A stretch of 64,000 nucleotides of DNA from assembly GCA_030390025.1 (NCBI GenBank), contig CM059432.1, positions 56,360,001-56,424,000 on the forward strand. The letters run 5' to 3'. A program made the position numbers and the translations under genes. The stretch's first letter is position 1. The number at the start of each line of letters is the position of its first letter. The notes beneath the pieces were generated by a model that was not told where the DNA came from, made no database searches, and saw only the letters and a program-made list of their open reading frames with translations. Of this stretch, positions 1-64,000 are shown piece by piece. Source of the DNA: Squalus acanthias (taxonomy: Eukaryota).

Positions 1-19
1 AAAAAAAAAAAAATTAATT

Positions 20-460
20 AATTGGCTGCCATATGCTGGGTTATTTTCATATAGGTAGTCTTCAACTTTGTTTGTAGTGTTGCCTTTATATTGCTAGTTA
101 TTGATGTCAAACTATAATAGTTTTGTCGTTACTCGGTTTATTTTAATACTTCTATTGAAAATGGGTACCATGTTAGCTTGTTTCCAATCCAGTGGGACCT
201 CTCGTGTTCACTGAGTCCCTCATGATGATCACCAGCATTTTGTCAATTTTGTCTTGAATGACTCTTAGCACCCCTGGTATAAAGTGTCTACCCCGGCACT
301 TTATTGATTTTGAGAGCTCTATATCTGTCTGCAACATTCATGCAAGTGATTACAAAATCATTAAGTTTAGTCATGTAACCTCTTGTGATGGGTGGTATGT
401 TGCTAGTATCTTCTCTATTCATGACTTTTAGGAAATAATCACTTAATATGTTGATTATTT
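20..460 (-). mobile_element. Old degenerate CR1-like LINE RT fragment
   Basis: Minus-strand translation gives LKINKVPG, EVPLDWKQANMVPIF and SLTS motifs of the CR1 RT N-terminus. Boundaries approximate. Confidence 0.6.
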
Positions 461-1415
461 TTTGAACATATATATATATTTTATTTATATATAACGACTT
501 GTACTTTTATAGCAGTTGTAATATAACAAAAGCTTTTCACAGAGGTGAAAAAAACAATTGGGCAGTGTTGGGAGAAGGTTTAAGGACGGTCACTGAAGGT
601 AAGGTCAGAGAGATCGGTTTTAAGGGAAGTTTTGAAAGTGGGGTGATATGTAGCAAGGTAATGGGGTTGAGAAAGACGATTCCAGTGTGGATCGGAGAAG
701 GCTGACTGCTTTAATTCACAATAGCATTTGTGTTTCTGTGCAATTTTTTCTTCTCGTGGTATTTCCACTGAGACCTGAAATTTCCAGCAACTTTTTCAGC
801 GAATCTACAGGGCAACTTTTGTAAGCATAACTCATTTTTCTAATTTGTTAAAAAATAACTTGGTATACGAGGCAGTTAAATACTGGTTTAGAGAGCACAG
901 GTCAGTTTAAAGATCAAGCTTCTGCAGCTTTTCATTGTTATGAGCTTTCAAAACTTTGATATGTTGTCTGCAGTTGATGGTGTTGTAGTATTTAATGCGA
1001 TTACAAATTGACAGCTGAAGCATTCAGGTTATGTAATGTGCATGCCAAAATTCTTGATTCTTGCTGATGGTGTAAAATGGTATGTTCTGCTGTTATCCTT
1101 CTTTGAGAACCCAATTTACTTTTTACGCTGATAGTCTCAACTGAAATCAATGCCACATTGAATTTGTATTTGTAATGTACTCATCCGTTCCACATTCACA
1201 TTAGTTAAAAAATTTGGTTATGGTAGTAACATTTTAGTAATTAATTAGAATTGAATATGATTTTTCCTTCAGTAGTTGAACATTTGTGTTTTCAGTTTGT
1301 TGCCTTAAGTAATATTTTAACAAAATTGTACAATATAATGCAATAGTACATACAATTAGACCTTTAATTATACTGTCTGTCTTTGCTTAAAAACTGTAGC
1401 AGTAGTTAGAGTCAC

Positions 1416-1916
1416 GGGGAAAAATTCAGTATCGCCCCATTTGGGGCGCAATTATCGGCCGGGCGCAAAGATTATTGCTTTGCGCTAATTATTCCCTCCG
1501 ACTTCAAACTTGGCTTTTATCGCCCCTGGAGGTGATTGGAGCGCTAAATCAGGCGCTTCACACCTGTCTTAAGGCGCAAAGGCCGAGGAGCGAGGCACTA
1601 CCTCAGAGCGCTGGCGAAGCTCGTGATGTCAGTCAGCAATGGAACAGAGACACAATGGCCCCGGCCAGTTCTTAAAGGGGAGGGTTGATCTTGCTCTCCA
1701 TCCACATCCTGCTCATTGCAGCCTTGAATCTTGGCCTGGAGAGACCTGAACATCAAATCTGCTGGAAAGAACAATGGAGAGAACCAGGGAAAGAGCTCAG
1801 AGTGCAGCCCCCACAGTCTCTTCTAAATAGATGCAAGGAAGGGCAAATCAAAATGAACCTGCAAAGTGCTGCTCAGTACCCAAAACCCCTTCACACAGTG
1901 TTGAATCTCTCCAGAA

Positions 1917-1959
<43 letters not shown>

Positions 1960-2316
1960 AATGCGTGGTGCAAAAATGTCACCAACAAAAAAAGGCAGGA
2001 AGTGTTCGCCTTTAAATAGTGCTCCCCCAGTCCCTTCCTGACTGCAAAACGCTTCCCTCAACCTGTCGTTGTTAGCGGCAGGCGGTAAGGCAGGGGGCGC
2101 CACTCCATATCGGCTCCGGGGCGTTGCACACTTGACTGACGTCACGATCTGCCGGCGCAGGAGATCGTGGCGGTAGTGTTTAGCGCCGCCGCAAAATGTC
2201 TAGTTAATTTTGCGAGCGGCGCAAACATCGCCGCGCCCAGGCGCTAGTTGCTTTGTGCCCCATTAGTGCCCTCTTAAGGCGCTAACGGGAGGCGCAACCA
2301 ACTGAATTTTTCCCGC
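1416..2316. mobile_element. GC-rich MITE (non-autonomous DNA transposon, PIF/Harbinger-like)
   Basis: TIRs GGGGAAAAATTCAGT (1416-1430) and ACTGAATTTTTCCCG (2301-2315). Shares GCGCCCAGGCGCTAGTTG with the element at 26583. Sits in the tail of the adjacent CR1. Confidence 0.8.
1921..1957. repeat. (CT)n microsatellite
   Basis: Directly visible, inside the MITE. Confidence 0.95.
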
Positions 2317-5300
2317 ATAGAGTCATAGTCATACAGCACAGAAAGAGGCCCTTCGGCCCATCGTGTTTGCGCCGGCCATCAAGCTCTATCTATTCTAATC
2401 CCATTTTCCAGCACTTGGTCCGTAGCCTTGTATGCTATGGCGTTTCAAGTGCTCATCTAAATGCTTCTTGAATGTTGTGAGGGTTCCTGCCTCTACTACC
2501 CTTTCAGGCAGTGAGTTCCAGATTCCAACCACCCTCTGGGTGAAAATGTTTTTCCTCAAATCCCCTCTAAACCTCCTGCCCCTTACCTTGAAACTATGCC
2601 CCCTGCTTATTGACCCCTCTACTAAGGGGAAAAGTTCCTTTCTATCTACCCTATCTATGCCCCTCATAATTTTGTACACCTCAATCAGGTCCCCCCTCAG
2701 CCTTCTCTGCTCTAAGGAAAACAACCCCAGCCTGTCCAGTCTCTCTTCATAGCTGAAACGCTCCTGTCCAGTCTCTCTTCATAGCTGAAATGCTCCAGCC
2801 CAGGTAACATCCTGGTGAATCTCCTCTGCACCCTCTCCAATGCAATCACATCCTTCCTATAGTGTGGCGACCAGAACTGCACACAGTATTCCAGCTGTGG
2901 CCTAACTAGCGTTTTGTACAGCTCCATCATAACCGCCCTGCTCTTGCGTTCATTAGCCGAGGCATAGTATATAAGTATCCCATATGCCTTCTTAACCACC
3001 TTATCTACCTGTCCTGCTGCCTTCAGGGATCTTTGTACATGCACACCAAGGTCCCTCCGATCCTCTGTCCTTCCTAGGGTCCTACCATTCACTGTATATT
3101 CCCTTGCCTTGTTAGTCCTCCCAAAATGCATCACCTCACACTTTTCAGGGTTAAATTCCATTTGCCACTGTTCTGCCCATCTGACCAACCCATCTATATC
3201 ACCCTGTAGCCTGAGGGTTCCCTCCTCGCTATTTACCATTCCACCAATTTTCGTGTCATCTGCAAACTTACTGATCATATCTCCTACATTCATATCTAAA
3301 TCATTAATGTACACTACAAACAGCAAGGGACCCAGCACCAATCCCTGCAGTACACCACTGGACACAGGCTTCCAGTCACAAAAACAACCTTCGACCATCA
3401 CCCTCTGCCTCCTGCCACTAAGCCAATTTTGGATCCAATGTGCCAAATTGCCCTGGATCCCATGGGCTCTTACCTTCTTGACCAGTCTCCCATGCGGGAC
3501 TTTGTCAAAAGCCTTACTGAAGTCCATGTAGACTACATCAACTGCACTACCCTCATCCACACACCTGGTCATCCCCTCGAAAAATTCAATCAAATTGGTT
3601 AGACATGATCTCCCCCTGACAAAGCCATACTGACTATCCTTGATTAATCCTTGCCTCTCCAAGTGGAGACTAATTCTGTCCCTCAGGGAAATTATTGGAA
3701 AAAATTCTATCACTGATGTTAGGCTCACTGGCCTGTAATTCCCTGATTTATCCCTACTACCCTTCTTGAATAATGGTACTACGTTAGCTGTCCTCCAGTC
3801 CTCTGGCACCTCCCCTGTGGCCAGAGAGGTTCTGAAAATTTGTGTCAGAGCCCCTGCAATCTCCTCCCTTGCCTCACACAGCAGCCTGGGATACATCCTG
3901 TCAGGGCCTGGGGATTTATCCACTTTTAAGCCCGCTAAAACTGCTAGTACCTCCTCCTTCTCAATGCTAATTTGTTCAAGTATATCACAATCTCCCTGCC
4001 TGATTTCTATGCCTACATCGTCCTTCTCCATAGTGAACACAGATGCAAAATATTCATTTAAAACCTCACCTGCATCTTCTGGCTCTACACACACATTGCC
4101 ACTTTGGTCCCTAATGGGCCCTACTCTTTCCCTGGTTATCCGCTTGCCCTTAATATACTTATAAAACACCTTGGGATTTTCCTTTATTTTGCCCGCCAGT
4201 GTTTTTTCATGCCCCCTCTTCGCTCTCCTAATTTATTTTTTAAGTACCCTCCTGCACTTTCTGTACTCCTTTAGGGCTTCCTCTTTACTCTTTACAATCT
4301 ATATTAACGATTTGGAGGAAGGGACCAAGTGTAACATATCAAAATTTGCAGATGATACAAAGATGGGAGGGAAAGTAGTGAGTGAGGAGGACATAAAAAA
4401 CCTGCAAGGGGACATAGACAAGCTAAGTAAGTGGGCAGAGATTTGGCAGATGGAATACAACACTGGAAAGTGTGAGGTGATGCACTTTGGCAGGAAAAAT
4501 CCTAGAGCAATTTATTATCTTAATGGCAAGAAACTGGAGAGTACTGAAGCGCAAAGGGATCTGGGGGTCCTGGTGCACGAAACTCAAAAGGTTAGTATGC
4601 AGGTGCAGCAAGTGATTAAGAAGGCAAATGGAATGTTGGCTTTCATTGCTAGGGGGATAGAATATAAAAATAGGGAGGTATTGCTTCAGTTGTACAAGGT
4701 ATTGGTGAGACCGCACCTGGAATACTGCATACAGTTTTGGTGTCCTTACTTAAGGAAAGACATCCTTGCTCTCGAGGCAGTGCAAAAAAGGTTCACTCGG
4801 TTAATCCCGGGGATGAGGGGGTGGTCATATGAGGAGAGGTTGGGTAGATTGGGACTCTACTCATTGGAGTTCAGAAGAATGAGAGGCGATCTTATTGAAA
4901 CATATAAGATTGTGAAGGGGTTGGATCGGGTGGATGCGGGGAGGATGTTCCCGATGACGGGTGAGACGAGAACTAGGGGACATAGTCTTAGAATAAGGGG
5001 CTGCTCTTTCAAAACTGAGATGAGGAGGAACTACTTCACTCAGAGGGTGGTAGGTCCATGGAATATGCTGCCACAAAAAGCTGTAGAAGCTACATCATTA
5101 AATAAATTTAAAACAGAAATAGACAGTTTCCTAGAAGTAAAGGGCATTAAGGGTTACGGGGAGCGGGCAGGAATTTGGACATGAGTCTAGGTTCGGATCG
5201 GTCATGGCCCTGTGGGTAGTGGAGCGGGCCCAGGGACCGTGTAGCCTGATTCTGCTCCTATTTCGTGTGTGCAATTCTGTTAGATGCAGGAGATGGTTCT

Positions 5301-7332
5301 GTGATAGTAGATTGGCGGTTAGGATCAGATCAGCCATGATCTTGTTGAATGGCGGAGCAGGCTCGAGGGGCCGATTGGCCTACTCCTGCTCCTATTTCTT
5401 ATGTTCTTATGTTCTTCCACTGTTTTTAGTCCTTTGTATCTGCCAAAAGCCTCCCTTTTTTTCCTAATACATTCTTGTATATCTCTTGACATCCAGGGTT
5501 CCCTGGACTTGTTGGTCCCACCCTTGACCTTTACGGGAACATGTTGGCGCTGTACTCTCTCTCTTTCCTTTCTGAAAGACTCCCACTGCTCTGATGTGGA
5601 TTTTCCTACAAGGAGCTGATCCCAGTCCACTTTGGCCAGATCCTGCCTTATCATATTAAAATCGGCCTTCCCCCAATTTAGAACCTTTATTTCCGGTCCA
5701 TCTTTGTCTTTTTCCAAACTACCTTAAATCTCACCGAATTATGGTCACTGTCACCAAAATGCTCTCCTACTGATACTTCTACCACTTTCCCGGCTACATT
5801 CCCTAGAATTAGGTCCACTACCGCCCCCTCTCTTGTAGGACTTTCTACATGCTGGCTCAAAAAGCTCTCCTGGATGCACTTTAAGAATTCCACACCCTCT
5901 AAGCCTTTCACACTCTGACTATTCCAGTTAATACTGGGGAAGTTGAAATCCCCTACTATTATTACCCTATTCTACATTTCTTTGAGATTTGCCTACGTAT
6001 CTGTTCCCCTATCTCCCCCTGACTATTTGGGGGCCTATAGTACACTCCCAGCAAAGTGCTTGCCCCCTTTTTGTTTTTAAGTTCTACCCATATGGCCTCA
6101 TTAGAGGAACCTGCTAAGATATCATCCCTCTTTACTGCAGTAATTGACTCCTTGATTAATATTGCAACACCCCCTCCTCTTTTACACCCCTTCTGTCTCG
6201 CCTGAAGATTCTATACCCCGGAATATTGAGCTGCCAGTCCTGCCCCTCCCTCAACCATGTCTCTGTGATAGCAACAATATCACACTCCCATGTGTTCATC
6301 AACACCTTCAATTCATCTGCCTTACTCGCAAGACTCCTTGCATTAAAATAAATGCCATCCAGCCTTGCCATGCTCCCTTGTGCCGTTACATATTTGCTTT
6401 GCCTTCCAGGCTGACTTGTTTTTTCCTCTATATTTGGCTGTGCATCACCCCCTACTATAACTCCACTCCGTATCCCATCCCCCTGCCAAGTTAGTTTAAA
6501 CCCCCCCCCCCCAACAACACTAGCAAACCTCCCTGCTTGTGCCGTTACATATTTGCTTTGCCTTCCAGGCTGACTTGTTTTTTCCTCTATATTTGGCTGT
6601 GCATCACCCCCTACTATAACTCCACTCCGTATCCCATCCCCCTGCCAAGTTAGTTTAAACCCCCCCCCCCCCCCCCCCCCCCCAACAACACTAGCAAACC
6701 TCCCTGCAAGGATGTTGGTCCCGTTCCGGTTCAGGTGCAACCCGTCCGACTTGTACAGGTTCCACCTTCCCCAGAAACAGACCCAGTGATCCAGGAAACT
6801 AAAGCCCTCCCTCCTGCACCAACTCTTTAGCCACGCATTCATCTGCTGTATTCTCCTGTTCCTATACTCACTAGCACGTGGCACCGGGAGTAATCCAGAG
6901 ATTACAACCTTTGAGGTACTGCTTTTTAATCTGCTACCTAGCTCCCTAAATTCTTGTTGCAGGACCTCATCCCTCTTTCTACCTATGTTGTTGGTACCAA
7001 TGTGAACCACAACCTCTGGCTGTTCACCCTTCAGAATGCCCTGCAGCCGTTCAGTGACATCCTTGACCCTGGCACCAGGGAGGCAACATACCATCCTGGA
7101 GTCACGTCTGTGGCCGCAGAAACGCCTGTCTGCACCCCTCACTATTGAGTCTCCTACCACGATTGCCCTTCCACTTTTACTCCTCTCCCCTTGTGCAGCT
7201 GAGCCACCCACAGTGCCTTGAACTTGGCTCTGGCTGCACTCCCCAGAGGAACCGTCACTTTCACCGTTTTCCAACACACAAAAACGGTTGTTGAGTGAGA
7301 TGCACTCTGGGGCTTTCCTGACTTCCTGCCTT
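2317..7332 (-). mobile_element. CR1 LINE, 5'-truncated within ORF1 (esterase, APE and RT), interrupted by a nested CR1
   Basis: ORF 6156-7277 has GDS...GTN...DGLH SGNH/esterase motifs and the APE start YFNARS. ORF 2712-4169 is RT (YRPVSLTS, DFSKAFDKV, KFADD). Short repeat tail at 2317-2332. Confidence 0.95.
4282..5413 (+). mobile_element. 5'-truncated CR1 nested antisense in the CR1 at 2317-7332
   Basis: RT C-terminal ORF (KFADDTK...LEYCIQFW), (TTCTTATG)n tail, probable CTTCC TSD at 4277-4281 and 5414-5418. The host sequence resumes collinearly. Confidence 0.93.
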
Positions 7333-7339
7333 CTTAAGA

Positions 7340-7610
7340 TTTTTATTTAAGCTCAGCATTATCTCTTGGCTTTTCTACTCCATACCTCTTGAGATAAAAC
7401 CTAAAATTCTATTAGCCTGTTGTTCACAACCTTATCAACCTGAAATGATGCCTTTAATGTTCTGTGAACCTGTTCCCGCAAGTCCTTCTGCTCTTCCACA
7501 GCACTGAGCCTACTTTAATTCAGAGTATAATTAATGCTATTTTTTTTTTAGCCAAAATGCATCACCTCACATTTAATGACATTGAATTCCATCTGACATT
7601 ATGTGCCATT
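7340..7610 (-). mobile_element. Old CR1 RT C-terminal fragment
   Basis: Degenerate matches to the WQMEFN..KCEVMHFG and ILGFI..EY regions of younger CR1 copies in this window. Confidence 0.6.
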
Positions 7611-8213
7611 TGGGAAAAACCTTACATATTTTTGCATCTTATCTATCAACGAGTATGATTGGTCAGATGATATTGATGGGTAGGCACAGGACACTTTGAA
7701 TAAGCTGCCTAATGTGTTTGGAGTGGTATTGGCTCCAAGTGTTCAAATGTGTCAACACAACATTGCGACAAATCAGTGTGTGTTTTTGGCACCTCATTAC
7801 GATAGCTTTTGTGCTGTAGTGGGAGTAAATCTGGTAACACCCTTGCATGAAAAAGATGCAGTTTGAGCCATTTTAGTTCTATGAAAGTGTGGCAATAGTG
7901 AAATAAGGTACTTGAATATTACTGATTTATGCTAGTAATTGGAAGGGGAAAAATTCTTGTAAGTTTCGTATCACAATAGAGTGCCTTTTTCTTGGGTCAG
8001 TACAGTGGCCTTCAGAATGTTTCAGAAATACAACTCCGTTGACAGAATACTTCAAAATCTGTCAAGTTTAGAGACTTAATTGTTCAATGTAGATATAATG
8101 TGTGTTATGGTATTGTAATGCAAAACTTGTGTAATTCCAGTAATGGTTTCTTTTCTAAATTATTCTTGTTCAATATTGATGCTTTCTTTTCTTCTCTCTG
8201 ATCAATTTTGCAG

Positions 8214-8340
8214 GGACTGCTGGTAACCGGTGTTGAATTTGAATCTCTCCCAGCTGCACTCTCTCTTCCTGCTGAATCAGGGCTATACCCAGTCACACTT
8301 GTTGGTGTTCCACGTACATCAGGACAGATCAATATAAATG
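8214..8340 (+). CDS. TRAPPC9: TRAPPC9 internal coding exon (127 nt, phase 0 to 1)
   Basis: Polypyrimidine tract and CAG acceptor at 8211-8213, GTAAGA donor at 8341. Translates [43 protein letters not shown], which I recognise as vertebrate TRAPPC9. Not in the ORF track. Confidence 0.95.
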
Positions 8341-8519
8341 GTAAGAATATGGAATAAGCCTATGTTTAATATCAGAAAAACTTTCTACAAAGATGTAGTT
8401 ACCTAATGAGGTATTTACTTACAGCAGAAAGCCCTCTCTATATGTTGCACATGGCATGCTGTCTACAAATGTTTATTTCGGTTGTGATTTTTAAGTCGTG
8501 CCTCTGTTAACATTTCGAA

Positions 8520-8880
8520 TGGAACTTGCATTCATAGGGAACCTTGAACATAATTATTCAGTGCCTTTAATGTAAAAAATATCCCAAGGTGCTTCACAAA
8601 AGGCATATGGGAAACTGCCACTGAGTTAGGAAAGGAGAGATTTGGGTAGGTGACTGAAAGCTTGGCTGGCACAATATATTTTGAGGACATTTTTAAAGGA
8701 GACCAAGATGGCGAAGCAGAAGGGTTTAAGGAGAGGATTCCAGAGAGCAGGACCCATGATGCTGAAGGCTCTGCTGGCCATTGTGGGGCAAATGGAGGAG
8801 GGACTGTGCAAGAGGTTGGAGTATGAAGAATGTAGAGTTCATGGGGGAATTATAAGGGTTTCAGCAGTGTTTGGGCAGCA
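8520..8880 (-). mobile_element. L2-like LINE 3' remnant
   Basis: AACTTGCATT...CCCAAGGTGCTTCAC terminus shared with 12590 and 53477 (same strand) and 56133-56250 (opposite strand). Confidence 0.6.
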
Positions 8881-8921
8881 GCAGGTGGAAACACAGTTAT
8901 CTTTGTGAGGGAGAATACATG

Positions 8922-9647
8922 GGGGCAGAAATTCGGCTGTTGTCGGGTGAGTACGCACTGTGTACTCACCCGTAGACGGAACGAAAGTGCCGGTTTCTTG
9001 CATGCGCGGGAAACCGGCACTTCCGTTCCCCTGAGGAAAGGGGTTCAGAGGTCGAATGCGCGTTCGCCTCGCACTTCGGATTTTTTTTTACAGGTTCCTC
9101 CGTGAAGGTAAGCATGGAGAAGATACACTTTTAAAAAGGATGCGCAAGGCCTTTTTTTTAACGAGGTAAGTGTTGATTTTATTAAAATTTAAACTTTTTT
9201 CACAGATTTATCTTTTTTAATCACTTTAAAGAAAGGTAAGTTTAGTTTCAGCCCCGTTAAAATTTAATTTTTTCAAAAATTAAAATTTTTGTTTAAAATA
9301 GTTAATTAATGTAATTTATAGTTATTTTAAAAATTTGATTTTAAAAAAATTTATTTGTAGTTTTAGGGATGTTTTGGGGCCGATCTGTATTCATAGATTT
9401 GACAGGTCCTGTCAAATCTATGAATGAAAGATGGTCTGCTGCCATTGGCTCTCCATGGCCCACGTGATCCTAGGGGACGCATCGCACTAACTACGCCCCT
9501 GGGATACACGAGCACTGCGCGCCGGCAGCCGCAGAAGGCCCAGGAGCCGAAGTCCCCGTGGGCCCAGAGGTCAACGGCAGGCGCGGTAGGTAGGTGCGCG
9601 CGCGATCCTTGCACCCACGGGAAGCCAGGGAGCTGAATTTCTGGCCC
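8922..9647. mobile_element. MITE with 17-bp TIRs and 3-bp TSD (PIF/Harbinger-like)
   Basis: TIRs GGGGCAGAAATTCGGCT and AGCTGAATTTCTGGCCC, ATG duplicated at 8919-8921 and 9648-9650. GC-rich ends with an AT-rich core. Confidence 0.85.
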
Positions 9648-9895
9648 ATGGGGTTTGAAACTCAGCTCGGGCTGAAGAGATTGCAACCAAAAAAAGACAA
9701 AGCTGGAAATAATCAGCAGTTGATGGAGCATCTATGGCAGTCAGTCAAGGTTTGAGAAGACCTGTCCTCGGGACTCTACTGCACAAGATAGCTTCTCATT
9801 CCATTCCTTCTCTGCCTGCCTGATAAAACTGCACTTAACCAGGAACTGGCTTTTGAAATGTAGGGGGCAGAATTACAAGAGGTTTCCTCATGACT

Positions 9896-10685
9896 TTGGC
9901 AGGAAAAATCAGAGAGCAAGTTATTATCTTAATGGCGAGAAACTGGAAAGTACTGCAGTTCAAAGGGATCTGGGGGTCTTGGTGCAAGAAAATCAAAAAG
10001 TTAGTATGCAGGTGCAGCAGGTGATCAAGAAAGCCAATGGAATGTTGGCTTTTATTGCTAGGGGGATAGAATATAAAAACAGGGAGGTATTGCTGCAGTT
10101 GTGTAGGGTATTGGTGAGACCGCACCTGGAGTACTGCATACAGTTTTGGTGTCCATACTTAAGAAAAGACATACTTGCTCTCGAGGCAGTACAAAGAAGG
10201 TTCACTCGGTTAATTCCGGGGATGAGGGGGTGGACATACGAGGAGAGGTTGAGTAGATTGGGACTCTACTCATTGGAGTTCAGAAGAATGAGAGGCGATC
10301 TTATTGAAACATATAAGATTGTGAAGGGGCTTGATCGGGTGGACGCGGTGAGGATGTTCCCAATGATGGGTGAAACTAGAACTAGGGGACATAATCTTAG
10401 AATAAGGGGCTCCTCTTTCAAAACTGAGATGAGGAGAAACTTTTTCACTCAGAGGGTAGTGGGTCTGTGGAATTTGCTACCCCAGGAAGCTGTGGAAGCT
10501 ACTTCATTAAATAAATTTAAAACAGAAATAGACCGTTTCCTAGAAGTAAAGGGAATCAAGGGTTACGGGGAGCGGGCTGGAAATTGGACATGAGTTTGAG
10601 TTCGGATCAGCCATGATCTCATTGAATGGCGGAGCAGGCTCGAGGGGCCGATTGGTCTCCTCCTGCTCCTATTTCTTATGTTCTT
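9896..10685 (+). mobile_element. 5'-truncated CR1 3' fragment (sister of 4282-5413)
   Basis: ORF 9853-10593 is nearly identical to the C-terminus of ORF 4171-5184. TTCTTATG tail. Possible ATGACT TSD at 9890 and 10686. Confidence 0.93.
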
Positions 10686-11456
10686 ATGACTCTGAACAGG
10701 GTCCTTTTTATAACGCCTTACAAGTTTAACTGGAAAGACTTTTAATAAAAGTACCTGACCCAAATATGAGACTGGGAGGCAAATGTAATGTTATTTTTCT
10801 CTTCTCTGCTCTGAGCACCATTTTGTCCCCCTCATTGCGCTTTCTCTCTTACTTCTCCTTCCTGCCGCAAGGCCCTTCCTTCTAAATTAATCTTGTTCAA
10901 TATCAATGCTTTTTTTCTTCCCTACTCGTTATTTCCTACTCCTCGCCTTTTACTTCTGATCTACATTCTACTGCCACTTGTTCTGAGCCTTCCCACCCCT
11001 CTTCCTTTCCCCCTTCCAATAGGTGCACCTTACCCCTGGCCGCATCCGTGTCTCATTCACCAACAGAAAATCTGACCTTTGGTGTAGATCTCTCCCTACC
11101 CACCAGCCATGACCTAAATGGCACAAAAGACACTCAGGCCTGCAGCACTGCCCAGATCCCACCTAGTGCTATCTCGCCTGTAAACCTTTCCTTTCCCATC
11201 GATCACCTGCAGTCCTGAGCGTTCATTTGTTCCGGCCACTTGATTGCCCTTTCCCTATTCTTCCTACTGCCGCTTCACGTTCATCACCAGAAAATGGCTT
11301 GGGTCTCTCCCCTTCCCAAGACTGGCACAAAAGACATCCGCGATCTCTCCTGCCTGGAGCCCAACAGCCACTGCCACAAAGTGCTGCCTTCCCTACTACA
11401 TCCCAGCACCTTCGACACAAAGGGACAAAGGAAAGAGAGAAACTAATGAAGACAGC

Positions 11457-12589
11457 AGCCCGGAATTTGTGGTCAGTGGCGAAGCAAAGATATTTGACGC
11501 TGGCCCTGAAGAAAGCTGCCCACAAAGATCTTGTGATCTCTGTGGCGAGAAGTTTGCCTTTTTTGACTCGTAAGTGAGATCAGTGCAGAATAGTGGGGAA
11601 TCCCTACAGCGCTCTGCTGTGACATCAACAAGCTGTCTAAGCAGCCAATCACAATGCAGAATTCTTACAGGGAAGTTGCTTTTATTCAGACACTTAAAAA
11701 TGTTAGAGAGAGCAAAACAAAGATTGGGGCTCTGACATGGGGAAAAAGTAAATCTGAAATAAATATGAACAAACTTTAAAAAAAAAATACAATTTTTTTT
11801 AAAGTTTCTTAAAAATTGTAATTTTTATCATAATGGAAAAATTTGGCACTCCACAAAATTAAAAGTAGTTTTTCAGGACCATGACGTTTGTTTAGCAGTC
11901 AATACGTTGTTAAAACCCCAGTTATACCTAATCCAACAAGGCCTAACTTTTGTTGAGATATTTATCAGCAATATTACTGCGGAAAAGCCCAAGTTTTCAT
12001 AATTTTCCATGATTTCACTGATTACACTGATTGCCAGCTATGTGAGGTGGGTGCAGGGCCACAGCGCAGCCTGTGTTGGAGCAGTGAATGACTGACTGCA
12101 ACTTCAGGATTTCTGCATTTAGATGCGCATGTGCTACATCCTTAAGTTTCGGTCAGTTTCGAAGAGGTAATGGGCCATATTTTGCGACCCCTACGGGTGC
12201 GTACGAGGTGCACATGCGCCTGTAGGGGCCGTGCAAGTGCCGGGTTTAGGCATGCAAAGCGCATGCACTGAAACCCGGCACTTGCGATCTGTCAAGAATG
12301 ACAGTTCCGTACGTACGGAACTCACATAAGTATGAATGGGGATTCCCTTCTTTCATTGGTTGGGCTGGCTCACGTGATCCCGGGGCGCTTGCGCCCCTGG
12401 GATACTTGGGCCTCTACGCATTTCTACCAGGAGAGGCCCAGGATCGCAAGCCCGGATCACCAGGTAAATGCGTAGATTTTTTGATGATCGGAGCCATCCG
12501 TCCGCGGGAATCCTCCGATCACAAATTCAGGCCCTACAACAGTGAATGCTGTTAGTTCACTGTTATTACCCACCTGTGAATTCTGGGCC
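11457..12589. mobile_element. MITE (same family as 29058-29919) containing a nested MITE
   Basis: Ends AGCCCGGAATTT and GAATTCTGGGCC. Collinear with 29058-29919 once 12172-12534 is removed. Confidence 0.75.
12172..12534. mobile_element. Nested MITE (family of 55561-56132)
   Basis: Ends GGGCCATATTTTGCG and CACAAATTCAGGCCC. CCCCTACGGGTGCGTACGAG and an internal hairpin are shared with 55561. Confidence 0.8.
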
Positions 12590-14890
12590 AACAACTTGCA
12601 TTTATATAGAAAACTCAGCAAAGGCGCTTCAGAGGTGTAATCGACAAATGATGCTGAGCCAAAGAAGGAGATGTTAGGAGGGGGGACCAAAATCTTGATC
12701 TTAGGGGTGGGTTTTAAAGTAGGAAAGGGAGGTGGCAGTGCATTAGGGAGGAAATTCCAGATATTTGGGCCTAGGTTGTTGGAGGTACAGTCACCAATGG
12801 TGGGGCGAAAAGAAAGGACGATGCACAAGTCAGTCAGAACAATGGTGAGGTTTGGGAGAGGGTGGTTGTTGGGCTGGAGCAGATTAGAGATTGGGACGGG
12901 GGAGGCCATAAAGGAATTTAAAGATGTGGATGAGAATTGTACATTTGAGGTATTGGGGGTCCGGGAGCCAATGTAGGTCAGCGAAGACGGGGGTGATGAG
13001 TGAACAGCACTTGGTGTGGGATGGAATGCAGAATTTTGGGTGAGCTAAAGGTGTGGAGGATGGCCAGCCAGGAGAGCATTCGAATAGTGAAGGGGCAGAG
13101 GCGAGCGATGTTGTGGAAGTAGGCAGTCTTTGTGACGTAGGGGAAGCTCCGCTCAGGGTTGAATAGGACCACAAGGTTGCAAACAGTCTGGTTCAGCCGG
13201 AGATGGTGGCGAATGGAATTGGTTACAAGAGTACAGAATTTGTGACGGGGGAAGAGAACGATGGCTTCGGTCTTGCCAATGTTTAGCTGGGGAAAATTGT
13301 AGTCTGAAAAAAGGGCGGTGGAGGATCAAGAGATGTGGTGGAGAGGTTGAGCTGGGCATCATCAGCATAGGTGTGGAAGCTAACTCTATGGCCTGGATTT
13401 TGACACTCTGAGTACGCCGTCAAACCGCCTTTGAAAATCCCGAAGTTGCAGTCTGTCAACTTGCGCGTTGACAGGCCATCTGCTCTGCCACCGCAAACCT
13501 TATTGCTGGCGCAGAGTTGGGCTATTTGCCCAACAACTGCCCAGCAATTACGTACGGAAATTTTTCGGCTGGTGGAAACAGACGCAGGGCCTGTTTCCAT
13601 AGTGTAAGGGGATACCCGAAATGAAAAAAATGCTGTTTTCTTTAATTAAATTAAGTCTAGGAACATTAAAAGCTTTAATGAGAAGCAATCCTAGTGTATG
13701 TTAAAGCTGCAGGTTTTTTTTTAAATAACATTTAAATTTCATAACTTTCTGCACAGTATTTGTTTAGAAGTGGGAATTGGGAATTATGAGTAATGAATTG
13801 GTTCCCACAATAAAAGCTAAATCTGTAGTGTATTTTAAAGGCTGTAGTAATGAAGTAATGTAGTAATTTAAATGAATGAAAGACAATCTGTTTTCTGATT
13901 GGAGGACCAGGCCCACGTGATTCCAGGTATGCTTCCGCACAGGCTGCGTCCCTGAGATCCGTGGGCCATTACGCTGATCTCCAGCACGCAGCGACGGAGC
14001 ACAAGTTTACGCAGGAGGGCCACCATCGGGTAGGTGCGTATTCTTTTCGCAGGTTGGCCATGTACTCGTGTGCTGCTGACCGCAATTTTAGGCCCTAAAT
14101 ATCTGCGTATGATGTCGCCAAGGGATAACATGTAGATGAGGAAGAGGAGGGGCCTAAAGATAAATTCTTAGGGGGGCTGCGGAGGTAAAGGGATGGGCCT
14201 CTGAAGAGAAGCCATTCCTGGAGATACTTTGGCTATGATCGGGTAGATGAGTCGAATCAAGCGAAGACAGTCCCACTGAGCTGGACAACAGAGAAGAGGC
14301 GTTTGAGCAAGATGGTGTGGTTGACCATATCAAAGGCTGCAGGGAAGACGATAATGCACCACAGTCACATAATGTCATTTGTGTCTTTGGTTAGGGCATT
14401 TTGGTGCTGTGGTAGCGGTGGAAATCTGGTTTTAGGGATTCAAATAGGGAGTTGTGGGAATGATGGACACTGATTTGGGAAACAACAACATCTTCAAGGA
14501 TTTAGGAGAGGAAAACGGCTTGGAGGTGGGTAGTTAGCAATGGCAGAGGGGTTGAGGGTGGGTTTTTTGAGGAGGGAGTGATGGCTCTTTTCAAAAGGAG
14601 GGTAACCATGCCTAAGGGGAGGGAACCACTTCGAACACCAGCTAGCATGGAGGCCAGGAGGGGAGTTGAGTGGTCATAAGTTTAGTGGGAATGGAGCTAG
14701 AGGTGGAAAAGATGAGCTCAGAGATGGCATGGGGTGGCGAGATCAGAGAGAAACTAGAAAGGTGCAGGTTCAGACCTAGGGTAGGGGGACCCTGGAGGGA
14801 GGTTTGAGAAGGGCTAGGTAAAGAGTGGAAAACAGTAGAGACAGCTGAACGGATGGTTTTAATCAGTGACAAAAGAAGTCCATGAGCTGC
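12590..14890 (-). mobile_element. Degenerate L2-clade LINE (RT and 3' tail), split by a MITE
   Basis: Minus strand reads PLLFLIYMLSLGDIIRR, then the MITE, then SFHTYADDAQL. (TTG)n-type tail at 12590. 5' boundary approximate. Confidence 0.75.
13390..14095. mobile_element. MITE inserted in the L2 RT
   Basis: Ends GGCCTGGATTTTG and CAATTTTAGGCCC. Internal GTTGGGCTATTTGCC and GGCCCACGTGAT blocks are shared with other MITEs here. The L2 coding sequence rejoins across it. Confidence 0.75.
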
Positions 14891-15809
14891 TGGAGGTGAG
14901 GGTGGAGGGGACAGGAGAGAGAGAACAGCGAAGAAGAGAGAGAGAAGGAAAAGAGGAGAAATGACCAGAATCGAGAAAGAAAGAAGCAGTAACATGAAAG
15001 AGAGAACGCATTGTCCAACTTAGCATGACCAATGGCACGGGGAGATCCCGTATCTTTCTCTAGTTTCTCTCCCATCTCTCCCTCCCCCTACCCCCCCATG
15101 TCCTCTCCGAGCTCATCTCGTGCACTTCCAACTTTGTTGCCCCATTTCCACTAAACTGCTGATCACTGATTAAATGTGAATAAATCTAAAGTAGAAACAA
15201 GTATCAAAGCTACCATTTATAAGCTAAGTACCACAAGACTGATATTTTCTTCTGTTGAGATTAGCCAATTTGTTATTAGCTTATCTCCGGTCTTTCAAAT
15301 AATGAGGATCGAGTGCAAACCAATATGGTGGGTATATTGCGTTTAATATGAGTTTAAGACGGAGTATAACACACTAGTTATACAGCAAAAACATACGACC
15401 GTGACAAATAACTGGTACCGGTCCCAATCGGACAGACAGCTGGCATGTGCGAACAGCTCTTTGGCATATGGCCTTTCTCCCTCTCTTCTAGAACCACCAA
15501 GTGTGTTAAACTAGGGTCAACGTAGGTCCACCCTTGGAAGAGTGTGAGACCATTGATCACTCTTGGAAGCTCACCACTTCACCGTCTGTGCTAAGGACTT
15601 TTCGGGTCTTGCTTTTATTCTCTTTTTTAGGGGTGGAACTGATGTAAAATATGGACAGGACCATTTAACCTGTAAGGGTTCCTCTTAAACCAAGGTGCCC
15701 AATGGTATGTCGAGTTCTTTGTCTTATCTTTCAGATGAAAACCCTCCCCTAAGGGGTCTCATGCTTTTCTCACATGCCTTTCCTGTTTATACATTCTGAA
15801 GGCGCATCC

Positions 15810-18800
15810 ATAGAATACATAGAATACATAGAACAGTACAGCACAGTACAGGCCCTTCGGCCCTCGATGTTGTGCCGAGCATTGTCCGAGACCAAGATCA
15901 AGCTATCACACTCCCTATCACTCTGGTGTGCTCCATGTGCTTATCCAATAACCGCTTGAAAGTTCCTAAAGTGTCCGACTCCACTATCACAGCAGGCAGT
16001 CCATTCCACACCCCAACCACTCTCTGAGTAAAGAATCTACCTCGGACATCCCTTCTATATCTCCCCCCATGCACCTTATAGTTATGCCCCCTTGTAACAG
16101 CTGCCTCTACCCGAGGAAATAGTCTCTGAACATCCACTCTATCTATCCCCCTCATCATCTTATAAACCTCTATTAAGTCGCCTCTCATCCTCCTCCGCTC
16201 TAAAGAGAAAAGTCCCAACTCCCTCAATCTTTCCTCATAAGACCTCCTCCCCCAAACCAGGCAGCATCCTGGTAAATCTCCTTTGCACTCTTTCCAATGC
16301 TTCCACGTCCTTCCTATAGTGAGGTGACCAGAACGGCACACAATATTCCAAATGTGGTCTCACCAAGGTCCTGTACAGTTGCAGCATAACCTCACGGTTC
16401 TTAAACTCAAACCCTCTGTTAATAAACGCCAACACACCATAGGCCTTCTTTACTGCTCTATCCACTTGAGTGGCAACCTTCAGAGATCTGTGGATATGAA
16501 CCCCCAGATCCCTCTGCTCCTCCACGTTCCTCAGAACCCTGCCGTTGACCCTGTAATCCTTATTCAAATTTGCCCTACCAAAATGAATCACCTCGCACTT
16601 ATCAGGGTTAAATTCCATCTGCCATTTTTCGGCCCAGCTCTGCATCCTATCAATGTCTCTTTGCAGCCTACAACTGCCCTCCACCTCATCCACTACTCCA
16701 CCAATCTTGGTGTCATCAGCAAATTTACTGATCCACCCTTCAGTCCCCTCCTCCAAGTCATTGATAAAAATCACAAACAGTAGAGGACCCAGCACCGACC
16801 CCTGTGGCACCCCGCTGGTAACTGGTCTCCAGTCCGAAAATGTTCCATCCACCACCACCCTCTGCCTTCTATGAGATAGCCAGTTACTTATCCAATCGGC
16901 CAAATTTCCCTCTATCCCACAACTCCTTACTTTCTTCATGAGACGACCATGGGGAACTTTATCAAACGCCTTACTAAAATCCATGTATACGACATCAACT
17001 GCTCTACCTTCATCTACACACTTAGTTACCTCCTCAAAGAATTCAATCAAATTTGTTAGGCAAGACTTACCCTTCACGAATCCGTGTTGACTATCCCTGA
17101 TTAAGTTGCCCCTTTCCAAATGGTCATAAATCCTATCCCTCAGGACCTTTTCCATTATCTTACCAACCACCGAAGTAAGACTAACCGGCCTATAATTACC
17201 AGGGTCATTCCTATTTCCTGTCTTGAAGAGAGGAACAACATTCGCCACTCTCCAGTCCTCTGGCACCATCCCCGTGGACAGTGAGGACCCAAAGATCAAA
17301 GCCAGAGGCTCTGCAATCTCCTCCCTTGCCTCCCAAAGAATCCTAGGATATATCCCATCTGGCCCAGGGGACTTATCGACCCTCAGGTTCTTCAAAATTG
17401 CTAAAACATCTTCCCTCAGAACATCTACCGCCTCCAGCCTATCCACCTTTATCACACTCTCATCCTCAAGAACATGGCCCCTCTCCTCGGTGAACACTGA
17501 CGAAAAGTATTCATTCATCACCTCTCCTATCTCTTCTGACTCCATGCACAAGTTCCCACTACTGTCCTTGACCGGCCCTACCCTCACCCTGGTCATTCTT
17601 TTATTTCTCACATAAGAGTAAAAAGCCTTGGGGTTTTTCTTGATCCGACCCGCCAAGGGCTTCTCATGCCCCCTCCTAGCTCTCCTAAGCTCTTTTTTTT
17701 TAGCTCATTCCTTGCTACCTTGTACCCCTCAATCGACCCAACTGAACCTTGTTTTCTCATCCTTACATACGCTTCCTTTTTCCTCTTGACTAGACATTCA
17801 ACATCTTTTGTGAACCATGGTTCTCTCACTCGGCCATTTCCTCCCTGCCTGACAGGGACATACCTATCAAGGACACGCAGTAATTGCTCCATGAAAAAGC
17901 TCCACTTTTCGTTTGTGCCTTTCCCTGATAGTTTCTGTTCCCATCTTATACTCCCTAATTCTTGCCTAATCGCATCATAATTACCCCTCCCCCAATTATA
18001 AACCCTGCCCTGCCGTATGGCCCTATCCCTCTCCATTGCAATAGTGAAAGTTACCGAATTGTGGTCACTATTTCCAAAGTGCTCTCCCACATACAAATCA
18101 AACACTTGGCCCGGTTCATTACCCAGTACCAAATCCAACGTGGCCCCACCTCTTGTCGGCCTATCCACATATTGTGTCAGGAAACCCTCCTGCACACACT
18201 GTGCAAAAACTATCCCATCCGAACTGTTTGACCTATAAAGGTTCCAATCAATATTTGGAAAGTTGAAGTCACCCATGACAACTACTCTGTGACCTCCACA
18301 CCTATTCATAATCTGCTTTGCAATTTCTTCCTCCACATCTTTATTACTATTTGGGGGCCTGTAGAAAACTCCTAACAACGTGACCGCTCCTTTCCTATTT
18401 CTAACTTCAGCCCATATTACCTCAGACGGCAGATCCCCCTCGAACTGCCTTTCTGCCGCTGTTAAACTATCCTTGATTAACAATGCTACTCCTCCACCTT
18501 TCTTACCAACTTCCCTACTCTTACTGAAACATCTATACCCCGGAACTTCCAACAACCATTCCTGTCCCTGTTCTAACCATGTCTCCGTAATGGCCACCAC
18601 ATCGTAGTCCCAAGTACCAATCCACGCTCCAAGTTCTCCTACCTTATTCCGGATGCTCCTTGCATTGAAGTAGACACACTTCAAGCCATCTTCCTGTCTG
18701 CCGGTACATTCCTGCGACCTTGATACCCTCCTCAGTACCTCCCTACACTCACCACTGGCTCGTGGACTACAGCCCTTTTTCCCATCCCCCTGACAAATTA

Positions 18801-20076
18801 GTTTAAACCCCCCCCCGAAGAGCCGTAGCAAATTTCCCTCCCAGGATATTGGTGCCCCTCTGGTTCAGGTGCAAACCGTCCTGTTTGTACAGGTCCCACC
18901 TTCCCCAGAATGTGCTCCAATTATCCACATAACTGAAACCCTCCCCCCTACACCATCCCTGCAGCCACGTGTTTATCTGCACTCTCTCCCTGTTCCTCAA
19001 CTCGCTAGCACGTGGCACCGGCAACAAACCAGAAATTACAACATGGTTTGTACTGGCTCTCGGCTTCCAACCTAGCTCTCTAAATTCCTGTTTTAAATCC
19101 CCGTCCCTTCTCCAACCTATGTCGTTGGTACCGATGTGTACCACGACTTGTGATTGTTCCCCTTCCCCTTTGAGGATTCTGAAAACACGGTCCGAGACGT
19201 CACGGACCCTGGCACCCGGGAGGCAACATACCATCCGTGAGTCTCTTTTTGCTGCCACAGAACCTCCTATCTGTCCCTCTGACTATTGAGTCCCCAATAA
19301 CTATTGCTCTCCTGCTCTCCTCCCTTCCCTTCTGAGCCACAGGGACGGACCCAGCGCCGGAGATCCGGTCACCGTGGCTTACCACTGGTAAGTCGTCCCC
19401 CTCAACAGTATTCAAAGCGGTATACCTGTTACTGAGGGGAACGACCACAGAGGATCCCTGCACTGACTGCTTCCTCCTAGCCCCTCTCACCGTCACCCAT
19501 CTATCTTCATGCTTTGGAGTAATTACATCCCTGAAGCTTCTATCTATGACCTCCTCTGCCTCCCGAATGATCTGAAGTTCATCCAGCTCCAGCTCCAGAA
19601 CACGGTTTTCGAGGAGCTGGAGATGGGTGCACTTCCCACAGGTGTAATCAGCAGGGACACCTACGGCGTCCCTCACCTCAAACATTCTGCAGGAGGAACA
19701 TTTCACTGCCTCCCCTGCCATCCCCTCCAGCTAACTTGCAGATTAAACTAGAACAAAAAAGAGCTTACCTGATAGTCACTCACCTCCTTTAGGTTAGAGG
19801 AGGAGGAAGGGTGGGGGACACTACAAGTGTAGTGTCTCGGGTTTAGGAACCGCCCAACTTATATACAGGTAAAAATTAATCTCCTACCCAGCAACCACTG
19901 CGTCCCGCACTTTAAAAGCCTCTGTGGGCCTACCTGGTCGCCGCTGCCTCTTGACTCCTCCGCCTCGCCGCAGCCGCTCCACCCAGGTCCGCCGCCTCTG
20001 TGGGCCTACCTGGTCGCCGCCGCCTCTTGACTCCTCCGCCTCGCCGCAGCCGCTCCACCCAGGTCCGCCGCCTCTG
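15810..20076 (-). mobile_element. Full-length or near full-length CR1 LINE (5'UTR, ORF1 Zn-finger/coiled-coil/esterase, ORF2 APE-RT, tail)
   Basis: ORFs 19200-19721 (CSSC..CGKC), 18803-19258 (esterase), 17608-18831 (APE), 16235-17656 (RT) and 15898-16341. (ATAGAATAC)n tail at 15810 and a GC-rich 5' end. Confidence 0.96.
19918..20076. repeat. 76-bp tandem repeat (2 copies plus partial) in the CR1 5'UTR
   Basis: GCCTCTGTGGGCCTACCTGG unit starts at 19918 and 19994, with a partial third start at 20070. Confidence 0.9.
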
Positions 20077-21497
20077 AATTCCTCTTATCTCTCCCGTCCT
20101 TATCCTCCCAAGTTTGAGTCAGACATGCCATTCTCGGCCTTCAGATGTTCGTAGCTGCTTGTTATCAGTTATTTATGTTCACGCTGTTCATGTAGCTTTA
20201 GCTATGCAAAACTAACTCATTCCATTATCAGACTATTGTTCCATGGAATGAATCATTAAATTCCCAAAGATATCTTCTATTCTATTCTCATACACTGGTT
20301 AACGTACGCATTTTGAAGCAGCTTTGTTAAACAAAGTCAAAATCCTAACTTATTATAATATGGTTATTAGCAGTAATGGAAGAAACATAGGCATTGGGCC
20401 TTAGTTGTTCAAATTAAAGATACATAAAACAAAGTCAAAATCCTAACTTGCAAACAGCAGATAGCTAGCCTGGGAAGCAAGGTCATATGTGACTTGCCAC
20501 GGTGCAGAATGTTATAACATCCGCAGGGAACCAAAAACACAAGCAAATTCGAAGCATCTATCCAGCTGTTCCAATCCTAGTCTGAAGAGACACTTTTGTC
20601 TCAAGTTCTAATATAATCATCTAAACACAGTATTATTTGCGTCACAGTTTCATTCGCATAACCATATACATTTTAGGTCCCCTAATTTCTAACACTTCAT
20701 ACTATTTTCAGATACCATTTTCTCTTTCCACTCAGCAAATATAATTAGAAATAACACAATTCAAAATCGTATTATAAAAGTTTACTTAATTCTGGAGAAA
20801 AAAACAATTGTCTGAACACCAAAACAATGGGTTGTGCGAAATGCTTGTAAGATGGTTTCCCCACACATACCTGCCTTTCTGTCTGGAGCTTGGAGTTGGA
20901 GATTTCACCTGGAGCTTAAGGTGCTGCTGATGTACAGATACCTGAGACAAACTCTGAGAATGATGCATCATGGGTTTTGTATTTTTCACATTCCCCTGTG
21001 TCACATGCACAGTACTGTGACAAACTGAGAAAATGTACAGGTAAGGGAGACTGGAGTATCGGAAAGTAACATAATTGTAAAATGATTTAATTTTTGTCAA
21101 CATTTTACTTAGCTTAAAATTAAAGTTCTGAGACAACAATGGTGTTTGGGGTAAAGTTTTGTGTTGCTGAGGAGGACTGATGTTTATGCTGGTGCCAGAG
21201 GAGTGGTTTGAGATGCTTTGCGCTCCTTGGATAGTGTAGAGTTAGCCAGGTCTGGACCAGAGCATGTGGCTACCTGTTCAGGTGCTGGCCATTGGGGACT
21301 CGACAGTAAGGAAAAAAAAATCTCCCTGGGTAGTGATACACCAAGGATAGCTACAGCAGAAACAACAAATCCACCATGGGTTGTAAGGGGGAGTAAAGTA
21401 ACTTCTATAATCATATTAACAACTCAGACATTTTTGAGAATGGACAAAAACAAACTAAATATTTTCATCTTAAATCAATCCACTGTGGGAGGTAGGG

Positions 21498-23035
21498 CAT
21501 AGAATCATAAAATGGTTACAGCACAGAAGGAGGCTATTTGGCCCATCGAGCCCGTGCCGTTTCTCTGCAAGAACGTTTCAACTCGTCCCACTCCCCTACC
21601 CTTTCCCCTTAGCCCTGCAATTTTTTTTCCTTCAGGTACTTGTCCAATTCCCTTTTGAAAGTCACGATTGAATCTGCCTCCATCACCCTCTCAGGCAGTG
21701 CATTCCCGATCCTAACCACTCGCTGCGTAAAAAAGTTTTTCCTCTTGTCGTCTTTGGTTCTTCTGCCAATCACCTTAAATCTGTGTCCTCTGGTTCTCGA
21801 CCCTTTTGACAATGGAAACAGTTTCTCTCTCTCTACTCTGACTCGACCTATCATGATTTTGAGCACCTCTATCAAATCTCCTCTCAACCTTCTCTGTTCT
21901 ACGGAGAACAACCCCAGCTTCTCCAGTCTATCCACATAACTGAAGTCCCTCATGCCTGGAACCGTTCTTGTAAATCTTTTCTGCACCCTCTTTAAGGCCT
22001 TCACATCCTTCCTAAAGTGTGGTGCCCAGAATTGGACACAATACTCCAGTTGAGGCCAAACTAGTGTTTTTTAAGGTTCATCATAACTTCCTTGCTTTTG
22101 TACTCTATGAAGCCCAGGATCCCGTATGCATTTTTAACCGCTTTCTCAACCTGCCCTGCCACCTGCAACAATTTGTACACATATACCCCCAGGTGTCTCT
22201 GTTCATGCACCCCCTTTAGAATTGTACCCTTTAGTTTATATTTCCTCTCCTCATTCTTCCTACCAAAATGTATCACATTGCACTTTAATGCGTTAAATTT
22301 CATCTGCCATGTGTCCGCCCATTCCACCAGCCTGTCTATGTCCTCTTGAAGTCTATCACTATCCTCACTGTTCACTATACTTCCAAATTTTGTGTCATCT
22401 GCAAATTTTGAAATTGTGCCCTGTACTCCCAAGTCCAAGTCATTAATATATATCAAGAAAAGCAGTGGTCCTAATACCAACCCCTGGGGAACACCACTGT
22501 GTACCTTCCTCCAGTCTGAACAACAGCCGTTCACCACTACTCTCTGTTTCCTGTCACTTAGCCAATGTTGTATCCATGCTGCCACTGTCCCTTTTATTTC
22601 ATGGGCTTCAACTTTGCTGGCAAGCCTAGTACGTGGCACTTTATCAAACGCCTTTTGGAAGTCCATGTACACCACATCAACTGCATTGCCCTCATCAACC
22701 CTCTGTTACCTCATCAAAAAAGCTCAATCAAGTTAGTTAAACATGATTTGCCTTCAACAAATTTGGCTTGCTTTCCTTAATTAATCCACATGACTGTTAA
22801 TTTTGTCTTGGATTATCGTTTCTAAAAGCATCCCCACTACTGAGGTTAAACTGACTGGCCTGTAGTTGCTGGGTTTATCCTTACACCCTTTTTTGAACAA
22901 GGGTGTAACATTTGCAATTCTCCAGTCCTCTGGCACCACCCCCCATATCTAAGAAGGATTGGAAGATTATGGCCAGTACCTCTGCAATTTCCACCTTTAC
23001 TTCCCTCAGCATCCTAGGATGCATCCCATCCGGTC
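21498..23035 (-). mobile_element. 5'-truncated CR1 (RT)
   Basis: ORFs 22061-22675 (DFQKAFDKV, GVPQG, KFADD) and 21609-22004. Tail near 21498. Confidence 0.93.
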
Positions 23036-25071
23036 ACTAGCAACAGTAAGATATTTTATTAAGAAATTAATTAAAATAAGAGACTTTGAGGAGATAAGAA
23101 CAGTTACTTGGAATTTTAAGAACATTTTGTTAAGTAGTAGGTAAATATTATTTCACATACATCTGTGAGGCCTGCTACTTTGTAATTTTTATCGAGATAT
23201 ATTGCTGTACTAAATTAGCTCTATTTTGTCAAACTGCTGCCTCATTTTGACTGCAACAGGACCACGCTAAACTATGCACCAGGCTCCAGACTAACCATGA
23301 ATAATGCAATGAGCAATCAACTAATTGTGTACATATAATGGTTGGCAGGAGTTGCATAGCTGTTATGCAATCAAGGGATTAAGATAACGTTGAAGTGTTA
23401 GAAGTGAGTGTTTGAATTATATCCTTAACTGCCTTTAAATTAATCCATATGACAAAGTTTTTATTTAAGTTTGAGTATAGGTTATTTTCCATTGAAAACG
23501 TGAAATATTTAACTGGTGCTTGAAGATGCTTCATAAATTTTAGCTGTCATCCAAAATCTTGAAGTTTCTGGCTGCTATCGTTCATTGTTTTCCGAGGATA
23601 ATGTACAATCTCTGAGGAAAAAGTTCCATGATGACAAATTGTTTATTTTTATATATATTTGAATCACACTTCTTGGATGCTGCATTATTTTATACTTGAA
23701 TTCTCCATGTAACTCCTGTTGTATATATTGATTTCTAGTTGTTACATAGCATGGGTAATTAGGTGTGAAATTGTCGTGAAATCTTATTGAAGCTCTTGAA
23801 TAAGGCATGATTACAAGCTGTTCAGACTTGTTATATGGTGTGTTTGTTTACATCAATCGATATTTTAGTTTTTTTTCCTTATTTCCTTCAAGATGGTTGA
23901 GAATACACTTAACAGTAAAGCAATTGCCTGTTAGTGTTAAATGTAGCCATCTCCTTAGCATAATAGGAAGAACTGACTACTTGATGCATCTATTTATATA
24001 GTACATGCCAATACATTAAATATACATATTATGTAGGTGTAATTTCTGTTAAAATTTCCAGGCCAATGAAGGCCATGTGTATTCACCACCTGCTGCTGCT
24101 GACTTACCAGATGTAGCTCTGTTGTAGATCAGGAAGCAAATTATGTTGCTTTGGTCTGTGACTCCAGATAGTTGCACCATGGGACAGGTGGGGCTTTGTG
24201 CAAGCTGTTACATTTTGGGTAACTTCCCAATACTCTCTCATGCTGTCACAGAAGTTTACCTCAATAGACACGCCTGCAGTTCACATGAATAGAAAGCTTG
24301 ATCTTATGCATGAAATAACTGCAATAGTACGGTGAACAGTGAACACTTATTCAGTATATCACTCCATATGTCTGATCTATTTCAATTAATGAAAATCATC
24401 ATGCTGACAGACCATATAGTTCAAGCTGAACTAATATGAATTTCTTTTTAAGGAGTAAAATTATACATCTGTAAAAATAAATCCACAGATTGGACTATTG
24501 TACACAAATTTTCACAGGTACTTGAATCTGTTCTGAGTCCATCATAACTAATTGCTTTGAGATTCTTGGAGCCTTTTTATCAGAATTCTTCAACTGAGGT
24601 TTTATGCCGTCGAAGGGTTTTAAGCACCATGGAATCTTGACTCAATGCTGCAAGCTCATTGTGGAGTTAAACAGTTGAATCACGTGAACTAAAGTAAATG
24701 CCAAAATCTGTGAGATTTATTCCTATTTGTCTCGGTTATGATTTACATGGACAGTTCTATATCCAGAAGCTGCTCAGTGTTTGGAGGTGGTTGCTCCCTG
24801 TTGGATGTAGTGACGTCCAATGCTTACGTTCTCAGGAAATGCATCACCTACCCCTTTATAAAAACACAGGCCATTCTGGTGGCCAAGGCAGACCACTTGC
24901 TGTCCTCCAAAGAAGTTTCTGTTGAACAGTAAAGGAGGGCTTTTTACATAGAGAAACTGTGTTGAATATGGGAGTATTTGGGGACCTGGGTTTCTGAGAG
25001 TAGTGGGAAGGGGATTCTATTGAGGCAGAGTTCAAGGCAACTTAATCTGAGATTATCATCTGAATGCCAGA

Positions 25072-26582
25072 TTCCTAAATTGCTAAGGGAATTGGGGGAG
25101 GAGATAGCGGAAGGGCTTGCCACAATTTTCCAATCTTCCCTAGATGTGGGGGGAAGTGCCTGAGGATTGGAAAATGGCAAATGTGACACCATTGTTCAAG
25201 AAAGGTTGTAAGGACAATCCTGGTAACTACAGGCCGGTCAGTTTAACATCGGTGGTGGGTAAAGTTTTAGAAACAATCAAGAAAAAATTAACGGGCACTT
25301 GGAGAGGTTTAAGCTAATTAAGGAGAACCAACACAGATTTGTAAAAGGCAGATCATGTTTGACTAATCTAATTGAATTTTTTGATGAAGTAACAGAGAGG
25401 ATTGATGAAGGGAATGCAATGGATGTTGTCTACATGGATTTTTGGAAGGCGTTTGACAAAGTACCACATAGAAGGCTGGTTAACAAAATTGAGGCTCATG
25501 GAATAGGTGGTCAGTGGCAGCTTGGATAAGAATTGTCTTAAGGACAGAAAACAGCGAGTTGTGGTAAATGGCTACTTTTCAGACAGGAGGATGGTAGACC
25601 GTGGTGTTCCCCAAGGGTCAGTGCTGGGGCCACTGCTTTTTTTGATGTATATATAAATGACCTGGATATTGGAATACAAAGTAGAATTTCTAAATTTGCC
25701 GATGACACCAAACTTGGGGGTGTGGCAAACAGTGAGGATGATAACAATCGACTGCAACAGGACATAGAAAGGCTAGCAGAATGGGCAGACAAGTGGCAGA
25801 TGGAATTTAATAGAGAAGTGTGAGGTGATGCATTTTGGCAGAAGGAACAGCAATATACACTTAATGGCACAGTTTTAAAGAGTGTGCAGGGACAGAGGGA
25901 CCTGGGAGTTAATGTGCATAGGTCCCTGAAGGTGGCGGGACATATTGAGAGAGTGGTTAACAAAGCATATGGGATCTTGGGCTTCATAAATAGAGGTATT
26001 GAGTACAAAAGTAGAGAAGTTATGCTGAACCTTTATAAGGCGCTGGTTAGGCTACAACTGGAGTATTGCGTCCAGTTTCTGGTCGCCACACTTTAGGAAG
26101 AATGTGAAGGCACTTGAGAGGGTGCAGAGGAGATTTACCAGAATGGTTCCGGGGATGGGGGATCTTGGCTACAAGGACAGGTTGGAGAAGCTGGATTTGT
26201 TTTCATTAGAGCAAAGGAGGTTGAGGGGTGATTTGATAGAGGTGTACAAGATTATGACTGGCTTGGAGAGGCTAGACTAGGAAAGGCTGTTCCCACTAGT
26301 TGATGGTACAAGGACTAGGGGACAGAGATTTAAGGTTTTGGGCAAGAGATACAGAGGGGATGTGAGGAAAAACTTTTTTACACAGCGAGTGGTGGTGATC
26401 AGTGGTGGAAGCGGAGACACTCCATGTTTTCAAGGGGAGATTGGATAGGCACTACAGGGAAATAAACTTGCAGGGCTACGGGGATAGAGCGGGGGAATGG
26501 GACCGACTGGATTGCTCTATAGAGAGCCGGCATGGACTCGATGGGCTGAATGGCCTCCTTCTGTGCTGTTATGACTCTCTAT
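25072..26582 (+). mobile_element. 5'-truncated degenerate CR1 (RT)
   Basis: RT fragments 25299-25529 and 25884-26096. TATGACTC tail at about 26570, continuing at 27226 after a MITE. Confidence 0.92.
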
Positions 26583-27225
26583 GGGGGAAAAATTGGGTTG
26601 CGCCCCGAAAAAATTAGCGCCCCCGCGCCTGAAATTCACTGGTAGCGCCACAAGAGGGAGGCGGGGCGCTACTGGAAGCGCCTCGCCTCCCTCTTGGGGC
26701 GCTGCGAGTGAATATCACCGGCGCTACGTGCCGCAGCGCCACGCTCAGCGGCATGTCGCGCCACGGTACTGCAGGCCTTCCTCCCCTTATTTGAAGGGGA
26801 GGGGCCTAGCGCAGCGTGACCCGGGGCCTAGCTGGGCCACCAGGGATCAGAGTGCCGGCAAAAGAGCCCGGCACTCGAGAAGTGCCGGGTTCACGGAGCG
26901 CAGCACAGAAGGCCGGGGACAGCAACGGAGGCAGGTGCTGGCAGGCGGCCAGCAACAATCGCCTTTAATTTGCGCAGCCCCGGCCGCAGGTAGGCCCCCC
27001 CTGACCCTGTCGGACATGGCATGTGGCGGTAAGTCAGGGGTCGCAGCCGGAGCGGGGCGCTGCGCACGACGATGATGTCATCGCCGGCGGCGCAGCGCCA
27101 CGAGGCGTTAACGGTTACCGTGCTGCTAACCTCCCGCTGAATTTCGTGGGAGGCATTGGCAGCGCTGCGCCCAGGCGCTAGTTGTTTTGCGCCCCGTTAG
27201 CGCCAGTCAACCGCACTTTCCCCCC
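26583..27225. mobile_element. GC-rich MITE with TAT TSD (family of 1416-2316)
   Basis: Ends GGGGGAAA and TTTCCCCC(C). TAT duplicated at 26580-26582 and 27226-27228 inside the CR1 tail. Confidence 0.8.
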
Positions 27226-28600
27226 TATGACTCCTGCCTCGATTTTGTAGCTTTAGTCACGCTTAACTTTTGAAACTCTAGGTTTCTACATTGCACCCGC
27301 ACGCCTAATCTCTGTAGCTTTAGCTGCACCAGTGCACTTCACTCTGACCTGAGCTCTCCACTGCTCGCTGGCTGCCTCTCCCTATGTTACCTCCTGCCCT
27401 GCTGCCTAATCTTCATTATTTTGGAGACACTGTTACTAATGAAATGGCAGATAGCTGCCCCGTTCCCTAATCGTCACGGATTTTCTCAGTGCTATGATCA
27501 CTTACATTATAAGTGTTTATAGCACTTGGAAAACCTGTAAAAATGAGGGAAGGAAAGACAGTGGCCTGGCATTTAAAAAAATGAAGTGTGGTGAAAGCTG
27601 CAAATATTAACAGTAGGGGTGTGAAGCTAAAAGCTCAGCAGAGAGAGCCAGCAGAAGGGAGAGGGATCTCGCAGAGGCCTTTGACCAGGGAGTGATGCTC
27701 TGATGGGCAACAAATCAGGGTTGGGAAACAAGTGGGATGCAGGCTTGTGGCAACTGGACAGCCTAATGTGTGGTGGGAAGCAGGATTGGGCATTTGAAGG
27801 TGTGGGGCAGAACTGGGATAAGGCAGCTGACTGCACTTCAACGGGAACAGATGGCAGGAAGACAGATGATTGCATTTTAAGTTTAAGTAATTTTATGGCG
27901 GTATCTTAAATTGAAGTAAATTTAAATTGAACTGGGACATGTACAAGTGTCCAGGTTTGTCAGTAGAGGACTTGAGAGAGATACAACTGAGGCGCAGATG
28001 CGCAACCTAATGTTGGGAGGACTAAAAGGTAAGTGTAATGATAATTATGGGTAGTTTAGAAAGGGGTGTGTGGAAGTGTGACCGGTGCAAAAGAATTTTA
28101 ATACAGGAAGTAAATGTGACAACAGGAAGTGCTGCTAGTCACAAGTTTTCATGTACTGTAGATGGTAACTTTTTTTTCAGATTGTTATTTCTTCTCATCT
28201 ATATCTTGTGTGCACTTCTATCATGCAAATTGCAAACATCTGATTTGGAGTACATTATTGATCAAGAGTGTAAAATTATCTCGCGTGTTATTCCATAAAT
28301 ACCATTAAAAACATCTTGCTGTTATTTTTGGTGGGTCTAAGTTGCACACATTATTAAAGCCCATTTTAAATTCAAGTACATGCTATTCTAAACATTCAGA
28401 ATGTTTTGTGGTTTGAATGTTATACCACTATTTTTGTACTCCTGGTCAACAATTGTTCTTTTTCCTCAAAATTAATTGAGTTTCTCCAAGTATTTGTTTC
28501 TGTCTAAATATACTGCTGTTTTTATCTATAAATCTAGAACTTTCAATCCCAAATCACGCTTAATTTTAAACTTGTTTTTGTTTTCTATACTACTTGAACT

Positions 28601-28935
28601 GTCAGCTTGCCTCAGTTGTTAGCCCTCTCACCTCTGAATGAGACAATTGAGAGCAACCCTTTTTATAATGTAGTGCACAATCTAGGCTGACACTCCAAGT
28701 TAGAGTGCTGCATTGTCGAGGGTATTGTCCTTCAGTTTCAGTGTTGTACCTAGACTTCATCTGCCTGTTCTGGTGGTTCAAGTGGATGTTAAAGATCTCA
28801 TGGCAATATTCAAAGAAAAGCAGCGATATCCTAGACAAAATTCCTCTCCCTCAAACAACACCACCAAAAACAGTTCAACTGATATTCTCATTGCTGTTTA
28901 TGGGATCTTAGGTTGCGCAAAATGGCTGCCACACC
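28601..28935 (+). mobile_element. tRNA-headed DeuSINE-like SINE (SacSINE1/AmnSINE-type core)
   Basis: Degenerate tRNA-like head GTCAGCTTGCCTCAGTTGTTAGC, then GGATGTTAAAGATCTCATGGCAATATTCAAAGAA...CATTGCTGTTTATGGGATCTT...AAATGGCTGCC, which resembles the Deu domain as I recall it. Confidence 0.7.
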
Positions 28936-29057
28936 ATATCTAGAGATAGCTGAGCCAGAAAGTTTAAGTCCCTGCCCTTTCCTCGTTCATTTCCATTATA
29001 ACTGAGATCTGTGTGAAGTATTTTAAAGTTGTTAATGATGGTGTTGCATAATATAAT

Positions 29058-29919
29058 AGCCCGGAGTTTGCGGTCAGCGAAGAAGTGATGGCACTCGCCG
29101 CTGACCTCCAACAAAGCTGCTCACAACGATCTAGCGACCTCTGTGGCGTCAATTTCAGCTGTCCTGACTTTCGTTTGAATCTGGCACCGCTTCAAACGAA
29201 TCCTAAGTATCCAGCAACAGTAAGGCCATCAAGCTGGCTAAGCAACCAATCACATTGAAGAATTCTCAGACTGCAAACCAGGAAGTAAAATGCACGGATT
29301 CTAATTTGCTTTTTATAAATTTTAGAGAGCGAAATAAAGATTGGGACATACACATATGATTAAGGTGGAAGCTGAAAGATCATAAACTTAAAAAAAAAAG
29401 TTATATTTAAAAACTTGTAATTCTTAACCATATTAATGGAAAATTTGATATTCCACAAATATAAAATTAGTTTTTCAGGGCCAGAACGGTTGTTCAGCAG
29501 TCAGTACGCCGTTAAAAAGCCAGTTACACCTCTTTCAACAAGGCTTAAAATTTTAGGGTTCTGACGAAGGGTCATCGACCTGAAATGTTAACTCTGTTTC
29601 TCTCTGCACAGATGCTGCCTGACCGGCTGAGTATTTCCAGCATTTTCTGTTTTTATTTTAAATTTTAGTTTTTTTTTAACAGTGATATTCCATTGTAAAA
29701 GTGGAAGTTTACGTCCTTGTATATAATTTCAACTGATTGCCGGCCCTGGGGTGCTCCACAACGCAACCTGTGATGGATCATTGAATGCCTGACCACAAGT
29801 TTAGGATCTTGGCGTTTATCTGTGCGTGCGCTTCATCCTGAAGTTGCGGTCAGTTTCAGAGGTGTAATGACGGCGAACGCTGACAGTTTCGCTGTTATTG
29901 CCATGGCAAAATCCGGGCC
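29058..29919. mobile_element. MITE with 14-bp TIRs and AAT TSD
   Basis: TIRs AGCCCGGAGTTTGC and GCAAAATCCGGGCC. AAT at 29055-29057 and 29920-29922. Confidence 0.85.
29557..29659 (+). mobile_element. About 100-bp Penelope-like pLTR fragment with a minimal hammerhead motif, inserted in a MITE
   Basis: GGTT-CTGACGA-AGGGTC-ATC-GACCT-GAAA-TG-TT-AACTC, flanked by AAATTTTAG duplications (29548-29556, 29660-29668). Absent from the sister MITE at about 11950. Confidence 0.75.
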
Positions 29920-30504
29920 AATTTCTTCAACTCTCACCTCCTACACGTTCAGCTGTTTTGATTTCTCTAAGTAAAGAAAAATGTTGAAAATAAAATATGT
30001 AGTTTTAGTCATAAAATGCTAAATCAAATTTTATTTTAATAAAAACTACCTTGCATTTATACAACAACTTATCGCACACCAACATCTCAAACACTCAACA
30101 TAATTAATTACTTTTGAAGTGCAGAGACTGTTGTGTAGGCAAAATTTGCACTGTATGTTCACAGAATTGTAAAGATTATATCAAACAAAATGCCATTCAG
30201 CATACCACACTTAATTTAAAGAGGAACGCTATCATTTGAAAAGGCATTTGATTGAGGTTTTTCCATTTTTGTGAAAGGTGGTATCTTTCAGGAATTAATT
30301 GCTTTACAACATAATTAGCTCAACATTTACTACCTAAATTTCATAAAAATCAAAAATTTTCTACAATTCTTAGACCACACTCAGATGTAAGATTTGAACT
30401 TGTATTAATCTTGTCCCAATCTGGTTATTTTGTTTTACACTAAGATATTGATGAATATGTATTGTGTGATTTTAACCTGATTGATTGGCTCTTGTGTTTT
30501 TCAG

Positions 30505-30637
30505 GTTACCAAACTTCTGTTTTTGGGGTGTCCAGTGACTGCCTGTTAGAAAATTTGCCTGGAGTGAAAACTAATGGCTGCACTGTAGAAGTTGTCCCAG
30601 CTTTACCACGGCTACAAATTACTACCTCTCTGCCACG
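30505..30637 (+). CDS. TRAPPC9: TRAPPC9 internal coding exon (133 nt, phase 1 to 2)
   Basis: TTTTTCAG acceptor and GTAGGA donor at 30638. Translates (G)[43 protein letters not shown](R), continuing the previous exon in phase. Confidence 0.95.
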
Positions 30638-32431
30638 GTAGGATATTTTAAAATGAATTACATCTTGGTTCATACTGGTTGCATTGCACAGTTTGATTTG
30701 TTTCCCCCTGTATGTGCTCAGCACAGTTATAATGGTAAGTTATATTTATGTCCTGACACATGTTGTTCAAGCATGAAATATGATTATTAACAATACACTT
30801 TTCTCTTCATATATGGGCATGATTATGCTCACTGTATAAACTCACATAGTTGTTTCTTCAACTGTAAGCTGCACAACAAAATGTCCCTTAGTGGCTGCAG
30901 TGCCACCACTGAACAAGAAACTTAAACTAACCAATTAAAACACTTATTGCTTGATGATTGTCATAGCTTAGTGCAATTTTTTTTATTAATAGAAAGATAC
31001 AATTAAATAGTGCCTTATCATGTTTCTCAAGCATTTCAGAGTGCGGCGTTACTTTGTAACTGTTATGCAGGAAAACATGGCTGTTATTTTGCACCTGTGT
31101 ATGCAATGAAGAGCACCCGCCACCCTAGTGAATCCAACAAAGCATAAAATGATTTATTCTTTACTTTGGTGGAAATGGAAGTCTTCCATCACTGTGCATC
31201 AGTCACCTTTTCAATATAGGTGGACCTGATACTTTGTCCAATGACGGAGAAATTATTCTGATTGAAAAGACCTGGAGTTTAATGGCTGCTGTCACTTCAC
31301 AGATGTGAGCAGAGGAGTTGGAGTCAGTAACAATCACTTTAAATCATTTCTCAGCATTGCACATATCTCTTGCTTCTCTTTCCACTGCTTCTATGATGGA
31401 CAAGATGCAAGCATTTGAGGCTTTATTAATCCTCTCCTCAGAGCAAAATATCCTCCTGTATATATGAAAAGAAATTTGTGAATGTTGGAAATCAGAAATA
31501 AAATGTTAATTGTACACATTAAGACCTTCCCTAAAGGACATTAATGAATCAGTTAGGTTTTTACAACAATCTAACAGCTTTCTGCTCACAGAAATGTGCG
31601 GTGTATTGAATTCATATTCACAAACTGCCATGGTGGGGTTAGAACTCCTATTCTCTGGATTATTAGTCCATGCCTCTGGAATACTAGTCCAGTAACATAA
31701 CAGCTATGCTATCTTATCCCTTTTTAAAAACAATTACTTTTCATATGTGATATAGTCGTACTGGAATAGGATTTTTAGGTACATTTACACATTCTGCTGT
31801 GACTTTTGAAGAGAAGTTTTGGAGATTATGTTTAGGACATTTTTCATTATACAGTTTTTCATTTGTATGATGTCCTAAAATGTAAGTGACAGCATTGAAT
31901 GTATTGAATATATAGAATTTTTGTTTATTCAACAGAGTAATGTAAACAATTAAATACAGAAGACTAAGATGGTTTGGTATACTGTTTTAATAATTTAGAT
32001 ATCTTTCTGTAATATTGAATATTCCCTGTTGACACAATTTTGCTTTATGTTGTCACATTTGTTGTCAACTTTTCTATTATAAAATCCACGTCCACGTTAA
32101 TAATGGAAACTACTTGTATACGTACCTTTCCACCAGTGCTGGCACTGTAGTAGCTCAGCTTTGCATCAGCCAGCTCCTCCGCCTTTACAACAGAGCAACT
32201 CCTATGCTCCAACCACACTTTCTGGCATCTGACATTACTGATGAGTTTTGCTATTTAATTGTATAAAGTAATTATATATCTTGTGTCTGTGCACACTTCC
32301 CATTCTACAAAACCTTCCTATTTACACTTTTAAATCATACTTTTGTCACTTTTTTTCCTTTTTAAATTCCTCTGTCCACATTTAAAATGGAAATCTGCTA
32401 TGTAAAATCAGCATCCTGTAATTGCCTTGTT

Positions 32432-32433
<2 letters not shown>

Positions 32434-32527
<94 letters not shown>
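32434..32527. repeat. (GT)n microsatellite, about 47 units
   Basis: Directly visible. Confidence 0.97.
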
Positions 32528-32528
<1 letters not shown>

Positions 32529-33201
32529 GAGTAACTGGGGGATACAAGGGTTGAGAGGGTAGTTCAAAGGGGAAGCAATAGTGGGAGTATAGGGATGGTA
32601 GGAAGAGAAGGAGGTGATGGGGGGTTAAAGACATGATTGGAGTGAGGAATTGGGGGAGGGGATGGGAAAGGAGCCTCTGAGGGCCATGTTTATTCTGCAG
32701 CTGTTGGTTGAACCTGTCCTTGCCATACCAGCCATGTAATCCACCACCCAAAGGAAAAGACCAACAGAAGCAGAAGACGACCGGGAGAAAAAACAAAAGA
32801 TTTCATAAGAGGTAGAAGCAGAAGAGGAAAGACTGAAAGAAGCAGCAATACGAGGACAGAGGCAGGCTAGAGAGACCACAATCCTCCAATTTACCGTGTG
32901 CAATGCAATGGGAGATCAACTTTTATAAAACACAAGTATTGTATAAAAGAGACAGAATTGATGATTTTAAAATGGCGATATTCTGTGCATATAATATGTA
33001 TGTATTATCTCCCCATACACGTCGATGTCTAATTATCTCTTGCCCTCTAACCCCATTTCATCTGAAGACTGCACTGTCTTAACTCCCTGTGTGCAACACC
33101 ATGGCAGATTAACATGTATTAAAACATTTTTTTTCCCCTGGTTGGTGCATTTCACATGGTTGCATTCAGTTTGATCACATGAACTTTTTTACTGTATAAT
33201 A

Positions 33202-36200
33202 ATAGAAACGTAGAAAAATAGGAGCAGGAGTAGGCCATTTTGCCCTTTGAGCCTGCTCCGCCATTCAATATGATCATGGCTGATCCTCTATCTCAATACC
33301 ATATTCCTGCTCTCTTCCCCATACTCCTTGATGCCTTTTGTGTCTAGAAATCTATCTATCTCCTTCTTAAATATATTCAATGACTTGGCCTCCATAGCCT
33401 TCTGTGGCAGAGAATTCCACAGGTTCACCACCCTCCTGAGTGAAGAAATTTCTCCTCATCTCAGTCCTAAATGTCCTACCCCGTATCCTGAGACTGTGAC
33501 CCCTTGTTCTAGACCCTCCCAGCCAGGGGAAACATCCTCCCTGCATCCAGTCTGTCTAGCCCTGTCAAAATTTTATACGTTTCAGTGAGATCCCCTCTCA
33601 TTCTTCTAAACTCTAGTGAATACAGGTTTAGTCGACCCAATCTCTCCTCATACGACAGGCCTGCCATCCCAGAAATCAGTCTGGTGATCCTTCGCTGCAC
33701 TCCCTCTATGGCAAGTATATCCTTTCTTGGGTAAGGAGACCAAAACTGCACACAGTACTCCAGGTGTGGTCTCACCAAGGCCATGTACAACTGTAGTAAG
33801 ACATCCTTGCTCCTGTACTCAAATCCTCTTGCAATGAAGGCCAACATACCATTTGCCTTCCTAACTGCTTGCTGCACCTGCATGTTTGCTTTCAGTGACT
33901 AGTGTATAAGGACACCCAGGTCCCTTTTGTACATCAGCATTTCCCAATCTATCACCGTTTAAATAATACTCTACCTTTCTGTTTTTCCGACCGAAGTGGA
34001 TAACTTCACATTTATCCACGTTATACTGCATCTGCCATGTATTTGCCCACTCAGTCAACTTGTCTAAATCGCCTTGAAGCCTCTTTGCATCGTCCTCACA
34101 ACTCACAATCCCACCTAGTTTTGTGTTGTCAGCAAACTTGGAAATATTACATTTGGTTTCCTCATCCAAATCATTGATATGTATTGTGAATAGCTGGGGC
34201 CCAAGCACTGATCCCTGCGGTACCCCACTAGTCACCGCCTGCCACCCCGAAAAAGACCCATTTATTCCTACTCTCTGTTTCCTGTCTGTTAACCAATTTT
34301 CAATCCATGCCAGTATATTACCCCCAATCCCATGAGCTTTAATTTTTCACACTAACCTCTTATGTGGGACTTTATCAAAGGCCTTCTGAAAATCCAGATA
34401 CACCACATCCACAGGTTCTCCCTTATCTATTCTACCAGTTACATCCTCAAAAAACTCCAGTAGGTTTGTCAAACACTATTTCCCTTTCATAAATCCATGT
34501 TAACTTTGTCTAATCCCGTTGATATTTTCTAAGTGTCCTGTTATCACATCCTTTATAATAGACTCTAGCATTTTCCCTACTACTGATGTTAGGCTAACCG
34601 GTCTGTAGTTATCTGTTTTCTCTCTCCCTCCTTTTTTAAATAGTGGGGTTACATTTGCCACCCTCCAATCTGCAGGAACTGTTCCATAATCGATAGAATT
34701 TTGGAAGATGACAACCAATGCATCCACTATTTCCATGGCTACCTCTTTTAGTACTCTGGGGTGCAGATTATCAGGCCCATGGGATTTATCAGCTTTCGGT
34801 CCCATTAATTTCTCCAGCACTTTTTTTACTAATACTAATTTCCTTTAATTCCTCCTTCTCACTAGACCCTTGGTTCCCCAGCATTTCTGGGAAGTTATTT
34901 GTGTCCTCTTCCGTGAAGACAGAACCAAAGTATTTGTTTAATTGCTCGGCCATTTCCTTGTTCCCCATTATAAATTCTCCCGTTTCTGACTGTAAGGGAC
35001 CTACATTTGTCTTCACTAATCTTTTACTTTTTACATACTTGTCGAAGCTTTAACAATCCGCTTTTATGTTCCTTGCAAGTTTACTCTCATACTCTGTTTT
35101 TCCCCTCTTAATCAATCTCTTGGTCCTTTTTTGCTGAACTCTAAACTGCTCCCAATCCTCAGGCTTGCTACTTTTTCTGGCAACTTTATATTTCTCCTCT
35201 TTGGATCTAATACTATCCTTAATTTCTTTTGTTCGCCATGGTTGGGCCACTTTTCCTTGAGTGTTTTTGCGCCAGAAAGGAATGTACAACTTGCAATTCA
35301 TGCATTCGTTCCTTAAATGTTAGCCATTGCCTATCCACCGTCATGCCTTTTAATGAAGCTCCCCAATCTATCATAGCCAACTCACTCCTCATACCATCGT
35401 AGTTTCCTTTGTTTAGATTTAGGACCCTAGTTTCGGATTGGACTTCTTCACTTTCCATTTTAATGAAGAATTCTATCATGTTATGGTCACTCTTCCCTAA
35501 AGGACCCCGCACAACCAGATTATTAATTAACCCCTTCTCATTGCACAATATCAAATCGAGGATAGCCTGTTCCCTAGTTGGCTCCTCAACATACTGCTCT
35601 AAAAAATCATCTCGTACACACTCCAGGAATTCATCCTCCACAGTATTATTGCTAATTTGGTTTGGCCAGTCTATATGTAGATTAAAGTCACCCTTGTTAC
35701 ATGCATCTCTAATTTCCTGTTTGATGCCATCCCCTACATTACCACTACTGTTTGGAGGCCTATAGACAACTCCCACCAATGTTTTCTGCCCCTTGGTGCT
35801 TCTTAGTTCCACCCAGACTGATTCTACATCTTGATTTTCTGAGCCAATATCCTTTCTCACTATTGCTCTGATTTCATTCTTTAGTAACCAGGCCACCCCA
35901 CCTCCTTTTCCTTTTCGCCTGTCCTTCCTAAATATCGAATATCCTTGGATATTCAGCTCCCAGCCTTGGTCACCCTGCAGCCAAATCTCCGTAATTGCAA
36001 TGATATCATATCCGTTTACATCTATTGTGCTGTTAATTCGTCTACCTTATTACAAATGCTTTGTGCATTCAGATACAGTGCCTTTAGATTTGTCTTGTTA
36101 ACATTTTTAGACATCTTAACATTTTTTTGTACTATGGCCCTATTTGTCTTATTACCATTTTTTGTTACCCGGACCCCATTTGTTAGTGCACTCCTTTGTA

Positions 36201-36320
36201 CGCTCTGTCCCTTCCTGACACAATCTGGCTATCCTTACCCCATTCACTTTCCTGCACTGCTTCCTTGTCTTTTCTCTTTCGCATTCTAGATTTCGCTTCA
36301 CCGGGACCCTCCTAATCAGA
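33202..36320 (-). mobile_element. CR1 LINE (APE and RT, 5'-truncated near the ORF2 start)
   Basis: ORFs 35219-35896 (APE: VYRPPN, GDFN, SDH), 34500-34820, 33861-34235 and 33509-33883 (RT). 3' stem-loop and tail at about 33202. Confidence 0.94.
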
Positions 36321-36337
36321 CATTTAAGTATACTCAA

Positions 36338-36390
36338 TGGCCCGGAATTTGTGGTCAGGGGCGAAGCAAATGCATTCGCCGCTGAGTAAA
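36338..36390. mobile_element. Isolated left end of the 11457/29058 MITE family
   Basis: GGCCCGGAATTTGTGGTCAGGGGCGAAGCAAA nearly matches 11457-11488. Confidence 0.6.
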
Positions 36391-36664
36391 GGAGAGTTTT
36401 TTTTTCTTTGATGGAACATTATCATTTTAGACTTGTGTTCTTTACAGAAGAATGTGGTGAGCACCAATGGAAATGAGAGATTTACAAAATAATAATATGT
36501 GGAAATATATAACTGGCTGAAAGCCAAAATGTTGTTAAAACTTCCTTTGCTACATTAAAGTTGCAGTTTAATGAATATAAATATGGCATGAACTATAAAT
36601 TAAGTAGTGATGCACTGCATTCTTTCCTTCATATTATAAATATTCAATAAAATGAGTTTTTAAA

Positions 36665-37283
36665 AATTTGTTTATGGGATGTGGGCGTCGCTGCCAAGGC
36701 CAGCATTTATTGCCCATCCCTAATTGCCCTTGAGAAGGTGGTGGTGAGCCGCCGCCTTGAACCGCTGCAGTCCGTGTGGTGAATGAACTCCCACAGTGCT
36801 GTTAGGGAGGGAGTTCCAGGATTTTGATCCAGCGATGAGGAAGGATCGGCGATATACTTCTAAGTCAGGATGGTGTGTGACTTGAAGGGGAACTTGGAGG
36901 TGGTGGTGTTCCCATGCACCTGCTGCCCTTGTCCTTCTAGGTGGAAGAGGTCGCGGGTTTGGGAGGTGCTGCTGAAGAAGCCTTGGTGATGTGCTGCAGT
37001 GCATCTTGTAGATGGTACACACTGCAGCCATGGTACGCAGGTGGTGGAGGGAGTGAATGTTTAAGGTGGTGGATGGGATGCCAATCAAGCGGGCTGATTT
37101 GTCTGGATGGTGTCGAGCTTCTTGAGTGTTGTTGGAGCTGCACTCATCCAGGCAAGTGGAGAGTATTCCATCACACTCCTTACTTGTGCCTTGTAGATGG
37201 TGGGAAGGCTTTGGGCAGTCAGGAGGTGAGACACTCGCCAGAGAATACCTAGCCTCTGACCTGCTCTTGTTGCCACAGTATTT
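36665..37283 (-). mobile_element. 3' fragment of a second, divergent CR1-group LINE family
   Basis: Reads RAGQRLGILWRV...IYKAQVRSVMEYSPLAW (post-RT region). A related degenerate piece lies at about 57610-57810. Exact clade not determined. Confidence 0.75.
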
Positions 37284-37649
37284 TAGGATGCAAGGTGAAG
37301 GTCTTGTGTCACTCAGTAGAATTTTGATTGTGTGGTTTCCCAACTAAGTATTCATCAGACCATCCCTTCTGTTTGTGAAATTACAGAATTATGCTGAACA
37401 AAAAGCCTTGTGTTGCCAAAATGTTGGAGCATCCTTTACATATGATGATATAGCAGTGAAAATTAATTACCACTGTCAGGTCTCCCTCTTAACTAACCAA
37501 AACATTTCCTCTTCAAGTAAAACTGTAGAGAGTGTAGATGAAAAGAGCAAAAGAGGTAGCTGGAAGGCGTAGTAGAGAGGGCTGAGATACCTGTAGAATG
37601 GAGTGTAGCAAATGCGCAGCAAAACATGAAGACTCACTGGTGGATCAAG

Positions 37650-38196
37650 GTTACTTCCTGGATAAGGGAGGAGCTAACCAAATAAGGTACAGTTCAAAAT
37701 ATTAATCTTACACCCCCCCCAAAATAACAGCTAAACCTCAATTAAATTAAAAAAAAACCATCACATTAATAAAATAAGTATAGTTAAATAAATTAACCAT
37801 TTTAAATAAAAAATTAAATTTTTGAAAAAATTTAAAATCTTTTAAAAATAAACTTACCTGTCTTTAAAGTCTCTAAAAAAGATATACCTGTAAAAAAAAA
37901 AAAAAAATTCAAAAAAATACTTAATTCACTACTTACCTTGTTAAAAGTGGGTCTTACTCCTCCTTTTTACATTTCTAAAATCTTCAGTACTTACCTGCGC
38001 GTCCAAAGCATGAAGTGCACAGCGTGCGAGCAGCCTGTAGCGCGCACGCGATGCACCGAGGAACCGCCCCCTTTTCAAAAGAGCAATTGCCGGTTTTCAG
38101 CGCATGCGCAGGGCATGCAGAAAACCGGCAATTGCAGAGGGAATACGCGAGAGTACGCAGTGCGTACTCTCGCGCACCGCGATGAATTTTTGGGCC
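37650..38196. mobile_element. Partial MITE related to 8922-9647, in reverse orientation
   Basis: GAGTACGCAGTGCGTACTC and the CCGGTTTT..AAAACCGG hairpin, terminal GAATTTTTGGGCC, and an AT-rich core. Left end unclear. Confidence 0.65.
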
Positions 38197-39557
38197 ATTA
38201 AGTCCTGTTGGATGAGATCATCATGCCTCTGGTTCTGAGGTTTCTCTTGTGATCGGCACTGTGTGGTGTGATGAATATGATCATCGCATAATGCAATTGA
38301 ATTGTATGCTACAAGAACCACATTTGCCTTTAAGCAGATATTTTATGTTCATATTAAATTAAAAAAAAACCATAAAGTTGTAATGCAGCAAGGTAATCTA
38401 ATGTCAATTATTTTTAGAGGAAACTTCTGTTATTTTTCAAAGCTTTCATGACCCTTATCTATCCTCCAAATTGGAGTTTTAACTGTCAGTATTGGCAATC
38501 ATTTAAATAATTTACAGCAGTATTATGCAGCAAATTTGTGCTTGTTTTGATTTTTTTTAAATAATTTGAGCTGATGACCGAGGTCGATCCAGAATCGTGC
38601 CCAATTATGACAAGAACAACAATTTAGAACAGTGCACATGATTCACTTGGCATTTATTTTTCCCATAACTTGTAAAGCTGTATTTATCCACAGATTTTTT
38701 TTGGACATGCATTACTTCACTGTAGTATAAATTTTGGAAACACATATGACATGGGTTATCAAATTAAAAGTGTCACGGGTTGGGAGAGATTTCATTATGT
38801 AGACGGTTGGAGCAGGGAATGCTTTGCTGCTGTGAGTGGGTGAGGAAGATACCATTGCATCTTTTAGGGAAATATTGGATAAACATTTGAAGCACAGGAA
38901 GTAAAAAGGGTGTGGGAATAGAGCAGGGCAGTTTGAGTAGTTTTGGATCTGATGCTCTGTGTCCACCATTCAATAAACAACCCTATCTCTGGGCACATCT
39001 CTAGCCAAATTCTTTCAGTGGTCATGTGCAGCCTTCCCTTACCACAGAAAATGCTCCACCCCACTCTTACAACAGAGTAATTTCTGACACCTGAGCAATA
39101 TCATGGGAGATCCTTTAGTGTTTAATAAACCATGATGTATGATGTCCCAATGTTATATTTCCTTATGCCATTTCTATAGGGAGCAACTTATCCCAGGCTG
39201 TTGTTTTTCTTTTGTTTGAAGTAATTTGGACTAGCGTAACCTGAATAATTAGTTCTAGTTTCAACCATGCTTTGTTGTTCTTTTCCATATCCCCATATAT
39301 TAACTCTATATGGTTGGAGAGAGTCAGTTTTCCAGTCTGAGAGTAGAGTGGTCCGAGCAGTTCATGGAAGCCCAGTATCACCACTGGCTTACGCTGGAGG
39401 AGGGTGGCTGCTGTTCTCAGCTGCAACACTATCCAGCTCAACTGGGATTTAAAAAAAAAATGGATGGGGGAAATACCTTCAAAACAATAAAAATGAGCTA
39501 TCAGTATAGTCACATTTTCCTTAAAAAGGTTTGTGTCTAAATTAAAGCATACTGATT

Positions 39558-39745
39558 CATAAGAGCATAAGAATTAGGAGCAGGAGTAGGCCATAAGTCC
39601 CTTCGATCCTGCCCCACCATTCAATAAGATCATGGTTGATTTTGGACCTCACCTCCACTTTTCCGCCCGATCCCCATATTCCTTGATTCTCCTAGATCCA
39701 AAAATCTATCTATCTCAGCCTTGAATATACTCAACGACTCTTCAA
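39558..39745 (-). mobile_element. Short CR1 3'-end fragment
   Basis: CATAAGAG/CATAAGAA tail and AGGAGCAGGAGTAGGCCAT stem-loop, as in the other CR1 3' ends. Confidence 0.8.
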
Positions 39746-39919
39746 TAAGTTCTCTGTAGGAATCTTGATGTAACAGTCTGGCCGTGGTAACACAAAGAAT
39801 GGGCAAGCTCATTTGCTGTAAGTGAAAGATAAATTCAAAAGGAGCTTTGAAATAAAGATCACTGTGTCAAACATAGTTGGCAAGATTATTATCTATCTGA
39901 GACTAATGAGTCTTGCGAC

Positions 39920-40556
39920 GGGGTATCAGTTGGGGGCGGGACTGCTGGTTTTCGGGTTTCAGTCCCGCCTCCAGCGACGTCTGACCAACCCACGCTATTT
40001 TCCCTTGATTGACCTCGTTATGCCTGCCCAGCGTATGACACTTCATCTGTCTCTCATTTTTTGACAGATGAATTGTCAGCGTTTGACAGCTTTGAGAAGC
40101 TGTCAAACACTGACAATCTCTGTTGTAAGGTGAGCCCTTGCATAGAAGGCTCATCAAGACCTCTCTCCTCAGCAGAAAGCAGATGGCTGCTGCATCTGAG
40201 AATGCAGCAGCCATTCTGTCATCTCTGCCATTGAGATGAGGCACCTCCGTATCCTCAAAGGTTGAAGCCTGCAGGAAGAAGCAAAGGTAAGGAAACTTTC
40301 CAACACTCACCTCTCATACTTAACTGTCCACACTTGCACCCATCACTCACCTCTACATTTCGACCCCTCTCGCCCCTGCAGACCCACTGCTCGCCTCGCT
40401 GACTCTGGCGAGGTTCGCAGCCATCGGGAAGCCCGCAATTGCAGGCGTAAAATGGGGATAAGCCTCAAAACTGCCTGTTAACTACCTGTACCCGCTCCCA
40501 GTTTCTGCCATTTTCCCGGCAGACCCTGCCTCCCCAGGGCTGGGAAAATTCCCCCC
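39920..40556. mobile_element. Probable MITE remnant
   Basis: GC-rich ends with right terminus GGAAAATTCCCCCC resembling the MITE TIRs. Left TIR not clear. Confidence 0.45.
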
Positions 40557-42216
40557 TATGTTGCTAAGTGGTGAGTACGAGTAAAAGTGGTTGTGATGGA
40601 CAAGCTCAGACTGGCTGCAGCTGAAGAACCCTGTGAGGTAGAGAAGTGTGAGAAATATAACTATTTATGTCTAGCTTTAACATAGAAATAAGCAAATAGG
40701 TCAATTATTTGCGACTGCCAATGTTTTTGCCTCAAATCTATATCAATTTATATAAAATATTGAGAGTGTTTGTCACACTTCGGATAAAACTGCAACATAT
40801 CACAACTTAAGAATGTTGAGGAAAAAACACATCCTGAGGTCAATTTCATGCTGAGGTCAATTACAAGTTACTTGTCGCTGTTCGTAAAGTTTGCTGAGTG
40901 AGCTGGAGCTGGAAATTTGAAGGCACCTGGCAATCTGCAAATTTCCCTGGCAACAACAATTAAGCTCTGAGTTACTTCAGGTTTCTGCTAATTGACAGCA
41001 AACAATGTTGCCATTAAAGAGACAGACCACCTTGAGCATACTCGGGTCTGTTTACTTTTTTTGCACAATTGTCAGGTTTTTTTTCCTTCGTTTTTTTCCT
41101 TCGTAGGTTAAGCCACTGTTTTATTTCTTTCTAATTTACCTTCTCTTTTTGTTCTCACCAATCAGATTGCACAAGTCATTTCTCCCCAATTGTAATGCAT
41201 TTCACACTCTTCAAACAATTTCCATGCAGCAATATCCTTTTAAAGTTAGCATGCCCAAACCTCTCCCTAGTATTCCAAATGTAGCCTCACCAAATAGCTC
41301 CTATTGACTTGCAGTCAAAGGTTCTTGAGATGCATCAAAATAGATGATTAGCTTTGTTAAAAGCATTCCACTGAATACTTTAATTGAATTGGCAGTAAGT
41401 TCTTGAAATTTGGATCTCATTATATGATCAGGCTAACTAGCCTGGAACTGACTGGCTGTGCATCATCATTTGAAAACTTCACTCTGGCAAAGTGTTTCAC
41501 CTACTTTTGGATGAAAACTAGATAGCCACTAACCCAGTCTGCTACCCACTTGTACCAGTTCAGTATAAGCCCTGAATTTGCGGTCGGCGGCATACCAGAA
41601 GGATATGCCTCCGAACCGAAAAAAAAATCCGAACGTACCTGGTGTCTCCAGAGCTTCGGGTCCTGGGCCTCCAGGTGTATGCCTGCGTAAAGGCCCACAG
41701 ATCCCATGGGCGCATGCAGTTGCAAGTATCCCTAGGATCACGTGGGCCAGGCTAACCAATCAAAAAGGGGGGGTTCCTATGATGTTTATGGGGATACCAT
41801 TTACGTACGGAATCTCCATAAGCATATAAGAAATCCCCAAATAAATAAGAATTCGCACCACTTAAATAAAAATAAATGTTCCCATGGTCAAAATTAATTA
41901 AAAGACCCTTTAAGTGTTGAAAATAAAAAAAAAATATTTTTTTGAAAAATAAATTGAAACCTTTTAAAATGGGCCACAATTTACCTAAACTAATTTAAAA
42001 TGTGTACGTTTTAATCATTAAAATTTTTTTTTCAACATTTATTTTAACCCTTATGCTGGTAAAAGACCTTAAGCCTGCTTTTACCAGGTGTAAGGGTTTC
42101 GTGGGCATTCGTTGGCTAAATAGCCCAACTCTGCGCCAGCGAAAGTGTTTTTGCAGCGGATGCGAAGGATTTGTCAATATGTAACTTGACAGATCGCAAG
42201 TTTTGGGTTTTCGTAT

Positions 42217-45200
42217 CAGAGGAGGTCGCGAACCTGGACGTGACCAGAGCGGGAGCAGAGCGAGAGAGGCAGCAACTCAACAGAGGCAGAATTCGAAGTG
42301 AAGTCAGGTAGAAAAAGTGACGGCGGCACAAGGGAAGGAGCTGATTGGTGAGTAGCTGGTGAGTTTAAAAAAAAAAGATTTTAAGTTTATTTTTGCTAAG
42401 TTAGTTCTTAGTCTATTAAAAAGAGGCATGGCAGGGCAGCTCAGTCCCATGGAGTGCACATCCTGTGCCATGTGGGAAGCCCTGGACGCTTCGCATAGCC
42501 TGGACAACCACATGTGCAGGAAGTGTCACCAGCTACGGCAGCTCAAGACCTGTGTTTCGGAGCTTGAGCAGCAGCTGGAGTCACTGCGGTGCATCCACGA
42601 GGCTGAGAACTTCATGGATAGCACCTTTCTAGAGGTGGCCACCCTCAGCTTAAGAGTGTGCAGGCAGAGAGGGAATGGGTGACCGCCAGACAAAAGAGGA
42701 GGACAGGCAGGTAGTGCAGGAGTTCCCGGAGTGCATCTTGCTCTCCAACCAGTATTCTGTTCTGAGTACTGGTAGGGGTGGTGGTTCCTCTGGGGAGTGC
42801 AGCCAGAGCCAAGTCCACGGCACCACGGGTGGCTCAACTGCACGGGGGGGGGGGGGAGGGGCGGAGGAAGAGTGGAAGCGCAATAGTGGTAGGGGATTCA
42901 ATAGTTAGGGGAGCAGACAGGTGTTTCTGCAGCCGCAGACGTGACTCCAGGATGGTATGTTGCCTCCCTGGTGCCAGGGTCAAGGATGTCACCGAGCAGC
43001 TGCAGGGCATTCTGGGGGGAGGAGTGTGAACAGCCAGAGGTTGTGGTCCATATCGGTACCAATGACATAGGTAGAAAGAGGGATGAGGTCCTGCAGGCAG
43101 AATTTAGGGAGCTAGGAAAGAGATTTAAAATCAGCACCTCAAAGGTAGTAATCTCCGGATTACTCCCGGTGCCACGTGCTAGTGAGTACAGAAATAGGAG
43201 GATAGAGCAGATGAATGCATGGCTGGAGAGATGGTGCAGGTGGGAGGGCTTTAGATTCCTGAGGCATTGGGACCGTTTCTGGGGGAGGTGGGACCTGTAC
43301 AAACCGGACGGGTTGCACCTCAGCAGAGCTGGGACCAATATCCTTGCGGGGGGTGGGGGGGTTTGCTGGTGCTGTTGGGAAGGGTTTAAACTAGCTTGGC
43401 AGGGGGATGGGAACCTGAGAATAGATTCAGAAGGGAGAGAAGCAAAGCTGAAATTGGAAAGCAAAAAAGTAGAAAGTGATTTTGGAAGACGGAGGAAACA
43501 AGGGCTAAAAAATAGAAAACAAGGGAGTTTGGCAGTGCTAAGTGGTATATACGTCAATGCAAGAAGTATAGGAAATAAGGTAGATGAGCTGAGGGCACAG
43601 ATAGACACTTGGGAGTATGATGTAGCTATTATAGAGACATGGCTGAAAGAAGGGCAGGTATGGCAACATTCCTGGTTACAGGGTTTTCAGACGGGATAGA
43701 GAGGGGGATAAAAAAGGAGGGGGGGCCGCAGTATTGATTTAAAGAAACAATTACAGCAATGAGGAGGAATGATATGTTTGAAGGATCATCAAATGAGGCC
43801 ATATGCGTTGAATTGAAGAACAAAAATGGGTGATCGCCCTGCTGGGAGTGTACTATAGATCCCCAAAACAGTCAGAGGGAGATAGAGCAAATATGTAAGC
43901 ACATTTCTGAGAAGTGCAAAAATTATAGGGCAGTAATAGCAGGGGATTTCAACTACCCTAATATTAACTGGGATAAAATTAGTGTGAATGGTATAGAGGT
44001 GTGGAATTCCTAAAATGCATTCAGGAGAACGTTTTTAGCCAGTATGTAACAAGCCCAACAAGGGAGGGGGCGGTTCTGGACTTAGTTTTAGGGAATGAAG
44101 CTGGGCAGGTGGAAGGGGCATCAGTGGGAGAGCATTTTGGTGCTAGTGATCATAATTCAGTTAGATTTAGGGTAGTTCTGGAAAAGGACAAAGATAGACC
44201 AGGAATAAAAGTTCTCAACTGGGGAAAAGCCAATTTTGCTAAGCTGAGATGGGATTTAGCCAAAGTGGACTGGAAAGCGGCTACTTGAAGGTAAATCAGT
44301 GTCCGAGCAGTGGGAGGCATTCAAGGATGAGATCCTGAAATGTTTCAGAGCAAGGATGTTCCTTTTAAAGAAAAAGGGTGGGATTAACAAATCTGGAGCC
44401 CCCTGGATGTCCAGGGACATGCAGGGTAGGATAAAGAAAAAATGGGAGGCTTATGACCGATACCGAGGGCTCAATACTGCAGAAACTCTAGAGGAGTATA
44501 GAAAGTGCAGGGGTGCAATTAAAAAGGAAATTAGGAAAGCAAAGTGAGAGCATGAAAACATTTTGGCAAGTAAAATCAAGGAAAACCCAAAGATGTTTTA
44601 TAAGTACATTAAGAGCAAGAGGATAACAAAAGAAAAAGTAGGGCCCATTAGAGACCATAAAGGTAATCTGTGTATGGAGGCAGAAGACATGTGTATGGTT
44701 CTTAATGAATACTTTGCGTCTGTTTTCACAAAAGAGAGGGGCGATGCAGACATTGTAATCAGGGAGGAGAAGTGTGAAATATTAGATGACATAAACATAG
44801 TGAGAGAGGAAGTATTAAGGGGCTTAGCAGCTTTGAAAGTGGATAAATCCCCAGGCCCGGATGAAATGTATCCCAGGCTGTTAAGCGAAGCAAAAGAGGA
44901 AATAGCAGAGGCTCTGACCATCATTTTCCAATCCTCTCTGGCTACAGGTAAGGTGCTGGAGGACTGTTAACGTTGTACCTTGTTTAAAAAGGGAGAAAGG
45001 GGTAGACTGAGTAATTACTGGCATCAGCCTAACCTCGATGGTGGGAAAATTATTGGAAACAATTCTGAGGAACAGGATAAATCTTCATTTAGAAAGACAC
45101 CGATTAATCAAGGACAGTCAGCATGGATTTGTTAATGGAAGGTTGTGTCTGACTAACTTAATTGAATTTTTTGAGGAGGTAACGAGGGTCAGTGAGGGTC

Positions 45201-48200
45201 AGCAGCTGCAGGACATTCTGAAGGGGGAGGGTGAACAGCCAGAGATTGTGGTCCATATCGGTACCAACAACATAGGTAGAAAGAGGGACGAGGTCCTGCA
45301 AGCAGAATATAGGGAGCTAGGAAATAAATTAAAAAGCAGGACCTCAAAGGTAGTAATCTCGGGATTACTCCCAGCGCCAAGTGCTAGCGAGAGCAGAAAT
45401 AGGAGAATAGACCAGATGAATGCGTGGCTGGAGAGATGGTGTAGGAGGGAGGGAATTAAGTTCCTGAGGCATTGCGACCGATTCTAGGGAAGGTGGGACC
45501 TGTACAAGCTGGACGGATTACACCTCGGCAGAACCGGGACCAATATCCTCGCAGGGGGGTTTGTTAGTGCTGTTGGGAAGGATTTAAACTAGTTTGTCAG
45601 GGGGCTGGGAACCTATGTGTGGGCCCAGAACAGAGAGAAACAAAGCTGGAAGCGCAAGTTAGAAAAGTAGTCAGCAAAACTAGTAGGGAACAGAAACAAA
45701 GTCCAACAGTAAAGAGGGTCAAAGTGCAGAAAAATATTAAACAAGCAAAGTTGAAGGCACTTTATCTAAATGCACATAGCGTTCGCAACAAGGTGGATGA
45801 ATTAATGGCACTAATAGAAGTAAATGGGTATGATGTAATTGCCATTACAGAGACATGGTTGCAGGGTAACCAAAGCTGGGAACTGAATGTTCCAGGGTAC
45901 TCAACATTTAGGAAGGACAGACAAAAAGGAAAAGGAGGTGGCGTAGCGCTGTTAATAAGGGATGAGATCGGTACGGTAGAGATAAAAGATCTTGGCGTGG
46001 CAGATCGTGATGTAGAACTGGAATCAGTTTGGGTGGAGCTAAGAAACCGCAAAGAGCGGAAAACATTGGAGGGAGTTGTGTATAGGCCACCAAACAGTAG
46101 TGGTAATGTAGGGCACAGTATCAATCAAGAAATTAAAAGTACATGTAACAAGGGCAATACGGTAATCATCGACTTTAATCTACATATTGACTGGGCAAAT
46201 CAAATTACCACTAATGGTGTGGAGGACGAATTCTTGGAATGCATGCGAGATGGTTTCCTGGATCAGTATGTGGAGGAACCAACCATTCTGGATCTGGTAC
46301 TGTGTAATGAGAAAGGGCTAATCAATAATATTGTGGTAAAGAGACCTTTAGGGACAAGTGACCATAATATGATTGAATTTTATATTAAGTTTGAGAGTGA
46401 TGTAGTCCAATCTGAAACTAAGGTCTTCAATCTAAACAGAGGAAGCTACAAGGGTATGAGGGACAAGTTGGCCATGGTAGGTTGGGAGACTACACTAAAA
46501 GGTATGAAGGTGGTCATACAATGGCTAACATTCAAGGAAATAATGCATAATTTGCAACAAACATATATTCCTCTAGGGCATAAAAACCCAAAAGGAAAGG
46601 TGATCCAACCATGGCTAACAAAAGAAATTAAAGCGAGTATTAAGTCGAAGGAGGAAGCTTATAAAGTTGCCAGACAAAGCGGTCAGCCTGAGGATTGGGA
46701 TCTTTTTAGAAATCAGCAAAAGGGGACCAAGAAATTGATAAAGAAAGGGAAAATGGAATATGAGCACAAACTAGCGAAAAATATAAAAACGGATTGTAAA
46801 AGCTTCTATAGGTATGTGGAAAGGAAAAGATTGGCGAAGGTAAATGTAGGTCCTTTACAGTCAGAGACGGGAGAATTTATAATGGGGAAATGAGGAAATG
46901 GCAGAGAAATTAAATACTTTGTTTCTGTCTTCACGGAGAAAGACACAAAAAACCTCCCTGAAATACGAGACAACCAAGGGTGTGGCGAGAATGAGGAACT
47001 TAAAGAAATTATTATTAGTTAAAAAAACAGTACTAGCAAAATTAATGGGACTAAAAGTCGATAAATCTCAAGGACCGGATGACCTACATCCTAGGGTTTT
47101 GAAAGAGGTGGCCATTGGGATAATGGACGCATTGGTTGTCATTTTCCAAAATTCTATAGATTCTGGAATGGTTCCTGCAGATTGGAGGATAGCAAATGTA
47201 ACCCTGCTATTTAAGAAAGGAGGGAGAGAGAAAACGGGGAACTACAGACCTGTTAGCCTCACATCAGTAGTTAGGAAAATGCTGGAATCTGTTATAAAGG
47301 ATGCAATAACTGGGCACTTAGAAACTAATAGTAAGATTGGGCAGAGTCAACATGGATTTATGGAAGAGAAATCCTGTTTAACAAACCTATTGGAGTTCTT
47401 TGAGGATGTAACTAGTGAAGTAGACAAAGGGGAACCGGTAGATGTGGTGTATTTGGATTTTCAGAAGGCCTTCGATAAGGTCCCACACAAGAGGTTGGTG
47501 AACAAAATTAGGGCACATGGAATTGGGGGTAATATACTAGCATGGATTGAGAATTCGTTGACAGACAGAAAACAAAGAGTAGGGATAAATGGGTCTTTTT
47601 CAGGATGGCAGGCTGTGACTAGTGGGGTACTGCAAGGATCGGTGCTTGGGCCCCAGCTATTTATAATCTATATCAATGATTTGGATGAGGGGACTAAATG
47701 TAACATTTCCAAATTTGCTGATGACACAAAGCTAGGTGGCAGTGTCAGTTGCGAAGAGGATGTGAAGAGGCTTCAAGGGGATCTCGACAGGCTCAGTGAG
47801 TGGGCGAGAACATGGCAGATGGAATATAATGTGGATAAATGTGAAGTTATCCACTTTGGTAGAAAAAACAGGAAGGCAGAGTATTTCCTAAATGGTGAAA
47901 GATTGGGGAATGCAGATGCTCAAAGGGACCTGGGTGTCCTTGTACATGAGTCACTGAAAGTGACTGTGCAGGTGCAGCAATCCATTAGGAAGGCAAATGG
48001 TATGCTGGCCTTCATTACAAGAGGATTTGGGTACAAGAGTAAAGAAGTCTTACTCCAATTATATCGGGCCTTGGTGAGACCACACCTGGAGTACTGTGTA
48101 CAATTTTGGTCTCCTTACCTAAGGAAGGATATACTTGCCATAGAGGGAGTGCAACGAAGGTTCACAAGTTTGATTCCTGGGATGGGCGGGACTGTCGTAT

Positions 48201-49330
48201 GAGAAGAGATTGAGTAAACTAGGCCTGTATTCTCTTGAATTCAGAAGAATGAGAGGGGATCTCATTGAAGCATACAAAATTATTACAGGGCTTGATAGGG
48301 TGGATGCAGGGAGAATGTTTCCCTTAGCTGGGGAGTCTAGAACCAGGGGCCATAGCCTCAGGATAAAGGGTAGGCCATTCAGGACTGAGATGAGAAGAAA
48401 TTTCTTCACACACAGGGTGGTGAATCTTTGGAATTTTCTACCCCAGAGGGCTGTGGAGGCTCAGTCATTGGGTATATTCAAAACAGAAGTCGATAAATTT
48501 CTGACGAGTAAGGGCATCAAGGGATATGGCGATAAGGCCGGTGAATGGAATTGAGGCAGAAGATCAGCCATGATCTCATTGAATGGAGGAGCAGGCTTGA
48601 AGGGCCGAATGGCCTACTCCTGCTCCTATTTCTTATGTTCTTATGGTAGTGCATTTGATGTAGTGTATATGGATTTTAGCAAGGCTTTTGATAAGGTCCC
48701 ACATGGCTGACTGGTCACGAAAGTAAAAGAATACAAGAGCAGGGAGGTTATGCTAGAACTTTATCAAACACTAGTTAGGCCACAGCTAGAGTACTGCGTG
48801 CAGTTCTGGTCACCACATTACAGGAAAGATGTGATTGCAATAGAGAGGGTACAGAGGAGGTTTACAAGGATGTTGCCTGGACTGGAGAATTTTAGCTATG
48901 AGGAAAGATTGGATAGGCTGGGTTTGTTTTCTTTGTAACAGAGGAGGCTGAGGGGAGAACTTATTGAGGTGTATAAAATTATGAGGGGCCTAGCTGGAGT
49001 GGATAGGAAGGACCTATTTCCCTTATCAGAGGGGTCAACAACCAGGGGGCATAGATTTAAAGTAATTGGTCGGAGCTTTAGAGGAGATTTGAGGGAAAAT
49101 TTCTTCATTCAGAGGGTGGTGGGGGTCTGGAACTCACTGCCTGAAAGGGTGGTAGAGGCAGAAACCCTCACCACATTTAAAAAGTGCTTGGATGTACACT
49201 TGAAGTGCCTTAACCTACAGGGCTACGGACCAAGAGCTGGAAAGTGGGATTAGGGTGGATAGGTCTTTGTCAGCCGGCGCGGGCACGATGGGCCGAAATG
49301 GCCTCCTTCCATGCTGTAAATTTCTATGAT
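42217..49330 (+). mobile_element. CR1 with 5'UTR and ORF1, interrupted by a nested CR1 and carrying an internal RT deletion
   Basis: ORF1 CTSC..CRKC (42428 onward), esterase, APE and RT fragments to 45199. Resumes at 48645 (GSAFDVVYMDFSKAFDKV). Jumps from KVK to EYKS at about 48728. TTTCTATGA tail. Confidence 0.93.
45200..48644 (+). mobile_element. Nested CR1 (ORF1 end, APE, RT, tail)
   Basis: ORFs 45619-46893 (APE), 46898-48202 (RT) and 48210-48554. TTCTTATG tail. Probable GGT TSD at 45197 and 48645. Confidence 0.94.
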
Positions 49331-50671
49331 TTGCAGCACATGTGGAAACCCAGAACGTGCAGGGCCATTCTGAGCACTTAGGACGGCGTACGCTGAGCAT
49401 ACGCAGTCATTGGCCTAGTAAAATCCGGGCCATTATTTCATGATAGCCACAATGCGATGACTATTGTCTTTGAGTACAACTGCAGAGTTTCCAGATGTTT
49501 GTGTAGTATCACCAGACTATGCATATTGTGTTGGCACCCAAATGTATTGATCAGTTTGCTTGTTGTCAACTATTACAATATGTATACAATCCGTAATAAT
49601 TTAGATCGGTGCAGAAAATGTTTTGGACGTTTGGTATTTTCTGTGGTGCTTTACACCTCACACACTGCAACCCCTCTCTTGACCTAGTGTGTGGCTTCCA
49701 GATGTGGCTGCTTTTCCTCGCATCCAGAAGTCCGTTTCTCCTTCCAGTTACCAGCATCTTCATTAGGCTGCAGCCTCTCATTGTAGCTGTTAGTCTGTTG
49801 CGCCAGACTCCGCGCTATGATTTCAGAGGCATGGGTGCAGTGCGCATTTTTCCACCCCTTATTTTATACAAGAAATCAATAGCTGTTCGACAATTAGCTC
49901 CCAGGGCTTTGCAGTCACCAGTATTAGAGAAAAATGAAAGCATTTCATTACTTTTCAAATTGTTTTACATCTCTGGTGCTAAATAGAGGCATTTGATCCC
50001 AATCCTGGTAATCATTTTACTTTTTAGAATTGTGCAGAAGTTTGAAAATGTATGACGTAAGTATAGACTGTTGAAAAACCATGCTGACTCTTAAATCCTT
50101 TTTGGCATAATGTGTATTATTAGGACAGTACCAACCCTGTGGAGGAATATACCCATTTTCCTCTCGTTTGATACTTCTTATTCTTAAGCCACTTCATTCT
50201 CAAACCTGAAATGCAAAATTTTTCGATCAAGTTTTGAGGTCTTTCGAACATAAAGTTAAAACTGCCATTTGTGTGTTGGCATGTAATGAGCTGTTGCACC
50301 TATAGAGGGAGCTGTTATCTAAAATATGCAGGTTAGTCAACTGATTGGGTCTACTTTTAATTGATTTATCGGAGAGATGTGACTGAGGAATAGTTCTAAT
50401 GTGAGCTGACATTTTTGTGTACTTTTCAGTCAGACTAGAAAAAAGTAAAACATTTTTACAGCAGCAAAAGTAGAACTTTTGGTACAATTTTTATGATTAT
50501 ATGCATGATTACAAGACTGTATAAGTGCTGAATAAATCCACTCTGAATGGTTAATACGTTGTGCTCAGCATTGTAAGGAATCATGGCTTCACTAGGGAAA
50601 TTGTTAAACTATTCACTGACCAAGTACAACAGATCTACTGTGACGTGCTACTCATACTTTTGGGATTTATT

Positions 50672-51245
50672 ACATAGGATATACAGTACAGAAACAGGCC
50701 ATTCGGCCCAACCTGTCCATGCCGGTGTTTATGCTGCACTCGAGCCTCCTCCCGTCTTTTCTCATCTAAATCTATCAGCATAACCCTCTATTTCCTTGTC
50801 CCTCATATGCTTATCTAGCCTCCCCTTAAATGCATCTATACTATTCGCTTCAACCACTCCCTGTGGTAGCGAGTTCCACATTCTCACCACTCTCTGGGTA
50901 AAGAAGTTTCTTCTGAATTCCTTCTTTGATTTCTTGGTGACTATCTTATGTTGATGGCCTCTAGTTTTGCTCTTCCCCACGAGTGGAAACACTCTTTCTA
51001 TGTCTACTGTATCAAAACCTTTCATAATTTTATAGACCTCCATTAGGTCACCCCTCAGCCTTCTCTTTTCAAGAGAAAAGGGACCCAGCCTGTTCATCCT
51101 TTCCGATATGTATACCCTCGTACTTCTGGTATCATCCTTGTAAATCTTTTTTGCATCCTCTCCCGTGCCTCTCTATCCTTTTTATATTATGGCGAACAGA
51201 ATTGTACACCGTACTCCAAGTGTGATCTAACCAAGGTTCGATACG
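50672..51245 (-). mobile_element. CR1 3' fragment (same subfamily as 59984-63575)
   Basis: ORF 50762-51097. The reverse complement closely matches about 63010-63575. Confidence 0.9.
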
Positions 51246-51729
51246 ATTTATAATATTTGTTAGCCAAAGTCATTACATTATGGTTATTTATGATTCTCGA
51301 GGATACCATCACCTTGCTTTACCTGCAGTGAATAGTAATTACCTATTTTGTAATGGTAAGCATTTCACTGAGATGAGTTAGCTGATTGCTCTGTAAAGAT
51401 GGTGCCTCAATCAGGTACAGATTTATTTGTGATTGTTGTACCAGGTGACATCATGGGACTTGTCTTAGTTATGTTAAAATAGAAATAAATATCGTCTATA
51501 ATTGTTGCATTTTGTCCACTGTCAGATTTTGGAGTATTAAATGATAAGAGATATATCATTAGATGTAGTTTTGATTTTTAATTTATTAGTTGTTTAAAAG
51601 TGAACCTTTTTGCTCTTGGATTAGCACCATGCTCAAATAATAAATGCTAACTAGTAATATTGTTTTAAATATAATTTGTGTAGCATTGTACAAAAATCAT
51701 TGTAAATTAATATTGATGTTTTAATGTAG

Positions 51730-51893
51730 GTCTGCACACACTCTGCTGCCATCGTCGGGTGATGAGGTATCCAGTAGTGTATCTGTTCAGCTCTTTAATG
51801 GGGAATTGCAACAGCTGACCATCAAACTGGAGAATATTGGTACAGAACCTTTAGAAACGTTAGAGATCTCTGCAAAGACCATAAATAATAAAG
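51730..51893 (+). CDS. TRAPPC9: TRAPPC9 internal coding exon (164 nt, phase 2 to 1)
   Basis: TAG acceptor and GTTAGT donor at 51894. Translates (R)[54 protein letters not shown], continuing the previous exon in phase. Confidence 0.95.
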
Positions 51894-53476
51894 GTTAGTA
51901 TTAATCTATGCTCACAGTGGAAATATCTGTTTTTTGCTTTAAGATAGTAATGGTGTTTTAATACTTTGTCCTGTAGAAATAATCTCTCCAGGGATTTATT
52001 TGTAGACTTTTAATAAATGAGTTTTTCCCTTATTTTTGTTGCATGTTGAAAATTATGCTACAGTGCTTTGGGTGAAATTAAACTCCATTGAATTGGAGAT
52101 ATTTATTGTATGCTCAATTCTATGCATAACTGTAAACCACACTATCTGTAGTTTCAATTTTGCATAGCAATGAGAATGTAACTAATATATAGTCTGTTTA
52201 TCTGATGTGTTTGAGATGCAAGATGTTTTGAGGATTGGTCAACGTGATAGTGAGATGTTTACTATCTTGCAACTGATGGTGGTGAATTATATTCTGTTCG
52301 ACATAAGAGTTTTGCATGAGCCAGAATTTTTGCTATTCCACAATAGAAAGGCCAAAGCCATCTTGTTTGACTCTGCAAGAAACTCTGCCCTAGCCTCCAT
52401 CCCATCTCCCTCCTTGGACGCCCACTCAAATTCAACCAGAATTGAGGGAAACCGCGATGTCCTGCTTGACTCGGAGCTGAGCTTTAAATCTGCCTGCATC
52501 TACTTCTGAATCATGGCCCACCTTGATCTTAACTTTACCCCCTCTGCCACTGAAACTGCAAATCCATTCTTCTTGCTATGTCTCCCCCCATCTTAAAACC
52601 TCTGTGAACCTCTGCTAATCCCCTGCCCCATTCCTGCTCAAGTCTGACACCCAACTATGAAGCAGCTTGGGATGCTTTGTTATGTTAAAGGCAATATATA
52701 GATGCAAGGTGCCATATCAAACTTGGTGTTGCATACTTGCTTTAACTATGCATTATCTTCCACTTACCTTGAAGGAAACAGTTAAAATAGTTAGTTTTGT
52801 TCAAATGAGTTTGTGCCGGTTACAGCAAATTGTGTGACCTCAGGGTTTCCTTTTGAAGTGTGGGAATTGAAGGGATGTTTGAGTGGAATGTTTTGTGATC
52901 TTAATCACAATAGCTAGTTGTCTGCTATAATGCAGATTGTTCTCTTGGACTGGGCATGTTACAGGGGAAAATATTCTGCAGTTATTTGAAGACGACAGTA
53001 AATCTGCACCAAAAATAAGGACGTTTGAATTTTTAATCACACCACTCAGTTTAGATTTTTTTTTAAACAATGGTTTTATGCTCACTTCAAGGTTCCTTTT
53101 CAAATTAATATGCTAGGAACTTAGACACTACCTTGTCTACTTCATTCTTCTGTTTTATCCTTTCCTGCATTAAATGTTATGTTGGAACTGCTTATTTTGA
53201 TGACGTGAATGTGTTGAGATGAGTTAGCTGATTGCTCTGTAAAGACACCAGCAGCAGCTGTCACCTGAAAGCCAGAAAGTACACAAGGGCTAGTCACTTG
53301 TGTATCGAGTAAATTAATATGTTCTCTTTTATAATGCAGGTTACTGTTATAAAGGTTCTTTGTATTTGCACCAGAGTATTACGTCATTGTATGGATTACT
53401 TTGAAATGCAGTGTTGAAGTTCAAAATAGCAGTCAAAACCAAATGATTTTTTAATATTGCTTGAACACAATCTGAG

Positions 53477-53765
53477 ACAACAACTTGTGCCTTTAACGTA
53501 GTGAAAGCTCCCAAGGTGCTTCACTGGAGCATTATCCAACAAAATTTGACACCGAGCCACATGAGATATTAGGATAGATGACCAAAAAAGTCAGAGGTAC
53601 GTTTTTAAGGAGGTGAGAGAGGTGAAGAGGTTTAAGAGGGGAATTCCAGAGCTTAGGGCTCTGGCAGCTGCAGGCATGACGACCAATGGTGGAGCGATTA
53701 AAATCGGGGATGCGCAAGAGGCCAGAATTGGAGGAGCGCCGAGATCTCCAAGGGTTGTAGGAGAC
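53477..53765 (-). mobile_element. L2-like 3' remnant
   Basis: ACAACAACTTG tail. Reverse complement of the element at 55345-56250. Confidence 0.7.
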
Positions 53766-53974
53766 CGCATATAAGAGAATCTCGTTATGCTGATGACTTT
53801 CAGAAATGAGGTTGCTTGCATGAAAAGTAAATCAGTATTTTAATGGTAATAATTTGAGATTTTTAAAAATTCTACAAACTTAGTACATAGTCATGTCTCA
53901 TCTTTATGGATAATCTTTCTGAAAAAGGATTACTGTTTTGGAATTCAAGATTTGTGGTTTTCTTGCTGGCATCC

Positions 53975-54100
53975 CTGGTAGGGACAGTGACCACCTGAGA
54001 TACTCAGATATGGAAGGTCGCAGATTCAATCCCTAGCCTTTGTGCTGAGTTAGGTGATCTTGGCCTGGGTGCAATAGTGGCGTTACAATTTGCTACATTG
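53975..54100 (+). mobile_element. Probable tRNA-derived SINE remnant
   Basis: B-box-like GATTCAATCC followed by TGTGCTGAGTTAGGTGATCT. Degenerate. Confidence 0.4.
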
Positions 54101-55344
54101 GGATCATTATCTATGTCTGACTTTGAACCCCGATCTGTTTTATCCGCGATGAACAGTGCGCGTATGATCTTGGCGGCACTCCCTCTGACGGAATGAGGTT
54201 AACTATGGTATGTGTCCTTTGTGCAGCTACCCCGGGTCATTCAAACCAGATTAAATCCCTCAATCTTCACACACACTTCCACAACAGAGAGTGAGAGAGT
54301 TAAAGGGAGAGAAAAGGAAAGGCAGAGATGGTTCTGGGATAGGAGAGTGAGAGATTGAGGGATAGCCTTTCTGTTCAACACTCCCTCCTGCCCCAAACAT
54401 GGCCCCATTCCCACTCTTTTACCACCTTTTCTAGCTTTCACCTTAAACACCAATGTTGTCCTGCAACTTGCTACTCACTCCTACAACCTCATAACTTCCT
54501 GCACTTTCCTACTGCCTTCTACTTCTCCTGCCATGAATGCCCTTGCCTCCCCACCACAGTACTGCCAGGCTCCAAAAGCACCCCCTCAATATTATTCAAC
54601 CCAGTACGATCAAACCCAGCACCACTGCCCCAGAATGTATAAACTACAGAGTCCCCCACTATGGCCAATCTCATGAGCCCCCCTACCCTACTGTTGGTAT
54701 ATATACTTCTTGCATACCTAAGCTCTGAAAATGTTGTAATCATCCCCCAAACATTCTTATTCTTTAAAAAGCATATAATTTATCTGCCATGAAGTCTATG
54801 GAGAAACGAAGACTCAAAGGGTACCAAGGAGCAGGTGGAACTCTTGAACCATCTGTTCCCCCCCCCCCCCCCCCCCAAGCAAAGATACTGGAACAGAGTA
54901 TTGTATGGACATTGTGAATTTGGGTCTGCATAGCTATCTAATAGGGTACAGTGGTGACAGTTGCTCGCTTAAGCAGTCAGGTTGCCTGCTTTTTTTAACG
55001 GAAGTTGACTCCCACTGTTCTGTATTTGCTAGTGCAGTAATGGGACTCCAGAGTGTAACAATAACACTCCCTTGTGATCTAGTCCAGATCTTTTTGTCTT
55101 AACCACATGTAACTTCATTAATCTCTCTCTGAAGGTGGATCAAATTAACATTAGGCGAGGTGCCATTTGGTACGGTTCAGAAACTGCTTGATTCTACAGT
55201 AGGGAAAAACAGAACGAACGCTAAGTATGATGAAAGTTAGTTGGCACAATCACAGTTTCGCACACGAAATTTAACATTGAAAAAGCCGGTCCTGGGATGC
55301 GCGGGACCGGCAGAGAACCGCGCGGCTATGCAGCTTATAGGAAG

Positions 55345-56250
55345 TGTTGCCTACAACTCTGAGATCGTTACGCTCCTCCAGTTCTGGCCTCTTGCGCTTA
55401 TCCAATTTTAATCGCTCCACCATTGGCGGGCGTGCGTTCAGCTGTTTTGGCCCTAAGCTCTGGAATTCCCACCCTAAACCTCTTTACACCTCTCTCTCCT
55501 CCTTTAAGACACTCCTTAACACTTACCCCTTTGACCAAGCTTTTGGTCACCTGTCCTATTGGGCCGTAATTTGCGGCCCCTACGGGTGCGTACGAGATGC
55601 ACATGTACCTGTCGGGGCCTCGCAAGTTCCGGGTTTAGGCATGCGCCTCGCGTGCGCTAAAACCCGGAACTTGTGATCTGTCAAGAATTCTGCCGGGAAA
55701 AGGACATCTGCGGGCGGAGAGTTGGGCTATTTGCCTGTAAAATTCTTATGCCTGGTAAAAGTTTATTTTTCGCCCCTTTGAAACATGTAAATTTATTTTT
55801 CAAAAAATTTAATTTTTGTTTTAAATATTTAATTAAATGCCATTTTAACTAAGTTTTTTTGAAATATATGTGTATTTTTGGGGGTGTTCCCATTCATACT
55901 TAGGAAGGTTCCATATGTACGGGATCCCCTTCTGTCATTCATTGGGCCGGCCCACGTGATCCCAGGTGCGCTTGCGATCCGCCTGCACCTTTGGGGTACG
56001 TGGGCCTCTATGCATGTGGAGACCCAGGAGCGCGAGTCTCCGTGGTTCCCGAGGCAGAAGGGAAGTTCGTAGATTTTTTTGCTGGTCGGAAGCATCCGGC
56101 CGCAGGAAACCTCCAACCGCAAATTCAGGCCCAATATCTCCTTGTGTGGCTTGTTGTCAAATTCTGTTTGATAACACTCCTGTGATGCACTTTGGGACAT
56201 TTTACTACATTAGAGGCACTTATATAAATGCAAGTTGTTGTTGTTTAGCA
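55345..56250 (+). mobile_element. L2-like 3' remnant split by a MITE
   Basis: LRSLRSSSSGLL..GGRAFS..PKLWNS C-terminus and TATATAAATGCAAGTTGTTGTTG tail. Confidence 0.75.
55561..56132. mobile_element. MITE with 16-bp TIRs and imperfect 3-bp TSD
   Basis: TIRs GGGCCGTAATTTGCGG and CCGCAAATTCAGGCCC, flanked by ATT and AAT. Confidence 0.85.
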
Positions 56251-56811
56251 GCCTGCTGCTGCCTACCTTTGCAGCCTTTTTGCTGCTTGAACTGACTATC
56301 TTCTGGTGTCTGTTTTGATTCTTAAAAAACTTCCCTTAAAAGACTGGGAGAGATCAAAGAAATTTGTCAAGCCCAAGATGCTCGATGTTTCCTGAATCAT
56401 GAGACATTGCGAACAAATGAACCATTATTTGTGATTTGTCCAAGGCAACTGCCCAACCTGTGTTTAAATCACCTCTTATCTGCCTATGAACGGTCAACCA
56501 GAATGGGACTGTCTGAGGAAGATACTCCCTTTCATGCAAGCTTCTGCCCAAAACACATCAAAATCACATGTCCAAATCATTTTTGTGGATGAATGGCTGA
56601 AGAATTATGGACAATGACGATGGATTTTGTAGCTCCACAAGGAATCCTGCATGAGCTTTGGCAGAAGAAAGTTGGTCCTATTTTACATAATCTGCTGGTG
56701 TTCTGTATACAGCCCCACCATTTCCTTTACCTGTATCTCCAGGAGTCCCTTTCTTCAGAAGGTACACACCAAGATTTTTTCCAAACATTCAAGGGGAAGT
56801 TGGCCACTCAA

Positions 56812-56985
56812 ATCTGTGTATGTAGAGCACTGAGCACAGACCTATAAAGCCAGGGGTATCTGTGTATGTAGAGCACTGAGCACAGACCTATAAAGCCAGG
56901 GGTATCTGTGTATGTAGAACACTGAGCACAGACCTATAAAGCCAGGGGTATCTGTGTATGTAGAACACTGTGCACAGACCTATAA
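56812..56985. repeat. 46-bp minisatellite, about 3.8 copies
   Basis: ATCTGTGTATGTAGAGCACTGAGCACAGACCTATAAAGCCAGGGGT units start at 56812, 56858, 56904 and 56950. Confidence 0.95.
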
Positions 56986-58584
56986 TCTGCATAATATAGC
57001 TGAATTTTGATGATCTAAAGTATTTCCCACTTTTTGGTCCTTTTGATAGCCTTGTGAAGCATATGTCACAAACTAGCTCTGTGACACTTGCCTCACTATC
57101 TGTTACGTTGTTATCCTTGTGAAGCTCATCGAGTAGTGCACTTTTTTATTCCCATCTAGTTGGTTTTCTTTTCTGGTAAACAGGATCCTGAACTAAATGA
57201 ACAACACTTATTTTGCATGTGGAAAACTACTGATCATTCCACAAAAAGACTTCTATTTGTATAGCACTTTATGTTTCAGAAATATCTCAAAAGCACTCAA
57301 CATACAATTAATTACTTTGAATTGCAGTAACTGTTGTACTTACTGCAAGCAGAAGAAGACCAAGTAATGACTACTTGAGCAGACTCAGAGTTGGCCCTGT
57401 CTCAGGACTAGAAACAACAGTTTCAGTCCTTGAATGCATTCTATAAGGTTTAATAAGTGACTGTGGTTTTGTTATACATCTTGAGAAATTTCATGAGGGT
57501 GATTTCCATTTGACAGTGAATACGAGAAAACCCGGAACAATGTTCTTTAGCAGGACAAATTTCACCACAAAAGCTTGGAGTGTCACATTGATCCAGGGTT
57601 TGTTTTTGTTCTTGTGATGTGGGCAACACTGGTAAAGCCACATTTATTGCTCATCTAGTTGCCCAAAGAGAATAGTGGTGGTGATGGTAGGCCACCTTCT
57701 TGAACTGTTGCAGTCCTTGTAGTGATGGTACTCCCATGATTGTGCTGGAAAGGAAGTCCCAGGATAAAGACCCAACGACCATTAAAGAATAGCGATATAT
57801 GTCCAAGTCAGGTTGTTGTGTTCCATTTGGGCCTCCTAGGCAACTGCATATCTTTAGGAAGCTCCATGGAAAACAGCACAGCGCTACTACTTCAGACCAG
57901 CTTTAGAGTAATGGCTCTGAGAAACAACATAACAGGCCAGGGATGCAGATTTATGCCTATAGCTCGCTTTTTCTGGCAACTGAAGCAAACAGACAATAGT
58001 TATACTATTCGAGAACATTTACTGAACTCTAGTCTTAACTATGGGTTAGAGGAAATCCTTTCAGTAGTACCATAAAGCAAAAAACTCAAGCTTCCTTGAC
58101 TAACTCTAGCTAGAAATGAATGCAATGAAATGTATTACTTGGCCTTAATGCGGCATATCGGCAACAAAATCCAGTGCAAACTTGTTTACGTAGGTGGACA
58201 GGGAAGACTACATCTAACTAATTCTGGGATGAATATCAACTTCTAAACTAATTTCAATTGTACTAGGTAATTATTGTGCTCACATACTATTCATCACGCA
58301 CCAAATATCAGTAAACATTGTTGTGAAAGCCCTAATGTAGCACCAAATAATAGGGTATTGAACTGCTTCTAAACAAACTCCAGAGACTTTTGTATCTCTC
58401 CACTAGTATATAAAATTTTTTTTGTATCTTAATGCAATTACGTTAACTTTTTCCATTATGAAATCAAAGTCCATATTTATAATGGAAACTGCCTATGTAA
58501 ATTCATCACGCTGTAATTGCACACTCTCTTCATTGGATGCATTGCCATTTAACCACTGGCCTGAGGGTATAAGTATATCATGAC

Positions 58585-59305
58585 AGCACCTCCACTGCGA
58601 AAGACAGAGCTAAGCGATCCCACAATCAATGGATCAGATCAAAGCTGTGCAGTCCTGCCACATCCAGTCGTGAATGGTGGTGGATCATTAAACAACTAAC
58701 TGGAGGAGGAGGCTCCGTGAATATCCCCATCCTCAATGATGGTGGAGCCCAGCAAGTGAGTGCAAAAGACAAGGCTGAAGCGCTTGCAACCATCTTCAGC
58801 CAGAAGTGCGGAGTGGATGATCCATGTCGGCCTCTTCCTGAGGTCCCCACCACCACAGATGCCAGTCTTCAGCCAATTCGATTCACTCCACGTGATATCA
58901 AGAAACAGCTGAGTGCACTGGATACAGCAAAGGCTGTGGGCCCCGACAACATCCCGACTGTCGTGCTGAAGATGTGCTCCAGAACTAGCCGTGCCTCTAG
59001 CCAAGCTGTTCCAGTACAGCTATAACACTGGCATCTATCCGACAATGTGGAAAACTGCCCAGGTATGTCCTGTCCATAAAAAGCAGGACAAATCCAATCT
59101 GGCCAATTACCGGCCCATCAGTCTACTCTCAATCATCAGCAAAGTGATGGAAGGTGTCGTTGACAGTGTTATCAAGCAGCACTTACTCACCAATAACCTG
59201 CTCACTGATGCCCAGTTTGGGTTCTGCCAGGACCACTCAGCTCCAGACCTCATTACAGCCTTGCTCTAAACATGGATAAAAGAGCTGAATTCCAGAGGTG
59301 AGGGC
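58585..59305 (+). mobile_element. Internal RT fragment of a divergent CR1-group LINE
   Basis: KAVGPDNIP and WKTAQVCPVHKK..NYRPISLLSIISKVME..QFGF motifs. Possibly the same family as 36665-37283 (inference). Confidence 0.8.
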
Positions 59306-61166
59306 ATGTGTTGCATCTTTTACCTCCACCATTTCCACTGTCCAGGGCTGGACTGGAAACAGCTACTTGAAGGTAAATCCGTGTCCGAGCAGTGGGAGGC
59401 ATTCAAGGAGGAGATAGTGAGGGTTCAGTGCAAATATGTTCCCACAAAGAAAAAGGGTGGGACTCTCAAATCTAGAGGCCCCTGGATGTCGAGGGGCATA
59501 TAGGGTAGGATAAGGCAAAAAAGGGAAACTTATGTCAGAAACCGAGGGCTCAATACTGCAGAAAGCCTAAAGAACTATATAAAGTGCAGGGGTGAAATTA
59601 AAAGGGAAATTAGGAAAGCAAAGAGAGGGCATGAAAAAATATTGGCAAGTAAAATCAAGGAAAACCCAAAGATGTTTTATAAATACATAAAGAGCAAGAG
59701 ATGAACTAAAGAAAGAGTAGGGCCCATTAGAGGCCAAAAAGGAAGCTTGTGTGTGGAGGCGGAAGACGTGGGTATGGTTCTTAATGAGTACTTTGCATCT
59801 GTCTTCACAAAAGAGAGGGACGATGCAGACATTGTAGTTAAGGAGGAGGAGTGTGAAATATTAGATGAGATAAACATAGTGAGAGAGGAAGTATTAAGGG
59901 GTTTAGCATCTTTGAACGTAGATAAATTGCCAGGCCCGGATGAAATGTATCCCAGGCTGTTAAGAGAAGCAAGGGAGGAAATAAAACAAAATAGTAAAAT
60001 ATTTTACAGGCACATCAATTTAAAAAAAGGAAGGTTGGGATGGGCATAGGGTCATTAAGGGATGGCAGGACAATACCACAGGTAACGATAGGGAGATTGG
60101 CACAAATATTAAATCATTATTTTGCTTCGGTATTTACCAGGGAGATAGAACAGGTGGACATGAGATTGAATAATGAGATGATTAATGAGAAGTGCATTTA
60201 AAATAGAAAAAAAGGGGGATATATTAAATAAACTAATCAAACTGAAAGAGGATAAAACCCCTGGTCCGGATGGATTGCATACACGCATTTTAAAAGAATC
60301 TAGGGAAGAGATCGCAGAGGCATTATTACACATATTTAATAATTCGTTAGAAAAAAGTGTAGTGCCAGAGGACTGGCAGATAGCTAATGTAATATATATA
60401 TTTAAGAAGTGGGATAGAACATGTCCAGGGAATTATAGACCAGTCAGCTTCACATCGGTGGTAGGAAAAATAATGGAATCCCTACTAAAGGAGAGAATAG
60501 AAGAACATCTAGAAACTAAAAGTATAATGATGAATAGTCAGCATGGATTTCAAAAGGGAAAATCTTGCTTGACCAACCTTATTGAATTTTTTGAAGAGGT
60601 AACAGAGAGAGTAGACAATGGTAATGCAGTAGATTTTCAAAAGGCCTTCGATAAGGTACCCCATAATAGATTAATGAATAAGGTCAGAGAATGCGGAGTC
60701 AGGGGACAAGTAGCAGAATGGATTGCTAGCTGGCTTCAAGACAGAATTGAGAGGTCGCACAACACCAGGTTATAGTCCAACAGTTTTATTTGAAATCACA
60801 GCTTTCGGAGCTATCGATTGCTCCTTCCTCAGGTGAAGTAAATTAGATACAGAATCGCCAAAGCATATATAGATAGAGAACAAAGCATGTGTACCTTACA
60901 ATTGCAGACCACTAAATTAAATCATCCTGACTATCTGCCGAGGTGTGATAAAGTTAATTAAGTCAGCCAGGAAGGTACCACATCAAAGACATAGCAAGAT
61001 ACAACTGAGACAATGAGGTGCAGTCGCAGGGGTTCTAACGTGTCAAAAGCTGCCGTCTGTATGTAAAACGAAAAGCTTTAAAATTTTTACTTTTTTACTG
61101 GGAAAATTTTTACTTTTTTACTGGGAATCACATCTGTGAACAAGCCAACGACGACTCGCGTCCGGA

Positions 61167-61931
61167 TCACGTCATGTATCGTGACATAAACCCAAGATCC
61201 CGGTTGAGACCGTCTTCATGAGTGCGGAACTTGGCTATCAGTTTCTGCTCGATGATTTTGCGTTGTCGTGTGTTTCTAAGGTTGCCTTGGAGAACGCTTA
61301 CCCGCAGATCCGAGGCTGAATGTCCTTGACTGCTGAAGTGTTCCCCGACTGGGAGGTAACAATCCTGCCTGGCGATTGTTGCGCGGTGCTCGTTCATACG
61401 TTGTCTCAGTGTCTGCATGGTCTCGCCGATGTACCATGCCGCGGTGCATTCTTTCCTGCAACGTATGAGGTAGACAACGTTGGCCGAGTCACATGAGTAT
61501 GTACCATGTACCTGGTGGGTAGTGTCCTCACGTGTGATGGTGGTATCTGTGTTGATGATCTGGCATGTCTTGCAGAGTTTGCCATGGCAGGGTTGTGTGG
61601 TGTCGTGGTCGCTGTTATCCTGAAAGCTGGGTAATTTGCTGCGAACGATGGTACTTCTGAGGTTAGGCGGCTGTTTGAAGGCAAGTAGTGGAGGCGTGGG
61701 GATGGCCATAGCGAGGTGTTTGTCGTCATCGATGACATGTTGAAGGCTGCGAAGAACATGGCGTAGTTTCTCCGCTCCGGGGAAGTACTGGACGACGTAG
61801 GGTACCCTGTTGGTTGTGTCCCGTGTTTGCCTTCTGAGGAGGTCTATGCGATTTTTCGCTGTGGCCCGTCGGAACTGTCGATCGATGAGTCGAGCGTCAT
61901 ATCCCGTTCTTACGAGGGCATTTTTCAGCGT
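61167..61931 (-). CDS. Penelope-like ORF C-terminus: RT thumb, Cys linker and GIY-YIG endonuclease (5'-truncated, open)
   Basis: The frame is open from the truncation point (TLKNALVRTGYD..). Contains PCHGKLCKTC, NVVYLIRC..C..YIGET..LRQRMNEH, VGEHF..H and R...E..LI..F...GLNRD. Confidence 0.9.
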   Translation of the reverse strand, partial: TLKNALVRTGYDARLIDRQFRRATAKNRIDLLRRQTRDTTNRVPYVVQYFPGAEKLRHVLRSLQHVIDDDKHLAMAIPTPPLLAFKQPPNLRSTIVRSKLPSFQDNSDHDTTQPCHGKLCKTCQIINTDTTITREDTTHQVHGTYSCDSANVVYLIRCRKECTAAWYIGETMQTLRQRMNEHRATIARQDCYLPVGEHFSSQGHSASDLRVSVLQGNLRNTRQRKIIEQKLIAKFRTHEDGLNRDLGFMSRYMT

Positions 61932-62166
61932 CCGTTTTACATACAGACAGCAGCTTTTGACACGTTAGAACCCCTGCGACTACACCTCATTGTCTCAGTT
62001 GTATCTTGCTATGTCTTTGATGTGGTACCTTCCTGGCTGACTTAATTAACTTTATCACACCTCGGCAGATAGTCAGGATGATTTAATTTAGTGGTCTGCA
62101 ATTGTAAGGTACACATGCTTTGTTCTCTATCTATATATGCTTTGGCGATTCTGTATCTAATTTACT

Positions 62167-62208
62167 TCACCTGAGGAAGGAGCAATCGATAGCTCCGAAA
62201 GCTTGTGA
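62167..62208 (+). ncRNA. Minimal type I hammerhead ribozyme motif in pLTR
   Basis: TCAC-CTGAGGA-AGGAGC-AATCGATA-GCTCC-GAAA-GC-TT-GTGA: conserved core, stems I and II, and a palindromic AAGCTT stem III. Confidence 0.8.
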
Positions 62209-62652
62209 TTTCAAATAAAACTGTTGGACTATAACCTGGTGTTGTGCGACCTCTCAATTTTGTCCACCCCAGTCCAACACCGGCATCTCCGCTTCAAGAC
62301 AGAAAGCAGAGAGTGGGAGTAAAGGGTAGCTATTCACAGTGGCAAAAGTTGGGTAGTGGTGTTCCACAAGGATCGGTGCTGGGACCACTGCTGTTCACAA
62401 TTTACATTAAACGATTTAGACTTTGGAATCAAAAACACAATTTCTAAATTTGCGGATGATACCAAATTGGGGGGGGATAGTCAATACTGAGGACTGCAAC
62501 AAATTACAGGAGGACATTAATAAACTTGCAGAATGGGCAAATAATTGGCAAATGAAGTTCAACACAGACAAATGTGAGGTATTACATTTTGGTAGGAAGA
62601 ATAGGGAGGTCACATCACTTGGAGGGTGTGAGTCTAGGTGGGGTATAACAAA

Positions 62653-62861
62653 TGTGAGAAGTCGCACAACACCAGGTTATAGTCCAACAGTTTTATTTGA
62701 AATCACGAGCTTTCGGAGCGCTGCTCCTTCATCAGGTCACTGACGAAGGAGCAGCGCTCCGAAAGCTTGTGATTTCAAATAAAACTGTTGGACTATAACC
62801 TGGTGTTGTGCGACTTCTCACATTTGTCCACCCCAGTCCAACACCGGCATCTCCACATCAT
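62653..62861. mobile_element. 209-bp palindromic pLTR-only Penelope derivative with two hammerhead cores
   Basis: Arms 62648-62735 and 62740-62827, a 4-nt spacer, tail to 62861, and a 12-bp TSD GGGTATAACAAA (62641-62652 and 62862-62873). Confidence 0.9.
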
Positions 62862-64000
62862 GGGTATAACAAAGGGATCTCTGAGTACAAATACACAAAT
62901 CACAAAGTTGCACCACAGGTTAGCAAGGCTATTAAATATGCAAACCAAGCACTAGGGTTTATTTCTGGAGGGATAGAATTGAAAATTAGGAAAGTTATGC
63001 TGAACCTGTATTGAACCTTGGTTAGACCACACTTCGAATACTGTGTACAGTCTGGTCACCATATTATAAAAAGGATATAGAGGCACTGGAGAGGGTGCAG
63101 AGAAGATTTACAAGGATGATACCAGAAATGCGAGGGGATATATTATCAGGAAAGGATGAACAGGCTGGGTCTCTTTTCTCTTGAAAAAAGAAGGCTGAGG
63201 GGTGACCTAATAGAGGTCTATAAAATTATGAGGTTTTGATAGTGGATACAGGGAGAATGTTTCCACTTGTGGGGAAGAGCATAACTAGAGGCCATCAATA
63301 TAAGATAGTCACCAAGAAATCCAATAGGAAATTCAGAAGAAACTTCTTCACCCAAAGAGTGGTGAGAATGTAGAACTCACTACCACAGGGAGTGGTTGAA
63401 GCGAATAATATAGATGCATTTAAGGGGAGGCTGGACAAACATCTGAGGGAGAAGGGAATAGAGGGTTATGCTGATAGATTTAGATGAGGAAAGACGAGAG
63501 GAGGCGCGAGTGGGGCATAAACACCGGCATGGACTAGTTGGGCCGAATGGCCTGTTTCTGTGCCGTTCATCCTATGAAATAGCAGAGGCTCTGACCATCA
63601 TTTTTCAATCCTCTTTGGTTACAGGTGTGGTACTGGAGGACTGCTAACGTTGTACCGTTGTTTAAAAAGGGAGAAAGAGATAGACCGAGTAATTAAAGGC
63701 CAGTCAGCCTAACCTCGGTGGTGGGCAAATTGTTGGAAAAAAATTCTGAGGGGCAGTATTATTCGTCATTTAGAAAGGCACAGATTAATAAAAGACAGTC
63801 GGCATGGACTTGTTAAGGGAAGGTCGTGTCTGACTAACTTGATTGAATTTTTTGAGGAGGTAACAAGGAGAGTTGATGAGGGTAGTGTGTTTGATGTAGT
63901 CTACATGGATTTCAGCAAGGCCTTTGACAAGGTCCCACATGGCAGACTGGTCAGAAAAGTCAAAGCCCATGGGATCCAAGGGAAAGTGGCAAGTTGGATC

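What the first reader, a model, noticed from the sequence alone, without database searches (positions are those of the whole stretch)
45583..45612. In-phase T_TTA_AAC slippery site at the CR1 ORF1/ORF2 junction: candidate programmed -1 ribosomal frameshift
Seen: in this copy ORF1 ends ...AAG GAT TTA AAC TAG. The heptamer T TTA AAC (45583-45589) is in the X XXY YYZ phase. The -1 frame (TTT AAA CTA GTT TGT CAG GGG...) stays open into the APE ORF to 46893, with no ATG before the first APE motif (YLNAHS). The same TTTAAAC-TA(G/A), followed about 6 nt later by G-rich TG(G/T)CAGGGGG(A/C)TGGG, occurs in three other diverged CR1 copies (43385-43391 +; 18801-18807 -; 6653-6659 and 6494-6500 -), although the downstream linker is poorly conserved. 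Established: U_UUA_AAC is the coronavirus pp1a/1b shift site. Inference: these CR1s may make an ORF1-ORF2 fusion protein, with the G-tract as a possible stimulator. In the other copies upstream poly-G length changes blur the phase, and this copy has an upstream ORF1 nonsense change (45485). I cannot check whether this has already been reported for CR1.
Basis: partly seen in the sequence, partly recalled or inferred. Interest (0 to 1): 0.8.

Follow-up and report, generated by a model that had tools for sequence, protein, structure and literature searches.

The report
Conserved ribosome slip site in CR1
A very common animal jumping gene (CR1-type LINE) ends its first gene on a seven-letter slippery sequence kept from sharks to reptile- and bird-type relatives, with its second gene continuing one base back and often lacking a start codon, so its copying enzyme is likely made by ribosomes slipping back one base, a route not found reported for this family; the flagged copy itself is broken.

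Summary
Observation confirmed. T_TTA_AAC (45583-89) is in ORF1 phase, a stop follows, and the -1 frame is open into the endonuclease. The flagged copy is dead. The signal belongs to the family: 112 of 120 genome copies from four lineage searches keep the heptamer, 99 of them in phase. Lineages A and B have no ATG before the endonuclease motif (46 of 46 open copies); C and D often have one. In 19 lineage representatives picked by the motif, the silent base before TTA is T in 18 (background 25%). An alignment-anchored check found the heptamer in 17 of 21 foreign loci. In homologous proteins the residue before terminal Leu-Asn avoids K/E/Q/M/W (1 of 91), while other lineages, clustering with crustacean-named proteins, end Gln-Gly-Asn, fitting G_GGA_AAC (no DNA). 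No conserved hairpin; a G5-N2-3-G3 tract usually at +11 is kept. Best reading: programmed -1 frameshift giving an ORF1-ORF2 fusion (0.8), untested at the bench. Not found in print for CR1; a review states it for Dictyostelium TREs. This scan flagged the same junction before on other DNA.

The parts
45201..48645 (+). 5'-truncated, decayed CR1 copy (lineage A), nested inside the RT region of an older CR1 copy
   Evidence: 95.1% identical over 3465 bp to another lineage-A copy; the host copy breaks at about 45199 and resumes at 48646
45200..45592 (+). ORF1 remnant (SGNH/GDSL esterase), with a nonsense TAG at 45485-45487 private to this copy
   Evidence: PF13472 E 2.9e-9; 28 of 29 other lineage-A copies have no stop at this codon, L022 has TGA
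45583..45589 (+). Slippery heptamer T_TTA_AAC in X_XXY_YYZ phase
   Evidence: conservation
45590..45592 (+). ORF1 stop codon directly after the heptamer
   Evidence: a stop follows in 111 of 112 genome copies that have the heptamer
45600..45609 (+). G5-N2-G3 tract starting 11 nt after the heptamer; candidate stimulator
   Evidence: G5 within +6..+18 in 18 of 19 lineage representatives against 204 of 9076 background windows; no conserved fold
45583..46893 (+). -1 frame: variable linker of about 60 codons, then the APE endonuclease (YLNAHS at 45763; first ATG at 45805)
46883..48202 (+). Reverse-transcriptase part of ORF2, in another frame in this copy (decay after insertion)
   Evidence: PF00078 E 4e-31; one continuous frame in intact copies of lineages B and D
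48626..48645 (+). CR1-type 3' end with short tandem repeat, no poly(A)
43385..43391 (+). Same heptamer plus stop at the ORF1 end of the host copy (lineage C)
18801..18807 (-). Same heptamer plus stop in a young lineage-B copy; a G-run two bases longer than the modal one puts this copy out of phase
6494..6659 (-). Same heptamer plus stop twice (6653-6659 and 6494-6500) through a local 159-bp duplication in a fourth copy

Best explanation
The site is a conserved U_UUA_AAC-plus-stop signal at the end of CR1 ORF1, in -1 phase with ORF2, and it likely programs a -1 ribosomal frameshift that makes a minor ORF1-ORF2 (esterase-endonuclease-reverse transcriptase) fusion protein. Shown: the phase, the open -1 frame, fixation of silent bases, the absence of an ATG in two lineages, the conserved G-tract. 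Inferred: most ribosomes stop at the adjacent stop and release ORF1p; a minority, with tRNA-Leu and tRNA-Asn on UUA AAC, re-pair on UUU AAA and go on through a variable linker of about 45-70 codons in this genome's lineages into the endonuclease, giving a Gag/Gag-Pol-like ratio (intact lineage-D copies would give about 1,300 residues). Least certain: the stimulator. My preferred guess is that the unstructured G5-N2-3-G3 tract at +8 to +11 acts as a linear, protein-bound element (as the C-rich motif 11 nt downstream does in PRRSV), helped by slow termination at the adjacent stop; a weak two-tier G-quadruplex is the next guess. The flagged copy cannot use the signal because its ORF1 is truncated and carries a stop.
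For: Own genome: heptamer in 27/30, 29/30, 26/30 and 30/30 copies of lineages A-D; in ORF1 phase 23, 26, 20, 30. Queries for A-C excluded the junction. No ATG before the APE motif in 19/19 (A) and 27/27 (B) open copies; in young lineage B the first in-frame Met is codon 166, the APE motif codon 47. 4 of 4 lineage-D copies fetched at length are open for 999 codons from the heptamer through the RT. Silent sites in 19 representatives: T before TTA 18/19 (background 191/770), TTA 19/19 (26/192), AAC 19/19 (29/69), while the amino acid before Leu varies and third positions of the nearby DGLHL codons vary. Alignment-anchored check: 17 of 21 metagenome loci that cover the junction carry TTTAAAC. Protein-level covariation: before terminal LN, K/E/Q/M/W (no codon ending in U) occur 1/91, against 40/91 and 32/91 one and two residues earlier; before terminal GN the residue is Q in 23/29 and never one lacking a G-ending codon; 27 of 48 clusters (60% identity) end on a slippery-compatible tripeptide against a 3.4% control rate. 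Published consensus sequences labelled CR1 of crocodilians, lizard, frog, coelacanth, bowfin, chimaera, sharks and rays show the same junction (PMC13343379 supplement). U_UUA_AAC and G_GGA_AAC are among the most shift-prone heptamers (PMC5009743).
Against: No direct evidence of frameshifting (no reporter, Ribo-seq or peptide). No conserved hairpin or long-range partner: 70-nt downstream folds have z from -1.41 to +1.40 in 19 representatives, and 2 of the 19 120-nt folds are below -2. In-frame ATGs lie in the linker in lineage D (30/30, codon 16), in 12 of 14 open lineage-C copies and 3-5 nt after the stop in several bird-type loci, so reinitiation is open to them. One divergent locus has G_TTA_AAC (L092). 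21 of 48 protein clusters do not end on a compatible tripeptide, and at 50% clustering only 7 of 18 do. The G_GGA_AAC reading rests on protein sequence only. The lineages are related, so the counts are not independent trials; the 14 non-shark rows were chosen by a pattern that fixed TTA and the stop. The G-tract is not obvious in a few published consensuses.
Confidence: 0.8

Rival explanations
1. Termination-reinitiation: ribosomes stop at the ORF1 stop and restart on ORF2 at a nearby AUG or non-AUG codon, as described for SART1 and L1; the conserved bases would be a reinitiation signal.
For: Established route for other two-ORF LINEs (PMC2881922; PMC3708506). In-frame ATG near the stop in several bird-type loci and in the linker of lineages C and D. 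The stop is as conserved as the heptamer.
Against: No ATG in lineages A and B. The codon where bird-type loci have ATG is GTG, TCG or TGG in sister loci. It does not explain why the base before TTA is fixed, nor the switch between LN, GN and FF/FL endings with matching upstream residues.
Confidence: 0.11
2. Only protein-level or incidental conservation: Leu-Asn closes the esterase's last helix, and codon choice is inherited or biased.
For: The site lies at the end of a conserved domain; N169 is invariant in alignment A1. The elements are related.
Against: Silent positions are fixed while neighbouring silent positions vary. Other lineages end on GN, KN or FF/FL instead, all compatible with slippery heptamers. 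ORF2 of lineages A and B would then have no way to be translated with its endonuclease intact.
Confidence: 0.03
3. RNA-level joining: splicing into an AG just before the G-tract, or polymerase slippage in the upstream G-run, gives an mRNA with ORF2 in frame.
For: An A at +10 before the G-run in 12 of 19 representatives. Long G-runs upstream in lineage B and in the copy at 6659; 2 of 3 long-frame lineage-B copies inspected are fused in frame through a G-run one base shorter.
Against: No polypyrimidine tract upstream (purine-rich). Lineages A, D and the bird-type loci have no long upstream G-run. It does not explain the heptamer.
Confidence: 0.04
4. Both routes operate: frameshifting is ancestral, but lineages that gained a linker ATG make part or all of ORF2p by reinitiation.
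For: ATG fixed in the young lineage D (30/30) and close to the stop in several bird-type loci.
Against: These lineages keep the full heptamer and a G-tract, which would be expected to decay if unused; an ATG is likely by chance in a purine-rich linker of 45-70 codons (inference).
Confidence: 0.15

Closest known systems
Vertebrate canonical CR1 LINEs with esterase ORF1 (Stuart et al. 2026, PMC13343379; Schneider et al. 2013, PMC3905857)
   Same: ORF1 with zinc-finger-like CX2C-X14-CX2C motif and SGNH esterase; ORF2 with APE and RT; short-repeat 3' end without poly(A). The published consensuses contain the same junction.
   Different: Neither main text contains the word 'frameshift'; the translation of ORF2 is not addressed there.
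Dictyostelium TRE5-A and TRE3-A (APE-type non-LTR elements)
   Same: [quoted passage not shown]
   Different: Different clade, unrelated ORF1, tRNA-gene targeting. I could not read the primary paper, so I do not know whether the shift was measured or which heptamer is used.
Viral and LTR-element -1 frameshift signals (coronavirus U_UUA_AAC; gag-pol; PEG10)
   Same: Same heptamer class and phase, structural gene upstream and polymerase in the -1 frame (PMC5009743).
   Different: No hairpin or pseudoknot 5-9 nt downstream was found; a stop follows the heptamer directly; no protease to cut the fusion; the host is a target-primed LINE.
PRRSV nsp2 frameshift, stimulated by nsp1beta and PCBP on the linear motif CCCANCUCC 11 nt downstream
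   Same: A short unstructured motif at about +11 (PMC5009743).
   Different: CR1's motif is G-rich, no binding protein is known, and a -2 shift here would meet a stop at once. This is an analogy only.
SART1 and mammalian L1 ORF2 translation (termination-reinitiation)
   Same: Two-ORF LINE with low ORF2 output dependent on ORF1 translation.
   Different: SART1 has a UAAUG stop-start and gives separate proteins; CR1 has a heptamer overlap and, in lineages A and B, no ATG.

Membership tests
Canonical CR1 LINE | Esterase-type ORF1 | tested here: met
   PF13472; full ORF1 of 311-321 codons in sister copies
Canonical CR1 LINE | ORF2 with APE then RT | tested here: met
   PF03372/PF14529 and PF00078; continuous in intact copies
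Canonical CR1 LINE | 3' end with short tandem repeats, no poly(A) | tested here: met
Canonical CR1 LINE | RT phylogeny places it in the CR1 clade rather than L2 | not tested
   No RT tree built; placement rests on structure and on like junctions in rows labelled CR1 in the published library
Programmed -1 ribosomal frameshift signal | X_XXY_YYZ heptamer in the zero-frame phase | tested here: met
Programmed -1 ribosomal frameshift signal | Downstream gene open in the -1 frame from the heptamer | tested here: met
   999 codons in 4 of 4 lineage-D copies, 920 and 968 in two lineage-B copies
Programmed -1 ribosomal frameshift signal | Conservation beyond amino-acid need | tested here: met
Programmed -1 ribosomal frameshift signal | Conserved 3' hairpin or pseudoknot 5-9 nt downstream (classical stimulator) | tested here: not met
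   No shared fold or long-range partner by MFE folding and duplex scan; pseudoknots were not modelled explicitly
Programmed -1 ribosomal frameshift signal | Non-classical stimulator (linear protein-bound motif or G-quadruplex) | tested here: inconclusive
   G-tract conserved 18/19; a two-tier G4 is predicted in 5 of 19
Programmed -1 ribosomal frameshift signal | Measured frameshift product | not testable with these tools
   needs reporter, Ribo-seq or mass spectrometry
Termination-reinitiation junction (SART1 type) | AUG overlapping or next to the ORF1 stop in the ORF2 frame | tested here: not met
   Absent in lineages A and B; present but not conserved elsewhere

The most novel reading that the evidence does not exclude
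Probability: 0.3. Interest if true: 0.9.

Novelty: new variant of a known kind. Interest (0 to 1): 0.74.

Why it matters
How two-ORF LINEs translate ORF2 is called an open question in the reviews read, and the model cases (L1, SART1) give separate proteins. A conserved frameshift in CR1 would give a precise, cheaply testable answer for the dominant retrotransposon of most vertebrates. It would mean that CR1 ORF2 is mis-annotated at its N-terminus, that the active enzyme carries the ORF1 esterase and oligomerisation region (tethering RT to the RNP, as Gag-Pol does), and that vertebrate genomes hold very many copies of a frameshift cassette, possibly with a new kind of stimulator.

Tried and rejected
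Local hairpin as stimulator: rejected, no shared fold among 19 representatives. Long-range partner for the G-tract: no common site in 14 copies scanned by duplex energy; the partner strings printed were offset, so only positions and energies were used. Strong G-quadruplex: only two-tier forms, in 5 of 19. RNA evidence: four runs (assembled contigs, RNA status guessed) laid on a lineage-D copy showed no joint and no indel at the junction, but contigs of a multi-copy repeat cannot show absence, strand or expression, so this is inconclusive. DNA for the Gln-Gly-Asn lineages: not found in viral contigs, prokaryote genomes or plasmids; the vertebrate-type alignment also found nothing in viral contigs. 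The tool that returns DNA around a given protein was closed, so named species could be checked only through a published supplement, whose cells were cut at 400 characters. An eel-type ORF1 query had no match in this genome at E 1e-75. Cluster look-up gave no organism names for ten GN/KN-ending proteins. Synonymous alternatives to the junction were searched in the supplement (six terms, 9 hits): the 8 shown were in L2 or unclassified rows, one was not shown. Three primary papers were not held (Kapitonov and Jurka 2003, Kojima 2005, Marschalek 1992). No structure prediction was run, as it would not bear on the question.

Full report
1. Observation. The window reads AAG GAT TTA AAC TAG at 45578-45592 in the frame of an SGNH-esterase ORF1. 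The -1 frame is open from 45568 to 46893 and encodes the APE endonuclease; its first ATG (45805) lies after the first catalytic motif (45763). The pattern TTTAAACTR has 6 matches against 2.44 expected; five are at CR1 ORF1 ends, two of them from one local duplication. The flagged copy spans 45201-48645, is 95% identical to a sister copy and is nested in the RT region of an older CR1. It is 5'-truncated, has a stop in ORF1 and a frame break in ORF2, so it cannot use the signal itself.

2. The family in this genome. The genome (3.7 Gb) has about 55,000 first-look candidates for this ORF1. Its best named homologues are shark and ray proteins; the species is not given. I took the 30 best-scoring copies of each of four queries (of 150, 150, 150 and 125 listed). 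For A-C the query ended before the junction and the 30 include the window's own copy; for D the query was a whole foreign ORF1 including its last residues. Exact heptamer: 27, 29, 26, 30 of 30. In ORF1 phase: 23, 26, 20, 30. Stop next: 111 of 112. The eight misses are point changes or deletions. Out-of-phase copies seen in B and C mostly have altered G-runs or indels upstream. The linker after the first nine codons differs wholly between lineages. Where the -1 frame is open to the APE motif, it has no ATG in 19 of 19 A and 27 of 27 B copies, but has one in 12 of 14 C copies and in all 30 D copies. Of 20 longer stretches fetched, all four D copies carry an intact ORF1 (321 codons) and 999 open codons from the heptamer through the RT; B copies have their first Met at codon 166 in 6 of 7 (the other has a frame break), about 120 codons into the endonuclease.

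3. Beyond this genome. A metagenome scan gave 51 loci. With the ORF1 end located by alignment rather than by the motif, 21 cover the junction: 17 have TTTAAAC (three of these with the stop mutated), one GTTAAAC, two a point-mutated form, one unrelated sequence. Most look bird- or reptile-like; that label is my recall of chicken CR1, the records are unnamed. Three (L092, L098, L100) are more divergent, host unknown. In the supplement of PMC13343379 (only the first 400 characters of each row searchable), rows labelled CR1 with prefixes AllMis, CroPor, PogVit, AquCat, LatCha, AmiCal, CalMil, PriPec, HypSab, ScyCan and SquAca show heptamer plus stop at what reads as the ORF1 end (species decoded from my own knowledge). 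These were found by the motif, so they show presence, not frequency; three hits (two SquAca 5' ends, one L2 row) are not junctions, and two of three TGA hits were not viewed.

4. Is it more than Leu-Asn? In 19 representatives (5 from this genome, 14 foreign, the latter picked by a pattern that fixed TTA, AAY and the stop but not the base before) the base before TTA is T in 18 although the amino acid there is A, G, S, C, D, T or F; background for T at four-fold sites is 191/770, TTA among Leu 26/192, AAC among Asn 29/69; third positions of nearby conserved codons vary. A test free of DNA selection: of 315 homologous proteins, 203 were kept (96 lacked the DGxH motif, 6 tails too short, 10 too long). 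The residue before terminal LN is K/E/Q/M/W, which have no codon ending in U, in 1 of 91, against 40 and 32 of 91 one and two positions earlier. In 29 proteins ending GN the preceding residue is Q in 23 and never one lacking a G-ending codon, as G_GGA_AAC would require. Others end KN, or carry FF, FL or GF near the end. 27 of 48 clusters at 60% identity end on a slippery-compatible tripeptide (40 of 76 at 70%, 7 of 18 at 50%) against about 3.5% elsewhere in the domain. The GN/FF group was found with a profile that also retrieves proteins named from Cherax, Portunus and Procambarus, but none of the named ones ends in GN, and no DNA could be had. This switch of heptamer type is therefore inferred.

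5. Stimulator. No conserved hairpin or long-range partner. A G5 run lies within +6..+18 in 18 of 19 representatives against 2.2% of background windows, usually starting at +11 and followed after 2-3 nt by G3. It also reads as Gly-x-Gly in the -1 frame, so a linker-coding role is not excluded. G-quadruplexes stimulate -1 shifting in synthetic constructs, best at 6-8 nt spacing (PMC3919603, passages); only two-tier forms are predicted here, in 5 of 19. A minority of stimulators start 11-15 nt downstream and are linear motifs bound by proteins, as in PRRSV (PMC5009743, passages); the spacing fits that class. This step is a guess.

6. Mechanism. Most ribosomes end ORF1 at the stop; a minority slip one base back on U_UUA_AAC and make an ORF1-ORF2 fusion that keeps Leu-Asn and continues in the -1 frame (inferred; 0.8). 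Rivals: reinitiation alone (0.11), RNA-level joining (0.04), coding constraint alone (0.03); a mixed mode in ATG-bearing lineages (0.15) overlaps with the best reading. RNA contigs were inconclusive.

7. Literature. Ten searches were made; none listed a paper proposing frameshifting for CR1. Term searches in main texts: 'frameshift' 0 times in PMC13343379, PMC3905857, PMC3708506 and PMC2881922; 'CR1' 0 times in the held 300,000 of 449,034 characters of PMC5009743. PMC3894237 (two of three parts read) calls ORF2 initiation an open question. PMC5911963 states a -1 frameshift for Dictyostelium TRE5-A and TRE3-A, so the mechanism is not new to non-LTR elements. PMC5006619 and PMC4255032 (passages) added nothing. 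Older subscription papers and Repbase reports are outside the library and may mention it.

8. Earlier notes of this scan. Seven unchecked findings describe the same junction in this and other genomes; they are not independent support. One gave the TRE lead. A search for the heptamer-switch idea returned none.

9. Verdict. A real, deeply conserved feature of a known element family; likely a programmed -1 frameshift, untested at the bench. New variant of a known kind; interest 0.74.

Noticed in passing
window 42427-49331: The flagged lineage-A copy (45201-48645) is inserted in the RT region of an older lineage-C copy, which resumes at 48646; the window is dense with nested CR1 pieces.
   Followed up: yes
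window 15822-20076 (-): A young, near full-length lineage-B copy, 98.9% identical to another copy over 4.2 kb; its G-run before the heptamer is two bases longer than the modal one.
   Followed up: partly
window 6156-7346 (-): A copy with a 159-bp tandem duplication of the junction and a long poly-G run, read as one open frame from the esterase into the endonuclease (396 codons).
   Followed up: partly
L188:583-6531 and L190:1287-4085 (reverse strand): Lineage-B copies in which a G-run one base shorter fuses ORF1 and ORF2 in frame; L188 has an open frame of 1983 codons with two RT motifs, apparently from nesting in another CR1 in frame.
   Followed up: partly
L142-L171, L176-L179: Lineage D is very young, with many intact ORF1 copies and intact ORF2 in 4 of 4 checked; window 4287-5416 is 98.8% identical to it. 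Possibly still active.
   Followed up: partly
P0010 and P0298: CR1 ORF1 proteins filed under bacterial names (Pseudomonas aeruginosa; a Brocadiaceae MAG) on short contigs, most likely animal DNA contamination in those records.
   Followed up: no
P0028, P0071, P0072, P0089, P0101: Ray gene models (RPS24, TMEM204, ABHD14A-like, C8orf74-like isoforms) include CR1 ORF1 sequence: exonisation or annotation artefact.
   Followed up: no
P0315, P0188, P0226: More distant esterase ORF1s (perhaps L2-type) do not end on a slippery-compatible motif, suggesting that the signal is limited to the CR1 branch.
   Followed up: no
PMC13343379 supplement, row AldAff_Crack-2: A consensus labelled Crack shows what reads as an esterase-type ORF1 end with the heptamer plus stop, although the paper says no ORF1 was detected in vertebrate Crack elements; possibly a mislabelled CR1.
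   Followed up: no

What the first reader, a model, noticed from the sequence alone, without database searches (positions are those of the whole stretch)
62641..62873. 209-bp palindromic mini-Penelope made only of two back-to-back hammerhead pLTR ends plus tail
Seen: near-perfect inverted arms of about 88 bp around a GTCA spacer. Each arm starts exactly at a hammerhead core (CTGACGA..GAAAGCTT on +, CTGATGA..GAAAGCTC on -). It has its own 12-bp TSD and a 5-nt ACAAA overlap between target and arm. The inversion point removes most of the 5' strand of stem I, so both ribozymes may be crippled. Established: Penelope-like elements carry minimal hammerheads and form inverted pLTRs. Inference: this is either an extreme truncation product or a non-autonomous hairpin family mobilised in trans. 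As intronic RNA it would form a long dsRNA hairpin.
Basis: partly seen in the sequence, partly recalled or inferred. Interest (0 to 1): 0.7.

Follow-up and report, generated by a model that had tools for sequence, protein, structure and literature searches.

The report
Mirror-image Penelope retrotransposon stub in shark
This 209-base palindrome is a real but ordinary stub of a very common Penelope-type jumping gene in a likely shark genome, pasted beside its own mirror image in an already described pattern; it was likely built on the spot from two short DNA copies of the element's RNA front end, and its ribozymes are predicted to be locked in a hairpin.

Summary
Observation confirmed: 88-nt arms (98%), 4-nt spacer, 34-nt tail and 12-bp TSD, inserted into a CR1-type LINE. 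It is the shortest form of the known Penelope-like (PLE) insertion: tail-less inverted copy plus tailed copy. A sister insertion 350 bp away has the same two ends but very unequal arms (about 1,190 and 360 nt) and carries the endonuclease end of the ORF. Contigs of public runs show an abundant family, at least four other junction forms at the hammerhead core and single junctions scattered upstream. This favours a product rebuilt at each insertion over an inherited hairpin family, but the copy number of the exact GTCA junction could not be counted. Likely mechanism (inferred): both nicked target strands prime at the two internal RT start sites and both cDNAs run off an RNA 5' end just before the core, where a TATA plus initiator motif points. 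The hairpin is predicted to exclude the ribozyme fold by about 40 kcal/mol. 'Intronic' was not shown. The scan has noted such palindromes before (70 notes, at least 11 genomes). Low novelty.

The parts
62641..62652 (.). left copy of the 12-bp TSD; its last 5 nt (ACAAA) double as the end of the left arm
   Evidence: differs from the paralogous LINE consensus and is duplicated (table 7)
62648..62735 (-). left arm: tail-less inverted PLE copy, from the hammerhead core to the internal end site
62707..62735 (-). minimal type I hammerhead core and stem II; predicted cleavage triplet CUC (inferred); 2 native stem I pairs left
   Evidence: motif compared with PMC4209133
62736..62739 (.). head-to-head junction GTCA; the family sequence upstream of the core is ..CTTCACTTCAC
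   Evidence: tables 4, 7
62740..62827 (+). right arm: direct PLE copy from the hammerhead core
62740..62768 (+). minimal type I hammerhead core and stem II; predicted triplet CUU (inferred); stem I out of register
62828..62861 (+). 34-nt PLE 'tail', present at this end only; family contigs end at 62861-62863 into unrelated flanks
   Evidence: 63, 68 and 68 contigs, agreement 0.37-0.38
62862..62873 (.). right copy of the TSD; the first GG may also be element-derived
59984..63580 (+). decayed CR1-type LINE (approximate limits; family label recalled), host of both PLE insertions; RT-region similarity continues across the insertion
60747..62290 (.). sister PLE insertion, 1,544 nt, 14-bp TSD (60733-60746, 62291-62304): tail-less inverted copy (60747 to about 61934, - strand) plus tailed copy (61933-62290, + strand)
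61170..61934 (-). 3' end of the PLE ORF: C-x4-C-x2-C motif and GIY-YIG endonuclease, 88% identical to an RT-bearing shark protein
   Evidence: (E 0.00034, 21.3 bits, under the 22.6 cut-off)
62132..62168 (+). TATA-like TATATAT (62132) and initiator match TTACTTC with A+1 at 62164, 7 nt before the core, in the sister's pLTR: predicted RNA start

Best explanation
This is a single, dead insertion of an abundant endonuclease-bearing Penelope-like retrotransposon (likely Neptune type) in the known 'inverted tail-less copy plus tailed copy' layout, likely built at the site from two short cDNAs rather than copied as a ready-made hairpin. Shown: anatomy, TSD, host LINE, sister insertion with the same ends, varied junctions among copies. 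Inferred steps: (1) staggered nicks 12 nt apart free two 3' ends; (2) the top-strand end, which can pair 11 nt with the RNA at the internal start site, primes the tail-less arm, and the bottom-strand end primes at the tail end; (3) both cDNAs stop within a few nt of the hammerhead core, likely by running off the 5' end of an RNA that starts 2-7 nt before it; (4) the two cDNA ends are joined with loss of a base or two. If read through on either strand, the RNA is predicted to fold into an 88-bp hairpin that excludes the hammerhead fold, so it would not self-cleave.
For: Same two ends in the sister, whose arms are about 1,190 and 360 nt. Layout described for EN+ PLEs (PMC8557442, PMC3846280, passages); the tail equals the stretch between two RT start sites, and both strands are cut and extended in vitro (PMC11167929, parts 1-2 of 4). 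Six indel rows at 62735-62739, at least four distinct junction forms, depth 28-322; one X17 contig with a palindrome centred inside the core of another subfamily; 4 of 13 listed joints upstream change strand, each in one contig at a different place. TATA plus initiator 7 nt before the core, background 0.05-0.1% of positions (post hoc); one junction variant (+GTGAA) extends the left arm by exactly these 7 nt and is followed by C, as a copied cap G would give (cap G in L1: PMC9341517, passages). Primer-template duplex -12.1 kcal/mol, top 2.3% of 8,000 window 14-mers. Summed depth 5-8 million over the arm against 0.5-1.6 million over the upstream UTR in X1 and X2. Hairpin beats the open-core fold by 42.6 (+) and 40.0 (-) kcal/mol.
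Against: In X2 the listed variants explain at most 714 of 3,195 depth at 62735; the rest may be many rare forms or many exact GTCA copies. Depth is not copy number, the two lay-ups used different likeness (85, 88), and subfamily divergence upstream could give the same drop. The sister's primer-template duplex is ordinary (-6.0, 23rd percentile), and PMC11167929 reports initiation without homology to the target. The junction here lacks a C and fits a cap G on only one reading. The D. virilis Penelope promoter is internal and TATA-less (PMC2377424, passages). The arms differ only at two CpG-type sites, which does not tell one template from two. No RNA start was observed; all runs are contigs.
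Confidence: 0.58

Rival explanations
1. Fold-back self-priming: one strand was made, folded back at the core and was copied on itself into the mirror arm (self-priming was proposed for PLE palindromic junctions in PMC3846280).
For: Arms identical apart from two CpG-type changes (2 of 10 CpG sites, 0 elsewhere); near-symmetric junction; both arms carry the same minority base A62822 (T in 58-68% of depth).
Against: The tail-less arm ends at the same site as in the long sister and overlaps the target by 5 nt, as expected of a separate priming event; the GTCA spacer is not the product of the obvious TCA/TGA snap-back (by inspection); T62768/C is also a family polymorphism (C in about 30% of depth).
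Confidence: 0.15
2. Chance double truncation: both halves are ordinary random 5' truncations that happened to stop at the core; no preferred stop.
For: Junctions are scattered upstream; summed depth across core-adjacent junctions is about one thousandth of arm depth (992 and 2,629 against millions).
Against: Several different junction forms within 0-7 nt of the core, some above single-locus depth (up to 286 against about 15-40 for rare joints), and a core-centred palindrome in a second subfamily.
Confidence: 0.14
3. A non-autonomous hairpin family: a master palindrome is transcribed and copied whole in trans, so the GTCA junction is inherited.
For: Most depth across the junction in X2 is not assigned to a listed indel, and depth at 62737 (3,427) barely exceeds that at 62735 (3,195), so the C-less TCA-CTGA form seems tied to palindromes. 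pLTR sequences suffice for mobilisation in trans (PMC3846280, passage).
Against: Junction forms vary; the left end equals the internal start site used by long copies, which a whole-hairpin copy has no reason to reproduce; RT would have to cross an 88-bp duplex; the predicted TATA and initiator are absent from the stub.
Confidence: 0.1
4. Assembly or library artefact (fold-back chimera).
For: No listed contig spans the whole stretch (note in table 1).
Against: Locus-specific 12-bp TSD, one-sided tail, two CpG-type arm differences, and junction-crossing contigs in three of four runs.
Confidence: 0.02

Closest known systems
Complex insertions of EN+ Penelope-like elements: inverted 5'-truncated copy, one-sided 30-40-bp tail, TSD (PMC8557442, PMC3846280, PMC2377424; passages read)
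   Same: Head-to-head inverted copy, 34-nt tail at one end, TSD, hammerhead in the pLTR, GIY-YIG ORF end in the sister.
   Different: Both halves are cut down to the core, so no ORF or promoter remains; those passages do not describe a stop point at the core.
Dual minimal hammerheads on opposite strands, 100-700 bp apart, from truncated PLEs (PMC4209133, Results and Discussion read)
   Same: Minimal type I motif with extra nucleotide after position 9, G10.1-C11.1, palindromic AGCT in place of stem III, short helix I; two motifs on opposite strands.
   Different: Here the two cores are 4 nt apart and stem I is damaged; helix II is 5 bp rather than 7-8.
Anolis Poseidon PAc in vitro (PMC11167929, parts 1-2 of 4 read)
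   Same: Two internal RT start sites that define the tail; both strands cut and extended; hammerhead cleavage not needed for insertion.
   Different: PAc initiates without target homology, while this site offers 11 nt of pairing; this family bears a Neptune-like cysteine motif.
Non-LTR retrozymes (10.64898/2026.07.22.740005, part 1 of 5 and passages read)
   Same: Short, non-coding, PLE-derived, hammerhead-bearing.
   Different: Retrozymes are head-to-tail tandems whose two ribozymes lie on one strand; this is head-to-head with one damaged core per strand.
L1 twin priming (recalled; not read here)
   Same: Two target ends prime two cDNAs, giving a 5' inversion with a TSD.
   Different: In L1 the second primer lands upstream on the RNA, so the parts do not overlap; here both arms copy the same stretch.

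Membership tests
EN+ Penelope-like element insertion | Sequence belongs to a family with RT plus GIY-YIG ORF | tested here: met
   Arms 86-90% identical to the sister's ends; sister ORF end has a GIY-YIG hit and is 88% identical to P0001, which carries PF00078. The stub itself has no ORF.
EN+ Penelope-like element insertion | Inverted 5'-truncated copy adjacent to the direct copy | tested here: met
EN+ Penelope-like element insertion | 30-40-bp tail at one end only | tested here: met
   34 nt, 62828-62861
EN+ Penelope-like element insertion | Target-site duplication | tested here: met
   12 bp, locus-specific variant duplicated
Neptune/Nematis clade | Zn-finger-like cysteine motif between RT and EN | tested here: met
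   CHGKLCKTC in the sister ORF; feature named in PMC8557442; exact spacing recalled
Neptune/Nematis clade | RT phylogeny | not tested
   no RT domain of this element in the window; no tree built
Minimal type I hammerhead | Core CUGANGA/GAAA, extra nt after 9, G10.1-C11.1, palindromic 15.1-16.1, UH | tested here: met
   against PMC4209133; no Rfam match
Minimal type I hammerhead | Helix I of 4-5 bp closing the core | tested here: not met
   left arm 2 native pairs then G.G; right arm first two positions unpaired; sister copy 4 of 4
Minimal type I hammerhead | Self-cleavage | not testable with these tools
   predicted excluded by 40-43 kcal/mol in read-through RNA
Non-LTR retrozyme | Head-to-tail tandem units with a complete hammerhead in each | tested here: not met
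   head-to-head, opposite strands
Non-autonomous hairpin family | Many dispersed copies with one inherited junction | tested here: inconclusive
   at least four other junction forms, but a large unassigned share of junction depth; no genome to count

The most novel reading that the evidence does not exclude
The C-less GTCA junction is shared by tens of dispersed loci that descend from one master: a 209-nt fold-back retroelement that a Penelope-like RT copies whole through its own 88-bp RNA duplex, a MITE-like hairpin family that moves through RNA and may also feed siRNAs against its parent.
Probability: 0.1. Interest if true: 0.55.

Novelty: new member of a known kind. Interest (0 to 1): 0.22.

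Why it matters
As a locus it matters little: it is one of many dead stubs. As a record it bears on an open point that PMC8557442 names, how PLEs make their inverted ends and tail. If both arms are run-off copies from two target primers, the stubs map the element's RNA start and make two-sided priming testable in the existing in vitro system. Inverted Penelope copies are tied to siRNAs in Drosophila (PMC3681739, passages), so transcribed stubs could add to silencing, but nothing here shows that this one is transcribed.

Tried and rejected
Whole-genome census: no genome held. Rfam at E<=1: 5 matches, none a hammerhead, none at this locus. Arm motif in metagenome, viral and GTDB contigs: 0 matches each. 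Palindromic-junction pattern in metagenome contigs: 2 loci; both rejected on reading, L001 is GC-rich bacterial-looking coding sequence and L002 a bacterial-looking hairpin after a gene end, neither with arm or tail. Host gene: a splice-site scan gave 8 weak exon candidates; 145 of 206 ORFs of 50 aa or more in non-repeat segments were scanned, 1 weak Pfam hit below cut-off; short exons would be missed. A-to-I reading of the two arm differences: set aside, both sit at CpG sites. Hammerhead cleavage as the cause of the truncation: rejected, since each arm runs 29 nt past the predicted cut site to the core. Our-findings look-up by sequence: nothing. Literature: searches listed no paper whose title or abstract start describes core-centred PLE palindromes in sharks or twin priming of PLEs; subscription papers and Repbase/Dfam were not searchable, and no supplements were read (those of PMC4209133 and PMC11167929 may hold relevant examples).

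Full report
Observation. The palindrome is there as described: arms 62648-62735 and 62740-62827 (88 nt, 98%), spacer GTCA, direct repeat GGGTATAACAAA at 62641-62652 and 62862-62873, 209 nt between them, fold -172.7 kcal/mol with z -28. Each arm begins at a CTGANGA..GAAAGCTH core (3 hits in the window, 0.19 expected). The right arm continues into a 34-nt stretch that the left arm lacks. The arms differ at two places, both C/T at CpG sites, 2 of 10 such sites.

Setting. About 46% of the window is repeated within it, mostly RT-coding LINE fragments (the CR1 label is recalled from the sequence type). The insertion splits such a LINE: both flanks match neighbouring parts of other copies, and contigs of uninterrupted paralogues join at 62868 with GGTGGGGTAGAGG before it, whereas this locus has a private variant on both sides, so the duplication followed the mutation and is a true TSD. 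No host exon was found; 'intronic' is unshown. Protein hits (88% to Heptranchias perlo, 80-82% to Mustelus and Scyliorhinus) make a shark likely.

The sister insertion. At 60747-62290, in the same LINE, lies a 1,544-nt insertion with a 14-bp TSD. Its left part is an inverted, tail-less copy running from the end of an ORF through the UTR and hammerhead to the same end site as the finding's left arm; its right part is a tailed direct copy from 61933. The ORF piece has a sub-threshold GIY-YIG hit, is 88% identical to an RT-bearing protein and has a C-x4-C-x2-C motif before the nuclease, the linker feature given for Neptune and Nematis (PMC8557442, passages). My first guess was Poseidon; earlier notes prompted this check; no tree was built. 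So the finding has the same two ends as an ordinary long inverted insertion and differs only in where the halves meet.

Other copies. One run search gave 21 runs, all contigs; 6 were laid. On 62722-62910, 11,426, 15,308, 1,341 and 124 contigs were laid from X1, X2, X6 and X17 (X1 about 55% read). Contigs leave the tail at 62861-62863 into unrelated flanks and arrive at 62740 mostly from ..CTTCACTTCAC. Some cross the junction into an inverted arm: depth 992 (X1), 2,629 (X2), 7.7 (X6), 0 (X17) at 62729-62735, against 5-8 million over the arm in X1 and X2. Six indel rows sit at 62735-62739; in X1 the +C row (313.7) equals the +AC and +T rows together (285.7 + 28), so there are at least four other forms. 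One X17 contig holds a palindrome centred inside the core of a subfamily with another stem II. On the sister's continuous strand (60796-61930), 4 of 13 listed joints change strand, each in one contig and at a different place, and depth over the upstream UTR is 0.45-0.78 million (X1) and 0.68-1.59 million (X2). Against my reading: in X2 the listed variants cover at most 714 of 3,195 depth at 62735; the rest may be rare forms, overlapping contigs or exact GTCA copies. The tool states that depth is no copy number, tables were cut (282 and 901 loose-end rows not shown), and upstream divergence between subfamilies could mimic a drop.

Ribozyme. The motif matches the minimal type I hammerhead of PMC4209133 (Results and Discussion read): extra A after position 9, G10.1-C11.1, AGCT palindrome in place of stem III. 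Rfam does not detect it. The intact sister has a 4-bp helix I; the finding's left arm keeps 2 native pairs and the right arm is out of register. Forcing the core open with stem II formed costs 42.6 (+) and 40.0 (-) kcal/mol. Single minimal motifs did not cleave in vitro. The arms run 29 nt past the predicted cut site, so cleavage did not set the truncation.

Mechanism. In the Anolis element the protein cuts and extends both strands and starts at two internal sites that define the tail (PMC11167929, parts 1-2 of 4). Applied here (inference): the top-strand 3' end TGGGGTATAACAAA can pair 6+5 nt with the RNA at the internal site (-12.1 kcal/mol with RNA parameters, top 2.3% of 8,000 window 14-mers, 2.6% of 3,526 host-LINE 14-mers; the sister's site is ordinary, 23%) and primes the tail-less arm; the bottom-strand end primes at the tail. 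Why both stop at the core: the sister's pLTR has TATATAT at 62132 and an initiator match with A+1 at 62164, 7 nt before the core (background 0.05-0.1% of positions, post hoc; a second initiator match has A+1 at 62159). A TATA plus initiator was also noted in rotifer pLTRs (PMC3846280, passage), whereas D. virilis Penelope is TATA-less (PMC2377424). One junction variant extends the left arm by exactly these 7 nt followed by C, and the finding's minus strand reads G-AC-CTGA; both fit a copied cap G (known for L1, PMC9341517), but the finding's junction also reads as TCA-CTGA with a lost C. I had noted the run-off idea before seeing earlier notes; the cap reading came from those notes, which are unreviewed leads and not support.

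What is known. The layout is described for EN+ PLEs, and paired opposite-strand minimal hammerheads from truncated PLEs were reported in 2014. It is not a retrozyme (no tandem). Seven searches listed no paper on core-centred palindromes or PLE twin priming, within the library's limits. The scan itself has 70 notes with these words in at least 11 genomes and several in this genome.

Verdict. Real, a new member of a known kind, probably inert. Identity as a PLE inverted stub about 0.9; the twin-primed run-off mechanism about 0.58; inherited hairpin family about 0.1. Interest 0.22.

Noticed in passing
window 60747-62290: Sister PLE insertion with asymmetric inverted arms, 14-bp TSD, GIY-YIG ORF end and a predicted TATA plus initiator; its left hammerhead has lost one T of the cleavage triplet region.
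   Followed up: yes
window 59984-63580: Two independent PLE insertions 350 bp apart in one LINE copy, in the same orientation, and no other copy of this family in the 64 kb; chance or local preference not tested.
   Followed up: partly
window 62812-62861: The arm end and tail read like a 3' splice site (pyrimidine run, CCCCAG) followed 20 nt later by ATG; contigs suggest the family continues ATGGCTAC. Possible 5'-UTR intron as in D. virilis Penelope; not tested.
   Followed up: no
window 61075-61130: Short duplicated A/T-rich unit (TTTTTACTGGGAA..) between the PLE stop codon and the pLTR; contigs show A-run loose ends at 61086-61087.
   Followed up: no
window 26630-26717, 40072-40117, 8978-9029, 38083-38135, 9389-9425: Other short inverted repeats (18-41-nt arms) without the hammerhead motif; perhaps MITE-like remnants.
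   Followed up: no
window 26001-28000: GC-rich stretch (0.53 against about 0.43), possible CpG island or promoter.
   Followed up: no
P0007, P0011-P0014, P0017: Several annotated shark host proteins carry pieces of this PLE ORF: exonised fragments or annotation errors.
   Followed up: no
L002:141-231: Long perfect hairpin right after a gene end in a bacterial-looking contig; unrelated to the finding, perhaps an assembly fold-back.
   Followed up: no
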